A DNA stretch of 64,000 nt, taken from the NCBI GenBank assembly GCA_016464795.1, contig JAEKNN010000025.1, positions 13,548 to 77,547 on the forward strand. Direction: 5' to 3'. The position numbers were made by a program, and so were the translations under genes. This DNA comes from Candidatus Amunia macphersoniae. GTDB taxonomy: Bacteria; Chloroflexota; Dormibacteria; Aeolococcales; Aeolococcaceae. Within the stretch, counting starts at the first letter, position 1. Each line of letters opens with the position of its first letter. Under the pieces are notes generated by a model that was given only the letters and a program-made list of their open reading frames with translations, was not told the DNA's origin and did not search any database. Below are positions 1 through 64,000 of the stretch, in pieces.

Positions 1-45
1 CCCGGTGTCCTCTCAACCCTCCTGCCGCGGCTGGCCCACGGACGT

Positions 46-930
46 GTGCACCTCTTCCGGTGGGCTTTGATCGCGGGCGTGGCCGCGGTGGCGATCCTCG
101 CGGCCACGGGGCTGGTGGTACCGGCCATCTGGGTGGCGGCTCTGGTGGTTCCCGCGCTGTACCTCACCTACCTGCGCGAGGCCGAGGTGTTCGGTCGTGA
201 GCCCCTGCTGGTGCTTCTCGCCACAGTCGTGGCCGGGGGGCTGCTGGGGCTGGCCCTGACCGCGGCCGCCAATCAGCTGGGCGACAACCTGGGCGGGGGA
301 GGGGTGATCGCCCTCACAGTCGGCGTCGCCGTGCTGGCCGAGCTGCTCAAACCCGTCGTCCCATTGCTGGCGCTGCGCCGCCGCTTTCCGCACACACTCG
401 AGGGACTCGTGCTCGGCGTCGCCGCTGGGACCGGTTATGCGCTCGCCCAGACCCTGCTCAACCTGCTCGGGACGAGCGGCGGGGCTCCGCTCCGGGTCGA
501 CCCCTCGAGCTGGGTGTTCACGTTGTTCAGCGCAGCGCTGCTGATCCCATTGCTGCACGGCTCGTGCACGGGCCTCGTCACCGCCTCCCTGTGGCGGCCG
601 CGCGGAGGCCGTGAGGCGGGGCTGCGGGCCGCCGGACTGCCTCTGGCCCTCGTCGCCGACATCGGCTTCACGGTGGGCAGCGAGCTGCTCGACGACGCCG
701 GCCTCAGCCCGCTCTTCGTGCTGCTGTGGCAGGCAGTCGTGGTCAGCGCGGTGCTGATCGCCATCCGCCTGGTGGTCCATGCCGCCACCCTCGACGAGGC
801 CGCTGAGCTCGGGGTGCGTGAGGTGGTGTGCCCGCATTGCGGACGTCGTGTCGAGGCCGCGGGGTTCTGCCCCCACTGCGGCGTCTCGATCGCGGCCTCG
901 GTCGCCAAGGAGCCTGCGCTCAGCCGCTGA
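46..930 (+). CDS. Polytopic membrane protein, PrsW-protease-like, with C-terminal double CxxC zinc ribbon (5' end may lie outside the window)
   Basis: 294-aa ORF with multiple hydrophobic helices. Blocks AELLK, GTGYALAQ and LLHGSCTG resemble PrsW motifs, but catalytic residues are partly substituted. C-terminus is CPHCGRRVEAAGFCPHCG. The frame has no stop back to nt 1. Confidence 0.5.
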   Translation: MHLFRWALIAGVAAVAILAATGLVVPAIWVAALVVPALYLTYLREAEVFGREPLLVLLATVVAGGLLGLALTAAANQLGDNLGGGGVIALTVGVAVLAELLKPVVPLLALRRRFPHTLEGLVLGVAAGTGYALAQTLLNLLGTSGGAPLRVDPSSWVFTLFSAALLIPLLHGSCTGLVTASLWRPRGGREAGLRAAGLPLALVADIGFTVGSELLDDAGLSPLFVLLWQAVVVSAVLIAIRLVVHAATLDEAAELGVREVVCPHCGRRVEAAGFCPHCGVSIAASVAKEPALSR

Positions 931-1329
931 GGGGGTTCGAGGACGCGGCTCCAGCTGCGCAACCGGGACCAGGCAGGGCATCGCGAATGCGCTCCAGCGC
1001 GACCTGCAGAGAGGCCGCTTCCCGGTCATCCAGATGCCGGCCGAAATGATCCTGGACACCCTGCACGTGAAGCGCCGCCGCACATCGGCGCCACCGGGGG
1101 CCGAGGTCGAGGTGGAATTCGTGCTCCGCACCGACGCCCAGTAGCGCCAAACACCGAGCCGATGCCGCCGCCGGCGCGCTCACACGCATCCGCGGCGGGC
1201 GCGCCCGGCACTGTCCAGACCAGTCCCCGCGCGGCACAATCACGTCGATGACCCGCGCGATCGACCACTGCGTACCATCACCCGGTCGCGGCTGGGACCA
1301 TCATCTGACCGCCGACCACCCCCTGGGAG

Positions 1330-2190
1330 ATGAGCATGGCCTTGCGTGACCTGGTGCGACCTCTGGAGGGCATCGAGCTCTTCGATCCCGTGGGCGACTG
1401 GTTGGGTGACACCGTCCACAGGCTGGTCGGCAACGGTGCCGTCAAGAGCGCGCTCAGCGGCACCTGGCTCGGGCACTCACTCCACCCAGTGCTCACCGAC
1501 CTTCCGATCGGCTTCCTGAGCTCGGCGACGGTGCTCGACCTGTTCGGTGGCGAGGACGCGGCCGGGGCCGCGGACGCCCTGACAGTGCTTGGCCTGGTCT
1601 CGGTGGCGCCCACCGCGGCGGCAGGCGCGTCGGACTGGGCCGACACCTCCGGCGCTGATCGCCGGCTGGGGCTGATCCATGCACTTGCCAATGCCGGCAG
1701 CTCGGTGCTGTTCGCCGCGGCGCTGGTCAGCCGGCGCGGGCGCTACCGGCGCACCGCCCATCTGTTCAGCATCGCCGGGATCGGCGTGCTCAGCGCCAGC
1801 GGTTACATCGGTGGCCACCTGGTGTATGGCCGGGGGATGGGTGTCGACCACACAGTCTTTGACGACCCGCCCACGGAGTGGACGCGGGTCGCCCGTGACG
1901 ATGACGTCGCCGCCGACACGCCGCTGCTGGTCAGCGCCAGTGGCTACGGCGTCCTCCTCTATAGGCACGCAGGAGTGGTGCATGCCATCGCCAACCGCTG
2001 CACTCACGCCGGCGGCCCCTTGAACGAGGGACAGGTTGACGACGAGCTCTGCGTCACCTGCCCCTGGCACGGCAGCCAATTCCGTCTGGCCGATGGCGCG
2101 GTGACCAGGGGCCCCGCCACGGCGCCCCAGCCGGCGTTCACTGTGCGGATCCGCGACGCCAATGTCGAGGTGCGCCGTCGGGAGGCCTGA
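1330..2190 (+). CDS. Membrane-anchored Rieske [2Fe-2S] domain protein (DUF2231-like N-terminal domain)
   Basis: Rieske motifs CTHAGGPL and CPWHGSQF in the C-terminal half. The N-terminal half is hydrophobic (WLGHSLHPVLTDLPIGF). Confidence 0.8.
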   Translation: MSMALRDLVRPLEGIELFDPVGDWLGDTVHRLVGNGAVKSALSGTWLGHSLHPVLTDLPIGFLSSATVLDLFGGEDAAGAADALTVLGLVSVAPTAAAGASDWADTSGADRRLGLIHALANAGSSVLFAAALVSRRGRYRRTAHLFSIAGIGVLSASGYIGGHLVYGRGMGVDHTVFDDPPTEWTRVARDDDVAADTPLLVSASGYGVLLYRHAGVVHAIANRCTHAGGPLNEGQVDDELCVTCPWHGSQFRLADGAVTRGPATAPQPAFTVRIRDANVEVRRREA

Positions 2191-2251
2191 CCAGACGGTC
2201 GGCTGATACCATCGCTATCAGATCAAGCATCAGCCCTCACGGAGTCTTGCC

Positions 2252-2782
2252 ATGCGTATCGCCTGCGCCCTTGACAGCGGATTCGAAGATTCGGAGTTCC
2301 AGGTTCCGTACGACGGATTCCGCCAGGCGGGCCACGAGGTGGTCGTCGTCGGGCTCGAGGCCGGCCAGGCGTTGACCGGCAAGGCGGGCAAGGTCACCAC
2401 CACGAGCCAGTCGTCATTCGACGACGTGGCCGCCGGTGAGTTCGATGCCCTGCTCCTCCCCGGAGGCTACTCGCCGGACCACCTGCGTGCGGATCCGCGT
2501 GCTGTCGACTTCACCCGGGCGTTCGCGGAGGCTGACAAGCCGATCTTCGCCGTCTGCCACGGTCCCCAGCTTCTGACCGCGGCCGACGCCATCCGGGGCC
2601 GCCGGCTCACCGCTTGGACGACCGTCCAGGACGACCTTCGGCGCATGGGCGAGGATGTGGTCGACGAGGAGGTGGTGGTCACGGGCAACCTGGTCACCTC
2701 GCGGAAGCCCGACGACCTCGAGGCGTTCACTCGCGAGTCGCTGCGGGTGCTGGCGCGGGTTCCCGCCACCACGACGGGGTAG
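2252..2782 (+). CDS. DJ-1/PfpI family protein (type 1 glutamine amidotransferase-like)
   Basis: 176 aa with the nucleophile-elbow motif IFAVCHGPQLL and LLLPGG, typical of PfpI/DJ-1. Confidence 0.85.
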   Translation: MRIACALDSGFEDSEFQVPYDGFRQAGHEVVVVGLEAGQALTGKAGKVTTTSQSSFDDVAAGEFDALLLPGGYSPDHLRADPRAVDFTRAFAEADKPIFAVCHGPQLLTAADAIRGRRLTAWTTVQDDLRRMGEDVVDEEVVVTGNLVTSRKPDDLEAFTRESLRVLARVPATTTG

Positions 2783-2952
2783 GCGTTCGCCCGCGATCGG
2801 CCACGACCCCACCCGGCCGGGCGGGTGATCTCTCCGGTCCTGAGCACAGCGGGTTCGCCGTACACTCGGCGCATCCCCTGCTGCTGCGTCGCTGCGGCCT
2901 CGCGGGGGCAGCGATCATGTTGCGGTGCCGCGCGGGCCCCGGGAGGCGGACC

Positions 2953-3264
2953 ATGGCAGAATCCGCTCGAGAGGCTGCGGGCAAATCGGTTGACGAGGAC
3001 CGCCTGCTCGAGGGTGAGGATCCCAAGAGCAGGTACCTCGACGACGCTGCGCACTGGGTGACGGTGTACAGCCAGCTGCTCGCCGTCAAGAGCGAACTGC
3101 TGACAGCGTCCGAGGTGAGGCTGCCCGCGCTGCAGCCCGAAGCCCGCCACGAGATCGCCTCGACGGACCTGGTGGTGCTCGACGCTGAGATGAAGCGGTT
3201 CTCACGGCGGCTCGGGTACTGGCGCCAACGATGTCTTGAGCTGGGCGCGCCGGCGCGCCCCTGA
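2953..3264 (+). CDS. Hypothetical small protein
   Basis: ATG at 2953 is preceded by GGGAGG 6 nt upstream. The 103-aa helical-looking product (MAESAREAAGKSV...) has high GC3. The part of ORF 2614-3264 upstream of it looks non-coding. Confidence 0.5.
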   Translation: MAESAREAAGKSVDEDRLLEGEDPKSRYLDDAAHWVTVYSQLLAVKSELLTASEVRLPALQPEARHEIASTDLVVLDAEMKRFSRRLGYWRQRCLELGAPARP

Positions 3265-3268
3265 GGGG

Positions 3269-4054
3269 TCAGCCGGGGGCGAAGATCGTCCCGATCACGC
3301 GCCGGAGAGCGCTGCGCGGAACCAGGCGTGGACCCTGGGCGAGGAGCAGGTTGTGCGCGCCGGGCACGCAGATGGCATGGCCGCGGTCGAGGGTGCGCAG
3401 CGCGCTGCGCACCACCGCCGCGGAGGTCATCGGCATCGACTTGTCGAAGAGGGACTCGACACCCGCCACGCTGACGAACTCGGTCCGGGTCGGCCCCGGA
3501 CACAATGCCATGGCGCGGACGCCGCTGCCGTGCAGCTCGTGGGCGATGGCCTCGGTGAAAGTGAGGACGAATGCCTTGGTCGCGGCATACGTGGCCATGT
3601 AGGGGATCGCCTGGTACGCCGCGGTGCTGGCCACATTGACCACGCCGCCCTGACCCAGGGCGACGTTGGCCGCGAGCACGGCGGTGGTCAACTCGTGCAG
3701 CGCCACCACGTTCAACTCCACCTCCGCGACCTCGCGGTCGGGATCGAGGTCCACGAAGCGTCCGCGACTGCCAAAGCCGGCGTTGTTGATCAGCAACCAG
3801 GGTCCCGCAGTGCGCAGCAGCGCCACCACCGGAGCGCGGCCCTCCGCGGTCTCGAGGTCGGCGGGGTGCACCGACACCGTGATCGCATGATCGCGACGCA
3901 GTGTCTTGGCGAGTGTCTGCAGCCGGTCTACGCGGCGCGCCACCAGCGTCAGGTCGTGACCCCGTGCCGCAAGTTGACGAGCGAACTCCGCGCCGATACC
4001 ACTCGACGCACCCGTGACCAGCGCGGCAACCGACGGCGGAATCGGCCGGCTCAT
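3269..4054 (-). CDS. Short-chain dehydrogenase/reductase (SDR) family oxidoreductase
   Basis: TGASSGIG cofactor motif at the N-terminus, NNAG, and catalytic YAATKA. Confidence 0.9.
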   Translation of the reverse strand: MSRPIPPSVAALVTGASSGIGAEFARQLAARGHDLTLVARRVDRLQTLAKTLRRDHAITVSVHPADLETAEGRAPVVALLRTAGPWLLINNAGFGSRGRFVDLDPDREVAEVELNVVALHELTTAVLAANVALGQGGVVNVASTAAYQAIPYMATYAATKAFVLTFTEAIAHELHGSGVRAMALCPGPTRTEFVSVAGVESLFDKSMPMTSAAVVRSALRTLDRGHAICVPGAHNLLLAQGPRLVPRSALRRVIGTIFAPG

Positions 4055-4146
4055 CAGATCTCCTTCCTGTCCCCAGCAAGAGCACGCCGTAGCCTAGTGC
4101 AGCCCCGGGGGGCGTCGCCGGGTCGCTTTGTTAGGATCAGGACACG

Positions 4147-4503
4147 ATGCTCTCGGACTTCGCGCCGATCCTCGTCTTCCTTGCCGTCTGCGTCGCATTT
4201 GGGGCCGGAGTGCAGGCACTGGCCTCGTGGTTCGGCCCCCGCCGGCCCAGCGCGGCAAAGGATCTTCCCTACGAGTGCGGCATCGTTCCGGTCGAGAGCG
4301 CGCGCCGCCGTTTCTCGGTCAGCTTCTACGTCACCGCGATGCTCTTCATCATCTTCGATGTCGAGTCGATCTTTCTGCTGCCGTGGGCGACGATTGTGCG
4401 TCAGCTCAAGGTGTTCGGCGTGGTCGAGATGGGAGTCTTCATAGCCGCGCTCTTGATCGGGCTCATCTATGTGTGGGCCAAGGGAGCCCTGCGATGGGAC
4501 TGA
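4147..4503 (+). CDS. nuoA: NADH-quinone oxidoreductase subunit A
   Basis: 118-aa three-helix membrane protein with PYECG, first gene of the nuo cluster. AGGA lies 5 nt upstream of the ATG. Confidence 0.9.
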
Positions 4504-5063
4504 CCGTCGACGCTGCCACCGGTCTGCCGATCCTCAACGCGCAGGGCGATGCAGGAGCCATCCCGCTCCCTCGCGTGGGTGACCTGGAGCGGACGGCAGC
4601 CAAGGCGGGGGCGATCACAACCACCATCGAGAAGGTCATCCAGTGGGGGAGGTACAGCTCGCTGTGGCCCGCGCTGTTCGGGCTGGCGTGCTGCGCCATC
4701 GAGATGATGGCGGCGGGGGCCGCCCGGTACGACATGTCTCGTTTCGGGTGTGAGGTCTTCCGTGCGTCGCCCCGGCAGGCCGACCTGATGATCGTGGCCG
4801 GCCGCGTGTCGCAGAAGATGGGACCAGTCCTGCGCCAGATCTACGACCAGATGCCGGAGCCGAAGTGGGTGATCAGCATGGGTGCCTGCGCCTCCACCGG
4901 CGGAATGTTCAACAACTACGCGATCATCAACGGCGTCGACAAGCTGGTTCCGGTCGATGTCTATATCCCAGGATGCCCGCCCCGTCCCGAGGGACTTCTC
5001 GACGCTGTCGTGAAGCTCCAGGCGAAGATCGCCGCCGAGCGGCCCAACTCCCTGCGAGGGTAG
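4494..5063 (+). CDS. nuoB: NADH-quinone oxidoreductase subunit B
   Basis: [17 protein letters not shown] and [12 protein letters not shown] motifs. I chose the ATG at 4494, which overlaps the nuoA end; the ORF-track start at 4128 is an upstream in-frame artefact. Confidence 0.9.
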
Positions 5064-5068
5064 GTCCC

Positions 5069-5653
5069 GTGACCACCAGCATCGCGTCCACGGCTTCCGC
5101 ACGTCCATCTCGCGGGCGTCGGGCTGCAGACCTCCTGGCTCGCGACCTCCCCGACGCGATCCTGATGGTGCTGGATGGGGTCGGTGAGGTGGCTGTGGTG
5201 ATTGCTCGGGAGTACCTGGTTCGCACCATGGTGCTGCTGCGCGATCATCCCGACACGCTCTACAAGGTGCCGCTTCTGGTGACCGCGGTGGACTGGCCCG
5301 ACCGCGAGCCCGAGGCGCCGCGCTTCGATGTGGTGTATCAGCTGCGCTCCCTGCACCACAACGACGACTGCCGCCTCATCGTTCAGGTCACCGAGGCAGC
5401 CCCCGAGCTGCCCAGCATCGAGCGCGTCTTCGCCGGGATGGACTGGCACGAGCGCGAGACGTTCGACCTCTTCGGCATCGAGTTCGTCGACCATCACGAT
5501 CTCCAGCGCATCCTCCTTCCCGACGATTGGGACGGCCACCCGCTGCGCAAGGACTATGCGAGCTTTGGCGAGCCGGTTGCCTTCACCCACAACCTGGAGT
5601 GGGCGCTGCCGGCCGCGGAGCGCCCGCGCGACATGCCGGGGAGCACGCGCTGA
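5069..5653 (+). CDS. nuoC: NADH-quinone oxidoreductase subunit C
   Basis: Contains [15 protein letters not shown]...[15 protein letters not shown]. The GTG at 5069 is 5 nt after the nuoB stop. Confidence 0.85.
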
Positions 5654-6948
5654 TGGCGGTCCTGCCGCCCCCGGGCGGCCCCAGCCTGCCGACGCGCGAT
5701 CCGGTGTCCGACGCCTTCGACCGCGGCCGCACCATGCTCGGCGTCGACAGCGCCAACGACGCCATCGACATCGTCCAGCTGGACGACGAGACCATGGAGC
5801 TGAACATGGGGCCGCAGCACCCCAGCACACACGGCGTGCTGCGCCTGGTGCTCGAGCTCGACGGTGAGGTGGTCCGCGCGTGCCGGCCCGACATCGGCTA
5901 CCTTCACACCGGCTTCGAGAAATCCTTCGAGGGGCACACCTGGCAGCAGTGCATCCCGTTCACCGACCGGATGGACTATCTCGCCCCGCTCTTCAACAAT
6001 CTGGGATTCTCGCTCGCAGCCGAGCGGCTGCTGGCGATCGAGGTTCCCGCGCGCGCCCAGTACCTGCGCGTGATCATGTGCGAGCTGACGCGAATCGCCA
6101 GCCATTTTCTGTGGTTCGGCACAAGTGCGCTCGACATGGGCGCCACCACGCCCTTCATCTACGCGTGGCGTGAGCGTGAGAAGCTGCTGGACATCAACGA
6201 GCTGGTGAGCGGGGTGCGCATGCACACCTCGTTCATCCGCGTCGGCGGCCTCCTGGCCGACGTGCCCGACGAGTTCTACGCGCTTGTCAACGAGGTGGTT
6301 CGCACCTTCCCGCGGTTCATCGACGAGTACGAGCTGCTGATCACCAAGAATCCCATTTGGGTGCAGCGCACTCGAGGGCTGGGAGTGATCACGCCCGACG
6401 ACGCCATGGCCTACGGCGTCACGGGACCGACGTTGCGCGGCAGCGGGGTCCCCTACGACCTGCGCAAGGCATGCCCGTACAGCTCGTACGACCACTTCGA
6501 GTTCGACGTGCCCATCGGCAGCCACGGCGACGCGTACGACCGCTACCTGGTGCGCATGCACGAGACGCGCGAGTCGCTGCGCATCATCGAGCAGGCGATG
6601 GCCAACCTGCCGGGCGGCCCCGTCAACACCAGCGACCGCAAGGTCGCGCTGCCGCCGCGCAACGAGATCAACACCTCGATGGAGTCGCTCATCCGCCACT
6701 TCAAGCTGGTCACCGAAGGCTTCCACGTCCCCCGCGGCCAGGTCTACCAGGCCATCGAGTCACCTCGGGGCGAGCTCGGCTTCTATGTGGTCAGTGACGG
6801 AGGCAACCGTCCGTATCGCTGCAAGGTGCGTGCCCCCTCGTTCAGCAACCTGAGCGCACTGCCCCACATGGTCCACGACGAGATGATCTCGGACGTGGTG
6901 GCGGTGATCGGGTCGATCGACCTCGTGCTGGGGGACGTGGATCGATGA
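5653..6948 (+). CDS. nuoD: NADH-quinone oxidoreductase subunit D
   Basis: Contains NMGPQHPSTHGVLRLVLELDGE. The ATG at 5653 overlaps the nuoC stop (ATGA). Confidence 0.92.
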   Translation: MAVLPPPGGPSLPTRDPVSDAFDRGRTMLGVDSANDAIDIVQLDDETMELNMGPQHPSTHGVLRLVLELDGEVVRACRPDIGYLHTGFEKSFEGHTWQQCIPFTDRMDYLAPLFNNLGFSLAAERLLAIEVPARAQYLRVIMCELTRIASHFLWFGTSALDMGATTPFIYAWREREKLLDINELVSGVRMHTSFIRVGGLLADVPDEFYALVNEVVRTFPRFIDEYELLITKNPIWVQRTRGLGVITPDDAMAYGVTGPTLRGSGVPYDLRKACPYSSYDHFEFDVPIGSHGDAYDRYLVRMHETRESLRIIEQAMANLPGGPVNTSDRKVALPPRNEINTSMESLIRHFKLVTEGFHVPRGQVYQAIESPRGELGFYVVSDGGNRPYRCKVRAPSFSNLSALPHMVHDEMISDVVAVIGSIDLVLGDVDR

Positions 6949-6981
6949 GCGTCCCGTACGTGAGCCTGCGGCCTTGGGGCG

Positions 6982-7126
6982 GGAGGGCGGTGAAGGGGCC
7001 CCTCCTTGCGCTTCGGACAGGCTTCGACGTCACTGGCGGTCGCGATGAACGCGCCACCGGCGCGTCCCTCGCAACCTCGGGCGTCTGCAGAACTTGCGCT
7101 GCTGAGGGGCCCCTTCACCGCCCTCC
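6982..7126 (+). repeat. Nested-palindrome element, copy A (23-bp perfect inverted arms plus ~99-nt core)
   Basis: The left arm ggagggcggtgaaggggcccctc (6982-7004) is the exact reverse complement of 7104-7126. The core has the hairpin cgcgcc-acc-ggcgcg (7050-7064) and the block ctgcagaacttgcgc. Confidence 0.85.
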
Positions 7127-7360
7127 TTCCCATGGCACCGGCGCGGAGACGGGCGGCTCATGGCGACCTTCGGGGATGGCTGAAGCCTCGTCTCGCTACG
7201 GAGTCCCTTCTGTGCGCGGGCGGCGTCGTCTCGCCTGCGGAGAGACGGCTGCGACAGGGGTTGCCAGCGATTGGGACAGTGCGTCGACGAGAGCGGATCT
7301 GCGGAGCGCCCCGGTCGCTCCGCCGTTTCTTAAGGTGCCGCTGAGCGACAGCGAGAGGGC

Positions 7361-7497
7361 GTGGGGGCGGGGACGTGTCCGTGGCGCAAGTTCTGCAGAC
7401 GCCCGAGGTCGCGAGGGACGCGCCGGTGGCGCGTTCATCGCGACCGCCAACGGCGTCGAAGCCTGTCCGAAGCGCAAGGACACGTCCCCGCCCCCAC
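7361..7497 (-). repeat. Nested-palindrome element, copy B (20-bp perfect arms; core inverted relative to copy A)
   Basis: Arms are gtgggggcggggacgtgtcc and ggacacgtccccgcccccac. The core is the reverse complement of the copy A core with about 5 mismatches in ~95 nt. Coordinates are +/-1. Confidence 0.85.
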
Positions 7498-7596
7498 GCC
7501 CGTCTTCGGCGGGAGCACGGACGTCCCCGCCCCCACGCCCGGCTTCGGCGGGAGCACGGACGTCCCCGCCCCCACGACCGGCTTCCGCGGGAGCAC
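7478..7596. repeat. Tandem repeat, 3 units of 39-41 bp, abutting the nuoE start
   Basis: The unit ggac(ac)gtccccgcccccacgcccggcttcggcgggagcac occurs three times. The first unit is the right arm of copy B. Confidence 0.85.
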
Positions 7597-7603
7597 TGAC
7601 CCC

Positions 7604-8368
7604 GTGCCTCTAGCCTCCGACACCGTCCGCGAGATCACCGCGCTCAGGGTCCGCTACCCGCAGCCTCGGAGCGCCATCCTGCCCTGCCTGTGGGCGGTGC
7701 AGAACGAGCTCGGCTACCTCTCTGCCGAGGGCATGGAGGAGGTGGCTGCGATCCTCGATCTGGCGCCCAGCGAGGTGCAGGCGGTGAGCACCTTCTACTC
7801 GATGTACTTCGCCCAGCCCGCAGGCGATCACCAGCTGCTCATCTGTGTCAACGTGAGTTGTGCGTTGCGTGGCGCTGACGCCATCGTCGATCACGTGCAA
7901 AGCCGCCTTGGCTGTCCCTCCGGAGGGACCACAGGCGATGGAAAGTTCACCTGGGAGAGCACCATCGAGTGCCTGGGAGCCTGCGGTGGTGCACCGGCCA
8001 TGCAGGTGAACCATCACTTCCACGAGAACCTCACACCTGACCGAGTCGATGGGCTCCTCGAGCGCCTGCGCGCTGAGCCGCGGCCAAGCCATGCCAACGG
8101 GCAGAGCGTGGGGCATGTCGCTGAGGCGCTGACCGTGAAGGCTCCGTCCAGCGGACCGCACCCGCCGTCGGCCGAGACACCTCCTGCGCCGAATGCCGAG
8201 GGCCCGCCAGCGGACACGGGCGTGAGCGACCCCGCCTTCCCGGCGCCCGAGCTCCCGCTCGGCGAGCACACCGAGATGCCCGGCTCACGCAGCAAGCGCA
8301 GCTACACCAAGCGGGGCAGTCGGAGCGCGCCCCGCAAGCGACCGCGTCCCAACGCGGGCGATCTGTAG
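7604..8368 (+). CDS. nuoE: NADH-quinone oxidoreductase subunit E with ~100-aa Pro/Ala-rich, basic C-terminal tail
   Basis: Contains RSAILPCLWAVQNELGYL, CVNVSCALRGAD and ECLGACGGAPAMQVN. I chose the GTG at 7604. The ORF-track start at 7361 would translate repeat DNA. Confidence 0.85.
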   Translation: MPLASDTVREITALRVRYPQPRSAILPCLWAVQNELGYLSAEGMEEVAAILDLAPSEVQAVSTFYSMYFAQPAGDHQLLICVNVSCALRGADAIVDHVQSRLGCPSGGTTGDGKFTWESTIECLGACGGAPAMQVNHHFHENLTPDRVDGLLERLRAEPRPSHANGQSVGHVAEALTVKAPSSGPHPPSAETPPAPNAEGPPADTGVSDPAFPAPELPLGEHTEMPGSRSKRSYTKRGSRSAPRKRPRPNAGDL

Positions 8369-8380
8369 GATCGCGCGGTC

Positions 8381-9673
8381 ATGGGGGAACACAAGCTTCT
8401 CACCGAGCACTTCGGGACCGAGGGCCTGCAGACGCTTGCCGTGTACGAACGCGTGGGCGGGTACCAGGGCCTCCGCGAGGCCCTGTCGCGGTTCACGCCC
8501 GAGACTCTGATCGATGAGGTCAAGGCCAGCGGCCTGCGCGGCCGCGGCGGTGCCGGCTTTCCGACCGGGACCAAGTGGGGCTTCCTCCCCAAGGACGTGT
8601 TCCCCCGCTATCTGTGTTGCAACGCCGACGAGTCCGAGCCCGGGTGCTTCAAGGATCGCGCGCTCATCGACGAGAACCCCCACCAGCTCATCGAGGGGCT
8701 GCTGATCGCCGCCTACGCGCTCCAGGTCAACACCGCCTTCATCTACATCCGGGGCGAGTACCACGACCAGCGCCTCCTGCTCGAGCGCTGCGTCGAGGAG
8801 GCCCGCGCAGCCGGCCACATCGGCGCCAACGTCCTCGGCAGCGGGTTCAGCTGCGACGTGATCGTCCACGGTGGCGCCGGCGCATACATCTGCGGCGAGG
8901 AGACCGCTCTCATCGACTCTCTCGAGGGGTATCGAGGTCAGCCTCGCCTCAAGCCTCCGTTCCCGGCCCTCAAGGGGCTGTACGGCAAGCCGACGGTGGT
9001 CAACAACGTCGAAACGCTGTCCAACCTTCCGCACATCGTGCAGCGTGGCGGCGCCTGGTTCAAACAGCTGGGCACCGAGAAGAGCGCGGGCACACGGCTG
9101 TTCTGCTGCAGTGGCCACATCAACCGTCCCGGCACCTACGAGATTGCCATGGGAACTCCAATTCGCGAGCTCCTGGAAGAGGAGTGCGGTGGCATCTGGA
9201 AGGATCGCTCGATCAAGGCGTTCCAGCCGGGTGGCGGCTCGATGCAGGTGCTGCTGCCCGAGCATCTGGATCTTCCACTCGACATGGACGCGGTGGCCCA
9301 AGCAGGCTCGTCGCTCGGGGCCGGCGCCATGGTCTTCATGGACGAGACCACCTGCATGGTCAACGTCTCGATGCGCCTGGTGGACTTCTACCACCACGAG
9401 TCGTGTGGCAAGTGCGCACCCTGCCGCGAGGGGACGTACTTCGAGTCCGACCTGATGCATCGTCTCGAGGCAGGGCATCTCACGCTCGAGGAGCTCCACA
9501 CCCTCGCCGACATCTGCGACAACATGAATGGCAAGTGCTTCTGCCCGCTGGGCGACACGGCGACGTGGTTCGTGATGTCCGCGTTCAAGGCATTCAGGGA
9601 CGAGTTCGAGGCGCACTGCGGTGCCGGCGCCTGTCCAGTCCGTACGGCGAGCGCACAGCTGGTGACGGCGTAG
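8381..9673 (+). CDS. nuoF: NADH-quinone oxidoreductase subunit F
   Basis: [13 protein letters not shown] (FMN/NADH site) and [12 protein letters not shown] (4Fe-4S). Confidence 0.95.
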
Positions 9674-11602
9674 ATGGCTGCCGACACCACGCCACCCGCA
9701 GCACCGGAGGATGGGTTGGTCGGCATCACCATCGACGGTCGAACCGCACGGGTTGCCAAGGGAACGCTGGTGACCGACGCGTCGGCGATCCTGGGCATCC
9801 ACATCCCGGTGTACTGCGCGCACCCCAAGATGGATCCCGTAGCCGTGTGCCGGATGTGCCTGGTGCACGTCGAGAAGATGCCCAAGCTGCAACCCGCATG
9901 CGCAACACCGGTCAGTGAGGGGATGGTCGTGTCCACCGAGCGCGCCGACGTCGCCAAGACCCGTGAGGGCGTGCTCGAGTTCCTGCTTCTCAACCATCCC
10001 CTCGACTGTCCGGTCTGCGACCGCGGTGGCGAGTGCGACCTTCAGGACTTCGCCTTCAGATATGGGCCTCAGGCTTCCCGGTTCCCGATCACCGAGAAGG
10101 TTCACTTCAACAAGGCGGTGCCGCTCAGCGACAGGATCGAGCTGGACCAGGAGCGCTGCATCCTCTGCTGGCGGTGCACTCGCTACTACGACGAGATAAC
10201 CGGCGAAAAGGAGCTGGTGCTCCAGGAACGTGGTGTCCACACACTGGTCAACACCTTCGAAGGCAAGCCGCTGACCTCGGCATTCCAAGGGAACCTTCCG
10301 GAGATCTGCCCGGTGGGCGCGCTCACCAATCGCAAGTACCGCTTCAAGGCCAGGCCGTGGGACCTGCAGCGCACCAAGGGCGTGTGCCCGACCTGCTCCT
10401 ACGGCTGCAACATCAACATCGACAGCCGCGACTTCGAGATCAAGCGCTTCGCGTCACGCGACAACCCGCTGGTCGACGACATGTGGCTCTGTGACCGCGG
10501 CCGCGACAGTGGACCGAGCTGGAACAACGTCGAGCGCATACGGCGTCCTGTGCTGCGGGATGCAACTGGGAGCAGAGAGGTGTCGGTGAGCGAGGCGGTG
10601 GCGGCGGCGGCGCGCTCACTCCGAGAGGTCCGCGAGCGCCATGGCCCGAGCTCGATCGCTGTGCTCGGCTCGGCGGAGAACACCAACGAGGAGATCTGGT
10701 TGCTCCAGCGTCTGGCACGCACCGCCCTCGAGACCCCCCACCTCGACCACCAGCTGGAGGCATTTCCGGACATCGGGCCCGAGGAGCACGCGCTGGGCAT
10801 CGCCGAGATCGAGCAGTGCGCGGCGGTCATCGTGCTCGGCGACGAGCCAGAGCGTGAGGCACCGGTGCTGACCCTGCGCCTGTTCAAGGCGCAGACCAAG
10901 CGGGGCGTCGCCATCCGACGGGTTGTCGCACAGGCAACCCGGAGCCTCGTCGGCGAGCTGCCGGCCGAGGGGCTGATCGGGCTGATCGCCGACGAGACCA
11001 ATCGCGAGCACGCCACCGCGCTGGCCGGGGAGCTGAGCCGCTCCCACCAGGTTCGCCGAATGACGGTCACCCGCGGGGTGAACGGGCGCGGCGCCAAGGA
11101 CCTGGGGATGCTGCCCAACAGCGGCCCCGGCTACACAGCGGTCGACCAGGCCGGCAAGGCCGGTCGACACATCCTCGAGGCGAGCGCGGCTGGTCTGATC
11201 ACCGGCCTGGTGGTGATGGGTGGCAGCGTCTGGTCGGCGAGCGTCACCCCGCTGCTGGAGCGGGTGGCCGCTGCACTCGAGGTCCTGGTGGTCATCGACA
11301 CCAGGCCAGGCCCATTGAGCCGCGCCGCCACGGTTCTCATCCCCGGGCACGCCATCTTCGAAAAGGGCGGCACCGTCACCAACATGGAGGGACGGGTCCA
11401 GCGGGTGCGTCCGGCGCTTCCTCCGGCGACCCAGACCCCGAGTGAGACCCGGATCCTCAGCGCCCTGGCCGCCGAGCTGGGAGCTGCGGGCTGGCCCGGA
11501 GATCACCTCCTCATCAACCGCGAGCTGGTGACCGCCGTGCCGGCGTATGCCAGGGCCGGGAACGGTGGGCGTGCCCTGTTCGAGGCCGCTGTCCGCGCAT
11601 GA
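9674..11602 (+). CDS. nuoG: NADH-quinone oxidoreductase subunit G (short form, 642 aa)
   Basis: N-terminal 2Fe-2S/4Fe-4S cysteine clusters (CAHPKMDPVAVCRMCLV, HPLDCPVCDRGGECDLQ, CILCWRCTRYC) and a molybdopterin-oxidoreductase-like domain. Confidence 0.9.
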   Translation: MAADTTPPAAPEDGLVGITIDGRTARVAKGTLVTDASAILGIHIPVYCAHPKMDPVAVCRMCLVHVEKMPKLQPACATPVSEGMVVSTERADVAKTREGVLEFLLLNHPLDCPVCDRGGECDLQDFAFRYGPQASRFPITEKVHFNKAVPLSDRIELDQERCILCWRCTRYYDEITGEKELVLQERGVHTLVNTFEGKPLTSAFQGNLPEICPVGALTNRKYRFKARPWDLQRTKGVCPTCSYGCNINIDSRDFEIKRFASRDNPLVDDMWLCDRGRDSGPSWNNVERIRRPVLRDATGSREVSVSEAVAAAARSLREVRERHGPSSIAVLGSAENTNEEIWLLQRLARTALETPHLDHQLEAFPDIGPEEHALGIAEIEQCAAVIVLGDEPEREAPVLTLRLFKAQTKRGVAIRRVVAQATRSLVGELPAEGLIGLIADETNREHATALAGELSRSHQVRRMTVTRGVNGRGAKDLGMLPNSGPGYTAVDQAGKAGRHILEASAAGLITGLVVMGGSVWSASVTPLLERVAAALEVLVVIDTRPGPLSRAATVLIPGHAIFEKGGTVTNMEGRVQRVRPALPPATQTPSETRILSALAAELGAAGWPGDHLLINRELVTAVPAYARAGNGGRALFEAAVRA

Positions 11603-12687
11603 TCGCGTCTTTCTCAGACATCTTCAGCGTCGGCCGCCTCGGCACCGACGGGATCGTGGTCATCCTGGTGAAGTCGGTGGTGATCGTGCTGGCGCTGGCC
11701 ACCGCCGCCGCCTATCTCACCCTCGCCGAACGCAAGATCGCCGCCCGTGTCCAGCTCCGCATTGGACCCAATCGGGTGGGTCCCATGGGCCTGCTTCAGC
11801 CTGCGGCCGATGCCGTCAAGCTGCTGTTCAAGGAGAACGCGGCGCCCGGAGGGCGCGACAAGCTGCTCTACCTGGCGGGGCCGGCAATCGCGGGTGGGGC
11901 GGCCATCTTCGCCTTCGCGGCCATCCCGGTGAGCGGTCTCACCTGTGTCGGTGGCCAGACGAGCGGGTCCGGCTGCGCCGGGGGCTACGCCCTCCACTGG
12001 GACCTGATCCACGTCAACGTCAGCCTGCTGTTCGTGCTCGCGGTGACGTCGGTGGGCGTGTACTCGCTGTTCCTCGGCGGTTACGCCGCCAACAGCAAGT
12101 ACTCGCTGCTCGGCGGTCTGCGCTCGTCCGCGCAGCTCATCTCGTATGAGATGGCTGTCGCTTTCGCGCTCATCGGGGCGGTCATCCTGGCCGGCTCGCT
12201 GGATCTCGAGAAGATCGTGCTCATGCAGCACGACGTGTGGTTCGTGGTGCTGCAGCCGATGGCTTTCCTCCTGTACTTCACAGCGGCTCTCGCCGAGACC
12301 AACCGTCTGCCGTTCGACCTGCCCGAGGCCGAGACCGAGCTGGTGGCCGGCTATCACACCGAGTACTCATCGATGCGCTTCGGCTTCTACTTCCTCGGCG
12401 AATACATCAACATGGTGACCGTCTGCTCCATCGCCACCCTGGTCTTCCTGGGCGGCTGGCTGCCGCTGCTTCCCTTCATCCACTCCGACTGGCTGGGCGG
12501 CCTGGTCGGCGTCGGCTGGTTCCTCGCCAAGGTCGGTGCCCTGCTGTTCGTCATGATGTGGCTGCGCTGGACGCTTCCGCGTTTCCGCTACGACCGCCTG
12601 ATGAGCTTCGGGTGGAAGGTGCTGCTCCCGCTTGGTCTTGTCAACATCGTCATCACCGGCGCGATCGTCGGGTTGCGGGCATCGTGA
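11599..12687 (+). CDS. nuoH: NADH-quinone oxidoreductase subunit H
   Basis: Polytopic membrane protein with LAERKIAARVQLRIGPNRVGP and ETNRLPFDLPEAETELVAGYHTEYS. It overlaps nuoG by 4 nt. Confidence 0.95.
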   Translation: MIASFSDIFSVGRLGTDGIVVILVKSVVIVLALATAAAYLTLAERKIAARVQLRIGPNRVGPMGLLQPAADAVKLLFKENAAPGGRDKLLYLAGPAIAGGAAIFAFAAIPVSGLTCVGGQTSGSGCAGGYALHWDLIHVNVSLLFVLAVTSVGVYSLFLGGYAANSKYSLLGGLRSSAQLISYEMAVAFALIGAVILAGSLDLEKIVLMQHDVWFVVLQPMAFLLYFTAALAETNRLPFDLPEAETELVAGYHTEYSSMRFGFYFLGEYINMVTVCSIATLVFLGGWLPLLPFIHSDWLGGLVGVGWFLAKVGALLFVMMWLRWTLPRFRYDRLMSFGWKVLLPLGLVNIVITGAIVGLRAS

Positions 12688-12697
12688 GGAGCGTCCG

Positions 12698-13321
12698 TTG
12701 CTGATCGAGATCGCCAAGGGCATGGCCCACACACTGCGCGTGATGCTGCGCAAGCCGATCACCGTGCAGTGGCCGGAGGAGCAGAAGCCGGTGGCGCCTC
12801 GCCACCGCGGCCGGCACATCCTTCACCGGTATGACAACGGGATGGAGAAGTGCATCGGCTGCGAGCTCTGTGCCGCCGCCTGTCCAGTGGGCTGCATCTA
12901 CGTCGGCGCCGCCGAGAACGATCCGGCCAACCCGGTCTCTCCCGGAGAGCGCTACGCCGAGCGCTACGAGATCAACCTGTTGCGCTGCATCTACTGCGGC
13001 TATTGCGCGGAGGCCTGCCCCACCGAGGCGATCACGCTGGGACCCCGCTTCGAGCTCGCCGACTACCGAAAGGAACGGCTGGTGGCGACCAAGGAGGACC
13101 TGCTCGAGGCCTGGCCCAACATGGCACAGAGCCGCCGGTCGCCGAGTGACCACGGCGCCGGGGCGGACCAGACCGGACGGGCCTCGGAGGTTCCCGGCCT
13201 CAGCCCTCGGGTGGCGTGGGAGGACGGGATCGACAGCAGCGCCAGTCCTCGCCCGGGGGAGTACGGTATACCGTCGCACGTGCCGCGCGTGATCAGCCCC
13301 GATGAGGCGGAGCCGCGGTGA
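12698..13321 (+). CDS. nuoI: NADH-quinone oxidoreductase subunit I with ~60-aa C-terminal extension
   Basis: Two ferredoxin motifs, CIGCELCAAACP and CIYCGYCAEACP. I chose the TTG at 12698 with GAGGAG 6 nt upstream; the ORF-track start at 12632 overlaps nuoH. Confidence 0.85.
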   Translation: MLIEIAKGMAHTLRVMLRKPITVQWPEEQKPVAPRHRGRHILHRYDNGMEKCIGCELCAAACPVGCIYVGAAENDPANPVSPGERYAERYEINLLRCIYCGYCAEACPTEAITLGPRFELADYRKERLVATKEDLLEAWPNMAQSRRSPSDHGAGADQTGRASEVPGLSPRVAWEDGIDSSASPRPGEYGIPSHVPRVISPDEAEPR

Positions 13322-13959
13322 CCGGGATCATCTGGGTGGCCGGTGGGCTGGCTGCGCTCAGCGCGCTCGGAGTGGTGTTCTCGCCACAGCCGTTGTACTC
13401 GGCGCTGTCGCTGGTGCTGTCCATCGGTGCGCTCGCTGTCATCTTCCTGGTGCTCAACGCCCAGTTCCTCTTCGTCGTCCAGCTGATCGTGTATGCGGGC
13501 GCGGTCATGGTGCTCTTCGTCTTCATCATCGCCTTGCTCTCCCCCGATCGTGAAGAGCGCTTCAGGGTCGATGCGCGCTTCGCCATCGGGGTGACCTTCG
13601 CGGTCGGTGTCACCGTCGCCATGCTGCTGGCGGCGCGCAACGGCATCACCTTCAATGGCAACGGCTTCCGGGCTCAGCAGATCGGCCAGGCGTCCGACCC
13701 GTACCACGGGTTCGCCTTCGACCAGAGTGACAACGGCCTGGTCAACACCGCCGGCAACGTGCAGTCGGTCGGTGGCCAGCTGTTCACCACCTTTCTGCTG
13801 CCCTTCGAGATCACCTCGATGTTGTTGCTCGTCTCCGCGATCGGCGCCGTGTACCTGACTCGCCGCAGACGTGACCCCAACGCGCCGGTGCGACGGGAGC
13901 GAGCCCTGGCCCGCGAGCCCCAGCTCGAGGAGGATCGCATCGAGGTGGAGGTGCGATGA
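13318..13959 (+). CDS. nuoJ: NADH-quinone oxidoreductase subunit J
   Basis: Hydrophobic 213-aa protein in the conserved nuo position. Its GTG overlaps the nuoI stop. Confidence 0.85.
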
Positions 13960-14267
13960 CCGCGAGCGCGAACTTCCCCTACCTGCTCGCGCTGGCCGCG
14001 TTCCTGTTCAGTGTCGGCGCCCTTGGGGTGCTGATCCGGCGCAACCCGATAGTGGTGTTCATGTGCATCGAGCTGATGCTGAACGCCGTCAACATCGTGT
14101 TCGTCAGCTACGGCCGGTTCCTCAACAGTGAGGAGGGCCAGGTCTTCGCCTTCATGGTGATCGTGGTGGCCGCGGCCGAGGTGGTGGTGGGCCTGGCACT
14201 GATCACCCAGGTGTTTCGAGTTGGTCGTGAGCTCGACATCGACGATCTCGACGAGCTGAACGAGTGA
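13956..14267 (+). CDS. nuoK: NADH-quinone oxidoreductase subunit K
   Basis: 103-aa three-helix protein with [12 protein letters not shown] and [11 protein letters not shown]. Confidence 0.9.
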
Positions 14268-16231
14268 CCACCTCGACCGTTGCCGTTCTCTCAGGGCTGA
14301 TCCTGCTGCTCCCGTTGGCAGGCGCCCTGCTCAACGCCCTGGTGGGATGGCGGCTGTCACGACGGGTCGTCAACGCCATCGGGACCGGCAGCATCCTGGC
14401 CGCGTTCCTGGTGGCCTGCGTGATGCTGGCTCAGGTGGTTGGTGCTCCTGATGGCGCCAAGTCGGCGAGTGCTCACCTCTGGCAGTGGCTCGACCTGGGC
14501 ACCGGCGGGCTGCGCGTGGGCGTCGACGTCACCCTCGATCCGCTCAGCGCAGTGATGCTGATGGTGATCACCGGGGTGGGCCTGTTGATCCATGTGTACA
14601 GCGTCGGCTACATGGAGCACGACCGGGGCATTGCGCGGTTCTTCAGCTACATGAACCTGTTCATCTTCTCGATGTTGGTCCTGGTCCTGGCCGCCGACCT
14701 GCTGATCCTGATCATCGGCTGGGCACTGGTGGCCTTGAGCAGCTACCTCCTGATCGGCTTCTGGTACGAGCGGCCGAGCGCGGTGGTGGCCGCTCGCAAG
14801 GCTTTCATCACCCAGGTCGCTGGTGACGTCGCCCTGGTGATCGCTGCCTTCCTGATCGTTGTCCACATCGGCACGCTCAGCATGCCCGGCATCTTTGCTG
14901 CGGCGCCGTCGTTCGCCTCGGGCGGTCTTCTGATCACTGTCGTCTGCTCTCTGCTGGCCATCGGAGCGTTCGCCAAGAGCGCACAGTTCCCCCTGCACAC
15001 CTGGCTGCCCGACGCCATGGAGGGGCCGACGCCGGTGTCTGCCCTGATCCACGCGGCCACCATGGTCACCGCCGGGGTCTACCTGATCGCTCGCTTCCAT
15101 CCCCTGTTCGATCGCGCCCCTGTGGCCCAGGGGATGGTGGCCTGCGTGGGCATCGGCACCGCCGTCATGGCCGGCGTGATCGCGCTCAGCCAGGTGGACA
15201 TCAAGCGGGTCATCGCCTACTCGACGATGTCACAGATCGGGCTGATGATCTTCGCTGTCGGCATCGGCGCCTACTCCGCGGGGATGTTCCATCTCGCCAC
15301 CCACGCCGTGTTCAAGGCACTGCTGTTCATGGCTGCGGGCAACGTCATCCACGCGTTGCACGACGAGCAGGACATCAGGCTCATGGGCGGGTTGTCGACA
15401 AACCTGCGGCGCACCGAGCTGTGCTTTCTCAGCGGCACCTTCGCGCTGGCCGGGATCCCGCTCTTTGCGGGCTTCTTCAGCAAGGAGGGGCTGTTGGGTT
15501 TCGGGCTCACCAACGGACCGGGCGCCTTCCCGTGGGTTCTCTATCTCGTGGGCGTCGGCATCAATGTGCTGACCGGGCTCTATGCCTTCCGCTTGTGGGC
15601 CACCGTCTTCCGCGGCGAGCCCCAGACGGCACGGGTGTACGCGGCGCGCGAAGCGCCGCGGGTGATGCTGGTGCCTGTGGCCATCCTGGCGTTGTTGAGT
15701 GCATTCCTGGGACTGATCCTGGGAGTGTGGTCGTTGGTGATCCACGACAACTTCCTGATCGGTGTCTTCGCGCGCTTCCTCTCTCCGGTGTTCACCACGC
15801 CGGCCTCGGGTCCGCTGGCCGTCGACCTCAGCACCGGGACGGCGATCCTCGCCGGGATCGTCGGCACTCTGGGATCACTGCTCGGCGCGGGGTTGGCGGC
15901 ACGCATCTGGCTGCAGCGCAACCCCGACCCGTCAGCCGTGACGGCGCGCTTGCCCAGGGCCTTGCCACAGCTGGCGTACAACAAGTTCTACTTCGATGAG
16001 ATCTACGACGCACTCTTGGTGCGGCCTCTGGTGGCACTCGCGCGGGCAGCGCGACGAGTTGTCGAGCCGCGATTCATGAACAGCGGGGTCCAGACCGTCA
16101 GCGACGCGTGCTCGGAGCTGGGAGCATGGGTCCGCGACTACCAGACGGGCCTGATCCGTGACTACGCGTCCTACATGATCGCCGCCGCCGGGGTGTTCGT
16201 CGTCGCCACCCTGGTGCTGGTGTCGCGATGA
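14264..16231 (+). CDS. nuoL: NADH-quinone oxidoreductase subunit L
   Basis: 655-aa antiporter-like subunit with [36 protein letters not shown]. Confidence 0.92.
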
Positions 16232-17823
16232 ACGTGCCCTGGCTCACCGTCGTTCTGCTGCTGCCGCTCGCCGCGGCGGCTCTCCTTCAGGTGATCCCAC
16301 GCACCGCCGTCACGTTGCTCAAGGCGTTGACCGTGACCGCGACCGCGGCCGCGGCAGCCATCGTCTGGACGCTGGTGGCGACCATGGGCGGCAGCCCGCA
16401 CTCCGCCGGTCCGCTGAGCTTTCACTACTCCGAGATCCACCAGTGGATCCCGGTCATCGGGGCCACCTATCACGTTGGACTCGACGGCATCTCAGCCTGG
16501 ATCCTGGCGCTCAACGCCGGTGTGTTCGTGCTCGGTGCGATCCTCGTCTCGAGGCGGAGCACCGATCGTCTGAAGCTGTTCTGCGGTCTGCTGCTGCTCA
16601 CCGAGACGATGACTGCCGGTGTGCTCCTGAGCGTCGACCTGCTCCTGTTCTACCTCTTCTGGGAGGGGATGCTGATACCGCTCTACTTCCTGCTCGCCAA
16701 CTACGGCAACGAGAACCGGGGCCGGGCGACCGTGAAGTTCATCGTCTACACAGTGGCCGGCAGCCTGCTGATGCTGGTCTCGATCCTGAGCCTGTTCTTC
16801 GCCCACGGGGTGGCCTCGGGCAATCTCTCTTTCGACCTCACCCAGCTGCTCGGAGGCGGCCTGTCGAAGCAGCCGCTGGTGATCCCGTGGGTGAACATCA
16901 CGACCTTCACCCCCGAGCAGTGGGCCTTTCTCGGTTTCGCGGCGGCTTTCGCCATCAAGATCCCGCTGGTGCCATTCCACACCTGGCTGCCCGATCTGTA
17001 CGAATCCGCGCCGGTGGCAGTGCTCGTCTTCTTTGCCGGGTTGGTCAGCAAGCTCGGCGCCTACAGCTTCATCCGCTTCGCTCTGACCCTCTTTCCTGAC
17101 GCCGTCAACACCTTCAAGTGGGTGCTCGCCGCACTGGCAGTGGTGAGCATCATCTACGGCGCGCTGATGGCGCTCAGCCAGCGCGACATCAAGCGGATCG
17201 TGGCCTACTCGAGCCTCAGCCACCTCGGCTTCATCGCGCTCGGCATCTTCACGCTGAACGTCAACGGGATCAACGGGGCGGTCATCCAGATCGTCAACCA
17301 CGGGATCATCATCGCGGCGCTCTTCATCATCGTCGACATCATCGAGCAGCGAACCGGAACCCGCGACCGCCACGAGCTCGCCGGGCTGGAGAGGCGAATG
17401 CCCTGGCTCTACGCGTTCTTTCTGGTGGCAACCCTTGCCGGCCTCGGCATGCCTGGGATGAACTCCTTCGCCGGCGAGTTCTCGATCATGCTGGGCGCCT
17501 TCCAACTGCACCCGGCGTATGCCGTGCTTGCGGGCCTGGGGGTGGTGCTCGCCTGCTGGTACATGCTCCGCCTCCACCAGGGGGTGATGCACGACCCACC
17601 CCAGCCGCGCACCGAGGCCGTGGGTGACATTCGGCCGGCCCAGGGACTGGTGCTGCTGCCGCTGGTGGGGCTGATGGTCTTCCTGGGTGTCTTTCCCGGC
17701 CCGGTCGGCGATGTCACCCAGCTGAGTGTCAAGCAGACCACGGCCCTGGCGCACGGGTATGCGAGCACCGCGGGCCCCAACTTCAGCGGCCTGGGCCCGG
17801 TGTCGCCTGGTGGCCAGCCGTGA
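16228..17823 (+). CDS. nuoM: NADH-quinone oxidoreductase subunit M
   Basis: 531-aa antiporter-like subunit (KIPLVPFHTWLPD). It overlaps nuoL by 4 nt. Confidence 0.92.
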   Translation: MNVPWLTVVLLLPLAAAALLQVIPRTAVTLLKALTVTATAAAAAIVWTLVATMGGSPHSAGPLSFHYSEIHQWIPVIGATYHVGLDGISAWILALNAGVFVLGAILVSRRSTDRLKLFCGLLLLTETMTAGVLLSVDLLLFYLFWEGMLIPLYFLLANYGNENRGRATVKFIVYTVAGSLLMLVSILSLFFAHGVASGNLSFDLTQLLGGGLSKQPLVIPWVNITTFTPEQWAFLGFAAAFAIKIPLVPFHTWLPDLYESAPVAVLVFFAGLVSKLGAYSFIRFALTLFPDAVNTFKWVLAALAVVSIIYGALMALSQRDIKRIVAYSSLSHLGFIALGIFTLNVNGINGAVIQIVNHGIIIAALFIIVDIIEQRTGTRDRHELAGLERRMPWLYAFFLVATLAGLGMPGMNSFAGEFSIMLGAFQLHPAYAVLAGLGVVLACWYMLRLHQGVMHDPPQPRTEAVGDIRPAQGLVLLPLVGLMVFLGVFPGPVGDVTQLSVKQTTALAHGYASTAGPNFSGLGPVSPGGQP

Positions 17824-19328
17824 CCGTGCTCGGCGTCCTGCCGGTGCTGGCGCCGCCCCCCGGCATCGACATCCTCGGCCTCCTTCCCGAGGTGATCCTT
17901 GCCGGGGGCTTTATCGTCCTGATGATGCTCGACCTGGTGACCGCGCCTGCTCAGCGGGGGTGGCTGGCGGTGGTGAGCGTGGTCGCCGTCGCCGGCGCGT
18001 TCGGCGCCACCGTGTGGTGCTGGTTCGACGCTGCCACACCACGGACTGTGTACTTCGGTGCCTTCGCGTACGACCGCTTCGGACTGTTCATCAACGCCAT
18101 CATCCTGGTGAGCACCGCCCTGGTGCTGATGATCACTCCGCAGTACTTGAACCGGCGCGGCCTCCATTACGGCGAGTATTACGCGCTGATCCTCGGCGCG
18201 GCGACCGGCATGATGCTCCTCGCCGGGGCCGGCAGCCTGATGGTCATCTTCCTGGCCATCGAGCTGCTCTCGATCGCCCTGTACATCCTCAGCGGGTTCA
18301 ACCGTACCGAGCCGCGATCTCAGGAAGCGGCGATGAAGTACCTGCTCCTGGGCGGCTTCGCGTCGGGTTTCCTGCTGTTCGGCATGGCCCTGATATATGG
18401 CGAGACCGGTCACACCCAGCTGACGTTGATCGCCGCGGCCATCACCAACGGTGGCGGCACTGTGGATCCCCTGCTGATGGCGGGGATCGCGCTGCTGTTC
18501 GTGGGCCTGGCTTTCAAGATCAGCGCTGCACCCTTCCACACTTGGACCCCTGACGTGTACCAGGGTGCGCCCACGTCGGTGACCACGTTCATGAGCGTCA
18601 CCACCAAGGTGGCCGCGTTCGCGGCTTTGATCCGCGTGTTCAGCTACACGTTCGGCGAACCTCTGATCTACGACCGCTGGAAGATCATCGTGTACTTCGT
18701 GGCCATCGCCTCGATGGTGGTCGGCAACGTGGCGGCCCTGCGCCAGACCAGCCTCAAGCGGGTGCTCGGATACTCTGGAATCGCCCAGGGGGGCTATATC
18801 CTGATTGGGGTGGTGGTGTTGACCCCGGCCGCGACATGGGGGTCGCTGTATTACCTGGCGTCATACGCCGTGGCCAACATCGGCGCCTTCGCGGTGATCA
18901 CCGTCATGGCCAATCGGGGTGAGGACCTCGACAGCTACGCCAGCCTCCGAGGTCTCGCGTTCCGACGCCCGTACGTGGCCGCGGCGATGGGCCTGTTCCT
19001 GCTGTCACTCGGCGGTTTTCCCCCGACGGCGGGATTCTTCGCCAAGTTCTTCGTGTTCGCCGCCGCGATAGGGGCACACGAGCTGCCGCTGGCGCTGTGG
19101 GGCATCGGCACCAGCGCGGTCTCGGTCTTCTACTACCTGCGCGTGGGCCTGCTGATGTACACGCGCCCGCAGCCCGATGAGCCTTCGTACAACTGGTCGC
19201 GCACCTCGCTCAGCGGCGGCGGCGTGCTCGCGCTCACCGCCGCCGGCACCCTGGTGATGGGCATCTTCGTGACCCTGGTGCTGAACATTGCCGTGTCGGC
19301 GCAAAACGGGATCGTGCTGCATGGATGA
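17820..19328 (+). CDS. nuoN: NADH-quinone oxidoreductase subunit N
   Basis: 502-aa antiporter-like subunit (KISAAPFHTWTPDVYQGAPT), last gene of the nuo cluster. Confidence 0.92.
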   Translation: MTVLGVLPVLAPPPGIDILGLLPEVILAGGFIVLMMLDLVTAPAQRGWLAVVSVVAVAGAFGATVWCWFDAATPRTVYFGAFAYDRFGLFINAIILVSTALVLMITPQYLNRRGLHYGEYYALILGAATGMMLLAGAGSLMVIFLAIELLSIALYILSGFNRTEPRSQEAAMKYLLLGGFASGFLLFGMALIYGETGHTQLTLIAAAITNGGGTVDPLLMAGIALLFVGLAFKISAAPFHTWTPDVYQGAPTSVTTFMSVTTKVAAFAALIRVFSYTFGEPLIYDRWKIIVYFVAIASMVVGNVAALRQTSLKRVLGYSGIAQGGYILIGVVVLTPAATWGSLYYLASYAVANIGAFAVITVMANRGEDLDSYASLRGLAFRRPYVAAAMGLFLLSLGGFPPTAGFFAKFFVFAAAIGAHELPLALWGIGTSAVSVFYYLRVGLLMYTRPQPDEPSYNWSRTSLSGGGVLALTAAGTLVMGIFVTLVLNIAVSAQNGIVLHG

Positions 19329-19959
19329 GCACCTGCGCAGCCGCCTCGACTCAGTTGTCGGTGCCGCGGGGGTGGGCTCGGACGCGGTGGTGCGAGCATC
19401 CACGCTGACCCAGCTTCGCGAGCTTCTGCTCGCCTGCGCGGCCACTGGTGCCACCGTCGCCCCCGCTGGGTTTGCCACCGCCCAGAACGCTGACGTGGTG
19501 ATCAACGTCGACCGTCTGGACTCCGTCCGGGCTGATGCGAGCAGCCTGCTTCTCCACGCCGGGGCGGCGGCCTCATGGGCGGTGGTGCGTGAGGCAGCGG
19601 GCGCCCAGCGCCTGGTCGTGGCCGCGCTCCCCTCAGTGCGCAGTGACCGGGTGGGACAGTCGGTGGCGCAGGGAGAGATCGGCCACCGGACGCTCGCCGG
19701 TGTGGACTTCCTCACCGCTGCGGGCGAGCTGATCTCGGCGGGCGGGCGGACCCTCAAGGACGTGGTCGGCTACGACCTCGCCGGCCTGGCGCTCGGCAGC
19801 GGGGAGCGGCTGGGCATGATCGTGGCGGTGACCCTGCGCCTCGAACCTCTGGGAGCCGGCAGCCCCGGCGAGCCCGGTCCGGGTGCGTGGAGGGGCACTG
19901 CCGGCGTGGACCTGGAGACGGCGTTGTCGGGCGCGTCAGGCGATGTCGCCGGCCTCTGA
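19321..19959 (+). CDS. FAD-binding PCMH-type domain protein (GlcE-like, short)
   Basis: The ATG at 19321 overlaps the nuoN end by 8 nt. The pattern ...VINVDRLDSV...LLLHAGAAASW...TLKDVVGYDLAGLALGSGERLGMIVAVTLRLEP matches the FAD_binding_4 fold. Confidence 0.65.
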   Translation: MDEHLRSRLDSVVGAAGVGSDAVVRASTLTQLRELLLACAATGATVAPAGFATAQNADVVINVDRLDSVRADASSLLLHAGAAASWAVVREAAGAQRLVVAALPSVRSDRVGQSVAQGEIGHRTLAGVDFLTAAGELISAGGRTLKDVVGYDLAGLALGSGERLGMIVAVTLRLEPLGAGSPGEPGPGAWRGTAGVDLETALSGASGDVAGL

Positions 19960-20595
19960 GCGGGCATCGCCAGGACCGGTTTCGCTGGACTCCGGCGGCC
20001 GGTATTCGATGTCGCCAAGCTGCCCTCTGGTGTAGTCGAGCAGGAGCATCCCGCCTTTGGCGCACTGCAGGCGGTGCAGCGCCCACGAGGGCCGGCCCAG
20101 CGCATGCACCCAGAAGGCCTGGATGGGGTCTCCATGGCTGACCAGGATGCCGCCCTGCTCACGGGCGGCGGCGAGGATGCGCCGGATCGGCCGCTCCACC
20201 CGGGCTGCCATCTGCTCCACGGTCTCGTCGTTGGGAAGAAGCCCAGGCCGGACCATGTGAATCATCCAGAGCGGTCGCCGCCATGGCACCTGCGCTGGTT
20301 TGATGCCCTCGAGGTAGTGGCCGAAGCGAGCTTCGACGAGGTCCACGGTGGTGGTGATGGTGGCGCCGCCGATGTGTCCGGCGACGATCTCCGCTGTCTG
20401 CTGGGCGCGCAGCAGCGGGCTCGCGTGGATGTGTGTGGCTCCGGTGGTGGCCAGGAAGCGGCCCTGGGCGTGAGCCTGCTGCACTCCCCTGTCGCTCAGC
20501 GGGAAATTGGGAAGATGGCCGTAGAGCACCCCCTCTGGGTTGCGCACGTCGCAGTGCCTCGCCAGGAAGACACGGGTGATCGCTGGTCGAGGCAC
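19936..20595 (-). CDS. Histidine phosphatase family protein (phosphoglycerate mutase-like)
   Basis: N-terminal RHCDVRNPEGVLYG (RHG-type motif) and SHGDPI near the C-terminus. Confidence 0.8.
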   Translation of the reverse strand: MPRPAITRVFLARHCDVRNPEGVLYGHLPNFPLSDRGVQQAHAQGRFLATTGATHIHASPLLRAQQTAEIVAGHIGGATITTTVDLVEARFGHYLEGIKPAQVPWRRPLWMIHMVRPGLLPNDETVEQMAARVERPIRRILAAAREQGGILVSHGDPIQAFWVHALGRPSWALHRLQCAKGGMLLLDYTRGQLGDIEYRPPESSETGPGDARSEAGDIA

Positions 20596-20769
20596 CCGGC
20601 GATGCTACGGGATCCGAGGAACGGCGTTGCATGCTCGTAGCACCGAAGTGAAGCTCGTGCCCCAGGTCGCGCCGAGAATGAGACGTACGTGTCTGTTCCA
20701 CTCCGCGCCGTCGCTGCAGCGGCCATTGCGAGTCGACGGCGCCGGAACACGCCCGCGCCGCTCGGGATC

Positions 20770-20951
20770 AGCGTGACCAATGTGCTGCGCATCCAGTCCG
20801 AGGACATCCGACGGCTGCGCAAGCAGCGCGCCGAGCAAGCGGGCCACCGCGCACCGGTGCTGATGTTGCTGCCGATGATGGGATGCATCTTTCCCTGCAT
20901 CTTGTGTGCCTGCTGGGGCCGGCGGTGCTGTCGATCATCGGTCCGAAGTAG
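20770..20951 (+). pseudogene. C-terminal fragment of a type II secretion system F / TadB-TadC-like protein, frameshifted
   Basis: LRKQRAEQAGHRAPVLMLLPMMGCIFPCI resembles a T2SS-F C-terminus. The expected ending LVCLLGPAVLSIIGPK* is in another frame. No N-terminal part is present. Confidence 0.45.
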
Positions 20952-21041
20952 CGCCCCGGCGGCCGGCTGGTGAGCCGGGCTGGCTTCGCTGCGAAGCATG
21001 GAGCACATCAAGCGGTCAGAGCCTGACCGCGAGGGGACGCG

Positions 21042-21221
21042 GTGACCTACGACCGCATCTCTGACCCGATGACCAGGTGGGGCGTGACCGTGCTGGAACG
21101 GCTCTCGCTGCGTGGTGACGAGACAGTTCTCGACTGCGGTTGCGGCAGCGGGCGAGTCACGAGAAGCTCCCGAGCGACTTCCGGCAGGCTGGACATGTCT
21201 GCACGGCGACGCCTTACGTAG
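21042..21221 (+). pseudogene. N-terminal fragment of a class I SAM-dependent methyltransferase
   Basis: The 59-codon frame VTYDRISDPMTRWGVTVLERLSLRGDETVLDCGCGSGRVT contains SAM motif I, then degenerates and stops. Confidence 0.5.
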
Positions 21222-21326
21222 GGGCGCTGGGCCCATAAGGGCCAACTGTGCCAGTTGAACCTTCTCGTTGCCGGCCCGCCACCAATTCGGCACTCACAGG
21301 AGCGCCGAGCCAGTGATCGTACGGAG

Positions 21327-22658
21327 ATGACCGTTCACCGCGAGCACCTCCCCGCTCAGGACAGGTTGCGCGCGCTCCCGGTGCCTGCAGTGGTAAGTCC
21401 CGACACTGCCCTCAGGCGCCATGGACGAGAGTCCACACACGCTGCCACGCGCGGCCAACGATCTCCCAACCTTGACGTTCTCCGTGCCCTCGCAGCGGTG
21501 ATGGTGGTGGCCGCACACGCGAACTACCTGAACGCGGTCACGCGCGCACCCTCCGGCGGACTTCGCCACTACATGTGGTCTGGCGTCAACCTGTTCTTTG
21601 TCCTCAGCGGGTATCTGATCACGCGACCCTTCATTGTTGCCCTGTGCCAGGGCAGACCACGCCCCCGCCTGCTGGCCTACACGGTGCGGCGGGCGTCGCG
21701 CATCCTCCCGGCGTACTGGCTCGTCATCGCGGTCAGCTTGCTGATCATGCGACCCTTGACGGCCACGTGGTCTGAGGTGGTCAGTCACCTTCTGCTGATC
21801 CACGACAGCGTTCCTGGCCAGACGTACACGGTGGTGGCCGTGGCCTGGACGCTGGGTGTCGAGGCGGCCTTCTATGTGTTGGTTCCGCTCGCCGCGGCAG
21901 TGACCGGCTTGCGCAGCCATGGCCCGGTGGCGCCGCGCAGGATTGCTGCCATCATCGTTGGCGCGTGGATCCTGAGCGCGGTGTGGTCATGGGCGGCCGC
22001 GTCATTCGGAAGTGACTGGATGGGGAACATGGGCAGCCAGGGCATCAATGATGCCGGGGACGGTGCTCCAGCCCTGCTCACGGTGAACCTACCGGCGAAG
22101 TTGTTCCTCTTCTGTCCAGGAGTCTTGATCGCCCTGGCTGAGTGCTGCGGTGCGCTCGAGTCTCTGCGGCTGACGCGAACCGCTGTGGGTCGCGCCGTGA
22201 TGGTGCTTGCCTCCGGAGTGTTGTGGTGGGCTGGTGTGCTCGTCGACTGGGGGCACTCGACACCGGCCAGCCGAGCTGCCCGGGACGAGCTCTTCGCAGC
22301 GGCATTCGGCGTGTTGCTTGTCATCGCGATCCAGACGAGGCCGTGGCGCTCCCCGCTTGCGCGAGTCGCCGCATCCGTCGGCGTGGTGTCGTACGGCCTC
22401 TATCTCTGGCACGGCATCACCGAGGATTGGATTCGCGGTGCGCACGTCTCTCTACCGACGCTCGGCGGCCCCACATCAACCTGGCTCCTGGCAACAGCCG
22501 CCGTGGCGCTGACCGGACTGATCCCGGCGACGTTGAGCTGGGTGTTGCTCGAGCGCTCCCTCATCGCGCGCGCGGCCCGCGCCTTCTCGGTGCGAACCGC
22601 GTCGTCGCCGCGTCCTCCGGACGCTGTCACCTCACACGTGCGGTGGCGCCCCCGTTAG
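21327..22658 (+). CDS. Acyltransferase 3 family membrane protein
   Basis: Polytopic. LDVLRALAAVMVVAAHA and FFVLSGYLITRPF are typical of the acyltransferase_3 family. ATG at 21327 is preceded by ACGGAG. The last 5 codons lie in the tRNA-derived repeat. Confidence 0.8.
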   Translation: MTVHREHLPAQDRLRALPVPAVVSPDTALRRHGRESTHAATRGQRSPNLDVLRALAAVMVVAAHANYLNAVTRAPSGGLRHYMWSGVNLFFVLSGYLITRPFIVALCQGRPRPRLLAYTVRRASRILPAYWLVIAVSLLIMRPLTATWSEVVSHLLLIHDSVPGQTYTVVAVAWTLGVEAAFYVLVPLAAAVTGLRSHGPVAPRRIAAIIVGAWILSAVWSWAAASFGSDWMGNMGSQGINDAGDGAPALLTVNLPAKLFLFCPGVLIALAECCGALESLRLTRTAVGRAVMVLASGVLWWAGVLVDWGHSTPASRAARDELFAAAFGVLLVIAIQTRPWRSPLARVAASVGVVSYGLYLWHGITEDWIRGAHVSLPTLGGPTSTWLLATAAVALTGLIPATLSWVLLERSLIARAARAFSVRTASSPRPPDAVTSHVRWRPR

Positions 22659-22692
22659 GAATCGAACCAACGACCAACCGCTTAGAAGGCGG
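22644..22692 (-). repeat. 49-nt copy of the 3' part of tRNA-Arg(TCT), att-like direct repeat
   Basis: 47/49 identity to 28270-28318 (anticodon stem through CCA) in the same orientation. Similarity stops at the 5' side of the anticodon stem. Confidence 0.85.
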
Positions 22693-22878
22693 TGTACAGC
22701 GGGTTGTAGGGCGGTGTGGGTGTCAGCAACCGCAACCTAACCGAACCTGTGGGCGTCTTTCTCGTCTCAGGGTCGGAGCTCAGATCACTGCGTCGCTGAA
22801 TTCAAATCGCCCGGCCGCCGCCGACCCACGGGAACCCGAGGAGTCCCGGATATACTCCGATTCTTCACCCGCAGGGTT

Positions 22879-25800
22879 GTGAGGCGCACGATGGCCCAGC
22901 GACCGATTCGACAGAGCTTCGCCCCACGTCGCGCGCTCGTGCTCCTGGGCCTCTTGCTCTTCTCGTGCATTGGCGCGCTGACGCCCTCACGGGTAGCGGC
23001 AGGCAACACCATCGTCAACTTCGATGACCTGCACACCGGTGATGTTGTGGGGACCCAGTACGCATCGCAAGGCGTCACCTTTGTCACCAACGGACCCACG
23101 AGCGAGACGCCGACCCTGCCCACGGTCAAGGCGGTCGCTGGAACGACGTCCGCGCCCAACGCGGCCTCGCTTCGCCATTGCGGCGGCGAGTTCTGCCAGA
23201 ACCTGGCCATGGCCCACTTCGACCCGCCCCGCTCCCACGTCAGCGTCAACGTCAGTGACGGCCGGGGTCAGGCAACCGCCTCCCTGATCGCATACGACGA
23301 GGTCGGGCCGATCGCCGACTCAACGGGGGCCTCGAGCGTCCCTGTTGAGTCCGGGTCATTCGCAGGGCTCGAGGTTTCCTCATCGAAGAGCGACATCTCG
23401 TACGTCACCATCAGTGGACACCCCGAGAACGACATCCTGATCGACGACCTCGCCTTCGGCGCCCCTGCGCCGCCGCCCCCACCGGCGTCCACGGGAAGCG
23501 TCGGTGCTCCGCCAGCCTCAACCGCCGTACCCCTTCCGCCCAAATGCAGCATCAACGTCGCCTCGCCCGTTTTCAGCATCGGCCCCAACGGCTCGACCAC
23601 AGTCACCCTGGTGGTGAGGCGATCCGGCGCTTGGAGTGGCGGCCTCACCTTCCACACCACGCTCCTCTCACCAAACACTTCCGCCGACTTCACGCCGGTT
23701 TCGGTGTCTGGGCCGGGCACCGACGAAGTGCATCTCACCCTCAGCGCGGTCAACGCGGCCCCCGGTGCCAATCCGATCACCGTCACCGGCATCTCCGATG
23801 CCGGCGACGTCTCCTGCTCGGCGGCCGTGACACTGACCGTGACCGCCCCCGTCAATTTGGTGGTAAAGGGCTTCGAGGTGACGTCGGGGGTACAGATCGA
23901 CCACCTGCCCCAGCGCACTGGGGTGGAGACCTCGGTAGCGTACTTTGGCGTCCTGCTCCCGGAAGGCAAGAAAACGGTGGTGCGGGTGTTCGTCGCGGCC
24001 AGCGACGGACCGCCCACCGGAGTGCCCAACGTTGAGGCGACGCTCACCGGCTACCGCCCCGGGAGCAGCACGCCGCTTGCAGGGGGACCGCTACACCCGC
24101 AATGGGGGCTGCAGACGGTGAGTGTGGATCCCTCCTACAACGTCGACGAGCAGCGCAAGGATCCCACCCAGGGCTTTGCGTTCGTTCTCCCTCCTGCATG
24201 GACCACTGGCAACATCGAGCTCGAGGCAAGTGCCACTGCGCCGGGCGGAAGTCTCAGCGGGGAGTGCGGGGCCGATTGCACCGCCCGGAAAACGCTGCGC
24301 CTCACCGGGGTCAGCTTCACCCCAGTCAAGGACGTACACGTCGTCCCGGTGGCGATGGTGGACGGCATCGGCGGAGCCCTGCCGGCGCCGGCGTACACAT
24401 GCATCACCTGGAAGGACATGGGCGGCTATTCGATCCCGGCCAACCCGTACACGTGTCCCAACAATGGGGTCTTCGCGGACGCGCGCCAGGTCACGCCGGT
24501 GGGGATGGATCACTTCCATCTCGCTGACTACTACGCGTTCATCGACGTCCACGATCAGATCGCTCACACTTACAACCCTACCAACCCCCTCGCCGACCAA
24601 ACCGAGCGTGGCAAGGCGGTGGGCTCGGTTCTCTGGCATCTCGCGAATGACCGCGAGGACGTGCTGCTGAATACGGAGGACTACGACCCCCGGGCGAGCA
24701 ACATCATCATGGGCGTGCATCCGGACGGCAAGGGCATCCGCGGCGCCGCCAGGGGTGCCGAGTGCCGGGTCAGCTCTGGAATAGCGGAGTGTGATGAATG
24801 GAGAGTGGCCATCGTGCCTGCGACTGGCCGTCCCCTTACTGGAGTTGCACACGAACTTTGGCACATGTATGGGTTCTTTCATGCCAGCAAGTGCACCTTG
24901 AACCCTGACGCGAAGCCCCCTGCAGACGTCGGTAACTTCACAGACTGGCCGCCCGACCAACAGGGTCGCATGCAGGGATATGGGCTCGACACCCGCGACG
25001 GATCGGGCTTGGGGACGGGAGGTGGCCCCTTCCGGGTCCTGGGAGATGAGGCGGGCCCGGACCGTATCAGTCATAAGTCCAACAACATCATCTGGCATGA
25101 CCTGATGGGCTACTGCGCGTCGGAACCTGACGCGTGGATCTCAACCAAGAACTGGAACGAGTTCGTGACCGCCTTTGCCGCGCGCGATCCTCATGCTCCA
25201 GTCCAGCCCGCGGTCGCCGGGGGCGCGCCGGTGCCGGCGCTGCTGGCCACGTCACCGCCCACCCTGACAGTCACCGCCTTCACCGCCGGCGACGGGGTCG
25301 TCTTCTTCGGCACCGTCGGTCCAACCGGTCGCCATCGAGCTGGTCCCGATGCCGCCTCCCCGTACCACCTGATCGCACGCGATGCATCCGGGGCGCAGAT
25401 TGCCGACGTGGGGATGGCAACACAGCAGACTCACGCCGACCCGGGCAGCAGCGCGACCGACCTGATCGCTCAGGTGCCAAGTACCAACGTCGCTTCGGTG
25501 GAGATCCGGAAGGACGGCCGTGTCGTCGCTTCGCGCACCCGCAACGGAGCGGCGCCGACAGCACAGTTCACGGCCCCGCAAGGTGGCGAGATGGTTGATG
25601 GCCAGCCTCTCGCCGTCTCCTGGACCACCACAGCATCGTCGGTACGCCAGACCGGCGGCGACACCTCTGGGGTCAGTCGCTTCGTCTCCCTCGACTACTC
25701 GATCGACGATGGCAAGACCTGGCGCTTGGTGTACGCGGGGCCCGACCAAGGGTCCGCCCAGGTCCCCGCCAAGCTGCTGGCGGGAGCTGATCACGCACGG

Positions 25801-26358
25801 CTGCGGCTGACCATCAATGACGGATTTCAGGAGGGTTCCGCGGTTTCGGCCCCGTTCCGCAGCGCCGGCGCGGATCCCGCTGTGCAGATCCTCAGTCCGT
25901 CCAACAACGGCCGCCTTGCAGGTGGCGCCAACATCTTCCTCAGTGCCGAGGGCTACAACGACCAGGGGCGCCGGCTTCGCGACAACCAGATGGCCTGGTA
26001 CGTCAATGACAATCAGGTCGCCACCGGCCGCCTCGCGTCGATCTCGAACCTGCCCAAAGGAGGGGTGGTTCTCAAGTTGATCGGGACCGACGATCACGGC
26101 CGGCTGGGAGGTGCTCAGGTCTGCCTGTGGGTGTCGGCACAGTCAGTCGACCCCGCCGGCTCGCCGTCCGCGTGCCACCCGCCTGCCCTGCGCGACCCGC
26201 GAACCGGCAGGCTGGTGGGATTCGTCCCTGCACCAGGCGGCGAGCATCGGCCCTACTGGCTGCTGGCGATCCTCGGTGCCTTCCTGCTCGTTCTCCTGGG
26301 TGTCATCGGCTGGGAGTTGTCAGCGCGGCGGCGGAGGTCGACCAGCCCACGAGGTTGA
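22879..26358 (+). CDS. Large secreted, C-terminally membrane-anchored metzincin-type zinc metalloprotease (1159 aa)
   Basis: Signal-peptide-like N-terminus. Exact HExxHxxGxxH motif HELWHMYGFFH at 24850-24882, with DLMGYC as a candidate Met-turn downstream. Ig-like/BNR-like C-terminal modules. Terminal TM helix followed by RRRRS. Confidence 0.75.
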   Translation: MRRTMAQRPIRQSFAPRRALVLLGLLLFSCIGALTPSRVAAGNTIVNFDDLHTGDVVGTQYASQGVTFVTNGPTSETPTLPTVKAVAGTTSAPNAASLRHCGGEFCQNLAMAHFDPPRSHVSVNVSDGRGQATASLIAYDEVGPIADSTGASSVPVESGSFAGLEVSSSKSDISYVTISGHPENDILIDDLAFGAPAPPPPPASTGSVGAPPASTAVPLPPKCSINVASPVFSIGPNGSTTVTLVVRRSGAWSGGLTFHTTLLSPNTSADFTPVSVSGPGTDEVHLTLSAVNAAPGANPITVTGISDAGDVSCSAAVTLTVTAPVNLVVKGFEVTSGVQIDHLPQRTGVETSVAYFGVLLPEGKKTVVRVFVAASDGPPTGVPNVEATLTGYRPGSSTPLAGGPLHPQWGLQTVSVDPSYNVDEQRKDPTQGFAFVLPPAWTTGNIELEASATAPGGSLSGECGADCTARKTLRLTGVSFTPVKDVHVVPVAMVDGIGGALPAPAYTCITWKDMGGYSIPANPYTCPNNGVFADARQVTPVGMDHFHLADYYAFIDVHDQIAHTYNPTNPLADQTERGKAVGSVLWHLANDREDVLLNTEDYDPRASNIIMGVHPDGKGIRGAARGAECRVSSGIAECDEWRVAIVPATGRPLTGVAHELWHMYGFFHASKCTLNPDAKPPADVGNFTDWPPDQQGRMQGYGLDTRDGSGLGTGGGPFRVLGDEAGPDRISHKSNNIIWHDLMGYCASEPDAWISTKNWNEFVTAFAARDPHAPVQPAVAGGAPVPALLATSPPTLTVTAFTAGDGVVFFGTVGPTGRHRAGPDAASPYHLIARDASGAQIADVGMATQQTHADPGSSATDLIAQVPSTNVASVEIRKDGRVVASRTRNGAAPTAQFTAPQGGEMVDGQPLAVSWTTTASSVRQTGGDTSGVSRFVSLDYSIDDGKTWRLVYAGPDQGSAQVPAKLLAGADHARLRLTINDGFQEGSAVSAPFRSAGADPAVQILSPSNNGRLAGGANIFLSAEGYNDQGRRLRDNQMAWYVNDNQVATGRLASISNLPKGGVVLKLIGTDDHGRLGGAQVCLWVSAQSVDPAGSPSACHPPALRDPRTGRLVGFVPAPGGEHRPYWLLAILGAFLLVLLGVIGWELSARRRRSTSPRG

Positions 26359-26369
26359 GGCGGGATGGC

Positions 26370-26930
26370 TCAGAGCCGGCTCAGCACCTTCAGAGCAAAC
26401 TGCTTGTCCTGGTCACACGCGTCGCCAACTATGGAGAACAGGCGCTTTCCCTTGCCGCTGTAGACGAAGAGCGATGCCACCACCACAGGTGCTGTGATCG
26501 TCTCGCAGGTCGCGGCATCACCAACCCCGCTCACGTCTTGGGGATCCTTGAGAAGTGACTTGCTGTGGTCGTAGTCGCTGCGGTCGCGTTCTCCAGCGTT
26601 GAAGTGTACGATCGTCTCCTTGGTTGTCTGGTCCGAAGCGCTGTAATTGCAGCCGCCGGCAACCCCAACGTGAGGCGATGCGATCGGTGAGCCCATGATC
26701 GCCTCAGCCTCCGCCTGGGTGACGAAGTCGCACGGATGGTCAGCCGGATCGCTGGCCGGTGCGCTGCTCGAGCTGTTGCCGCCGGCCGCAGAGCTGGAGC
26801 CAGCGGATGCCGGGCTGGCGGACTGGCCACAGGCCGCCAGGGCGCACCCGGTGAGGGCCGCTGCCAGTGCTTGTGCGCGAAATCGAGGTGCAAACCTGGA
26901 CATGGTGGACTTCCCTTGGTGGTGGGTCAC
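26370..26930 (-). CDS. Lipoprotein (DUF3558-like)
   Basis: Lipobox LTGCA/LAACG followed by a Ser/Ala-rich linker and HPCDFVTQAEAEAIMG. Its GTG overlaps the upstream stop (GTGA). Confidence 0.7.
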   Translation of the reverse strand: MTHHQGKSTMSRFAPRFRAQALAAALTGCALAACGQSASPASAGSSSAAGGNSSSSAPASDPADHPCDFVTQAEAEAIMGSPIASPHVGVAGGCNYSASDQTTKETIVHFNAGERDRSDYDHSKSLLKDPQDVSGVGDAATCETITAPVVVASLFVYSGKGKRLFSIVGDACDQDKQFALKVLSRL

Positions 26931-27724
26931 GGCGCGGTCGTGTACGCGCGGATGTGCCAGCGGCAGCGATTGTCTCCGGTGGCGTTGTTGACCAACCTCG
27001 TCCGCAGTCGGTAGTCACCGCCCTGAGAGACGCTGGCATGCGCATCGTCGGCCCATGGCAGGTCGGTGGTCACCCTGTTGGCGTCGTTCTGGATCGGAGT
27101 GCCACCACCCGCGTAGACCCAGCTCTCAATGTTCATGCCGGGGACACCGGGAGCGCCAGGGCCGTCTGAATCTGGGCAGGAGAAGCTGTTGGCAATCTCC
27201 CAGTTGGCACCGGTGAAGCCGGGAGTGTCTCCGGGCGTGACAGCATTGCCGCAGCCGTACCAGTCATTGCTGGGGCTGGCGGTCTCGCCGGCAGCGGAGG
27301 GCCCGCTGACGGCGGCCAGGGGATGCTGGCCCGGAGCCATCGCCGGACAGCCGCTGAAGGACGGGTCACTGAGGTGACCCGATGGGTTCCAGCCAGTTGC
27401 ATCGGGAGGACTGGTTGCCGGTGAGCTGGGTGCTGGGGCACTGGCTCCCGGAGGGTGACTCGCTGGAGCGCTCGATGCTGGAGCGCTCGATGCCGTGGCG
27501 CTCGCCGAAGGGGATCCGGAGGTGGAGGCGGTCGGACTGTAGCCGGTAGGGGTCGGTGTGGCTCTGGCCGACGGGGCCGCGTTGGGATTGTGCTTGAAGA
27601 TGAGGAATCCAGCGAGGAGTCCGGCGAGAGTGCCCGCGATCAGGCCAATCGCCACCCACAGGGTGGGCTTGGTGCGCTCGGTGGTGGTCACGGGCGTTGG
27701 AGCGCCGGGAGGAAGATCACTCAT
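26927..27724 (-). CDS. Single-pass membrane protein with Ser/Pro/Ala linker and Cys-containing extracellular domain
   Basis: TM helix LWVAIGLIAGTLAGLLAGFLIF, then a low-complexity linker and a ~130-aa domain. No recognisable family. Confidence 0.6.
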   Translation of the reverse strand: MSDLPPGAPTPVTTTERTKPTLWVAIGLIAGTLAGLLAGFLIFKHNPNAAPSARATPTPTGYSPTASTSGSPSASATASSAPASSAPASHPPGASAPAPSSPATSPPDATGWNPSGHLSDPSFSGCPAMAPGQHPLAAVSGPSAAGETASPSNDWYGCGNAVTPGDTPGFTGANWEIANSFSCPDSDGPGAPGVPGMNIESWVYAGGGTPIQNDANRVTTDLPWADDAHASVSQGGDYRLRTRLVNNATGDNRCRWHIRAYTTAP

Positions 27725-27735
27725 GGCCGGTCACC

Positions 27736-28014
27736 TCAGCCGCTCGCCGTGTGCCACACGGCAAAGGCGATGCCGAGGCCGATGAGCAACCCGGGGAGCA
27801 GGCCGATCAGGAGCATGAGCATCGGCGCCGGACCGATGCGTTCCACCACGGCTACTGACGTGGTCGTTTCCGCGACAGTCGCCAGCGTGGACGTCACCGC
27901 CACGGGGACTGCGGCTGCCGGCCGGTGACCGCCACCCGGCGCCGCGGCCTCCAGCGGCGGAGGAGGTGGCGGTGCCTCCGGAGGTGGCGGTGGCAGGGAG
28001 GTTTGGTCGCTCAC
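27736..28014 (-). CDS. Small Pro-rich tail-anchored membrane protein
   Basis: GTG at 28014 with AGGAG 5 nt upstream. C-terminal TM is MLMLLIGLLPGLLIGLGIAFAVW. The ORF-track start at 28110 is a TTG in an AT-richer leader. Confidence 0.5.
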   Translation of the reverse strand: MSDQTSLPPPPPEAPPPPPPLEAAAPGGGHRPAAAVPVAVTSTLATVAETTTSVAVVERIGPAPMLMLLIGLLPGLLIGLGIAFAVWHTASG

Positions 28015-28098
28015 AGAAGCTCCTGTTCGATCGATGGCAAATGGAATAAGTCGCGACATTGTATTGAGCTGTGCGGCGAGCTGCGAAGCAAAATCGCG

Positions 28099-28218
28099 AT
28101 GTTTGAACAATGCTCGCTGACCACCTTGAGCAAAGCCAAGGACATCCTCGTCAGTGTGACCACCGACAGTTGCGACCAGGCCAAGGCTTTTGCCCTCAAT
28201 GTCCTGAGCAGACTCTGA
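28099..28218 (+). pseudogene. C-terminal fragment of a paralog of the 26370-26930 lipoprotein
   Basis: ...KDILVSVTTDSCDQAKAFALNVLSRL* aligns with ...KRLFSIVGDACDQDKQFALKVLSRL* of the intact gene. It is on the opposite strand and has no N-terminal part. Confidence 0.6.
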
Positions 28219-28269
28219 GGGATAGGGGCGTCACGACTCGCGGACCCGATGCTGTTCGAGACCCGGCAG

Positions 28270-28345
28270 TGGCGCCCCCGGTAGGAATCGAACCTACGAC
28301 CAACCGCTTAGAAGGCGGCTGCTCTATCCGCTGAGCTACGGGGGC
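28270..28345 (-). tRNA. tRNA-Arg (anticodon TCT), CCA encoded
   Basis: Manual cloverleaf: GCCCCCG-TA-GCTC-AGCGGAT-AGAGC-A-GCCGC-CTTCTAA-GCGGT-TGGTC-GTAGG-TTCGATT-CCTAC-CGGGGGC-G-CCA. Confidence 0.9.
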
Positions 28346-28363
28346 CGGAGCGAGTGTGGCCCA

Positions 28364-28369
28364 TATAAT
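28364..28369 (+). promoter_or_regulatory. Candidate -10 box (TATAAT) for tRNA-His
   Basis: A perfect TATAAT lies in an otherwise GC-rich spacer, 14 nt upstream of the tRNA-His 5' end. No clear -35 box. Confidence 0.35.
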
Positions 28370-28383
28370 CACCGAGCTTGCGA

Positions 28384-28458
28384 GGTGGCTATAGCTCAGT
28401 TGGTTAGAGTGCCAGGTTGTGGCCCTGGAGGTCGAGGGTTCAAATCCCTCTAGCCACC
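28384..28458 (+). tRNA. tRNA-His (anticodon GTG) with encoded G-1, no encoded CCA
   Basis: Manual cloverleaf: G-GTGGCTA-TA-GCTC-AGTTGGTTA-GAGT-G-CCAGG-TTGTGGC-CCTGG-AGGTC-GAGGG-TTCAAAT-CCCTC-TAGCCAC-C. Confidence 0.9.
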
Positions 28459-28469
28459 CGGCACGTTGT

Positions 28470-30269
28470 TCACCGGGACGTGCCGTCGCTTGCGCCTGGC
28501 CTGCCAGACAGCGCGTTAGCAACCGTGGCCGCGGCGGTGGCGCCCACCTCGACCGCGACGTGGCCGCCGTTGAGCAGGGCGTCGGCATGGGCCAGCCAGG
28601 CGGTGTCGGCGGCGATGCTGTCGACCATCGGCTCGCCGCCCAGGCGCGCGGCGAAGCGGGCGGCGATCCAGACCAGCCGACCGCTGTTGGTGGAGGCTGC
28701 GTGGCGGCTGGCCTGTTCGGCGAGCAGGGTGGCGGCCGCGAGTACCGCCATGCGCCGAGCGAGCCGGCGCATCGGCAGCTGCTGTCCCTGGGCGTCTGCG
28801 TCCGCGAGCTGGTCGAGCCTCCCCACGAGACCGTGGATCTCGGCCAGCAGTGGGGCGGCGAGTGGCGCCGCCGCGCCGCCGGTGGCTTCGGCGCGGCGCT
28901 CGAGGTCACCGAGGAAGTGCGGTCCGGCGCCGCGGCCGAGCGCCCGCAGCACGTCGAGGGCGATCACGTTCCCGGATCCCTCCCAGATGGCGTGCACGGA
29001 GACGTCACGGAGCATCCGGGCATCCGGCCAGTCCTCGATGAAGCCGTTGCCACCGCGAATCTCCATGGCGTCCCCGCCACAGATCCGGGCGCGCTCGGTG
29101 AAGTAGCCCTTGAACAGGGGGGTGACCAGGCGAAGCGCGCCCGCAGCCTCCAACTCGCCGGCGTCGCCACGCTCGAGCAGCTCGCCGGCCACGACCGCGG
29201 CGCTGAGCGCGGCGGTGGAGTCGACCACCAGCTCGGCCAGGCTGTCGCGCATCAGCGGGTGGGTCTGGAGCACGCTGCCGAAGGTGGCGCGCCGCGCCGT
29301 GTGGCTGAGCGCCTCCAGAGCGTTGCGCCGCATCGCGCCGGCGGTGGCGGTGATGATGCCGACGCGCGTCAGCGACACCATGTCCATCATCTGGCGCATG
29401 CCGCGGTCGAGCCGGCCCACCTGCCAGGCGAAGGCGCCATCCAAGCCGACCTCGCCCGACGCCATCGCGCGGGTGCCGAACTTGTTCTTGAGCCGGTGGA
29501 CGAGGATGGCGTTGCGCGAGCCGTCGTCGAGCAGGTGGGGCATGAGGAAGAGGCCGAGCCCGGCGGGGCCGGGGGGCGCTCCCTCTGGCCGGGCCATCAC
29601 CAGCACCAGGTCGGACTGCGGGCAGCTGGCGAACCACTTCTCACCGTGAAGGCGCCAGTCGCCGTCGGCCCCACGCACGGCGACTGTCTCATTGGCGCCG
29701 ACGTCCGAGCCGCCGGCCTTTTCGGTGAGGAACATCGCCGAGGTCAGGTGACGACCGGTGTCGTCGGCGATGCGCGGCACGAACCGCGCCGACAGCTCGG
29801 GATCGTTGCGTGCCAGGCAGCGCGCCATCGCATCCATCATTCCCACCGGGCAGCCGGTGATCGCCTGGTCGGCCTGAAGGAACATGTAGGAGAGCGCGCT
29901 GCTCAACGCCTTGGGCGCCACGTCGCGGAGCCCGCGCCAGCCAGGCACATGCGCTGAGTGGACGGTGCCGAAGCCGAGCACAGTGTCGATCAGCTCGTGG
30001 TACGCGGGATGGAACTCGATCTCGTCGATGCGCTCGCCGCGGGCGTCGTACTGGTGCAGCACCGGCGGGTGACGATCGGCGGCGACGGCGAGCGCCTCGA
30101 CGCGCTGTGGCACCAGCTCGCCGAGCTCGGCCAGCGCACTCTCGGCGACGGGCCACACAGCCTGGTCGACGCTCTCGCGGACCAGCCAGCGCAGGTGCTC
30201 GTCGGGGCCGTACCAATCCTGCCGGTCCGGCGCCGGGATGTGTCGAACCGACGGATCGCTCTGCAGCAT
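28470..30269 (-). CDS. Acyl-CoA dehydrogenase family protein (AidB-like, 599 aa)
   Basis: Length and blocks (FLTEKAGGSDVG, RLKNKFGTRAMASGEV, ERARICGGDAMEIRGGNGFIEDW) match the AidB-type ACAD architecture. Confidence 0.75.
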   Translation of the reverse strand: MLQSDPSVRHIPAPDRQDWYGPDEHLRWLVRESVDQAVWPVAESALAELGELVPQRVEALAVAADRHPPVLHQYDARGERIDEIEFHPAYHELIDTVLGFGTVHSAHVPGWRGLRDVAPKALSSALSYMFLQADQAITGCPVGMMDAMARCLARNDPELSARFVPRIADDTGRHLTSAMFLTEKAGGSDVGANETVAVRGADGDWRLHGEKWFASCPQSDLVLVMARPEGAPPGPAGLGLFLMPHLLDDGSRNAILVHRLKNKFGTRAMASGEVGLDGAFAWQVGRLDRGMRQMMDMVSLTRVGIITATAGAMRRNALEALSHTARRATFGSVLQTHPLMRDSLAELVVDSTAALSAAVVAGELLERGDAGELEAAGALRLVTPLFKGYFTERARICGGDAMEIRGGNGFIEDWPDARMLRDVSVHAIWEGSGNVIALDVLRALGRGAGPHFLGDLERRAEATGGAAAPLAAPLLAEIHGLVGRLDQLADADAQGQQLPMRRLARRMAVLAAATLLAEQASRHAASTNSGRLVWIAARFAARLGGEPMVDSIAADTAWLAHADALLNGGHVAVEVGATAAATVANALSGRPGASDGTSR

Positions 30270-30278
30270 CCTCGTACA

Positions 30279-31094
30279 TTACGCCGCGCCGCCGGCTCCA
30301 CCGTGCCACTGGCCCCGGGCGCTGAGCACCTCGCGGAGCAGGTGGGGGCGGTCGGTCATGATGGCATCGACCCCGACATCCAGCAGGGAGATCATCTCCG
30401 CGGCGGTGTCGATGGTCCACACGTGCACCTGCAGTCCGGCGCGATGGGCGGCGCCGACGAAGAGCCTGTCGACGACGCGCAGACCCCGGTGTCTGCGCGG
30501 CACCTGCACGCAATCAGCCCCCAGCCGGGGCATGCGCCCGGAGCGTGACGCCAGCCACGCGGTGGTGATCGCCCGCGGTCCCATCGATGTGCACACCGCG
30601 CCGCCACTGAGCAGGCGGACGCGCTGGATGCGCTGGTCCGAGAACGAGCCGACGCAGACCCTGTCCAAGGCCTCGAGCCGGCGCAGCAGATGGATCAGCG
30701 GCTGGACAACATCGTCCGACTTGGGGTCGATGTTCACGAACACCCCCGGCCAGCGGGTGAGCACCTGTTCCATGGTTGGCACCCCGATGCCACAGCCGCG
30801 AAGGGGAAAGCCCGCACGCGGATTGAAGTGGTACGCGGCATCGGCGGACGCGATCGTTCCGGCGCTCACGTCGGCGAGCCGTCCGCGCTTGTCGGTGACA
30901 CGGTCGAGCACGAGGTCGTGAAAGGCGAACACGACGCCATCGCTGCTGAGATGCGCGTCGGTCTCGATGTGCGCGTAGCCCAAGGCCACGGCGGCGTCGA
31001 ACGCCGGAAGGGTGTTCTCGGGGAGATCCTCGGCTCCGCCTCGATGGGCCACGGCGAACGGGGTCAGGTGATCGAGGAACACGCGCGCGGGCAT
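30279..31094 (-). CDS. Glycerophosphodiester phosphodiesterase family protein
   Basis: AHRGGAEDLPENTLPAFDAAVALGYAHIETDAHLSSDGVVFAFHD is the canonical GDPD N-terminal motif set. Confidence 0.85.
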   Translation of the reverse strand: MPARVFLDHLTPFAVAHRGGAEDLPENTLPAFDAAVALGYAHIETDAHLSSDGVVFAFHDLVLDRVTDKRGRLADVSAGTIASADAAYHFNPRAGFPLRGCGIGVPTMEQVLTRWPGVFVNIDPKSDDVVQPLIHLLRRLEALDRVCVGSFSDQRIQRVRLLSGGAVCTSMGPRAITTAWLASRSGRMPRLGADCVQVPRRHRGLRVVDRLFVGAAHRAGLQVHVWTIDTAAEMISLLDVGVDAIMTDRPHLLREVLSARGQWHGGAGGAA

Positions 31095-31127
31095 GCCCGC
31101 GAGGCTAGCGGGAGTCGGCCGCCGGTG

Positions 31128-32561
31128 TCAGCCCGCCGCGGTGAGTGTCGAGACCGATGAGAGCAGCCGGTGGCAGCTGGCGGCGGCGCGGCGGCCGTCG
31201 GCGATGGCGTTCACCACCAGCGCGGCGCCGATGACGGCGTCGCCGGCGGCGACCACCACGGGCGCGGCACGAAGCTCGGCATCGACGCTGATCCGTCCGT
31301 TTGCCTCGATGCCCACGCCGAGCTGCTCGAAGAGAGGGGAGGGGCGAACCCCAGCGAACCCGATGGCCAGGAAGACGAGGTCGGCATCGATCCTCCTCTC
31401 GGTTCCCGCCCGGCGCACCAGTCCACGGGTCGTGCCGGCCTCGCCACCGCGATCGACCTCGACCACGGTGATGCCGCGCACCCGCCCGGAGTCGTCACCG
31501 TCGAACTCCAGCACCTCGAGGCCGAAGGCGCGCACGCCGCCCTCCTCGTGGGCCGCGTGACTGCGCAGAACCAGCGGCCACTCGGGCCAGGGATTGTGGT
31601 CTGGGCGGCGCTGCGGAGGCTCGGGATAGATCACCAGCTGCTGGACGGACGCGGAGGCCTCGCGGTGGGAGTCCCCCAGGCAGTCCGAGGCGGTGTCGCC
31701 ACCGCCGATGATCACCACGTTGCGCCCGGTGGCGCTGACCACAGCCGCGGGATCACCCGCCACCCGGCGATTCTGTCCCGTGAGGTACGGCATCGCCAGG
31801 TGGACGCCGTCGAGGTGACGTCCGGGGATCTCAACGTCACGAGGCTGCTCGGCACCGACAGCGAGCACCACGGCGTCGTGCCGAGACAACAGCTCGCTGC
31901 CATCGATATCCACGCCGCAGTCGTAGCCGCACTCGAAGCACACGCCCTCCGCGCTGAGCAGGTCGAGGCGGCGGTCGAGCACCGACTTGTGCATCTTGAA
32001 GTCGGGGATGCCGTAGCGGAGCAATCCGCCGGGCCGGTCGGCGCGCTCGTACACGACCACGCGGTGTCCCGCCCGGTTCAGCTGCTGGGCCGCCGCCAGC
32101 CCTGCCGGGCCGGAACCGACCACCGCAACGCTGCGGCCGGTGCGGAATGCCGGGGGTTGGGGACGCACCCAGCCATGTGCGAACGCCGTGTCGATGGCGG
32201 TGCGCTCGATCTCCTTGATGCTCACCGGCTCACCGTCGATGGCCAGGACGCACGCCGGCTCGCACGGCGCCGGGCAGAGCCGGCCGGTGAACTCGGGGAA
32301 ATTGTTGGTGGTCTCGAGGTTCTCGAGGGCACCCAGCCAGTCGCCACGCCGGGCCAGCTCGTTCCACTCGGGGATGAGGTTGTTGAGCGGACAGGCGTTG
32401 TGACAGAAGGGCACGCCGCAGTCCATGCAGCGCGCCGCCTGGGTCTCGACAGCGGCCAGCGGCAACGGGTGGATGAGCTCGCCATGGTCGCGGACACGCT
32501 CGCCGACCGCGCGATACGGCGAGGTGCGCCGAGGGATCTCGAGGAAGTCGCGCCGGCCCAT
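31128..32561 (-). CDS. gltD: Glutamate synthase (NADPH) small subunit
   Basis: CMDCGVPFCHNACPLNNLIPEWN, VAVVGSGPAGLAAA and GDTASDC. It lies directly downstream of gltB with a 1-nt overlap. Confidence 0.9.
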   Translation of the reverse strand: MGRRDFLEIPRRTSPYRAVGERVRDHGELIHPLPLAAVETQAARCMDCGVPFCHNACPLNNLIPEWNELARRGDWLGALENLETTNNFPEFTGRLCPAPCEPACVLAIDGEPVSIKEIERTAIDTAFAHGWVRPQPPAFRTGRSVAVVGSGPAGLAAAQQLNRAGHRVVVYERADRPGGLLRYGIPDFKMHKSVLDRRLDLLSAEGVCFECGYDCGVDIDGSELLSRHDAVVLAVGAEQPRDVEIPGRHLDGVHLAMPYLTGQNRRVAGDPAAVVSATGRNVVIIGGGDTASDCLGDSHREASASVQQLVIYPEPPQRRPDHNPWPEWPLVLRSHAAHEEGGVRAFGLEVLEFDGDDSGRVRGITVVEVDRGGEAGTTRGLVRRAGTERRIDADLVFLAIGFAGVRPSPLFEQLGVGIEANGRISVDAELRAAPVVVAAGDAVIGAALVVNAIADGRRAAASCHRLLSSVSTLTAAG

Positions 32562-35500
32562 CAGACGGCCAGCTGGAGAGCTGTGCGACGCGCCGCCAGG
32601 ACACGCTCGTAGTCGACCGGCAGCACCTTGACGAATCGCGCCCGCGAGCTCCCCCAGCGCTCGAGGAGCTGCTCGGCGACCGGGCTGGCTGTGTAGCTGA
32701 GGTGGTGCTCGAGGAGGGTTCGGAGTGTTCTCGCGTCCTCCTCGTCGTCGAGCTCGGCGAGGCGGACCATGCCCGTGTTGCAGCGCTGCGCGAAGCGGCC
32801 GTCGACGTCGAGAACGTAGGCCAGCCCACCACTCATCCCGGCTGCCACGTTGCGGCCGGTGAGCCCGAGGATCGCCACCACGCCACCTGTCATGTACTCG
32901 AGCGCATGGTCGCCGGTTCCCTCGACAACCGCTTGAGCGCCGCTGTTGCGCACCGCAAAGCGCTCGCCGGCAACCCCGCGCACGAACATCTCGCCGGAGG
33001 TGGCGCCATACAGGAGCACATTGCCGGCGATGACGTTGTCGTCGGCGGGCCGAGTGGCGTGCTCCGGCGGAACCACGACGATGCGGCCACCGCTGAGGCC
33101 CTTGCCGCAGCCATCGTTGACCTCCCCATGCACGGTGAGCGTCACCCCGCCGGCGAGGAAGGCGCCGAAGGACTGGCCGGCGCTGCCGTGGAGATCGACC
33201 CGGACTGTGTCGTGCGGGAGACCCGCGGCGCCATGCCGAGACGCGATCTCTCCGCTGAGCCGCGCCCCGACGCTGCGGTCGCGATTGGTCACGCGCATGC
33301 GCAACTGCAGAGGGGTGCCACGCTCCAGAGCCTCGCCGGCGCAGGCGAGCACGCGCTCGTCAACGTCGCCCGCGCCCCGGTGTGGTGCGCGCGGCACGAA
33401 GTGGCGCGGCTCGCCAGGGCTCACCAGCAGCCGGCTCAGGTCGACGTCACCGGAGCTGCTCACCTGCGTCAGCAGGTCGACGCGACCGACCAGATCGGTG
33501 AAGCGTCGCACCCCGAGCCGCGACATCCAGTGGCGCACGTCCTCGGCGAGGAAGCGCATGAAGGTGACGATGTGCTCGACGCGCCCCGTGTAGCGCTGGC
33601 GCAGCGTCGGGTCCTGGGTGGCGATGCCGACCGGGCAGGTGTTGAGGTGGCAGACACGCATCATCACGCAGCCGGCGGCGACCAGCGGGGCGGTGGCGAA
33701 GGCAAACTCCTCAGCCCCGAGCAGGGCGGCCACGACCACGTCACGCCCGGTGCGCATCAGGCCGTCGCTCTGGAGCACCACCCGGTCGCGCAGTCCGTTG
33801 GCCACCAGGGTCTGTTGCGCCTCGGCCAGGCCCAGCTCCCAGGGCGCGCCCGCATGGGTCAGCGACGACAGCGGTGCCGCGCCGGTGCCACCCTCGTAGC
33901 CGGATATCACTATGTGATCGGCGCGGGCCTTGGCGACCGCCGCCGCGATCGGGCCGACCCCCATCTCCGCGACCAGCTTGACGCTGATGCGAGCTGCCGG
34001 GTTGACCGAGCGCAGGTCGTAGATGAGCTGGGCCAGGTCCTCGACCGAGTACACGTCGTGGTGCGGCGGAGGAGAGATCAGCCCCACGCCCGGGGTGGCG
34101 TTGCGCAGTGTGGCGATGGTGACGTCGACCTTGTCCCCGGGCAGCTGGCCACCCTCGCCCGGCTTGGCACCCTGGGCCACCTTGATCTGGATCTCGTCGG
34201 CGTTGACCAGGTAGTTGGCGGTGACCCCAAACCGGGCGGACGCGACCTGCTTGATGGCGCTGCGCGCCGAGTCGCCGGCCGCATCCGGGAAGAACCGGGC
34301 AGCGTCCTCACCACCCTCGCCGGTGTTGGAGCGACCGCCGATGCGATTCATCGCCACCGCCAGGGTCTGGTGCATCTCCGGCGAGATCGACCCCAAGGAC
34401 ATGGCACCGGTGGCGAAACGGTGCACCAGCGAGTCGGCCGATTCGACCTCATCGAGGGGGACGGGGGTGTCGGCCTCACGCAGGGCCAGCAGCCCACGCA
34501 ACGTGCGCCGCTCAGCTGACTCCTGGTCGGCGAGGCCGATGTAGTGCGCGAAATGCTCAGCCGATCCGGACCTGACGGCGTGCTGGAGGGCACCGATCAC
34601 CTCGGGGTTCCATGCTCGCTTCTCACCACCGCGGCGCCACTGGTAGCGACCGCCGCTCTCCAGCGCCGCCGGCGGCCCCCCGTGCTCGGGAAAGGCGCAC
34701 GCGTGGCGCCGCAGCGCGTCGGCGGCGATGCGGGGCAGCCCGGCGCCCCCAACCCGTGACGGCGTTCCCGTGAAATGCGACTCGATCACCGAGTCGGCGA
34801 GCCCGATGGCCTCGAAGAGTTGAGCGCCGCAGTAGGAGAGCACTGTCGAGATGCCCATCTTGGCGATGGTCTTGAGCAACCCCTTGCGCAGAGCGGCGAC
34901 CATATTGCGCTGGGCGGTGGCCACGTCGATGTTGCCGACCACGCCGGTGAGTGCGAGCTCCGCAGCGGTGTCGAGGAGGAGGTAGGGGTTGACGGCCTCA
35001 GCACCGAACCCCACCAGCACGGCCAGGTGGGCGACCTCGCGCGGTTCGCCGCTCTCCACGACCAGTCCCACGCCGGTGCGGGTCTGCTCGCGGAGAAGGT
35101 GATGGTGCACAGCCGCGACGGCGAGCAGCGACGGGATCGGCGCATGCATGGCGTCAGCCCCGCGGTCGCTGAGGATGACGATGGTGCGGCCGGCGGAGAT
35201 CGCCTCCGAGGCCAGCCGGCAGATGCGCTCGAGCCCGTGCTCGAGCCCGGCGACGCCCTGGGCGCGATGGAACACCGCGCTGATGGTCTCGGCGGGAAAC
35301 TGCCGTTGGGTGACGTGGCGGATGGTGGCCAGGTCGGCATTGGTGAGGATCGGGTGGGGCATCTCCAGGCGCATCGCCTGGGCGGGCCCCTGCTCCAGGA
35401 GGTTGCCACCGGCACCGAGGCTGGTCACCAGGGACATCACCGACACCTCACGGATGGGGTCGATCGGCGGGTTGGTGACCTGTGCGAACAGCTGCTTGAA

Positions 35501-37084
35501 GTAGGCGAACAGCGGCTGCGGCCTGTCGCTGAGCACAGCCAGGGTGGCGTCGTTGCCCATCGAGCCCACCGGCTCCTCGCCGGCCCGCGCCATCGGGGCG
35601 ACGACCAGGCGCAGATCCTCCTCCGTCCAGCCGAAGAGCAGCTGGCGGATGCGCAGGGTGCCGGCGTCGGGTTCGATCGACTCACCGGCCGCGGGCAGCT
35701 CGTCGAGGTGCACTGTGCCCTCGCGGATCCAGGTGGCGTAGGGATGCCGGCTGGCCAGCTGGCGTTTGCACGCGCCGTCGTCGAGGATGGCGCCAGCCGC
35801 GGTGTCGACGAGCAGCAGCCGGCCGGGGTCGAGCCGCCACTTCTTGATGATCCGCTCATCCGGGATGTCCAGGACACCCGCCTCCGAGGCCATCACCACC
35901 AGCCCGTCGTCGGTGACCAGGTAGCGGGCCGGACGCAAGCCGTTGCGGTCAAGACTGGCACCAACCAGGCGGCCATCGGTGAAGGCGATGGCCGCGGGCC
36001 CGTCCCAGGGCTCGAGCAGCGACGCGTGGAACTCGTAGAAGGCTCGCCGCTCCTCGTCGAGCAGCTCGTTGCCGTGCCATGCCTCAGGGATCATCATCAT
36101 CATGGCGTGCTCGATCGAGCGGCCCGACATGGTGAGCAGCTCGAGGGCGTTGTCGAACTGTGTCGAGTCCGAGCCGCCGGCGTCGAGGATGTCGCGGACC
36201 TTGTCGATGTCACCTCCGAACAGGGCACTGCGGAACTTGGACTGGCGCGCCCTCATCCAGGCCGCGTTGCCGCGGAGGGTGTTGATCTCGCCGTTGTGCG
36301 CTGACATTCGCGCCGGCTGGGCAAGGTCCCACCGCGGCAGCACATTGGTGGAGAACCGGGCGTGCACGAGGGCCAGCGTCGTCTCCATCAGGGGGCTGGC
36401 GAGGTCGGCGTAGAACGCCCGGAGCTGCTCGGCGGTGAGCATCCCCTTGTAGACCAGGGTACGGCTGCTGAGGCTGGCGATGTGGAGGCTGCGGCGGTCC
36501 ATGCCGGCGGCGCACGCACTGGTCTCGATGACCCGGCGGAGCACGTAGAGACGGCGCTCGAGGGCGTCGCCGTCGAGGCCCACGGCGGCCACGAAGAACT
36601 GGCGGATCGTCGGCATCGCCGCAGAGGCGGTGCGACCAGGCACGCTGGCGTCGACTGGGACGTCGCGCCAGCCGAGCAGGCGAAGGCCCTCATCGGCACA
36701 GCACTCCTCGACGACGGTCACGGCCGCATGGCGGGCCGGGGCATCACGGGGGAGGAAGACCATGCCCACGCCGTAGGTGCCCGGTTGCGGGAGCGCGACA
36801 TCGACGTCGTCGCGGAGGAAGGCGTCAGGGACCTGGACCAGGATGCCGGCACCGTCGCCGGTGTCGGGGTCGGATCCGGTGGCGCCACGATGGCCGAGGT
36901 TGACCAGGGCGCGCATGGCGAGGTCGACGATGTGGTGGTCGGAGCGACCCGACGTGGTGGCCACGAACGCGACCCCGCATCCCTCGCGCTCGAAGCTCGG
37001 ATCGCGAAGGTCGGGGTGGCGGAGCTGCTGATCAGTCATGTGGTCAGGGCTGTCGCAGGCTGACAGAACTCTGGTGGCGTTCAA
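32561..37084 (-). CDS. gltB: Glutamate synthase large subunit
   Basis: ~1500 aa. Has an Ntn amidotransferase start (CGVAFVA), an FMN domain and the GXGXG C-terminal domain. The alternative ATG start at 37039 is equally plausible. Confidence 0.92.
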   Translation of the reverse strand: MNATRVLSACDSPDHMTDQQLRHPDLRDPSFEREGCGVAFVATTSGRSDHHIVDLAMRALVNLGHRGATGSDPDTGDGAGILVQVPDAFLRDDVDVALPQPGTYGVGMVFLPRDAPARHAAVTVVEECCADEGLRLLGWRDVPVDASVPGRTASAAMPTIRQFFVAAVGLDGDALERRLYVLRRVIETSACAAGMDRRSLHIASLSSRTLVYKGMLTAEQLRAFYADLASPLMETTLALVHARFSTNVLPRWDLAQPARMSAHNGEINTLRGNAAWMRARQSKFRSALFGGDIDKVRDILDAGGSDSTQFDNALELLTMSGRSIEHAMMMMIPEAWHGNELLDEERRAFYEFHASLLEPWDGPAAIAFTDGRLVGASLDRNGLRPARYLVTDDGLVVMASEAGVLDIPDERIIKKWRLDPGRLLLVDTAAGAILDDGACKRQLASRHPYATWIREGTVHLDELPAAGESIEPDAGTLRIRQLLFGWTEEDLRLVVAPMARAGEEPVGSMGNDATLAVLSDRPQPLFAYFKQLFAQVTNPPIDPIREVSVMSLVTSLGAGGNLLEQGPAQAMRLEMPHPILTNADLATIRHVTQRQFPAETISAVFHRAQGVAGLEHGLERICRLASEAISAGRTIVILSDRGADAMHAPIPSLLAVAAVHHHLLREQTRTGVGLVVESGEPREVAHLAVLVGFGAEAVNPYLLLDTAAELALTGVVGNIDVATAQRNMVAALRKGLLKTIAKMGISTVLSYCGAQLFEAIGLADSVIESHFTGTPSRVGGAGLPRIAADALRRHACAFPEHGGPPAALESGGRYQWRRGGEKRAWNPEVIGALQHAVRSGSAEHFAHYIGLADQESAERRTLRGLLALREADTPVPLDEVESADSLVHRFATGAMSLGSISPEMHQTLAVAMNRIGGRSNTGEGGEDAARFFPDAAGDSARSAIKQVASARFGVTANYLVNADEIQIKVAQGAKPGEGGQLPGDKVDVTIATLRNATPGVGLISPPPHHDVYSVEDLAQLIYDLRSVNPAARISVKLVAEMGVGPIAAAVAKARADHIVISGYEGGTGAAPLSSLTHAGAPWELGLAEAQQTLVANGLRDRVVLQSDGLMRTGRDVVVAALLGAEEFAFATAPLVAAGCVMMRVCHLNTCPVGIATQDPTLRQRYTGRVEHIVTFMRFLAEDVRHWMSRLGVRRFTDLVGRVDLLTQVSSSGDVDLSRLLVSPGEPRHFVPRAPHRGAGDVDERVLACAGEALERGTPLQLRMRVTNRDRSVGARLSGEIASRHGAAGLPHDTVRVDLHGSAGQSFGAFLAGGVTLTVHGEVNDGCGKGLSGGRIVVVPPEHATRPADDNVIAGNVLLYGATSGEMFVRGVAGERFAVRNSGAQAVVEGTGDHALEYMTGGVVAILGLTGRNVAAGMSGGLAYVLDVDGRFAQRCNTGMVRLAELDDEEDARTLRTLLEHHLSYTASPVAEQLLERWGSSRARFVKVLPVDYERVLAARRTALQLAV

Positions 37085-37229
37085 GCCCCTATCTTGACGG
37101 CCTGCGGGAAAAGTCGCACCGCAGCTGCATTCGTGATCGCTGCCCGATTCGCTACGATCAAGACCAATTGGCGACAGTTGTGCATCGATGCGCCCCGCCG
37201 CGGGCGCGCTGTGGGAGAGACCTCACCGA

Positions 37230-38021
37230 ATGACCCAAGTCAGCGCCACGCCCACCGCGCATGGAGACAAGGCGGGGTCAGGCCTACTCTCGCGGCTGCG
37301 CCGCGACCAGCCATGGTGGCTGCTGCCTCTCACCGTGGTCGGAGTGCTCGCCGGCTTCGGCATCTATGCGCTGGTCTCCGTGTTCGTGTTCCGTCCCGGC
37401 GAGATCGGTCCCTATCTCTCTCCCTTCTGGTCGCCGAAGATCGGCAACAACGGCACGCTGCTGGGACCGTTCCCCGGCGCAGCCTTCATCCTGCTCAGCC
37501 CCCTGGCCTTCCGAGGCACCTGCTACTACTACCGCAAGGCCTACTACCGCTCGTTCTTCTGGGATCCGCCGGCCTGCACGCTCGGTGAGCTCCGCCATCG
37601 CAAGTACCGCGGTGAGTCGGCTCTCCCCATGGCGCTCAACAACCTTCACCGGTTCACCCTGTATGTGGCGCTGGTGATCCTCGGCTTCCTCTGGTACGAC
37701 GCCGTGATCGCCGTCAACAACCCCCTGGATGGGCGCTGGGGATTTGGTCTCGGGACGGCGATCCTGCTGGTGAACGTAGTGCTGCTGACCGGCTACACGT
37801 TCAGCTGTCACTCGCTCCGCCATCTCGCGGGCGGAGGGCTGGACTGTTACTCCACCGCTCGCCTCGGCGCGGCGCGCAACCGGGCCTGGCGCTGGCTCAC
37901 AGCCCTCAACGTTCGCCATTCGGTCTGGGCATGGGTGAGCCTCTTCTCAGTGCTCCTTGCCGACGTCTACATCCGGATGCTCCAGGCGGGGTGGTTCCTC
38001 GACCCCCACGTCGGGTTCTGA
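37230..38021 (+). CDS. sdhC: Succinate dehydrogenase/fumarate reductase membrane anchor (cytochrome b-type, 5 TM)
   Basis: Hydrophobic protein with YYYRKAYYRSFFW and FSCHSLRH, immediately upstream of sdhA. The ATG at 37230 is preceded by GGGAGAGA. Confidence 0.7.
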   Translation: MTQVSATPTAHGDKAGSGLLSRLRRDQPWWLLPLTVVGVLAGFGIYALVSVFVFRPGEIGPYLSPFWSPKIGNNGTLLGPFPGAAFILLSPLAFRGTCYYYRKAYYRSFFWDPPACTLGELRHRKYRGESALPMALNNLHRFTLYVALVILGFLWYDAVIAVNNPLDGRWGFGLGTAILLVNVVLLTGYTFSCHSLRHLAGGGLDCYSTARLGAARNRAWRWLTALNVRHSVWAWVSLFSVLLADVYIRMLQAGWFLDPHVGF

Positions 38022-38022
38022 G

Positions 38023-39837
38023 GTGGCCGCCGAAAGCTACACCACCCACGAATGCGACGTGCTCGTGGTTGGAGCCGGCGGGGCCGGGATGCGCGCCGCG
38101 ATCGCGGCCGCGCAGGCGGGCTGCAGCACCATCGTGGTCACCAAGTCGCTGCTGGGCAAGGCGCACACGGTGATGGCCGAGGGCGGCATCGCCGCCGGGC
38201 TCGGCAACGTCGACGCCCAGGACAGTTGGGAGGTGCACTTCGCCGACACCATGCTCGGCGGCCAGCTGCTCAACAACTGGCGGATGGTGGAGCTCTACGC
38301 GCACGAGGTCGTCGATCGGGTGTATGAGCTGGAGCGCTGGGGCGGCCTCTTCGACCGCACCGATGACGGGCGCATCATGCAGCGCGCCTTCGGCGCGCAC
38401 AGCTGGAGGCGGCTGGCCCACGTCGGCGACCGCACCGGGTTGGAGCTGATCCGCACCTGCCAGGACCGGCTGGTCCACACCGCCAGAACAGAGTGCTACA
38501 TGGAATACACCCTGACACGCCTCCTCAAGGACGGCGACCGCGTGGTCGGGGCCATGGGCTACAACCGCAACGACGGCAGGTTCGTGGTCATCAAGGCCGG
38601 CGCTGTGGTGCTCGGCAGCGGTGGCTGGGGCCGCATGTACCGCTACACCAGCAACAGCTGGGAGGGCACCGGTGACGGTGCGGCGATGGCCTACGACGCC
38701 GGCGCCGAGCTGCTCGACATGGAGTTCGTGCAGTTCCATCCCACCGGGATGGTGTGGCCGCCGGGTGCGCGCGGCATCCTGGTCACCGAGGCGGTGCGCG
38801 GCGAGGGAGGGTTGCTCTACAACAGCGAGCACAAGCGCTTCATGCTCGAGTACGACCCAGTGAAGAAGGAGCTGAGCTCGCGTGACGTGGTGGCGCGCTC
38901 CATCTACAAGGAGGTGAAGGCCGGACGCGGCTCCCCGCACGGCGGCGCCCTGCTCGACATCACCCATCGCGGCGCCGACTACATCAAGAAGAAGCTCCCC
39001 TCGATGTACGAACAGTTCCACGCCCTGGCATCGGTGGACATCACCAGGGAGGCGATGGAGGTTGGCCCGACCATCCACTACACCATGGGCGGCGTGCGTG
39101 TCGATGCGGAGACGGCGGCGACAACTGTGCCCGGCCTCTACGCCGCCGGCGAGGTCGCCGGTGGCCTGCACGGCGCCAACCGGCTGGGCGGCAACTCGCT
39201 CGGGGACATCCTGGTGTTCGGCCGACGCGCCGGCGTCGCCGCCGCAGAGTTCGCGCGCACTGCCGGTACACGACGACCTGTCATCGAACACGAGGTGGAG
39301 GAGGAGCAGCGCGCCCTGCTGGCGCCCCTGCAGAGCGGCAACGGCAACGCTCCCGGTGAGAATCCGTATCACCTGCACGAGGCGCTGCAGGCGGCGATGC
39401 AGGACGACGCCGGGATCGGCCGGAGCGAGGAGTCGCTGCACCGTGCCCTGGCTGCCATCCTCGAGCTCCGTGAGCGCAGCAGGTCGATGCGGGTCAGCGG
39501 CGGACGCGTCCTCAACCCCGGCTGGCACACGTGCCGGGACGTGACCTTCATGCTGACGGTCAGTGAGGCGATCGTCCGCAGCGCCATCCAGCGGTGCGAG
39601 AGTCGTGGTTCCCAATGGCGTTTCGACCATCTCGAGCAGGACGAGGAGCAGGGCAAGGTGAACTACGTGGCGCGCCGTGACGGCGACACCATGACGGTCG
39701 GCCCCGTGCCCTTGGCGCCGTTGCCCGCTCACCTGGTGAGCCTGCTCACACGCAGCCGGTTCTACGATCCGGCCAAGCTTCCCAAGGGCCACCTGCGGCC
39801 GGAAGCGATGCCGGCCGCCGCCAAGGAGAGCACCTGA
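38023..39837 (+). CDS. sdhA: Succinate dehydrogenase/fumarate reductase flavoprotein subunit
   Basis: DVLVVGAGGAGMRAA, HTVMAEGG, FHPTG and GEVAGGLHGANRLGGNSL. The GTG at 38023 follows the sdhC stop. Confidence 0.92.
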   Translation: MAAESYTTHECDVLVVGAGGAGMRAAIAAAQAGCSTIVVTKSLLGKAHTVMAEGGIAAGLGNVDAQDSWEVHFADTMLGGQLLNNWRMVELYAHEVVDRVYELERWGGLFDRTDDGRIMQRAFGAHSWRRLAHVGDRTGLELIRTCQDRLVHTARTECYMEYTLTRLLKDGDRVVGAMGYNRNDGRFVVIKAGAVVLGSGGWGRMYRYTSNSWEGTGDGAAMAYDAGAELLDMEFVQFHPTGMVWPPGARGILVTEAVRGEGGLLYNSEHKRFMLEYDPVKKELSSRDVVARSIYKEVKAGRGSPHGGALLDITHRGADYIKKKLPSMYEQFHALASVDITREAMEVGPTIHYTMGGVRVDAETAATTVPGLYAAGEVAGGLHGANRLGGNSLGDILVFGRRAGVAAAEFARTAGTRRPVIEHEVEEEQRALLAPLQSGNGNAPGENPYHLHEALQAAMQDDAGIGRSEESLHRALAAILELRERSRSMRVSGGRVLNPGWHTCRDVTFMLTVSEAIVRSAIQRCESRGSQWRFDHLEQDEEQGKVNYVARRDGDTMTVGPVPLAPLPAHLVSLLTRSRFYDPAKLPKGHLRPEAMPAAAKEST

Positions 39838-40703
39838 TGGCAACCGTGGACGACACCGCCAGCTCGCCCATCGCTCAGGCTGCACCCGCTGTTGAGCAGG
39901 GATCGCCCGACCCGGGATTGACCGGGAAGACGCTGACCGTCAGCGTGTTTCGCGGCGTCCCGGGTGCCGAGCAGGGGGAGGTGACCTACGAGGTGCCGGG
40001 GGTGACGGGGATGGTCGTGCTCGACGCCATCCACTACATCCAGCACAACCTCGACACCGACCTGGCGGCGCGGTGGAACTGCAAGGCTGCCAAGTGCGGC
40101 TCCTGCAGTGCCGAGGTCAACGGTCGGCCGGCGCTCATGTGCAAGACACGCATGGACGATCTGCCGGAGGGCCCGGTGACGGTTCGCCCGATGAAGGCCT
40201 TCCCCCTGATCAAGGACCTGGTGACCGACGTCTCACGCAACTACGCCATCGACAAGACGATCGCACCCTTCACCACCGCACCGGACGACGGCACGCCCTG
40301 GCGGATTCAACAGACCGACATCGACAGGCTGTACGAGTTCCGCAAGTGCATCGAATGCTTCCTGTGTCAGGACGTCTGCCACGTCAATCGCAACCACGAG
40401 CTCTCGGACCGCTTCTATGGCCCGCGCTTCTTCGTCCGGGTGGCGGCGCTGGAGATGCATCCCAAGGACATCCTGGATCGCACCGAGCAGACTCGCGACC
40501 AGGGCGGCCTCGGCTACTGCAACATCACCAAGTGCTGCACTGAGGTGTGCCCCGAGCACATTCACATCACCGACAACGCGATCATCCCGCTCAAGGAGCG
40601 GGTCGCCGACAAGCACTGGGATCCGATCCGCTGGATGGGGCGCAAGGTGTTCGGCAGCCGCGACAACGACACTCAGGCTCCGGCGCGCGGCCCGGTCGGG
40701 TAG
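39837..40703 (+). CDS. sdhB: Succinate dehydrogenase/fumarate reductase iron-sulfur subunit
   Basis: CKAAKCGSCSAEVNG, CIECFLCQDVC and CTEVCP cluster motifs. ATGA overlap with sdhA. Confidence 0.9.
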   Translation: MATVDDTASSPIAQAAPAVEQGSPDPGLTGKTLTVSVFRGVPGAEQGEVTYEVPGVTGMVVLDAIHYIQHNLDTDLAARWNCKAAKCGSCSAEVNGRPALMCKTRMDDLPEGPVTVRPMKAFPLIKDLVTDVSRNYAIDKTIAPFTTAPDDGTPWRIQQTDIDRLYEFRKCIECFLCQDVCHVNRNHELSDRFYGPRFFVRVAALEMHPKDILDRTEQTRDQGGLGYCNITKCCTEVCPEHIHITDNAIIPLKERVADKHWDPIRWMGRKVFGSRDNDTQAPARGPVG

Positions 40704-40717
40704 CCACCAAGCGGACA

Positions 40718-40842
40718 GTGATCACGAGGCGTTGCACCGCTCGGCGGCATCGGTACAGCAGCTGGTCGAGCTGATGGACAGCAAGAGAGCCGACATCGAC
40801 GCGAATCTGCCGCGGCTGGGAGGCGCAATCTCAGTCGGCTGA
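40718..40842 (+). pseudogene. Relic copy of the 3' end of mdh (last ~41 codons)
   Basis: [41 protein letters not shown] aligns with the intact Mdh C-terminus ...[46 protein letters not shown] identity is high (~85% by eye over the best-aligned ~48 nt). It is inverted relative to mdh. Confidence 0.75.
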
Positions 40843-41373
40843 CCCAGCGGGCAGATCGCGTCGGCGAGACGCCCGGTGACGGTACAGGGCGGGCAGAATG
40901 CGGAGGTCCTTTGGACGACCCGCTGCCTCCTTGGAGGTGATCACGTCATCGAGGCTCGCAATTTCCACCTGAACTCCCTGCACTTCCATGCGACGCGCAT
41001 GGAGCGCCAATTGCGGGTAGCCTTCGTCGAACCCCGATGGGCGGAATGAAATGTCGAACTCGCCGTGGACGCAGACCAATTTCCACATCTCCGCATCGGC
41101 GAGCGATGTCGCGTCGTGGTCGAAAGCGAGCCCCAGTGGGTCGCCGGCGATCCTGATGCGCGCGCCAAGCGTCGTGAGAGCTGCCGACAGCCGCGCGAGA
41201 TTCTCAGCGGTTGTTTCGGGCGTGATGTGGATATCTCGTGTGGCAGGAATCGGCGCTTGCTGCGCGATTGCGGCAAAGGCGCCGATGACGACAAAGCGGA
41301 CGCCGTAATCGTTGAGAACGGCGATGATCGCAGCGGCGTCGAGTTGTGAAGAGTCCGCCGTCCGGTCGTTCAC
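40831..41373 (-). CDS. Nucleotidyltransferase-fold protein with substituted metal-binding motif (candidate TA or defence partner)
   Basis: GAFAAIAQQAPIPATRDIHI resembles the G-x...DxD NTase motif but reads D-I-H. The C-terminal ASLDDVITSKEAAGRPKDLRILPAL is typical of small NTase families. It overlaps the upstream HTH gene by 4 nt. Confidence 0.55.
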   Translation of the reverse strand: MNDRTADSSQLDAAAIIAVLNDYGVRFVVIGAFAAIAQQAPIPATRDIHITPETTAENLARLSAALTTLGARIRIAGDPLGLAFDHDATSLADAEMWKLVCVHGEFDISFRPSGFDEGYPQLALHARRMEVQGVQVEIASLDDVITSKEAAGRPKDLRILPALYRHRASRRRDLPAGSAD

Positions 41374-41708
41374 TGCTCCAGTGCCGCCGGCTTGGCGCGG
41401 CGCCAGGCCTCGACCTGCTGGTCGCGACGCCTGCGCTCGTCACTCGAACGATGAGCCTCGAGGTCCGCAAGAACCTCGTCATGGGTGTCGCGGGGCTCCA
41501 GGCGCAAGCGCAGCTCGAACCCGGCCGCTGCGATCAGTCTGGTGAGGGTGCTGAGTGTCGGCTGACGGAGGTCGCGCTCATACGCCGAAATCATCGTCGC
41601 AGCAACCCCGGCACGTCGGGCGAGCCGACCCTGAGACATGCCAGCCTTAATCCGTGCCAATTGGAGCAGCGCAGCCGAGGTGGACGGTGTGTCATACGAA
41701 TGTGTCAT
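41370..41708 (-). CDS. XRE-family helix-turn-helix transcriptional regulator (antitoxin-like)
   Basis: LARIKAGMSQGRLARRAGVAATMISAYERDLRQPTLSTLTRLIAAAG is a classic HTH_XRE pattern. ATG at 41708. Confidence 0.8.
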   Translation of the reverse strand: MTHSYDTPSTSAALLQLARIKAGMSQGRLARRAGVAATMISAYERDLRQPTLSTLTRLIAAAGFELRLRLEPRDTHDEVLADLEAHRSSDERRRRDQQVEAWRRAKPAALEQ

Positions 41709-41800
41709 GACACCATTGTATGCCGTTTGCGCGCCACCCTGGCAGGTCCCACCCCCACTCCCCTGAACCCATTGGGCACTATCCCCGTGTGTTGGAGGAG

Positions 41801-42412
41801 ATGTCGTTCGAGAGCTTTCAGGCTGTGTACGGCCGGTGGCGGGCGATGCTCCCTGCACAGGTGGGCAAGCTCTTCGCCGGGTGCGGCTTTCCCTGGTGGA
41901 TCGGCGGCGGCTGGGCCGTCGAGGCCGCGGGAGGCCGCCAACGGGCACACGAGGACACCGACGTCGTGGTCCTGCGCCGCGACCTGGCGGAGGTCCGTCG
42001 ACAGCTCGGCGACTACCACCTGTGGCAGGCACGCGACGGCTTCATCAAGCCCCTGGCGCGTGCCGATGCCATCGGCGAGGAGATCTCCCAACTCTGGCTG
42101 CGCCGCAACGCGTCTTCGCCCTGGGAGCTCGACCTGCTGCTCACCCCAACCGACGGGGACGACTGGCTCTACCGGCGGGAGAACAGCGTGCGGCGGCCGG
42201 TCGGCAGCATCGGGTTCCTGGGCGTTGACGGCCTGCCCTACCTCCGGCCTGAGATCGTGCTGCTGTTCAAGGCCAAGCTTCATCGAGGCAAGGACCAGGC
42301 CGACTTCGACGCGTTGCTGCCACAGTTGTCAGCAGAGGCTCGGGAGTTCCTCGCAGCCTCGCTGCACACCACGCTTCCGGAACACCCCTGGCTGGTCCAG
42401 CTCAGACGATGA
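41801..42412 (+). CDS. Nucleotidyltransferase domain protein (ANT(2'')/LinA-like family)
   Basis: WWIGGGWAVEAAGGRQRAHEDTDVVVLRRD (G-G...D-x-D) and PYLRPEIVLLFKAKLHRGKDQADFDALLP. ATG at 41801 is directly preceded by GGAGGAG. Confidence 0.65.
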   Translation: MSFESFQAVYGRWRAMLPAQVGKLFAGCGFPWWIGGGWAVEAAGGRQRAHEDTDVVVLRRDLAEVRRQLGDYHLWQARDGFIKPLARADAIGEEISQLWLRRNASSPWELDLLLTPTDGDDWLYRRENSVRRPVGSIGFLGVDGLPYLRPEIVLLFKAKLHRGKDQADFDALLPQLSAEAREFLAASLHTTLPEHPWLVQLRR

Positions 42413-42689
42413 TCCCCTCGTCTCCGGCGCCGTGTGCATGCTCACGCTCGGGTGAAGCCGAGCGGTGCTTCTGGTAGTCGGGAGCATCGTCGTCGGGCTC
42501 GGTGGCCGGAGTGGTCACAACAGGGATCTCGACACGGGGCGGCTGGTAGCGGACCCCGAAAAACGGCCCGACGGTCATCAGCACGCCGACAAACGCATCG
42601 CGAAGACCCGAGTCCCGTCGCTTCACCCCTCGACTATAGGCTCGCTCACGGTGACCTGTTCCGGCGCGACCGGCGGTTGATTCGAGCAT
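42402..42689 (-). CDS. Possible small hypothetical protein (start uncertain)
   Basis: Moderately high GC3. Contains GLRDAFVGVLMTVGPFFGVRYQPP. No clear RBS. It is convergent with the NTase gene. Confidence 0.3.
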   Translation of the reverse strand: MLESTAGRAGTGHRERAYSRGVKRRDSGLRDAFVGVLMTVGPFFGVRYQPPRVEIPVVTTPATEPDDDAPDYQKHRSASPEREHAHGAGDEGIIV

Positions 42690-43038
42690 CGGTGTCGTTG
42701 CCTTCGGGATCCGCGAGGACGACCCATCCGCCAGGCAGCTGTTCGCGCCGGTCGTCCACGATCGTCGCACCGAGCGTCCGCAGCCGGTCGACCTCCCGTG
42801 CCTGATCCTGCTCGACCGGCATTAGGTCGAGGTGCACTCTATTCTTCACCGTCTTGGTCTCAGGGACGGTCAAAGACGAGCCGGGGCCATCGATCCTCGG
42901 CCGGACTCGCAATCCAGAACTCGTTGCCGGGCATGTCCTCCTTCTCGAGCCGGTAGCCGGTGACGGTACTCCAGAAACTCGGCGACGACGCGTAGCGTCC
43001 GAGCAGTCGAACGTGACGTTGAAGACGGCCGAAAGCAT
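42646..43038 (-). pseudogene. VOC/glyoxalase-family gene with internal frameshifts
   Basis: The ends look VOC-like (MLSAVFNVTFDCSDA... and ...KNRVHLDLMPVEQDQAREVDRLRTLGATIVDDRREQLPGGWVVLADPEGN). The middle reads sensibly only in other frames (LRVVAEF; FWSTVTGYRLEKEDMPGNEFWIASPAEDRWPRLVFDRP*). Confidence 0.5.
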
Positions 43039-43042
43039 CGAA

Positions 43043-44026
43043 TCAGCCAACCGCCACCGACTCGCCCAGCGCGGGCATCGATGGATCGATATCGCCACGG
43101 CGCGAGTCCATCAGCTCGACGAGCTGCTGCACGGACTCAGCCGAGCGGTGCAGCGCGGCCCGGTCGCTCTCCGACAGCTTCACCTCGACCACCTCGAGCA
43201 GACCGCCGGTGCCGAGCCGTGCGGGCACCCCCGTGTACAGGCCGCTGATGCCGTACTCGCCCTCGAGGTGGACGGCGCACGGCAGTACCTGGTGGGTGTC
43301 GAGGAGGATGGCGTCGGTCATCTGGGCCGCCGCCGCTGAGGGTGCATAGAAGGCGCTCCCCGTCTTCAGCAACGAGACGATCTCGGCGCCCCCGTCGCGG
43401 GCGCGCTGGACGATGATGTCGAGCCGTTCCTTGGGGATGAGCGTGGCGACCGGGACCCCGGCAACAGTGGTCAGCGCGGTGAGCGGCACCATGGTGTCGC
43501 CGTGGCCGCCGAGGACGTAGGCAGCGACGTCGAGCACGGAGGCGTCCAGCTCCTGGGCGATGAAGGTGCGGAATCGCGCGGTGTCGAGCACGCCGGCCAT
43601 GCCGACAACCCGCTGGCGGGGAAACCCGCTCACCGCCTTGGCGATCTGGGCCATGGCATCGAGCGGGTTGCTGACCACGATGATGACCGAGTCCGGTGAC
43701 TGCGTGGCGACCTGCTTGGTGACGGACGCCACGATCTTGGCGTTGGTCATGACCAGGTCGTCGCGCGACATCCCCGGTTTGCGGGCCACTCCGCTGGTGA
43801 TCAGGACCACGTCCGAGCCGGCGGTCTCCTCGTACCCGTTGCTGCCGGTGACCAGGGAGTCGTAACCGACGATCGGCCCCGCCTCGAGCATGTCGAGTGC
43901 CTTGCCCTGGGGAAGCCCCTCGACGATGTCGACGAGCACGATGTCTGCGTAGTTGCGCTCGGCCAGGCGCTGCGTGAGCGTGGCGCCGACGTTGCCGGCG
44001 CCGACGACGGTGATCTTGAAACGCAC
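43043..44026 (-). CDS. mdh: Malate dehydrogenase (LDH-like type)
   Basis: [35 protein letters not shown] and [12 protein letters not shown] at 44026 with GGAG 6 nt upstream. The ORF-track start at 44470 is an upstream artefact. Confidence 0.88.
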
Positions 44027-44113
44027 GTGGGACTCCGCTGCTGCGTGTGCTGTGAGGGACGCGGGCATTGTAGAAAGGGGGACTCGACGCGCGTGGTTGA
44101 CTAGCATGGCCGG

Positions 44114-44575
44114 ATGCGCACGCCAACCCAGCCACGACGTCTGAGTCGCGCCGAGCGTGCGGTCGCCTACGGGCTGCTCGGCTGGGCGACGGAGATCGTG
44201 TTCACAGCCATCGAGGGCGCCGTCCACCGCCAGACGCGCGATGCCCGCCTCCAGGGCGTGAGCTACCTGTGGATGGGGCCGATCTACGGGTTGTGCGCGA
44301 TCCTGTTCGAACCCGCTCGGGACCTGCTGCGCGGGCGACCTGCGGCCCAGCGCGCCGCCGCGTACGCCACCGGCATCATCGGCGTGGAGTACGTCACCGG
44401 CCGCCTCTTCGAGCGCGCCACCGGAGTGATCCCCTGGGACTACACGGGTCGCAGCCCGCTGGTCATCCACGGGGCCACCCGGCTCGACTACGCGCCACTC
44501 TGGGCGGCGGCGGGACTGGCGTTGGAGCGTGTCGACGATGCCCTGCGCTCGGCGCGGGTCAGCTGGGAGGACTGA
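44114..44575 (+). CDS. Small polytopic membrane protein (putative ABC-transporter type IV / DUF1113-like)
   Basis: [14 protein letters not shown] and [15 protein letters not shown], with four predicted helices. Confidence 0.5.
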
Positions 44576-45303
44576 TGCGGCGCCGGCTTCCCGCGGGGGC
44601 GCGCGAGCGGGTCGGCATCGTGGTGGAACGGCTCCGCCAGGAGCATCCGGCTGCGATCTGCGCCCTCGTTCATCAGTCGCCGCTGCAGCTGTTGGTGGCG
44701 ACCGTCCTGAGCGCCCAGTGCACCGATGAGCGCGTGAACCTGGTCACCCCTGCGCTGTTCGCACGCTACCCGGCCGTCCAGGAGCTGGCCGCGGCGGTGC
44801 CCGACGAGCTGGAGGAGGTGATCCGCTCCACTGGCTTTTTCCGGATGAAGGCTCGCGCCATCCGCGAGATGTCGCAGGACATCGTCGACAGGTACGGCGG
44901 CGAGGTCCCCGCGCGCATGGACGATCTGGTGACGCTGCGCGGAGTCGGTCGCAAGACCGCCAACGTGGTGTTGGGTGTCGCCTTCGGAGTTCCCGGACTG
45001 CCCGTCGACACCCATGTGACCCGGCTGAGCGCCCGTCTCAAGCTGACCTCGGCAACCGATCCCGCCGAGATCGAGCGCGACCTCTGTTCGATGGTGCCCG
45101 CGGAGGAGTGGACCAACTTGAGCCTGCGCCTGATCGTGCACGGACGCCAGGTGTGTGTGGCTCGCAGGCCGCGCTGTCCACAGTGTGCGGTCAACGACAT
45201 CTGTCCCTCGGCGCAGCTGGGCCCGCTGCGACCGGCATCGCTGCGAATGAAGGCTCAGGCGACCTCGCGGTCGTCACGATCACGCTCGCCGAGAGCCAGC
45301 TGA
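44575..45303 (+). CDS. nth: Endonuclease III
   Basis: [16 protein letters not shown], Hh[20 protein letters not shown], and the 4Fe-4S motif [18 protein letters not shown]. Confidence 0.9.
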
Positions 45304-45740
45304 CGGAAGCCGGGGAAGGCGCAGGCGCGGGGACGGTGGATGGCACACACCAGGGTCTCGGTGTGCTGCACCTCGCGCACCTCGATGCCGCAGGCGCGTG
45401 CCACCGCGTCGATGCCGACGACGCGGCCGCCGCCGGCCCTGACGCCAGTGGCGGGGCCGGCTGACGACAGGGTCACCCGTGCATAGATGAACGGCTCGGC
45501 CGGGTGCTCGGGAACACTTGTCTCGATGAGGCTCAAGGTCTGGCCGTCGGCGAGCTCCGCCAACAGCTTCTCGGCAATTCCGCAGAGAAGCGGGCCGGCT
45601 GCCGCCACCCCGGACGCGTCGTGGTAGACCACCACGACCCTGCCGTCCAGGCGGAGGTGTTGGACAGCAAGGGCGCTGAGCCCGGTGCGGCGGTCGAAGA
45701 AGCTGACCGGCAGGGTGGCCAGCGGCGGTGCTGTCTGCAT
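45255..45740 (-). CDS. Hypothetical protein
   Basis: ~161 aa from MQTAPPLATLPVSFF (alternative start at 45770). High GC3, no recognisable motif. Its 3' end overlaps nth. Confidence 0.45.
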   Translation of the reverse strand: MQTAPPLATLPVSFFDRRTGLSALAVQHLRLDGRVVVVYHDASGVAAAGPLLCGIAEKLLAELADGQTLSLIETSVPEHPAEPFIYARVTLSSAGPATGVRAGGGRVVGIDAVARACGIEVREVQHTETLVCAIHRPRACAFPGFRQLALGERDRDDREVA

Positions 45741-45846
45741 GGCGACAGGGTGAGCAATGGACACGGACATCCTGCGGACGTTGCACCGCGCAGGCTCTCG
45801 AGCGGGCTGCGCGCTCTGCCCGTGGACCGTCGTACAGTTCGCTGCC

Positions 45847-47487
45847 ATGCAGGGTGCCCAGAAGCTGACGCCGCTCGACGCCTCCTTCCTCCACCTGGAG
45901 ACTCCCCGCACCCACATGCACATCGGTGGCGTGGCCATCTTCGAGCCGTCGCCACTGGGCACCGGACGGGCCCTCTACGACGGGCTGGCCACAGCGATCG
46001 GGCCGCGCCTCGACCTGATGCCTCGGTATCGCCAGAAGCTGGCGTTCGTGCCGCTCAGCCTGGACACCCCGGTGTGGGTCGACGACCCCGACTTCGACAT
46101 GAGCAACCACCTCGTCCGGGCGGCGCTGCCCAAGCCCGGTGGGGATCGCGAGCTGCAGGATCTGATCGGTCGGGTGTTCTCGCGCCAGCTCGACCGCCGC
46201 CGCCCACTCTGGGAGATCTACATCGTCGAGGGGTTGCAGGAGGGACGTTGGGCACTGCTCACCAAGTCGCACCACGCCATGGTCGACGGGATCAGCAATC
46301 TGGAGCTGGCAACGATCCTTCTCGACGTCGAACCAGAGCCAGGCGCTCAGCCGTTCGGGGTGTCGCGCTGGGAGGCTCGCGAATCCCCCACGGGGATGGG
46401 GCTGCTGATCAACTCACTGCGCGAACGTGTCACCCGCCCGGCCCGCGTGCTCAGTGCCGCACGGGCCGTGGCCGGGCAGCCGCGCCGACTGGCCAACGCC
46501 TTGCGAGACACCGCCAGCGGGCTGGCCTCGATGGCCGAGCACATGGGCGCCGCCAAGTCGGCGATCAATGGCAAGACAGGCCCCGCTCGGGCATACGGGT
46601 ACAGCCGTTTCCCGCTTGACGACTTCCGGTTCATCAAGGGTGTGTTCGGCGGCACCATCAACGACACAGTGCTGGCCGCCGTCGCCGGCGGTCTGCGCCA
46701 CTTCCTGATCGCCCGAGGCGTGGACCCCGACGACGAGCAGCAGGCGCTGCAGGCGCTCTGCCCGGTGAGCATTCGCGACACCAGCGAGCGCACCGCGCTG
46801 GGCAATCGGCTGGCGATGTTGCTGGTCAAGCTGCCCATCGGCGAAGCCGACCCGGAACGGAGGATCGCGGCGGTGCGCACCACCGTCGACGCGCTCAAGG
46901 CACGCAAGCAGGCAGTCGGTGCCGACTTCCTGCTCAACCTCGCCGGTTTCGCGCCGTCGACCCTTCACGCGATGGTCGCGCGAGCCTCCTTGCGACAGAT
47001 CGCCTTCAACCTGATCGTGACCAACGTGCCGGGACCGCAATTTCCCCTGTACTGCCAGGGGGCCAAGCTGGTGGAGGTGTTCCCGATCGCCTTCCTGTAC
47101 GACGGCCAGGAGCTGGCCATCGCCATCTTCAGCTACTCGGGAACGCTGAACTTCGGTTACCTGGTTGATGCCCAGGGGGTTCCCGATGTCGACGTCTTCG
47201 CCCAGTGTGTCGAGGAAGGACTTCGTGAGCTGGTGGAGGCTGCCCGCTCCGCCTCGGGCGAGCACGGGCCCGCGCTGCGCTCGTTGACAGGGAGAAAGGC
47301 GTCCCCGCGGCGCAAGGCGGTCACCGCAGGGAAGTCGGGGGCCTCACCCGCAGGCGGGGCCACCGCCGCCAAGTCCGCGCCGGCCAGGCCAAACGCGAGC
47401 CCAGCACGGGCCACCGCCACGAGATCATCTACGGCGAGCAAGCCCCGGGCAAGCAAAGGTTCGTCTCCCAAGCGCAGGTCGGCGTGA
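45847..47487 (+). CDS. Wax ester synthase/diacylglycerol O-acyltransferase (WS/DGAT) with basic Ala/Pro/Ser/Lys-rich tail
   Basis: Catalytic HHAMVDG motif. The N-terminal LTPLDASFLHLETPRTHMHIGG is typical. I chose the start at M31 of the ORF (45847). Confidence 0.85.
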   Translation: MQGAQKLTPLDASFLHLETPRTHMHIGGVAIFEPSPLGTGRALYDGLATAIGPRLDLMPRYRQKLAFVPLSLDTPVWVDDPDFDMSNHLVRAALPKPGGDRELQDLIGRVFSRQLDRRRPLWEIYIVEGLQEGRWALLTKSHHAMVDGISNLELATILLDVEPEPGAQPFGVSRWEARESPTGMGLLINSLRERVTRPARVLSAARAVAGQPRRLANALRDTASGLASMAEHMGAAKSAINGKTGPARAYGYSRFPLDDFRFIKGVFGGTINDTVLAAVAGGLRHFLIARGVDPDDEQQALQALCPVSIRDTSERTALGNRLAMLLVKLPIGEADPERRIAAVRTTVDALKARKQAVGADFLLNLAGFAPSTLHAMVARASLRQIAFNLIVTNVPGPQFPLYCQGAKLVEVFPIAFLYDGQELAIAIFSYSGTLNFGYLVDAQGVPDVDVFAQCVEEGLRELVEAARSASGEHGPALRSLTGRKASPRRKAVTAGKSGASPAGGATAAKSAPARPNASPARATATRSSTASKPRASKGSSPKRRSA

Positions 47488-47508
47488 GCAGTGCACCTGG
47501 CGCCGTGG

Positions 47509-47820
47509 TCACGCCGGGCTGGGCCCGCTGAGACGCAGCGCCCAGGCGCTCGCCTGGTCATCGGGGACCGGTGTGTGCCCGTCCATCGAATCGGCGAGGC
47601 GGACGGCCTCGCTGCGGTCCAGGCGCACCCGGCCGGCATCGGCATGTGTCAGCAGTCCGGCGCTGATGCAGAGGTTGAGAAATTCAGCCAGCTCGTCGGG
47701 ATCGAGCGGATCCAAGAACCGCATCTTGCGAATCAGCCGCTCGCGATTGCTGGGCAGATAGACGCCGAGGTCGGCGAAGGCGAGGAGGACCATGCGCGCC
47801 AGGTCGCGGAGCTCGTCCAC
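47509..47820 (-). CDS. Hypothetical small protein
   Basis: 103 aa, 36 nt downstream of the oxidoreductase gene on the same strand. No recognisable motif. Confidence 0.45.
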   Translation of the reverse strand: MDELRDLARMVLLAFADLGVYLPSNRERLIRKMRFLDPLDPDELAEFLNLCISAGLLTHADAGRVRLDRSEAVRLADSMDGHTPVPDDQASAWALRLSGPSPA

Positions 47821-47856
47821 GGCGCGATGGTACTTAACCGGTGTGAAGATGGAGCG

Positions 47857-48864
47857 TCAGCACCAGCAGGGGTTGACGCTCCGCGGTCCGCCGGCCAGGC
47901 CCAACGAGGTGGCCAGAAGTGCGGCAACCTCGACGGAATGGGCGGTGGCGTGGGCACGCCACTGGGGGTCGACGATGCCGGAGATCAGGTCGGCGTACAT
48001 CGGTGAGTACAGAGCGTTGACGGTGGCGCGATCGCTGAGCGAGGCAACCGCACGCGGAGCAGCTGCCTGCCCGTTGTGGGCAACCGTGAACGCGCCGTCC
48101 TCCCAGGTGACCTCGAGACATTGGGCGGGCCGTTGCAGGCGGATCAGATTGTGGCGACGCTCCCCTGCGTAGGAGACGTCGATGTGGGCAACCCCAACAC
48201 CTGCCAGCCGAAGGTCGATCGAGGCAACCTCGCGTCCTCCACGGCCCTCACGGTGGCACCCGACCACCCGGCAATCGGGGTGCAGCTCGCGCAGCAGGGA
48301 CAGGTAATGGACTGCGTGGTCTCCCAGGATGCCCCCCTCGTGCTCGGGATCGGCGCGCCATCCACCCGCGCTCAGCGGGTCAGTGCCTGGCCGCTCCACC
48401 GCGACATCGATCCTCACCGACTCTCCGTTGACCAGCCCGCCCGCAGCCGCCCGTGCCAGCCATCGCCACGGCTGTGCGTGCCGGTACTGGTGAACTGTGG
48501 CGAGCGCCAATTCCTGATCGGAACGTGCGAGTTCGCGGAGCTCGGCAACATCGGCATCGCGAAGCCCCAGCGGCTTCTCACAGAGGACGTGCACACCGCG
48601 TGCGAGCGCGGCCCCGATCTCGCCGAGGTGAGCGCTCGGCGGGGTGGCGATGATCAGCAGATCGGGGCGCACCTCATCGAGCATCTCGTCGTTGTCGCCG
48701 AAGCCGCGCGCCGAGCGGTGAGCAGCGACAACCGCCTCACGGCGGTCGGCTGCCGGATCGCACACGCCGACCAGCGTGATGCCGCCGGCGGCCTCCGCCA
48801 CCGACAGAGCTGGGAGGTGGGCGCGCGTCGCCGCCGAGCCGACCCCGACCAGGCCCACCCGCAA
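47857..48864 (-). CDS. Gfo/Idh/MocA family oxidoreductase
   Basis: N-terminal Rossmann LRVGLVGVGSAATRAHLPAL, plus VLCEKPL. The start (TTG 48864 or GTG 48858) lies just after the aminotransferase stop. Confidence 0.8.
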   Translation of the reverse strand: MRVGLVGVGSAATRAHLPALSVAEAAGGITLVGVCDPAADRREAVVAAHRSARGFGDNDEMLDEVRPDLLIIATPPSAHLGEIGAALARGVHVLCEKPLGLRDADVAELRELARSDQELALATVHQYRHAQPWRWLARAAAGGLVNGESVRIDVAVERPGTDPLSAGGWRADPEHEGGILGDHAVHYLSLLRELHPDCRVVGCHREGRGGREVASIDLRLAGVGVAHIDVSYAGERRHNLIRLQRPAQCLEVTWEDGAFTVAHNGQAAAPRAVASLSDRATVNALYSPMYADLISGIVDPQWRAHATAHSVEVAALLATSLGLAGGPRSVNPCWC

Positions 48865-48883
48865 CGGGCAGGGGCGCGATGGC

Positions 48884-50182
48884 TCAGCCGGCAAGGGCGC
48901 GGCGCAGGGCGGCGACCGCCTCGCCGGCGTGATCGTCAGTGAGGATGAGCGGCGGGTTGAGGCGGACCTCGGGCACATCGCCGACGATGAGGATGCCCTC
49001 GTCGAGGCAGCGGCGGAAGAGCCGCAGGCACAGCTCCGGTCCGGCGAGTGCCCCAGTGCCCGGGTCGACGAGGTCGAAGCCGAGCATCATGCCGATGCCT
49101 CGGGCTCCTGTGACGAACGGCGACTCGTGCTGCAGCGCCGTGATGCCCTCGGAAAGGCGGCGCGACACCCGGTTCACCTGGGCGAGAAAGCCATGGGCGG
49201 TGATCACGTCCAGAACCGCGATCCCGGCCACGCAGGCGAGCGGGTTGGCCCCGTAGCTGCTCGAGGTCGCCGACCGCTCAGCGAACAGGCTCTCATCCCA
49301 CAGGGCGCCCGGCGCGGCAACGGCGCTGAGGGGGTAACCCCCACCGATCGCCTTGCCGAGCACGATGATGTCCGGGCGGACGTCGAACCAGTCGACGGCG
49401 AAGTTGCAGCCGAGCCTGCCGAAACCGGTGATCGACTCGTCGACGATCAGCAGCCAGCCGCGACGGTCGCACAGCCGGCGCAATTCGGCCAGGAAACGTC
49501 GCTGCGGCGGCCGGTTGCCGGCGGTGCCGAGAACCGGCTCGACGATGATCGCCGCCACGCCGTCGAGGGCTGTGGCGCGCGCGTCCAGCTCAGCGAGCGC
49601 CGCCGCGCCATCCTCCTCGCATGACCCATAGGTGAGCGCATCGTGCGCCTCGCAACGAGGGTAGGGGAGGGTATGCACCCAGTCGACACCCAGGGCAGCG
49701 CGCTCATCCGCAAAGCGGCCGCCGCTGAAACGGACACCCGTGGTCTTGCCGTGAAAGCCGTTCGAGAACGAGATCAGATGTCGCGTGCCGCTCACCGACT
49801 GGGCGAGTCGCACCGCCACCTCCACAGCCTCCGCACCGCCTGAGTACAGCGCCACCCGGTCGACGCCTGGTGGCAGCACCTGGGCCAGGCGCTCCAGGTA
49901 GGCGGCGTGCTCGGAGGTGTTCAGGACGCACGCCGCCAGACGCTGCGCCTGCCCGGCGACGGCCCTTGACCAGAGCGGGTTGCCGTGGCCGATGGCGGCC
50001 ACACCCATGGCGGTGGCGAAGTCGAGCAGGCGCTGGCCGGTGTCGGTGATCAGATACGGGCCCTCACCATGGGTGATCACCAGGCCGGCGGACTCGGCGA
50101 TGCGCCGGGGGCCGCCGCCGCCAAGCCGGCGCACGGTCGCGGCGACCTGGGCGGTTGCCGTCGTATCCAGAGTTGTGCTCAC
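48884..50182 (-). CDS. Class III (omega/acetylornithine-type) pyridoxal-phosphate aminotransferase
   Basis: SGGAEAVEVAVRLA, LLIVDESITGFGR and the VLGKAIGGG lysine motif. Confidence 0.85.
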   Translation of the reverse strand: MSTTLDTTATAQVAATVRRLGGGGPRRIAESAGLVITHGEGPYLITDTGQRLLDFATAMGVAAIGHGNPLWSRAVAGQAQRLAACVLNTSEHAAYLERLAQVLPPGVDRVALYSGGAEAVEVAVRLAQSVSGTRHLISFSNGFHGKTTGVRFSGGRFADERAALGVDWVHTLPYPRCEAHDALTYGSCEEDGAAALAELDARATALDGVAAIIVEPVLGTAGNRPPQRRFLAELRRLCDRRGWLLIVDESITGFGRLGCNFAVDWFDVRPDIIVLGKAIGGGYPLSAVAAPGALWDESLFAERSATSSSYGANPLACVAGIAVLDVITAHGFLAQVNRVSRRLSEGITALQHESPFVTGARGIGMMLGFDLVDPGTGALAGPELCLRLFRRCLDEGILIVGDVPEVRLNPPLILTDDHAGEAVAALRRALAG

Positions 50183-52407
50183 TAGATGGCCTCGATGTCG
50201 TCGTTGTCACGCGCCTCGCCGCGCCGCCGCAGCCGGCGCACGTGGGGAGCGTGCTGGAGGTGGTACGGGACGCTGATCACCACAGTTCCCGGGCGAAAGA
50301 GCAGCTGGGCCTTGAGACGCAGGGCGGTCTGATTGTGGAGCAGAGCATGCCACCAACGGGTGGCCACCAACTCGGGCAGCACGATGATGATGGTGTCATC
50401 GCTGCGCTGCTTGTCGATGGCATCGATGTAGCGGAGCAGAGGCCGGGTGAACGACCGGTACGGCGATTCGAGTACCTCGAGGGGCACGTGGTTGCCCCAC
50501 ACATCCCAGCGGGCCCTGAGCCTGGCGATGTGTTCCTCGTCGTCGCAGATGTGCACAGCAATCACGCTGTCGCTGATGGTGCGAGCCATCGCCAGCGACT
50601 GCAGGGCCACGTCGTTGAGCTCGGCCACCGGCACTATGCACACAGGCTTCAGGCGAGCCGGCGACGTGGGGATCTCAGTGGTGACGTGGTCGACAACCTC
50701 TTGATAGTGGCGGTGGATGGCCATGAAGAGGGCGACGAAGCTGGGGATGATGATGCAGACCACCCATGCGCCCTCGAGGAACTTGACGACCGCGAAGACG
50801 ATGAACACCACAGCCGTCATGGTCGCGCCGATGGCGTTGAAGATGATGCTGGTGCGCCAGCTCGGCTCCTTGCGACGCCACCAGCGGACCACCATGCCGG
50901 TCTGGGACATCGTGAACGCCAGGAAAACCCCGATCGCATACAGGGGGATCAGCCTGCTGGTGTCACCGCCGAAGACGATGATGAGCACCGAGGCCAGCAC
51001 GCCGAGCACGAAGATGCCGTTGCTGAACGCCAGCCTCTCGCCGAGGCGGCGGAATTGGTGTGGTGCGAAGTTGTCGCGTGCCAGAAAGAAGAGCAGGCGC
51101 GGGAAATCGGAGAAGGCTGTGTTGGCGGCCAGGACCAAGATCAGCAGCGTTGAGCCGATGACGAAGTAGTACCCGAGGCTGCCGAAGCCGAATGCGATCG
51201 TGGCCAGCTTGGAGAGCAGCGCCTGGGGATTGGTCCCGTTGGGGTTGTCGACACGGACTCCCAGGATGTGTGTCGCCACGACGATGCCGAAGAGCATGGC
51301 TCCGAGCAAAACCCCCATGCACACGAGCGTGGTGCGAGCATTGCGCCACTCGGGCGCCTTGAATGCGGGAACGCCGTCGCTGACAGCTTCGATGCCGGTC
51401 AGCGCGGAGCATCCCGAGGCGAAGGCCTGAAGGATCAGAAAGATCCCCACGCTGGCCAGCGCCTGGGTGGCCGGGTAATTGGGACCGACGTGCGGCAGCG
51501 TCGCGCAAGCACCGTGATCGCATTGCCCTGAGACGATGCGATAGAAGTCGAAGGCGATCATGGCGAACATGGCCACCAGGAACGCGTAGGTGGGCGCGGC
51601 GAAGATGGAGCCGGACTCACGGATGCCGCGCAGGTTGCCCCCCACGATGAGCATCACAGCGAGAAGGCACAGCGGGACTGCCCAGCTCACCAATCCGGGG
51701 AAGGCGCTGGTGAGCTGGAAGATGCCGCTGCTGATCGACACCGCCACCGTCAGGACGTAATCGGTCATCAGCGCGGCAGCCGCGATCAGGCCGGGGAGTG
51801 TGCCCAGGTTGTCCTTGGCGACGATGTACGACCCGCCGCCCTTGGGGTACGCCTTGATCGTCTGCCGGTAGCTGAGCACCACCGACAGGAGCACCCATCC
51901 GATCAGGCCCATGATGATCAGGTCGTAGTTGAAGGCCAGGGCTCCCGCTCCGGCGAGCACGAACACCACCACGATCTGCTCGGGCCCGTACGCCACCGAG
52001 GAGAGTGCGTCCGATGACAGCACCGCCAGTGCCTTGACCTTGGACAGGCGCTCGTGGATCAGGTCACGAGTGGGCAGGGGGGCGCCGAGAAGGACGCTGC
52101 GCACCCGTCGCCGGAGGCGAGCGAAGTCACCCGTTGGAGCGGTGGCTCGACTTGTCGCCTCGAGCCAGCCAGGGGCCTTGTGCTCGAATCCCTGCGTCTT
52201 GGGCCGGCCGACGCGCAGGTAACGCTCGCCAGGGCGACCGCGCTCCTCGCGTCCGTCAAGGTCGGGATCGATGAAGTCCCTCCCCGTTTGAACACGCGCA
52301 CGGGGGACGAGCGACCATGCCTCGCCAGCCTGTCGAAGCGCGCTCACTTCATCATCGGCAAGCTGGACCGCGGCGGAGCCGGAAAGCTCCGGCGGCGTCT
52401 CACTCAC
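50182..52407 (-). CDS. APC-superfamily permease with N- and C-terminal cytoplasmic extensions (741 aa)
   Basis: 12-TM core with LSSDALSSVAYGPE. Its stop overlaps the aminotransferase start. Confidence 0.75.
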   Translation of the reverse strand: MSETPPELSGSAAVQLADDEVSALRQAGEAWSLVPRARVQTGRDFIDPDLDGREERGRPGERYLRVGRPKTQGFEHKAPGWLEATSRATAPTGDFARLRRRVRSVLLGAPLPTRDLIHERLSKVKALAVLSSDALSSVAYGPEQIVVVFVLAGAGALAFNYDLIIMGLIGWVLLSVVLSYRQTIKAYPKGGGSYIVAKDNLGTLPGLIAAAALMTDYVLTVAVSISSGIFQLTSAFPGLVSWAVPLCLLAVMLIVGGNLRGIRESGSIFAAPTYAFLVAMFAMIAFDFYRIVSGQCDHGACATLPHVGPNYPATQALASVGIFLILQAFASGCSALTGIEAVSDGVPAFKAPEWRNARTTLVCMGVLLGAMLFGIVVATHILGVRVDNPNGTNPQALLSKLATIAFGFGSLGYYFVIGSTLLILVLAANTAFSDFPRLLFFLARDNFAPHQFRRLGERLAFSNGIFVLGVLASVLIIVFGGDTSRLIPLYAIGVFLAFTMSQTGMVVRWWRRKEPSWRTSIIFNAIGATMTAVVFIVFAVVKFLEGAWVVCIIIPSFVALFMAIHRHYQEVVDHVTTEIPTSPARLKPVCIVPVAELNDVALQSLAMARTISDSVIAVHICDDEEHIARLRARWDVWGNHVPLEVLESPYRSFTRPLLRYIDAIDKQRSDDTIIIVLPELVATRWWHALLHNQTALRLKAQLLFRPGTVVISVPYHLQHAPHVRRLRRRGEARDNDDIEAI

Positions 52408-52478
52408 TCTGCGTCACAAACTCCGCCGCCAGTGTAGACACGGTTCCCGATGACGCGGAGCGGTGAGCGTCGGGTACG

Positions 52479-53282
52479 ATGCGCGCGTCCGATGGTTTTC
52501 GACTTGGCCGAGTGATCGATACAACTGAGGTTTCGCCCCCCGCCGCAGGCATGGAGGCGGACGGTCGCAGCGCACCTGCCAACGGTGGCGCGCGTGCCGT
52601 TGGACCTACCGTTCGTCCGCGCGCGTCCGCCGGTGGCCCCTCGCCCGCGCACCTGCCCCGGATCGTGCGCCCGCAGGGTCTGCCTCACGCGGGCCGCCCG
52701 ATTGACCCTCCGTCGCCAGAGCATCATCACCTCCCCGGCTGGGTTCGCCGCGTCCATGGCCAAGCGCGGCCCATCCTTGCCGACCTTCTCGGCAACCTTG
52801 ATGGCGAATCCCGGGACCGCTTCCAGTCGAGCCTCGACGGCCTGATCGGTGGCATGAGCGCGGGCCGGTTCAGTCTCGCCTGGCAGTACCCCAAGCTGAT
52901 CAGCGACGGCATGGAGCTGTTCGAGGCCCATCGACGTGACAACGCCGAGCTGTTCAAGGCGCAGCGGGTCCTGGATCAGCTGCGAAACAAGACAGGAGAC
53001 GCCTTGCGAGACGCCGGCGCACGGTTGGCGCCCGATGCCTTGGCGCGGTTGAACCGCACCCTGCGCAGCGCCACCACCGCCGAGCAGATCGACACTGTGG
53101 CCACCGAGGTTGAGCAGTCGGTTGTCGCTGCTCGCAACAACGACGAGAAACGCCGGGACCGCGAGATCGACAGAACCCGGTCGCGGATTCGCAAGACCCT
53201 TCCGCGCGCCACAGCCACCGCCGAGCCCACCGAGACCTGGCAGGACGTGCTGCGACGGTTCGCGGAGACCCAGGGAGAGTAG
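52479..53282 (+). CDS. Hypothetical helical/coiled-coil protein (start uncertain)
   Basis: The C-terminal ~180 aa have good GC3 and helical heptad-like sequence. The N-terminal ~85 aa are Pro/Arg/Gly-rich and may not be coding. Confidence 0.5.
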   Translation: MRASDGFRLGRVIDTTEVSPPAAGMEADGRSAPANGGARAVGPTVRPRASAGGPSPAHLPRIVRPQGLPHAGRPIDPPSPEHHHLPGWVRRVHGQARPILADLLGNLDGESRDRFQSSLDGLIGGMSAGRFSLAWQYPKLISDGMELFEAHRRDNAELFKAQRVLDQLRNKTGDALRDAGARLAPDALARLNRTLRSATTAEQIDTVATEVEQSVVAARNNDEKRRDREIDRTRSRIRKTLPRATATAEPTETWQDVLRRFAETQGE

Positions 53283-53297
53283 GCGAGTCGCTGCGTG

Positions 53298-53553
53298 CAA
53301 GCGGGGGAGGAGCCCCTCGCCGCCCGCTGCGGTCAGGGCTTCGGGGGCGTGGGTGCCAAGCGGGGGAGGAGCCCCTCGCCGCCCGCTGCGGTCAGGGCTT
53401 CGGGAGCGCTGGTGCCAAGCGGGGAGGAGCCCCTCACCGCCCGCTGCGGTCAGGGCTTCGGGAGCGCTGGCGTCGCTGCGCACTCGCCACTGGCGAGTGC
53501 TTCGCTCCTTCGCTCCCTGCAGAATCTGGCGGCCGTCGAGGGGCTCCTCCCCC
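53298..53553 (+). repeat. Nested-palindrome element, copy C, with its left arm plus 5' core block amplified 3 x 59 bp
   Basis: Three left arms gggggaggagcccctc (53303, 53362, ~53421) face one right arm gaggggctcctccccc (53538-53553). Internal hairpin gcactcgcc-act-ggcgagtgc at 53480-53500. Contains the ctgcagaatct block. Confidence 0.85.
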
Positions 53554-53879
53554 TCATGTCAGCGACCCCCTCTCTGTGAGTGCGACGGCCGATGGGTCCC
53601 ATGCCTCGAGGTCGGTGGCGCAGCCTCAGGCTTCGCTGGGTGGACAGCAACCTGAGCGTCGACACGATGCGGCCGTCCGTCCGGGTTGGCCGTGCATGGG
53701 GTCGAGATCGTGCTCGCAGAGCGGTGCCTGCTCGGGCGCCTGGACACCGGGGTTCGAGTGCGAGCAGCGGCGCTCGAAGCTGCCGGTCCGGGGGATGTAA
53801 GCTCCCCCGGTCCGCGTTGACGAGCATGGTGGACACGAGTCAGCGCCCCGGACGAGGACATCAGGTCACGGAGGTGGTG

Positions 53880-55229
53880 ATGCAGGACACCGACACTCCA
53901 CGGCAGCTGCGACGGGCGGTGGTTGCCAGCGTGGTGGGAACCTCGATCGAGTGGTACGACTTCTTCCTCTACGGGTCCGCCGCCGCCCTCGTCTTTCCCA
54001 AGCTGTTCTTTCCCAAGAGCGCCCCGCTGACGGGAGCGCTGCTCTCCTTTGCCACCTACGCGGTGGGGTTCGCGGCCCGACCGGTGGGCGCGTGGATCTT
54101 CGGAAGCTACGGCGACCGGATCGGTCGCAAGGCGACGCTGATCGTGACCCTCCTGACCATGGGCATTGCCACCGCCCTGATCGGGGTGCTGCCGACGTAC
54201 TCGAGCATTGGTATCTGGGGCGGAATCATCCTGACGGTCCTGCGTGTCTTCCAAGGCATTGGAGTGGGCGGCGAATGGGGTGGGTCGGTGCTGCTCGCAA
54301 TGGAATGGGGGAGCAATCGCCGCCGGGGGCTGGTCGCCAGCTGGCCGCAGATGGGCGTTCCCATCGGCCTGATCCTGGGCAATGGGGCCCTGCTCATCTT
54401 CAGCAACGTCACCGGCTCAGCGTTTCTCGAGTGGGGCTGGCGGATTCCCTTCCTGCTGAGCTTCGTCCTGGTTGCCGTCGGCCTGTACATTCGGCTCGGT
54501 GTCATGGAGACGCCGCTCTTCAGAAAGCTCGTTGCCGAGAAGAGGGTGGAGCCGCGCCCGTTCACGACAGTGGTGCGACGGAACTGGCGGGAGATCCTCC
54601 TCGCCATGTTCGTCCGCACATCTGAGCAGGCACCCTTCTACATCCTCACCGCCTTCGTGCTGGTCTACGGGACCGAGCAGCTGAAGCTGGGCAAAAACTT
54701 CATGCTGTTCTGTGTCTTCTTCGCCGCCTGCCTGTCGCTGCTCACCATCCCCCTGGCTGGGATGGCGTCGGACCGGTTCGGTCGGCGGCCTGTGTACATG
54801 GTCGGCGTCATCCTCATCGGGCTGGTGGCGTTTCCCTATTTCGCGCTGCTCAACACCGGTGTCGCTGCACTTGTGGTCATCGCGGTGGTCGTCTCACTGA
54901 TTCCCCACGACATCCAGTACGGGCCGCAGGCAGCCCTGATCGCCGAGAGCTTCACCGGACGGCTGCGCTACAGCGGAGCCTCCATGGGCTATCAGCTCGC
55001 CTCGCTCACCGCCGGGGGACCTGCTCCGTTGATCGCCACCAAGCTCCTCTCCGTCTACCACTCCTCAACGCCGATCGCCCTCTACATCGTGGGATGTTCG
55101 GTGGTGAGCCTGGTGGCGCTGCTGTTCATGAAGGAGCGGTCCCAGGTCGACCACACTGTCGAATATGACTCGCAGCCGAGCGGGCTTGGTGCCGGCTCAC
55201 CGACGGTGGGGGCGCCGGTCGGTCGGTAG
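53880..55229 (+). CDS. MFS transporter, metabolite:H+ symporter (MHS; ProP/KgtP/ShiA-like) family
   Basis: GTSIEWYDFFLYGSAAALVF and GDRIGRK. ATG at 53880 is preceded by GGAGGTG. The ORF-track start at 53580 is an upstream artefact. Confidence 0.85.
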   Translation: MQDTDTPRQLRRAVVASVVGTSIEWYDFFLYGSAAALVFPKLFFPKSAPLTGALLSFATYAVGFAARPVGAWIFGSYGDRIGRKATLIVTLLTMGIATALIGVLPTYSSIGIWGGIILTVLRVFQGIGVGGEWGGSVLLAMEWGSNRRRGLVASWPQMGVPIGLILGNGALLIFSNVTGSAFLEWGWRIPFLLSFVLVAVGLYIRLGVMETPLFRKLVAEKRVEPRPFTTVVRRNWREILLAMFVRTSEQAPFYILTAFVLVYGTEQLKLGKNFMLFCVFFAACLSLLTIPLAGMASDRFGRRPVYMVGVILIGLVAFPYFALLNTGVAALVVIAVVVSLIPHDIQYGPQAALIAESFTGRLRYSGASMGYQLASLTAGGPAPLIATKLLSVYHSSTPIALYIVGCSVVSLVALLFMKERSQVDHTVEYDSQPSGLGAGSPTVGAPVGR

Positions 55230-55250
55230 TTGGGGGCGGGCGGGAGCGGT

Positions 55251-55383
55251 GGGGATGAAACCCCTGGGCGGCCGCAAGATTCTGCAGGGGGCGAAGGAGC
55301 GAAGCGGTCGCCGGTGGCGACCGCGCAGTGACGCCCCGCCGCCGAAGCCCTGCCCGAAGCGGTCGCCCAGGGGTTTCATCCCC
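55251..55383 (-). repeat. Nested-palindrome element, copy D (18-bp perfect arms; inverted relative to copy C)
   Basis: Arms are ggggatgaaacccctggg and cccaggggtttcatcccc. Internal hairpin gcggtcgcc-ggt-ggcgaccgc at 55304-55324. The reverse complement carries ttcgctccttcgccccctgcagaatcttgcggccg, 33/35 identical to copy C. Confidence 0.85.
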
Positions 55384-55468
55384 GCCGCGTCGAGGTTCGA
55401 CCACGAAACGGACGGCGCGCGACCCGCCGGTATACTCGGCGTGAGGTCAGACACCGTCGAGGAGTTCC

Positions 55469-55960
55469 TTGAGCAGCATCCCTGTGGCAGCGTCGCTCGA
55501 CCCAGATCGCCTGGCTCCCGACGCCGCCAATCCCGTGGTCGCGGACGTGATGCGCGACGAGGTGGTCTTCTGCCTTCCCAGCACGCCGGTCGACGCCATC
55601 GCCAAGCTGATGGCGGACAACGAGCTGGTCGAGATCCCCGTGCTTCTCGATCGCCGTCCGGTGGGATACGTGCGCCAGGGCGACATCCTCGACAGGCTGG
55701 TTGTGGGCGACGTGGCCATCGCGGGGAGTGACGTTGCAATGCGGCCGCCGACCACTGTGGTCCAGGCCCGTGACATCCTGCACACCCCCCCGCTGCTGGC
55801 CGACGAGCGCCAGCAGGTGCGCGAGGTGGCCTCGCTGATGGCTCAGCAGGGGCGCCAGCTGGCTCTGGTCATGCACGAGGACGACACCCCCGTCGGCATG
55901 CTCACCGCGCGCGAGCTCGCCGACCACCTGCTCGCCCACCCCGAGATCGCCGGTGCCTGA
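55469..55960 (+). CDS. CBS domain pair protein
   Basis: Two CBS-like units (VMRDEVVFCLPSTPVDAIAKLMADNELVEIPVL; VQARDILHTPPLLADERQQVREVASLMAQQGRQLALVM). TTG start, uncertain. Confidence 0.65.
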   Translation: MSSIPVAASLDPDRLAPDAANPVVADVMRDEVVFCLPSTPVDAIAKLMADNELVEIPVLLDRRPVGYVRQGDILDRLVVGDVAIAGSDVAMRPPTTVVQARDILHTPPLLADERQQVREVASLMAQQGRQLALVMHEDDTPVGMLTARELADHLLAHPEIAGA

Positions 55961-58181
55961 GCTCGACCGCATCGCCACCACTCTGGGGGCTGAATGCGAT
56001 CCCGATGACACGCTCACCGACATCCTGCCTGCACTGCGCGCCCAGCACCCCGTGCCGCTGGTGGTGACCCGTGACGACGTCATCCAGGGGACCGTCGGGC
56101 TCGAGGTGGTGGTGGATGCTTTCGGAGGCGATCTAGCAGCTGTGCTCGTCGGCGCGGTGATGCGACCGGCTCCCTTGTTCGACGTGGGCGAGTCGGTCGA
56201 GGAAGGTGTGAGGGCGATGCGCAAGGCCGGTGCCGCTGCGGTCATCGTGACCGAGAGCGCGGGCGGGTTGTTCTCGCGCCAGCGCGAGAGCCATCCGGTG
56301 GGCATGGTCACCGACGCGCAGGTTCTGGCCACCATCGGCAAGAACGTCACCGACAAGGCGCCGATGAAGATCCTCGCCGGCCACCGCGACCTCGGCTTCA
56401 ATGTGCCCGTGTCGCCGTGTCAGCGCAACTGCCCGATCAAGCAGGACATCGCGACCTACGTCGACTACGTCTCCCAGGGGCGGTATGTCGACTCGTGGAC
56501 GGTGATCCACGAGACCAACCCCTTCCCCAGCATGCTCGGCCGGCTCTGCAACCACCCGTGTGAGACCGATTGCAAGCGGGGCTGGGATCCAGGTGAGGAG
56601 CCGGTGACGATCCGGTCCATCAAGCGCTTCAGCACGGACTTTGCTTTCCAACAGAACCTCTGGATCGACTACAAGATCGCTCCCTCCAACGGCCACCGCG
56701 TCGCCGTGGTGGGCGCAGGCCCTGCCGGCCTCACCTGCGCGCTCGACCTGCGCGTCCAGGGCTATGACGTGGTTCTGTACGAGCGCGAGGCGAAGGTTGG
56801 GGGCTTGCTGAGCACATCGATCCCGCCCTTCCGCTTCGATCACCGCCAGCTGCAGTGGGAGTTGGACATGATCCTCGCCACCGGGATCGACGTGCGCACC
56901 AACGCCAACGTCGGCGAGGGCGAGCGCGACATCCACGTCAGCGATCTCGTCGCCGAGTACGACGCCGTCTTCGTGTCGATCGGAATGATGAAAGGCCGCA
57001 TATTGCCCATCCCGGGGCACGATCTCCCCCAGGTGACCGACGCCATGACCTTTCTCCGCCAGATCTCCTACGACAGGACCCCCGAGCACTTCCCGATCGG
57101 CGGCCGGGTGGTGGTCGTCGGCGGCGGTGCCATCGCCACCGATGCCTGTCAGAGCTCGATCAAGCTGGGTGCCAAGGAGGTCTGGATGGTGGCCATCGAG
57201 CCGGAGGACCGCCTTCCCGCCTTCGGCAACGAGCTCCACGAGGCCAAGGAGATCGGTCTCAACATCAAGTGCGGGGTCATCGTCAAGGAGGTCGAGGCCG
57301 ACGACCAGGGACAGCTCGCGGCGGTGGCCTTCGCGCCACTTCAACCCATGGAGTTCGACCCGCTGAGCGGCAAGCTGATCTTTGCCTCGGTCAAGGAGGT
57401 GGAAGGGGCTGAGCGCTGGACGGTGGGCGCCGACCTCGTCGTCTTCGCCTCGGGCCAGATCATGGAGGCTCCTGGCGACCCGGTGCCGCTGACCCAGCGT
57501 GGGCTGGTCGCCGCTGACCGGGCCGGCCATACCGGCGTGGACAAGCTGTTCTGCGGGGGTGACTGCGTCCAGGGTCCGTCCTTCATCGTCGACGCGGTCG
57601 GCTGGGGCCACCGGGTGGCGCGCTCCATCCGTGAGTCGCTTGGTGACGCCAGCGCGCCGGGCGAGCGCATCTACCAGACCATCGTGGAGCGCACCGACGA
57701 CCACCGCCAGTCTGAGGTGTTCGCCCGGACCGAGCCGGCCATCCTCGAGGCTGCCAAGCGGTACGACATGAGCGAGTGTGAGTTGCCGTGGAGCGATCGC
57801 GAGGCCATCGTCCAGTCGATCCGCTGCTTCCAGTGCGACTCGGTGCACCACTACGACACCGCGGTCTGCGTGCTCTGTGGTGCCTGCGACGACGTCTGCC
57901 CGGAGAAGGCGATCGACGTGGTGGTGTTCGGCGAGGACCGCGAACGGTCGTCGGGCGGCGAGACCATGGTGTGCCGGACCTCGGGCGGCGACCCTCTTTC
58001 CGGTGGGTACGAGGGGGAGATCTACATCAACTACGACCGCTGCACCAACTGCAGGATCTGCGAGGACCACTGCCCGGTGAACTGCATCACGTTTGAGCGC
58101 GTGCGCTTCGTCGACGACACCATGCGGGTGGTGGAGAAACCACGAATCACCGTCGATCTTCCGCTGGTCGCGGTGCACTGA
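55953..58181 (+). CDS. Fusion protein: CBS pair + GltD-like NAD(P)H-dependent FAD/[4Fe-4S] oxidoreductase + 2x[4Fe-4S] ferredoxin domain
   Basis: CQRNCPIKQDI...LCNHPCETDC (GltD-type clusters), VAVVGAGPAGLTCA, VVVVGGGAIATD, CGGDCV, and C-terminal CVLCGACDDVCP and CTNCRICEDHCP. It overlaps the upstream CBS gene by 8 nt. Confidence 0.8.
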   Translation: MPELDRIATTLGAECDPDDTLTDILPALRAQHPVPLVVTRDDVIQGTVGLEVVVDAFGGDLAAVLVGAVMRPAPLFDVGESVEEGVRAMRKAGAAAVIVTESAGGLFSRQRESHPVGMVTDAQVLATIGKNVTDKAPMKILAGHRDLGFNVPVSPCQRNCPIKQDIATYVDYVSQGRYVDSWTVIHETNPFPSMLGRLCNHPCETDCKRGWDPGEEPVTIRSIKRFSTDFAFQQNLWIDYKIAPSNGHRVAVVGAGPAGLTCALDLRVQGYDVVLYEREAKVGGLLSTSIPPFRFDHRQLQWELDMILATGIDVRTNANVGEGERDIHVSDLVAEYDAVFVSIGMMKGRILPIPGHDLPQVTDAMTFLRQISYDRTPEHFPIGGRVVVVGGGAIATDACQSSIKLGAKEVWMVAIEPEDRLPAFGNELHEAKEIGLNIKCGVIVKEVEADDQGQLAAVAFAPLQPMEFDPLSGKLIFASVKEVEGAERWTVGADLVVFASGQIMEAPGDPVPLTQRGLVAADRAGHTGVDKLFCGGDCVQGPSFIVDAVGWGHRVARSIRESLGDASAPGERIYQTIVERTDDHRQSEVFARTEPAILEAAKRYDMSECELPWSDREAIVQSIRCFQCDSVHHYDTAVCVLCGACDDVCPEKAIDVVVFGEDRERSSGGETMVCRTSGGDPLSGGYEGEIYINYDRCTNCRICEDHCPVNCITFERVRFVDDTMRVVEKPRITVDLPLVAVH

Positions 58182-58240
58182 TCGCGCCCACCGCCGCGGG
58201 CGTCAGGGGCGCCTCCGGTCCACGCGACGAGGAGCCGTCG

Positions 58241-58708
58241 ATGCGCCGCGCCATGGCGCTGGCGCGTGCCGCGGGCCGCCGGGGTGAGGTGCCGGTGGGA
58301 GCCGTCGCCGTCCGGCACAATCAGGTGATCGCCGCGGCATCGAACCGCATCGAGCGGTCGCGAGATGCGACCGCCCACGCGGAGATGCTGGTCTTGCGCC
58401 GGGCCGCGGCCGTGGTGGGCGGCTGGCGCCTGAGCGGCGTGACCGTGGTGGTGACGCTGGAGCCGTGCCCGATGTGTGCCGGCGCGATGGTGCAGGCTCG
58501 CGTCGACCGCTGCGTCTACGGGGCGCGCGACCCCAAGAAGGGAGCCGACGGCAGTGTGTACGACGTGTTGCGCAACCACGCCAACAACCACCGGGTCGAC
58601 GTCACCGATGGCGTCCTGGGCGCACAGTGCGGGCTATTGCTCAGCGATTTCTTCGCGGCCAGGCGACGCGCAATCCGCCAGCGCGACATGAGCGCAGACG
58701 CCCGGTAG
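58241..58708 (+). CDS. tadA: tRNA-specific adenosine deaminase
   Basis: HAEMLVLR and PCPMCAGA zinc-binding motifs, size 155 aa. Confidence 0.88.
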   Translation: MRRAMALARAAGRRGEVPVGAVAVRHNQVIAAASNRIERSRDATAHAEMLVLRRAAAVVGGWRLSGVTVVVTLEPCPMCAGAMVQARVDRCVYGARDPKKGADGSVYDVLRNHANNHRVDVTDGVLGAQCGLLLSDFFAARRRAIRQRDMSADAR

Positions 58709-58869
58709 CGGAGCTGCAGGGCAGCGATCGTCCCGGATCGCCATGTTGCTTTGTGACGACGCGTCCTCGGGATGTCATCGCTGTGTGACGAGGCCAGCGG
58801 CCCGCGTGCTGTGGCCACTCCGCTGGGGGAGGATCGTGCCCTATACCCACGGCGCATGCGAGGGAGCAG

Positions 58870-61200
58870 GTGAGGAACCCCCGATGGATGGCCGCGGCCG
58901 CGGCAGTTGTCGTGGTCATGGCGGCGTTGACGGTCGTCATGCTCAACGCGTCCGCGTCCATCACCGTGCCCGTCGACGACCTTGCCGAGCTGATGGCGCC
59001 GATCATCGCCGCTGCTGCCTGCTGGGTCACCGCCTCGCGACACCTGGGACGAGCGCGTGCCGGCTGGATCCTCATCGGTGCCAGCGCCGCCACCTGGGGC
59101 GCCGGCCAGGGAGCCTGGTGCTGGCTGGAGCTGGTGGTGCACAAGGACAACCCGTTCCCGTCGCCTGCCGACATCGGCTTCGTGGCCGCAGTGCCCGTGC
59201 TTCTCCTGGGACTGTTTGCCCTGCCGGTGTGGCCGGCCGGACCCGGCGCCAAGCTCAGGGCTTTCACGGACGGGCTGCTGACCGCGGGCGGACTGCTCTT
59301 GATCAGCTGGCACACGGTGCTGGCGGCAATCGTGGCAAGCCCGTCCGACACTGTGCTCGCCCAGGGGCTCAGTCTCTTCTATCCCGTCGCGGACGCCATC
59401 GTGGTGACTGTGCTGATCGTCATGTGGTCGCGCGCGGCCCGCGAGTCGAGGACGGCAATCCTGCTGGTGGTTCTGGGCCTCGGCCTGATCGCCGTCTCCG
59501 ACAGCACTTTCGCGTATCAGCAGGCTCAGGCCAGCTTTGGCTCGGGCAGCATCATCGACCTCGGCTGGGTCGCCGGCTACCTGGTGGTCGGCCTGGCCGC
59601 GTTGCACGCGCTCGAACGCCCGATTCGGCGGAACCGAGCGCTGCCGCCGCGCCGGCGCACGGCCGCCCTGCCCTACCTCCCAGTCCCTGTCGCTTTCGCC
59701 TTCGCGATCCACGAGAGCGTCGTGGATGGACGCGTCAGCCTCTTCACGCTCTGCATCGGCGGGGCCCTGTTCCTGCTGGTGCTGCTTCGTCAGGCCCTCG
59801 CCGTGCACGAGAACATGGGCCTGATACAGCGCCTTGCGGTCAACGAGACGGAGTTGCACCACCGCGCCGAGCACGACCCCCTCACCGACCTCGCCAACCG
59901 TGCAACCTTCATCAGGCGGGTTGACGAGTGGCTGTCCGGCGCGGCCTCGGCCAGGTCTGCGGCGGTGATGTTCGTCGACCTCGACGATTTCAAGCAGGTC
60001 AACGACAGCCTCGGCCACTCGGTGGGAGACCAGGCGATCAGGGACGTGGGCCGGCGCCTGCTCTCATGCATGCGTGACGGCGATCTGGTGGCCCGGCTGG
60101 GCGGCGACGAGTTCGCCATCTTCCTCACCGGACTGCCCAACGTGACCCAGCTGGTGACCGTCGCGGAACGACTCATCGAGGCGCTGAACCAGCCGTTCCA
60201 CAGCTCCGACATGCGTGCATCGGTGTGCGGCACCATCGGCATCGCCATCGCTGAGCCGGGTGATGACTCGGGCGAGCTGCTGCGTCGCGCGGACATCGCC
60301 ATGTATGCCGCCAAAGCTCGTGGCAAGGGTCTGTTCGGCATCTTCGAGCCGAGCATGCACGTGGCCATGTACGCGCCACTGGAGCGCCGCGCCGCTCTGG
60401 TCCAGGCCATCGAGGCCAAGGAGTTCGTGCTCTATTTCCAGCCGGTCGTCGACGTGGCCACTCGCGCCCTGGTGGGCATGGAGGCGCTGATCCGTTGGAA
60501 TCGGCCGCGGCATGGTGTGCTGCCTCCGATCGAGTTCATCAGCGACATCGAGGGCGCGGGCCTGATGGTGGAGGTGGGCAGCTGGGTGGTTCGCGAAGCA
60601 TGCCGTCAGGCGATGCAGATCCGCCGGGCGACGGGACGCGAGCTGTTCGTCAGCGTCAATGTCAGCAGCTCGCAGATGCAGCACGGCGATTTCCTCGAGG
60701 TGGTGAGCGATGCCTTGTCCGAGAGCGGATTGCCGCCGCAGGCACTGGTCGCCGAGCTGACCGAGAGCGGCAGCATGGGCGAGAGTGAGCTGATCGCAGC
60801 GCAGCTCCGGCAGCTGCGCGACCTCGGGGTACGCATCGCCATCGACGACTTCGGCAGCGGCTACTCGTCGTTCGCGTATCTGCGCCGGCTGCGCGTGGAC
60901 ATCCTCAAGATCGAGAAGTCCTTCGTGGACGACCTGCTGGCGGGCGGCCCCACCGGCGCGCTGATCGAGGGCATGGTTCGCCTTGGCGGAACCCTGGGGC
61001 TCCTGACCGTCGCCGAGGGTGTGGAGGACGAGGCCCAGCACGCGGCACTGGTCAACCTGGGTTGTCAGCTCGCACAGGGTTACCTGCACGCCCGGCCGAT
61101 GCCGATCGACCAGCTGCTGATTGCGGCGCATGCGTGGCCGTCCATCGAGGATGGAGCGGGGACGATGCCCGATGGGATCGAGGTGGCGGCCGCCGGGTGA
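58870..61200 (+). CDS. Membrane-bound diguanylate cyclase/phosphodiesterase (multi-TM sensor + GGDEF + EAL)
   Basis: ~8 N-terminal TM helices, RLGGDEFAIFL, EALIRW and DDFGSGYSS. Confidence 0.9.
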   Translation: MRNPRWMAAAAAVVVVMAALTVVMLNASASITVPVDDLAELMAPIIAAAACWVTASRHLGRARAGWILIGASAATWGAGQGAWCWLELVVHKDNPFPSPADIGFVAAVPVLLLGLFALPVWPAGPGAKLRAFTDGLLTAGGLLLISWHTVLAAIVASPSDTVLAQGLSLFYPVADAIVVTVLIVMWSRAARESRTAILLVVLGLGLIAVSDSTFAYQQAQASFGSGSIIDLGWVAGYLVVGLAALHALERPIRRNRALPPRRRTAALPYLPVPVAFAFAIHESVVDGRVSLFTLCIGGALFLLVLLRQALAVHENMGLIQRLAVNETELHHRAEHDPLTDLANRATFIRRVDEWLSGAASARSAAVMFVDLDDFKQVNDSLGHSVGDQAIRDVGRRLLSCMRDGDLVARLGGDEFAIFLTGLPNVTQLVTVAERLIEALNQPFHSSDMRASVCGTIGIAIAEPGDDSGELLRRADIAMYAAKARGKGLFGIFEPSMHVAMYAPLERRAALVQAIEAKEFVLYFQPVVDVATRALVGMEALIRWNRPRHGVLPPIEFISDIEGAGLMVEVGSWVVREACRQAMQIRRATGRELFVSVNVSSSQMQHGDFLEVVSDALSESGLPPQALVAELTESGSMGESELIAAQLRQLRDLGVRIAIDDFGSGYSSFAYLRRLRVDILKIEKSFVDDLLAGGPTGALIEGMVRLGGTLGLLTVAEGVEDEAQHAALVNLGCQLAQGYLHARPMPIDQLLIAAHAWPSIEDGAGTMPDGIEVAAAG

Positions 61201-61244
61201 GCAGTTCCGCAGCCGTGCCGCCGGAGCGGTGATAGGCTGCCGGG

Positions 61245-61709
61245 ATGGCTGACGACAAGACAGTCCATCTCACCGCGGGGGGACGTGCCAAGCTCGAGGA
61301 TGAGCTCCGCGACCTCGTCGAGAACCGCCGCCAGGTGATCGTCAAGCGGGTGGCGACCGCTCGCGAGGAGGGGGACCTCAGCGAGAACTTCGCGTATCAC
61401 GACGCCCGTCGGGAGTTGGGCCTCCTCGACGGTCGGGTCCAGACCCTCCAGGCCATGCTCCGGCACGCCCAGGTCATGGAGACCACAGTTGGCGACGTGG
61501 TCGGCCTCGGCTCCACGGTCACTGTCGGTGACGAGTTCGGCGACTCGACCTATGTGATCGTCGGGCCGGTGGAGGCCGACGTTGCCGGAGGAAGGATCTC
61601 GATGGTGTCACCCCTGGGGGCGGCGCTGATGGGCCGCACAGTGGGTGACGAGGTGAGCTTCAGCTCCCCGGGAGGGACCCGCACGGCCACCATAGTGTCG
61701 GTCAGCTGA
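61245..61709 (+). CDS. greA: Transcription elongation factor GreA
   Basis: LTAGGRAKLEDELRDL...REEGDLSENFAYHDARRELG... and a C-terminal FKBP-like domain. 154 aa. Confidence 0.9.
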   Translation: MADDKTVHLTAGGRAKLEDELRDLVENRRQVIVKRVATAREEGDLSENFAYHDARRELGLLDGRVQTLQAMLRHAQVMETTVGDVVGLGSTVTVGDEFGDSTYVIVGPVEADVAGGRISMVSPLGAALMGRTVGDEVSFSSPGGTRTATIVSVS

Positions 61710-61720
61710 GAACCGGGCTG

Positions 61721-62665
61721 GTGATCACCAGGGGTGTGCCGATGGCGCTCGCGTTGGCCATGCTCACCGCCGCCGCGTGTGGCTCGGGCTCGTCGAGCTC
61801 AGCCAACGCACCGTCCGTTTCAACTCCATCTCCGGCCATCGGAGTGATGGCCACCGCGACCGTGAACTACTGTGTCGATGGCGGCAAGCAGCTCTCCCTG
61901 GACATGTACGAACCGCGGGACGGAGGGGCGCCACACCCGCTGCTCATCTTCGTGCATGGCGGGTCGTGGGCCTTCGGCAGCTCGAGCCTGGGTGAGCAGA
62001 GCCAGCTGGTCCAGGGGGTCATCCACGGCGTCCTGGGGCACGGTTTCGCGGTGGCGTCCCTGAACTACCGCCTCGCCCCTGGTGATCAGTGGCCGGCCCA
62101 GATCATCGATGTCCGCTGTGCGATTCGCTACCTGCGCGCGACGTCCGCGCATTGGAACGTGGATCCTCACCGGTTCGCGGCCATGGGCAACAGCGCCGGC
62201 GCTCAGTTGGTGAGCCTGGCCGCGCTGTCCGACGGACAGGTGCCGCAGTGGAACACCTCAGAGTACTCGGGGCAGTCCGGCGCCGTGGCGGCTGTCGTCG
62301 ACTGCTGGGGGCCGATCGACCTCACCGCCGCCGGGTGGAGCAAGACGGCCGTGCAGATCGGCCAGATCGTGTTCCGGATCAGCCTCGGCACCCAGGCCGA
62401 CACGCTCAGCGTGGCCTCACCGGTCAGCTATGTCCATGCGGGTGAGCCGCCATTCCTGATCATCCAGGGAACCTCGGACCAGCTCGTCCCACCCACCCAG
62501 TCGAGCGAGCTTCGCGACCGCCTGGTGGCGGCGGGCGACGTAGCGACGCTGGTGGACGTCAGCAATGCGGCCCACGAGCTCCGACCCGCCGGAGGCGTGA
62601 TCAGCCCGACCGTCAACGCTCTGACCACGCAGACGGTGGCCTTCCTGGTCGCGGCGGTGGGCTGA
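61721..62665 (+). CDS. Secreted alpha/beta hydrolase (esterase/lipase), probable lipoprotein
   Basis: Lipobox LTAAAC, oxyanion FVHGGSW, nucleophile GNSAGAQL. Confidence 0.8.
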   Translation: MITRGVPMALALAMLTAAACGSGSSSSANAPSVSTPSPAIGVMATATVNYCVDGGKQLSLDMYEPRDGGAPHPLLIFVHGGSWAFGSSSLGEQSQLVQGVIHGVLGHGFAVASLNYRLAPGDQWPAQIIDVRCAIRYLRATSAHWNVDPHRFAAMGNSAGAQLVSLAALSDGQVPQWNTSEYSGQSGAVAAVVDCWGPIDLTAAGWSKTAVQIGQIVFRISLGTQADTLSVASPVSYVHAGEPPFLIIQGTSDQLVPPTQSSELRDRLVAAGDVATLVDVSNAAHELRPAGGVISPTVNALTTQTVAFLVAAVG

Positions 62666-62667
62666 GG

Positions 62668-63861
62668 GTGAGAGCAGCCCGCCCGCGCGTCGCGTGCCTG
62701 GCGGTGCTCGCCGTGGTGGCCTGCGGCTGCGGCTCATCGACACCGGCAAGACAAAGCCCCAGATCGACTGCACACACCAGCACGTCTGCCACCGCTCCGT
62801 CGGCCGCGCCGGCGACAGCGTCGGCGACCGCCTCTCCCGGGCCGCCGGCACCCCCCGGGCGGCCTGTCCCGGCGGGCTTCGTCCCAGCATCTGTGACCTT
62901 CACGTCGCTGCAGACGGGGTGGGTCCTCGGCAGTGCGAGCTGTGCGGTCGGGAGGTGCCTCGGGCTGCTTCGCACCAGTGATGGCGGACACGTGTGGAGC
63001 GCGATGCCAGCCCCGCCGACCTCGATGTCGACGGACCCCAACCCCGGCGGCCATGGGGTGCGCAGCGTGCGATTCGCCAACTCCCAGGACGGCTGGGTGT
63101 TCGGCCCCGACCTCTGGGCGACGCACGACGGCGGCGCCCATTGGTCGGCCGTCACGCTGCCGGGCGTCTCAGCCAGCGCGGCAGTCGTCGCGCTCGACGC
63201 GGCGGCCGGCAGCGCCACGGCGGCGGTGTTCGACGCGGCGGTTGAGATCGAAACCAGCGCGGTGGGCTCGGATTCGTGGCAGAAGTCCACGACCGCCGTG
63301 CCCTTCGGTGCGGGACCGGTCCCACGAGCTCAGCTGGTCGTCAGCGGCAGTGCCGGCTGGTTGGTGGAGGTGGATCGCGGTGTCGTGGGCGGAGCTCGGG
63401 TGGTCCATGGCGCGTGGACGGCGTGGACACCGCCGTGCGTGGGCGGGGGCGGAGACGCGGAGCTGGCCGCGGCAACGGGGACTGACCTTGTCGCGCTCTG
63501 CGATGAGGGGATCTTCAGCGGCAATGCGCCTCCGACAGTCGCCGCCTACGTTTCCAGCAACGGCGGCAACAGCTTCGCTCACGCCGGGGGGACTGTCCCG
63601 ATCAGCCCCGCGGCGGCCACGCGCGTGGCCCTCCCGATGCCGGGCAGGGTGGTGGTGGCTGCCGGTGGAGTGCTGATCGCCAGCAGCGATGGGGCCGGGT
63701 CGTGGACGGTGGTGTACCGCGGCAGTGGGACCTCTCGCCCAGAGGACCTCGGATTCACCAGCGTCGACCAGGGCGTGGTTATCGAGACCGATGGGGCGGC
63801 CGCAACCTTGCTGATGACGTTCGATGCGGGGCGCCACTGGGCGCCTGTGGCGTTCGGCTGA
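62668..63861 (+). CDS. BNR/Asp-box repeat beta-propeller lipoprotein (Ycf48-/sialidase-like fold)
   Basis: Lipobox VVAC. Repeated Asp-box-like motifs TSDGGHVWS, THDGGAHWS, SSNGGNSF, SSDGAGSWT and TFDAGRHWA. Confidence 0.7.
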   Translation: MRAARPRVACLAVLAVVACGCGSSTPARQSPRSTAHTSTSATAPSAAPATASATASPGPPAPPGRPVPAGFVPASVTFTSLQTGWVLGSASCAVGRCLGLLRTSDGGHVWSAMPAPPTSMSTDPNPGGHGVRSVRFANSQDGWVFGPDLWATHDGGAHWSAVTLPGVSASAAVVALDAAAGSATAAVFDAAVEIETSAVGSDSWQKSTTAVPFGAGPVPRAQLVVSGSAGWLVEVDRGVVGGARVVHGAWTAWTPPCVGGGGDAELAAATGTDLVALCDEGIFSGNAPPTVAAYVSSNGGNSFAHAGGTVPISPAAATRVALPMPGRVVVAAGGVLIASSDGAGSWTVVYRGSGTSRPEDLGFTSVDQGVVIETDGAAATLLMTFDAGRHWAPVAFG

Positions 63862-63939
63862 CGGAGCCAGCACACTTGCGTTGATCGGCTGGCGATGGTT
63901 GCCGGGGTGGGCGCGGCGACCGGATAGAGTCCCGAGCAC

Positions 63940-64000
63940 ATGAGCGAGAACGGAGCGGCTCGCGGCAAGCGCAACAGCGCGGTGATGACCGAGGGGCCCG
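63940..64000 (+). CDS. 5' end of a CDS running off the window (possibly dihydroxy-acid dehydratase-like)
   Basis: Opens ATG...MSENGAARGKRNSAVMTEGP. The NSAVMTEG pattern loosely resembles IlvD N-termini. Only 20 codons are visible. Confidence 0.3.
   Translation, partial: MSENGAARGKRNSAVMTEGP

Follow-up and report, generated by a model that had tools for sequence, protein, structure and literature searches.

REPs are extragenic palindromes of 20–40 bp in which the stem and an unpaired tag (GTAG or CGTC) are conserved. They often occur as inverted pairs that fold into larger structures, are frequently co-transcribed with their neighbours and are over-represented where the flanking genes are unidirectional or convergent; the CGTC-tagged families have no known dedicated transposase (Di Nocera et al. 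2013, PMC3733652). The repeats described here resemble REPs, BIMEs and REPINs in being extragenic palindromes that form inverted dimers in unidirectional and convergent contexts. They differ from REPs and REPINs in their nested unit of about 140 nt, in the conservation of loop strands rather than stems, in outer arms that differ completely among the copies in one genome, and in their low copy number.

A second point of comparison is offered by MITEs, which have terminal inverted repeats conserved throughout the family, target-site duplications and a recognisable parent IS. The Correia/NEMIS elements of Neisseria and the ERIC/IRU elements of enterobacteria are non-autonomous, and their strong RNA structures can alter mRNA processing and stability. 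Our repeats are likewise small hairpin-forming insertions within one transcription unit, the presence or absence of which varies between strains. However, their arms are copy-specific in all 58 copies aligned, with no conserved terminal inverted repeats, and neither target-site duplications nor a parent IS were found at the loci examined. Rickettsia palindromic elements (RPEs), for their part, are in-frame insertions that have become part of functional, conserved proteins. Here, too, a palindromic repeat lies inside an open reading frame that stays intact and is predicted to be translated, but no conserved product is encoded by the host frame, and the frame in which the elements are read varies between species. 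The integron attC site, a folded single-strand recombination site whose terminal hairpin varies and whose sequence is scarcely conserved, sets a precedent for elements with conserved loops and free stems. As read from their sequence, however, the loop strands of our repeat, gcGAGTTCTGCAG and CGAAGCCTGTCTGAGC, do not fit the R/L box consensus (RYYYAAC / GTTRRRY), the copies do not lie in cassette arrays and no integrase gene was seen nearby.

A functional parallel is offered by translational coupling through overlapping stop and start codons, and by an artificial system built on it. Translation of a leader cistron unfolds local mRNA structure and brings ribosomes to the downstream start, the peptide itself being irrelevant. 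A leader cistron of this kind, with its stop overlapping the start of the gene of interest, is reportedly the core of the engineered 'bicistronic design' of Mutalik et al. in 2013. The locus described here differs in being natural and chained (nuoD to relay ORF to nuoE), with 222 codons that run through repeats, and its role is deduced from sequence. It shares these features: a start that overlaps the nuoD stop, a stop near the nuoE start, and an open frame with a free peptide.

The nuoD–nuoE spacer and its bridging reading frame

Complex I operons serve as a textbook illustration of tight translational coupling. Within the window, by which we mean the whole 64,000-nt stretch of DNA that was analysed, nuoD and nuoE are separated by a spacer of 655 bp (6949–7603). 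The earlier note had pointed to this as the only split junction of the operon, which is correct: the others overlap or leave gaps of 0–12 nt (E–F gap 12, F–G gap 0, G/H overlap 4, H–I gap 10, and an overlap of 4 at each junction from I/J to M/N), and the nuoA–D junctions agree with the gene calls in relatives. The layout it described, of two oppositely oriented palindromes with a segment between them and a 3 × 39-bp array, was recovered by repeat search and in contigs assembled from raw reads (Table 1). The very stable structures that it expected are also predicted, with an RNA fold of −453.7 kcal/mol for the whole spacer (z = −13.2).

Table 1. Coordinates of features at the nuoD–nuoE junction and of repeat copies in the window.
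Feature	Position	Strand	Remarks
nuoD	5653–6948	+	translation; 92% identity to Dormibacterota NuoD; PF00346
Relay (bridging) ORF, 222 codons	6945–7613	+	ATG overlaps nuoD stop; TAG 7611–7613 overlaps nuoE codons 3–4
Repeat element A	6977–7131	− (motif strand)	covariance-model match 6983–7122, 111 bits
Middle segment, 225 nt	7132–7356		separates repeat elements A and B
Terminator-like hairpin	7301–7333	+	8 pairs, 7/8 G-C, 7301–7323; then CGTTTCTTAA (T-rich tail incl. TTTCTT)
Repeat element B	7357–7501	+ (motif strand)	covariance-model match 7361–7500, 115 bits
3 × 39-bp tandem array	7482–7598	+	unit identity 100/97/90%; TRF score 210
GGGAG, Shine-Dalgarno-like motif	7589–7593	+	10 nt upstream of nuoE GTG 7604; sequence reading
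nuoE	7604–8368	+	GTG start; Pfam 2Fe-2S_thioredx at 1e-46
Third repeat copy	53298–53570	−	match 53416–53554, 70 bits
Fourth repeat copy	55246–55388	+	match 55250–55387, 68 bits

The spacer is bridged by an open reading frame, the relay ORF. The final codons of nuoD are GAT CGA TGA (stop at 6946–6948), which creates an ATGA overlap with the start of this frame, and its TAG ends 7 nt past the nuoE start. The 39-bp unit of the tandem array consists of the distal 3' arm of element B and about 20 nt of flank including GGGAG, and is apparently present in fewer copies in a related strain (X2). That strain shows an apparent deletion of 40 nt, a length not divisible by 3; once its differences are taken into account, the relay ORF stays open and then ends at TGA 7597–7599, all of this being read from contigs that pass through a tandem repeat.

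The insert is absent from some close relatives, as the earlier note had thought worth checking: the gap is 13 nt in L001 (92% NuoD identity) and 37 nt in L003 (87%). Loci without any spacer, at 77–82% NuoD identity, have an ATGA overlap of nuoD and nuoE (−4) or its equivalent. Nearly all relatives with any spacer possess a relay-type ORF, of 8 to 222 codons, and in nearly all spacer-bearing loci (13 to 655 nt) its stop lies −2 to +10 nt from the nuoE start, in the forms ATGA, GTGA, TGATG or GTGnnnnTAG. The exceptions are L014, L032, where the relay frame runs into nuoE, and L069, where it does so in frame. Short spacers have overlapping start and stop codons at each end, as in L090 (agATGA...gcATGAcg).

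Three further observations concern the reading frame itself. All of 18 distinct spacer lengths equal 1 mod 3, with 479, 503 and 26 as exceptions. In 26/28 loci of the spacer clade nuoD has CGA or AGA as its final Arg codon, yielding ATG, and in the other two it has CGT, yielding a TTG start; in the rest of nuoD, 4.4% of Arg codons end in A. Finally, the relay frame has no stops in the five long spacers other than L014, against a mean of 2.0–4.0 in the remaining five frames of these sequences, and the middle segments of these five are only 46–71% identical. The middle segment in the window is homologous to those of orthologous spacers at this same low identity (46–71%), with a short conserved block at about 7163–7180, ggCTCAtggcga. 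The frame of L014 contains two in-frame stops, which may represent a long-read assembly error. No alignable conserved sequence was found for the peptide among the relatives, and L032 and L002 differ in the frame in which the repeat elements are read.

Shuffle tests on single spacers were weak (p = 0.02–0.12 each), and their Fisher combination over all spacers was not significant (p = 0.28), a test to which short spacers contribute no information and which scores stops at the extreme 3' end of the ORF as internal. We have therefore relied on the frame, start-codon and between-frame comparisons, in which orthologous spacers are partly interdependent and the conserved element cores leave less sequence free to vary.

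The history of the junction can be followed in these loci. More distantly related Dormibacterota begin nuoE with the ATG that overlaps the nuoD stop (cgATGA). A small insertion in a derived clade made this ATG the first codon of a mini-ORF, the stop of which overlaps or abuts the new nuoE start. Structured palindromic repeats were later inserted into the mini-cistron, mostly as an inverted pair, and in this genome a 3 × 39-bp tandem duplication extended it to 655 nt and 222 codons. We consider the spacer, on this comparative evidence, to be probably a mini-cistron that is translated and into which selfish hairpin repeats have moved.

Since the frame relation, the start codon and the absence of stops are conserved but the peptide is not, translation seems to be relayed across the insert. 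The earlier note was right that the insert is real, unique among the nuo junctions and very stably structured; its proposal that nuoE–N would be translationally uncoupled from nuoA–D runs against the conserved frame that bridges the two. Ribosomes terminating at the nuoD TGA would re-initiate at the overlapping ATG and translate the insert, melting its hairpins as they go. They would then terminate at TAG 7611–7613 and re-initiate at GTG 7604, aided by GGGAG 7589–7593. With re-initiation and translation through the insert, nuoE–N expression would thus still be coupled to that of nuoA–D despite an insert of −450 kcal/mol. The relay peptide itself would be functionless, and the open frame is apparently kept so that ribosomes can pass from nuoD to nuoE.

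The most serious alternative is that the insert acts as RNA, whether as a processing site for RNase III or another enzyme, a stabiliser, an attenuator or a terminator that splits the operon. The genes nuoE–N would then be translated independently, from a separate ribosome-binding site, and the frame would be open by coincidence, an arrangement that could also coexist with a relay. A spacer of −454 kcal/mol with near-perfect stems of 23–28 bp speaks for such a role, and the Correia elements of Neisseria are RNase III substrates when co-transcribed. The Shine-Dalgarno-like GGGAG, 10 nt upstream of the GTG, might indeed allow independent initiation at nuoE, and a terminator-like hairpin with a T-rich tail is present where shuffled sequences lead one to expect 0.1. 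However, this hairpin is not conserved in relatives, and a scan of the spacer specific to sigma-70 found no promoter-like site. Action at the RNA level also leaves unexplained the conserved start codon at the nuoD stop, the frame relation over 18 spacer lengths, the one frame free of stops, and the stop/start overlap at the nuoE end of short spacers. We regard it as unlikely to be the main explanation.

Structure and distribution of the repeat family

The two palindromes of the spacer belong to a dispersed repeat family, a membership that the earlier note had missed. Elements A and B are nested palindromes of about 145 nt in opposite orientation. The outer stem (P1) of A (6977–7004 / 7104–7131) is made of 28-nt inverted arms that are 93% complementary, and that of B (7357–7383 / 7475–7501) of 27-nt arms that are 96% complementary; their 97-nt cores (7003–7099 and 7384–7480) are mutually 96% complementary. 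A 53-nt core pattern matched only these two elements within the 64 kb, where shuffles expect 0. The predicted folding energy is −98 kcal/mol for element A (z = −8.5) and −113 kcal/mol for element B (z = −10.5).

The family is interspersed, with four copies in the window, the third of which carries a 3 × 59-bp tandem array (53298–53473) formed from its distal 3' arm and flank. Beyond the window it was found in 49 more stretches from species-representative genomes of Dormibacterota, Coriobacteriia and other Actinomycetota, the Actinomycetota copies being mainly in Coriobacteriia. Each repeat runs from a variable outer stem through gcGAGTTCTGCAG, a variable hairpin and CGAAGCCTGTCTGAGC to the return arm of the outer stem. 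The two internal-loop strands are nearly invariant in Dormibacterota and Coriobacteriia alike, while the outer stem and inner hairpin are copy-specific in sequence and retain their pairing (alignment of 58 copies). Paired cells make up 89% of this alignment, against 60% in shuffles and 37–48% in slid controls, and 26 of its 30 pairs show compensatory changes.

Copies are intergenic and occur in either orientation (7 sense and 10 antisense to flanking genes), with 12 convergent and 4 divergent contexts in a rough ORF-based count. Inverted pairs were seen at the nuo junction, at 53.4/55.3 kb of the window, and in L030 and L031. The density is low, at roughly one copy per 15–100 kb of DNA examined. 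Copies have been gained, truncated and lost among strains and species; between strains the tandem copy number varies, and compensatory substitutions are found at 6985/7123 and 6994/7114. The related strain X2 is without 55251–55369 (119 nt) of the fourth copy, with GGGG microhomology at the joint. A pre-insertion target was considered for this site and rejected, given that the joint falls within a direct repeat of GGGG and some of the outer stem is left behind; the sole filled-versus-empty comparison thus looks like a slippage deletion rather than an empty target.

Searches for a described counterpart returned no match. Rfam 15 (E-value mode; the window region and eight loci from other taxa) gave only spurious sub-threshold matches to plant miRNAs and leaders, such as MIR918 with 29.5 bits (gathering score 268). 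Viral contigs contained no match to the family pattern, BLAST of one copy against plasmids gave chance matches only, and a literature search on Dormibacterota and Coriobacteriia repeats and on the loop sequence found nothing relevant. The family thus appears to be undescribed. In a by-eye comparison, the loop strands did not fit the hammerhead, hairpin-ribozyme loop A, kink-turn, loop E, box C/D or group II domain 5.

There was equally little sign of a mobilising partner. Clustering of the ORFs around 48 copies recovered only syntenic host genes, and neither a recurrent neighbour gene nor a transposase cluster was found in 8-kb stretches around copies and the 64-kb window; no transposase or other mobilising gene turned up close to any copy. 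The examined loci contained no split half-sites flanking a gene, and no direct repeats were seen by eye at the ends of the outer stems. In their behaviour the repeats resemble extragenic elements of the REP or MITE type.

On a different reading of the family, the repeat would be more than selfish DNA and would have a function as a structured nucleic acid, be it as a new non-coding RNA, as a ribozyme or as a module recognised by a protein or recombinase. Its conserved internal loops would be active or recognised, and the copies in the nuo spacer would have a specific local role. The invariance of the loop strands across two phyla and the covariation of both stems speak for this, as does the persistence of orthologous copies across species in which neutral sites are saturated. 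On the motif strand, G-U pairs in the outer stem exceed A-C mismatches by 61 to 30, and this strand folds better by about 4 kcal/mol in 43/56 copies, a bias that rests partly on one subfamily-specific G-U pair. Against a specific role, the copies lie in either orientation to flanking genes, with both orientations present in the nuo mRNA, and are gained, truncated and lost between strains and species. Moreover, near-perfect stems of 20–30 bp typify DNA palindromes more than functional RNAs, and GNRA/UNCG loops are not enriched. We judge such a function to be quite improbable as the explanation of the spacer.

Coding potential and integrity of the spacer

The possibility that 6945–7613 is a real gene, for instance for a lineage-specific accessory subunit with in-frame palindromic insertions like those of the RPEs, was also considered. 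In its favour, 222 codons are open, the frame would be translationally coupled at both ends, and it is conserved in relatives. However, its length ranges from 8 to 222 codons with no alignable peptide, its elements are not read in the same frame in L002 as in L032, the spacers of L002 and L005 were left empty by gene callers, and it matches no Pfam family. Its composition (GC1/GC2/GC3 of 0.70/0.75/0.71) is unlike that of any nuo gene, GC3 in these being 0.82–0.91. On the grounds of composition, non-conservation and the lack of a Pfam match, the protein-coding reading was rejected as very improbable.

The short-read contigs of run X1 do break at the repeats. That the spacer is an assembly or scaffolding artefact is nevertheless scarcely credible, since contigs from raw reads of the same organism (run X1, which holds 98% of sampled words) overlap and tile 6500–8000, the whole spacer included, with 0 differences, and the second strain (X2, from a rock metagenome) has the same insert and seven other genomes from independent projects the same architecture at this junction. 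Orthologous inserts between nuoD and nuoE are present in at least seven other genomes. An exact-protein look-up with the NuoD of the window returned no record. Metatranscriptome contigs from soil, belonging to distant relatives, reach nuoD and the core of the repeat, and are uninformative on the spacer.

Implications for complex I operons and for repeat biology

The spacer, read as a probable mini-cistron invaded by repeats, illustrates how a complex I operon may tolerate a large and extremely structured selfish insertion. The only conserved properties of this mini-cistron are its start, its stop and its open frame. The relay ORF could be a cistron unconstrained in sequence and kept open by selection, coupling the synthesis of complex I subunits. 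If this is true, nature would offer an equivalent of the engineered leader cistrons, and selection would clearly be seen to act on translatability and not on a protein.

The repeat family, with its conserved loops and free stems, is the reverse of REPs and MITEs. It is common to two phyla, including the poorly characterised candidate phylum Dormibacterota, and is absent from Rfam. The invariant loop strands could be recognised by a recombinase or nuclease, or could be catalytic as RNA or single-stranded DNA, and the inner hairpin could serve as an exchangeable cassette at fixed sites. We put forward only tentatively the combined proposal that the repeat is a new, structure-defined class of element and the relay ORF a natural 'bicistronic design'. 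For genome annotation, ORFs like 6945–7613 should be labelled neither as 'hypothetical proteins' nor as plain 'intergenic' sequence.

The nuoD-nuoE spacer and its orthologues

The 655-nt spacer between nuoD and nuoE proved to be organised as the earlier note had described, with two inverted palindromes (elements A and B), a middle segment and a tandem array of 3 × 39 bp. Gene calls in the window and in relatives likewise bore out its observation that all other nuo junctions overlap or leave a gap of at most 12 nt. Since the cores of A and B are complementary to each other, they represent the same sequence in opposite orientation, held between different outer arms; no third site for this core was found in the 64-kb window, the expectation from shuffles being none. 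Very stable RNA structure had also been anticipated, and the spacer indeed folds at −453.7 kcal/mol (z = −13), with element A at −98 kcal/mol (z = −8.5) and element B at −113 kcal/mol (z = −10.5). An assembly artefact can be dismissed, as contigs from X1, a run of the same organism (98% of sampled words), tile the region with 0 differences. The same insert was found in X2, a rock-metagenome run with a related strain. A terminator-like hairpin of 8 pairs followed by CGTTTCTTAA, the region's sole T-rich stretch, lies at 7301–7333 on the operon strand and is not kept in orthologous spacers.

Features of the nuoD-nuoE junction (window coordinates)
Feature	Position	Strand	Remarks
nuoD stop, TGA	6946–6948	+	
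Element A, outer arms	6977–7004 / 7104–7131		28 nt, 93% complementary
Cores of elements A and B (97 nt)	7003–7099 and 7384–7480		96% complementary to each other
Element B, outer arms	7357–7383 / 7475–7501		27 nt, 96% complementary
Tandem array	7482–7598		3 × 39 bp
nuoE start, GTG	7604	+	10 nt downstream of GGGAG 7589–7593

The best identity of the window NuoD in the protein collection is 92%, and the named matches are Candidatus Dormibacterota. Junctions were compared on the contigs encoding the closest NuoD proteins, and a metagenome scan with NuoD contributed 43 more loci. The comparison, which the earlier note had suggested, revealed a variable junction: the gap is only 13 nt in locus L001 (92% NuoD identity) and 37 nt in L003/L004 (87%), while L002 (90%) has 478 nt with two inverted elements and L005 (86%) has 259 nt with one. 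The layout of inverted element, middle segment and forward element recurs in L012, L014, L032, L041 and L052, so the insert is old and common to several species. In other genomes it has been partly lost or eroded, and element fragments remain at the junction in L058, L059, L060 and L081. The L058 spacer (metagenome contig, ~4257–4451) combines an eroded element with a twofold tandem of the element's 3′ arm and the nuoE ribosome-binding region, paralleling the window's 39-bp array. In relatives at 77–82% NuoD identity, the ATG overlapping the nuoD stop serves as the nuoE start, e.g., cgATGAcgctc (M T L S...). Elsewhere in the operon, nuoF of L002 (8516–9810) is called 24 residues shorter and leaves a 73-nt gap to nuoG, where the window gap is 0; this could reflect a long-read assembly frameshift or another junction change.

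An open frame through the spacer

In spacer-bearing loci, with few exceptions, an ORF that starts at this same overlapping ATG reaches its stop at −2 to +10 nt relative to the nuoE start. This relay ORF ranges from 8 to 222 codons, and short spacers show classical coupling overlaps at both ends (e.g., agATGA...gcATGAcg in L090; others finish GTGA or TGATG). Eighteen distinct spacer lengths are 1 modulo 3 (13, 19, 25, 34, 37, 43, 52, 64, 73, 82, 115, 148, 193, 259, 427, 478, 595 and 655); the lengths that depart from this rule are 479 (L014), 503 (L032, whose frame continues into nuoE) and 26 (L069, whose ORF is in frame with nuoE). By our arithmetic, 17 of 19 length changes are divisible by three, with a binomial probability of ~6e-7 at one third each. 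Five long spacers (L014, with two stops, left out) have 0 stops in the relay frame, against averages of 2.0–4.0 in the other five frames; the middle segments of the long spacers are just 46–71% identical. The ATG arises from the final Arg codon of nuoD. This codon is CGA or AGA in 26 of the 28 spacer-clade loci, and the other two have CGT, giving a TTG start; among the remaining Arg codons of these nuoD genes, A-ending forms account for 4.4%. Applying the differences listed for X2 keeps the ORF open over 204 codons, up to a TGA at 7597–7599, 4 nt upstream of the nuoE GTG, a reading that depends on contigs through the tandem repeat. Frame, stops, start codon and related strain are thus four lines of evidence that indicate constraint on the open frame.

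The product of the ORF, by contrast, is evidently unconstrained. No alignment of relay peptides across loci was possible, the reading frame through the same element differs between L002 and L032, and the ORF has no Pfam match. Its GC1/GC2/GC3 values are 0.70/0.75/0.71, compared with a GC3 of 0.82–0.91 in nuoD, nuoE and nuoF.

A dispersed palindromic repeat family

The spacer palindromes are members of a dispersed repeat family. The window has two further copies (53.4 and 55.3 kb), and a covariance model derived from 58 copies matches exactly these four in the 64 kb. On the motif strand, the order is P1 arm, gcGAGTTCTGCAG, hairpin P2, CGAAGCCTGTCTGAGC and P1 return arm, with an outer stem (P1) of 20–30 bp and an inner hairpin (P2) of 16–75 nt. 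The alignment shows little or no variation in the two loop strands, and the stems covary: 89% of cells are paired, against 60% in column shuffles and 37–48% with partners slid, and 26 of 30 stem pairs have both-sided changes. Outer arms are copy-specific within a single genome, yet nearly perfectly paired. The motif strand is the better folder in 43 of 56 copies and carries a modest excess of G-U over A-C (61 vs 30 in the outer stem, our tally), which may or may not reflect selection on a single-stranded form. Some orthologous sites share outer arms and differ in inner-hairpin subtype (the forward nuo element of L002, L012 and L032; L013 vs L053), a mismatch which suggests core exchange between copies at an unchanged site.

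In tandem duplications of part of an element, the repeated piece is always the distal 3′ arm with its flank, on the same motif side (7482–7598 and 53298–53473 in the window; L058; L053). At 5002–5241 of L040, a Coriobacteriales MAG, the entire element is tandemly duplicated, and the second copy's outer stem is different and poorly paired. Inverted pairs always have their gcGAGTTCTGCAG sides inward (nuo junction, L030, L031 and the 53.4/55.3-kb window pair). The latter copies (53298–53570, bearing a 3 × 59-bp tandem array, and 55246–55388) flank an MFS/sugar-transporter gene (53580–55229, Pfam 1e-23) in inverted orientation, with arms of 85 nt, 84% complementary and 1697 nt apart, that resemble composite-element ends.

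The family is dynamic between strains. X2 lacks 55251–55369, a 6-kb contig joining 55250 to 55370 across GGGG microhomology; the deletion takes most of the element and leaves a short hairpin, gcggtgggg-tttcat-ccccgccgc. Both tandem arrays look shorter in X2, and the outer stem of element A has compensatory substitutions at 6985/7123 and 6994/7114.

When one genome per species (185,579 species) was searched with a strict pattern of both loop strands, 49 stretches matched. Many were in Dormibacterota MAGs, others in MAGs of Coriobacteriales, Coriobacteriia, Eggerthellaceae, Olsenella and further Actinomycetota, and a few in contigs of 67–70% G+C with doubtful labels ('Eubacteriales', 'Paludibacteraceae'). 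Viral contigs gave 0 matches and plasmids no real ones. No Rfam family matched, and literature searches did not turn up the loop sequence; the family appears undescribed in the sources searched. Copies are intergenic in either orientation (by crude ORF calls, 7 sense and 10 antisense between co-directional genes, 12 in convergent and 4 in divergent contexts), and no recurrent neighbour gene was found beside copies of different lineages.

A separate 53-nt direct repeat (22640–22692 and 28266–28318, 94% identical) includes the 3′ part of tRNA-Arg(tct) (28270–28345, minus strand) in one copy. The intervening 5.6 kb looks like an integrated island, but none of six ORFs scanned against Pfam matched an integrase; the only hits were an acyltransferase and a weak one to DUF3558.

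A proposed relay of translation into nuoE

Co-transcribed MITEs such as Correia and ERIC are like the nuo-spacer elements in location, pairing and instability, as are REP dimers (PMC3733652). However, this family fails the defining tests of both, since its arms are not conserved and it has no tag, and neither target duplication nor a parent IS was seen. Rickettsia palindromic elements are likewise translated through, but here the host ORF is without a conserved product. The arrangement also resembles ordinary stop/start coupling and engineered bicistronic design.

The earlier note had proposed that the spacer, if co-transcribed, would uncouple translation of nuoE-N from nuoA-D; the conserved relay frame points the opposite way. 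From the observed anatomy and comparative constraints we infer a ribosome relay, in which ribosomes terminating on nuoD would re-initiate at the overlapping ATG, translate the spacer while melting its hairpins, stop at TAG 7611–7613 and restart at the nuoE GTG, where the GGGAG could assist. Alongside such a relay, RNase III may cut the long stems, mRNA stability may be affected and transcription may end at the putative 7301–7333 terminator, although a translating ribosome would block formation of the latter hairpin. The repeats resemble selfish DNA of the REP or MITE type that inserted where this was tolerated, the mini-cistron being already present in relatives that lack the insert (8 codons in L001, 16 in L003). 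Through re-initiation, read-through and restart, the spacer would then relay translation from nuoD to nuoE, not uncouple it.
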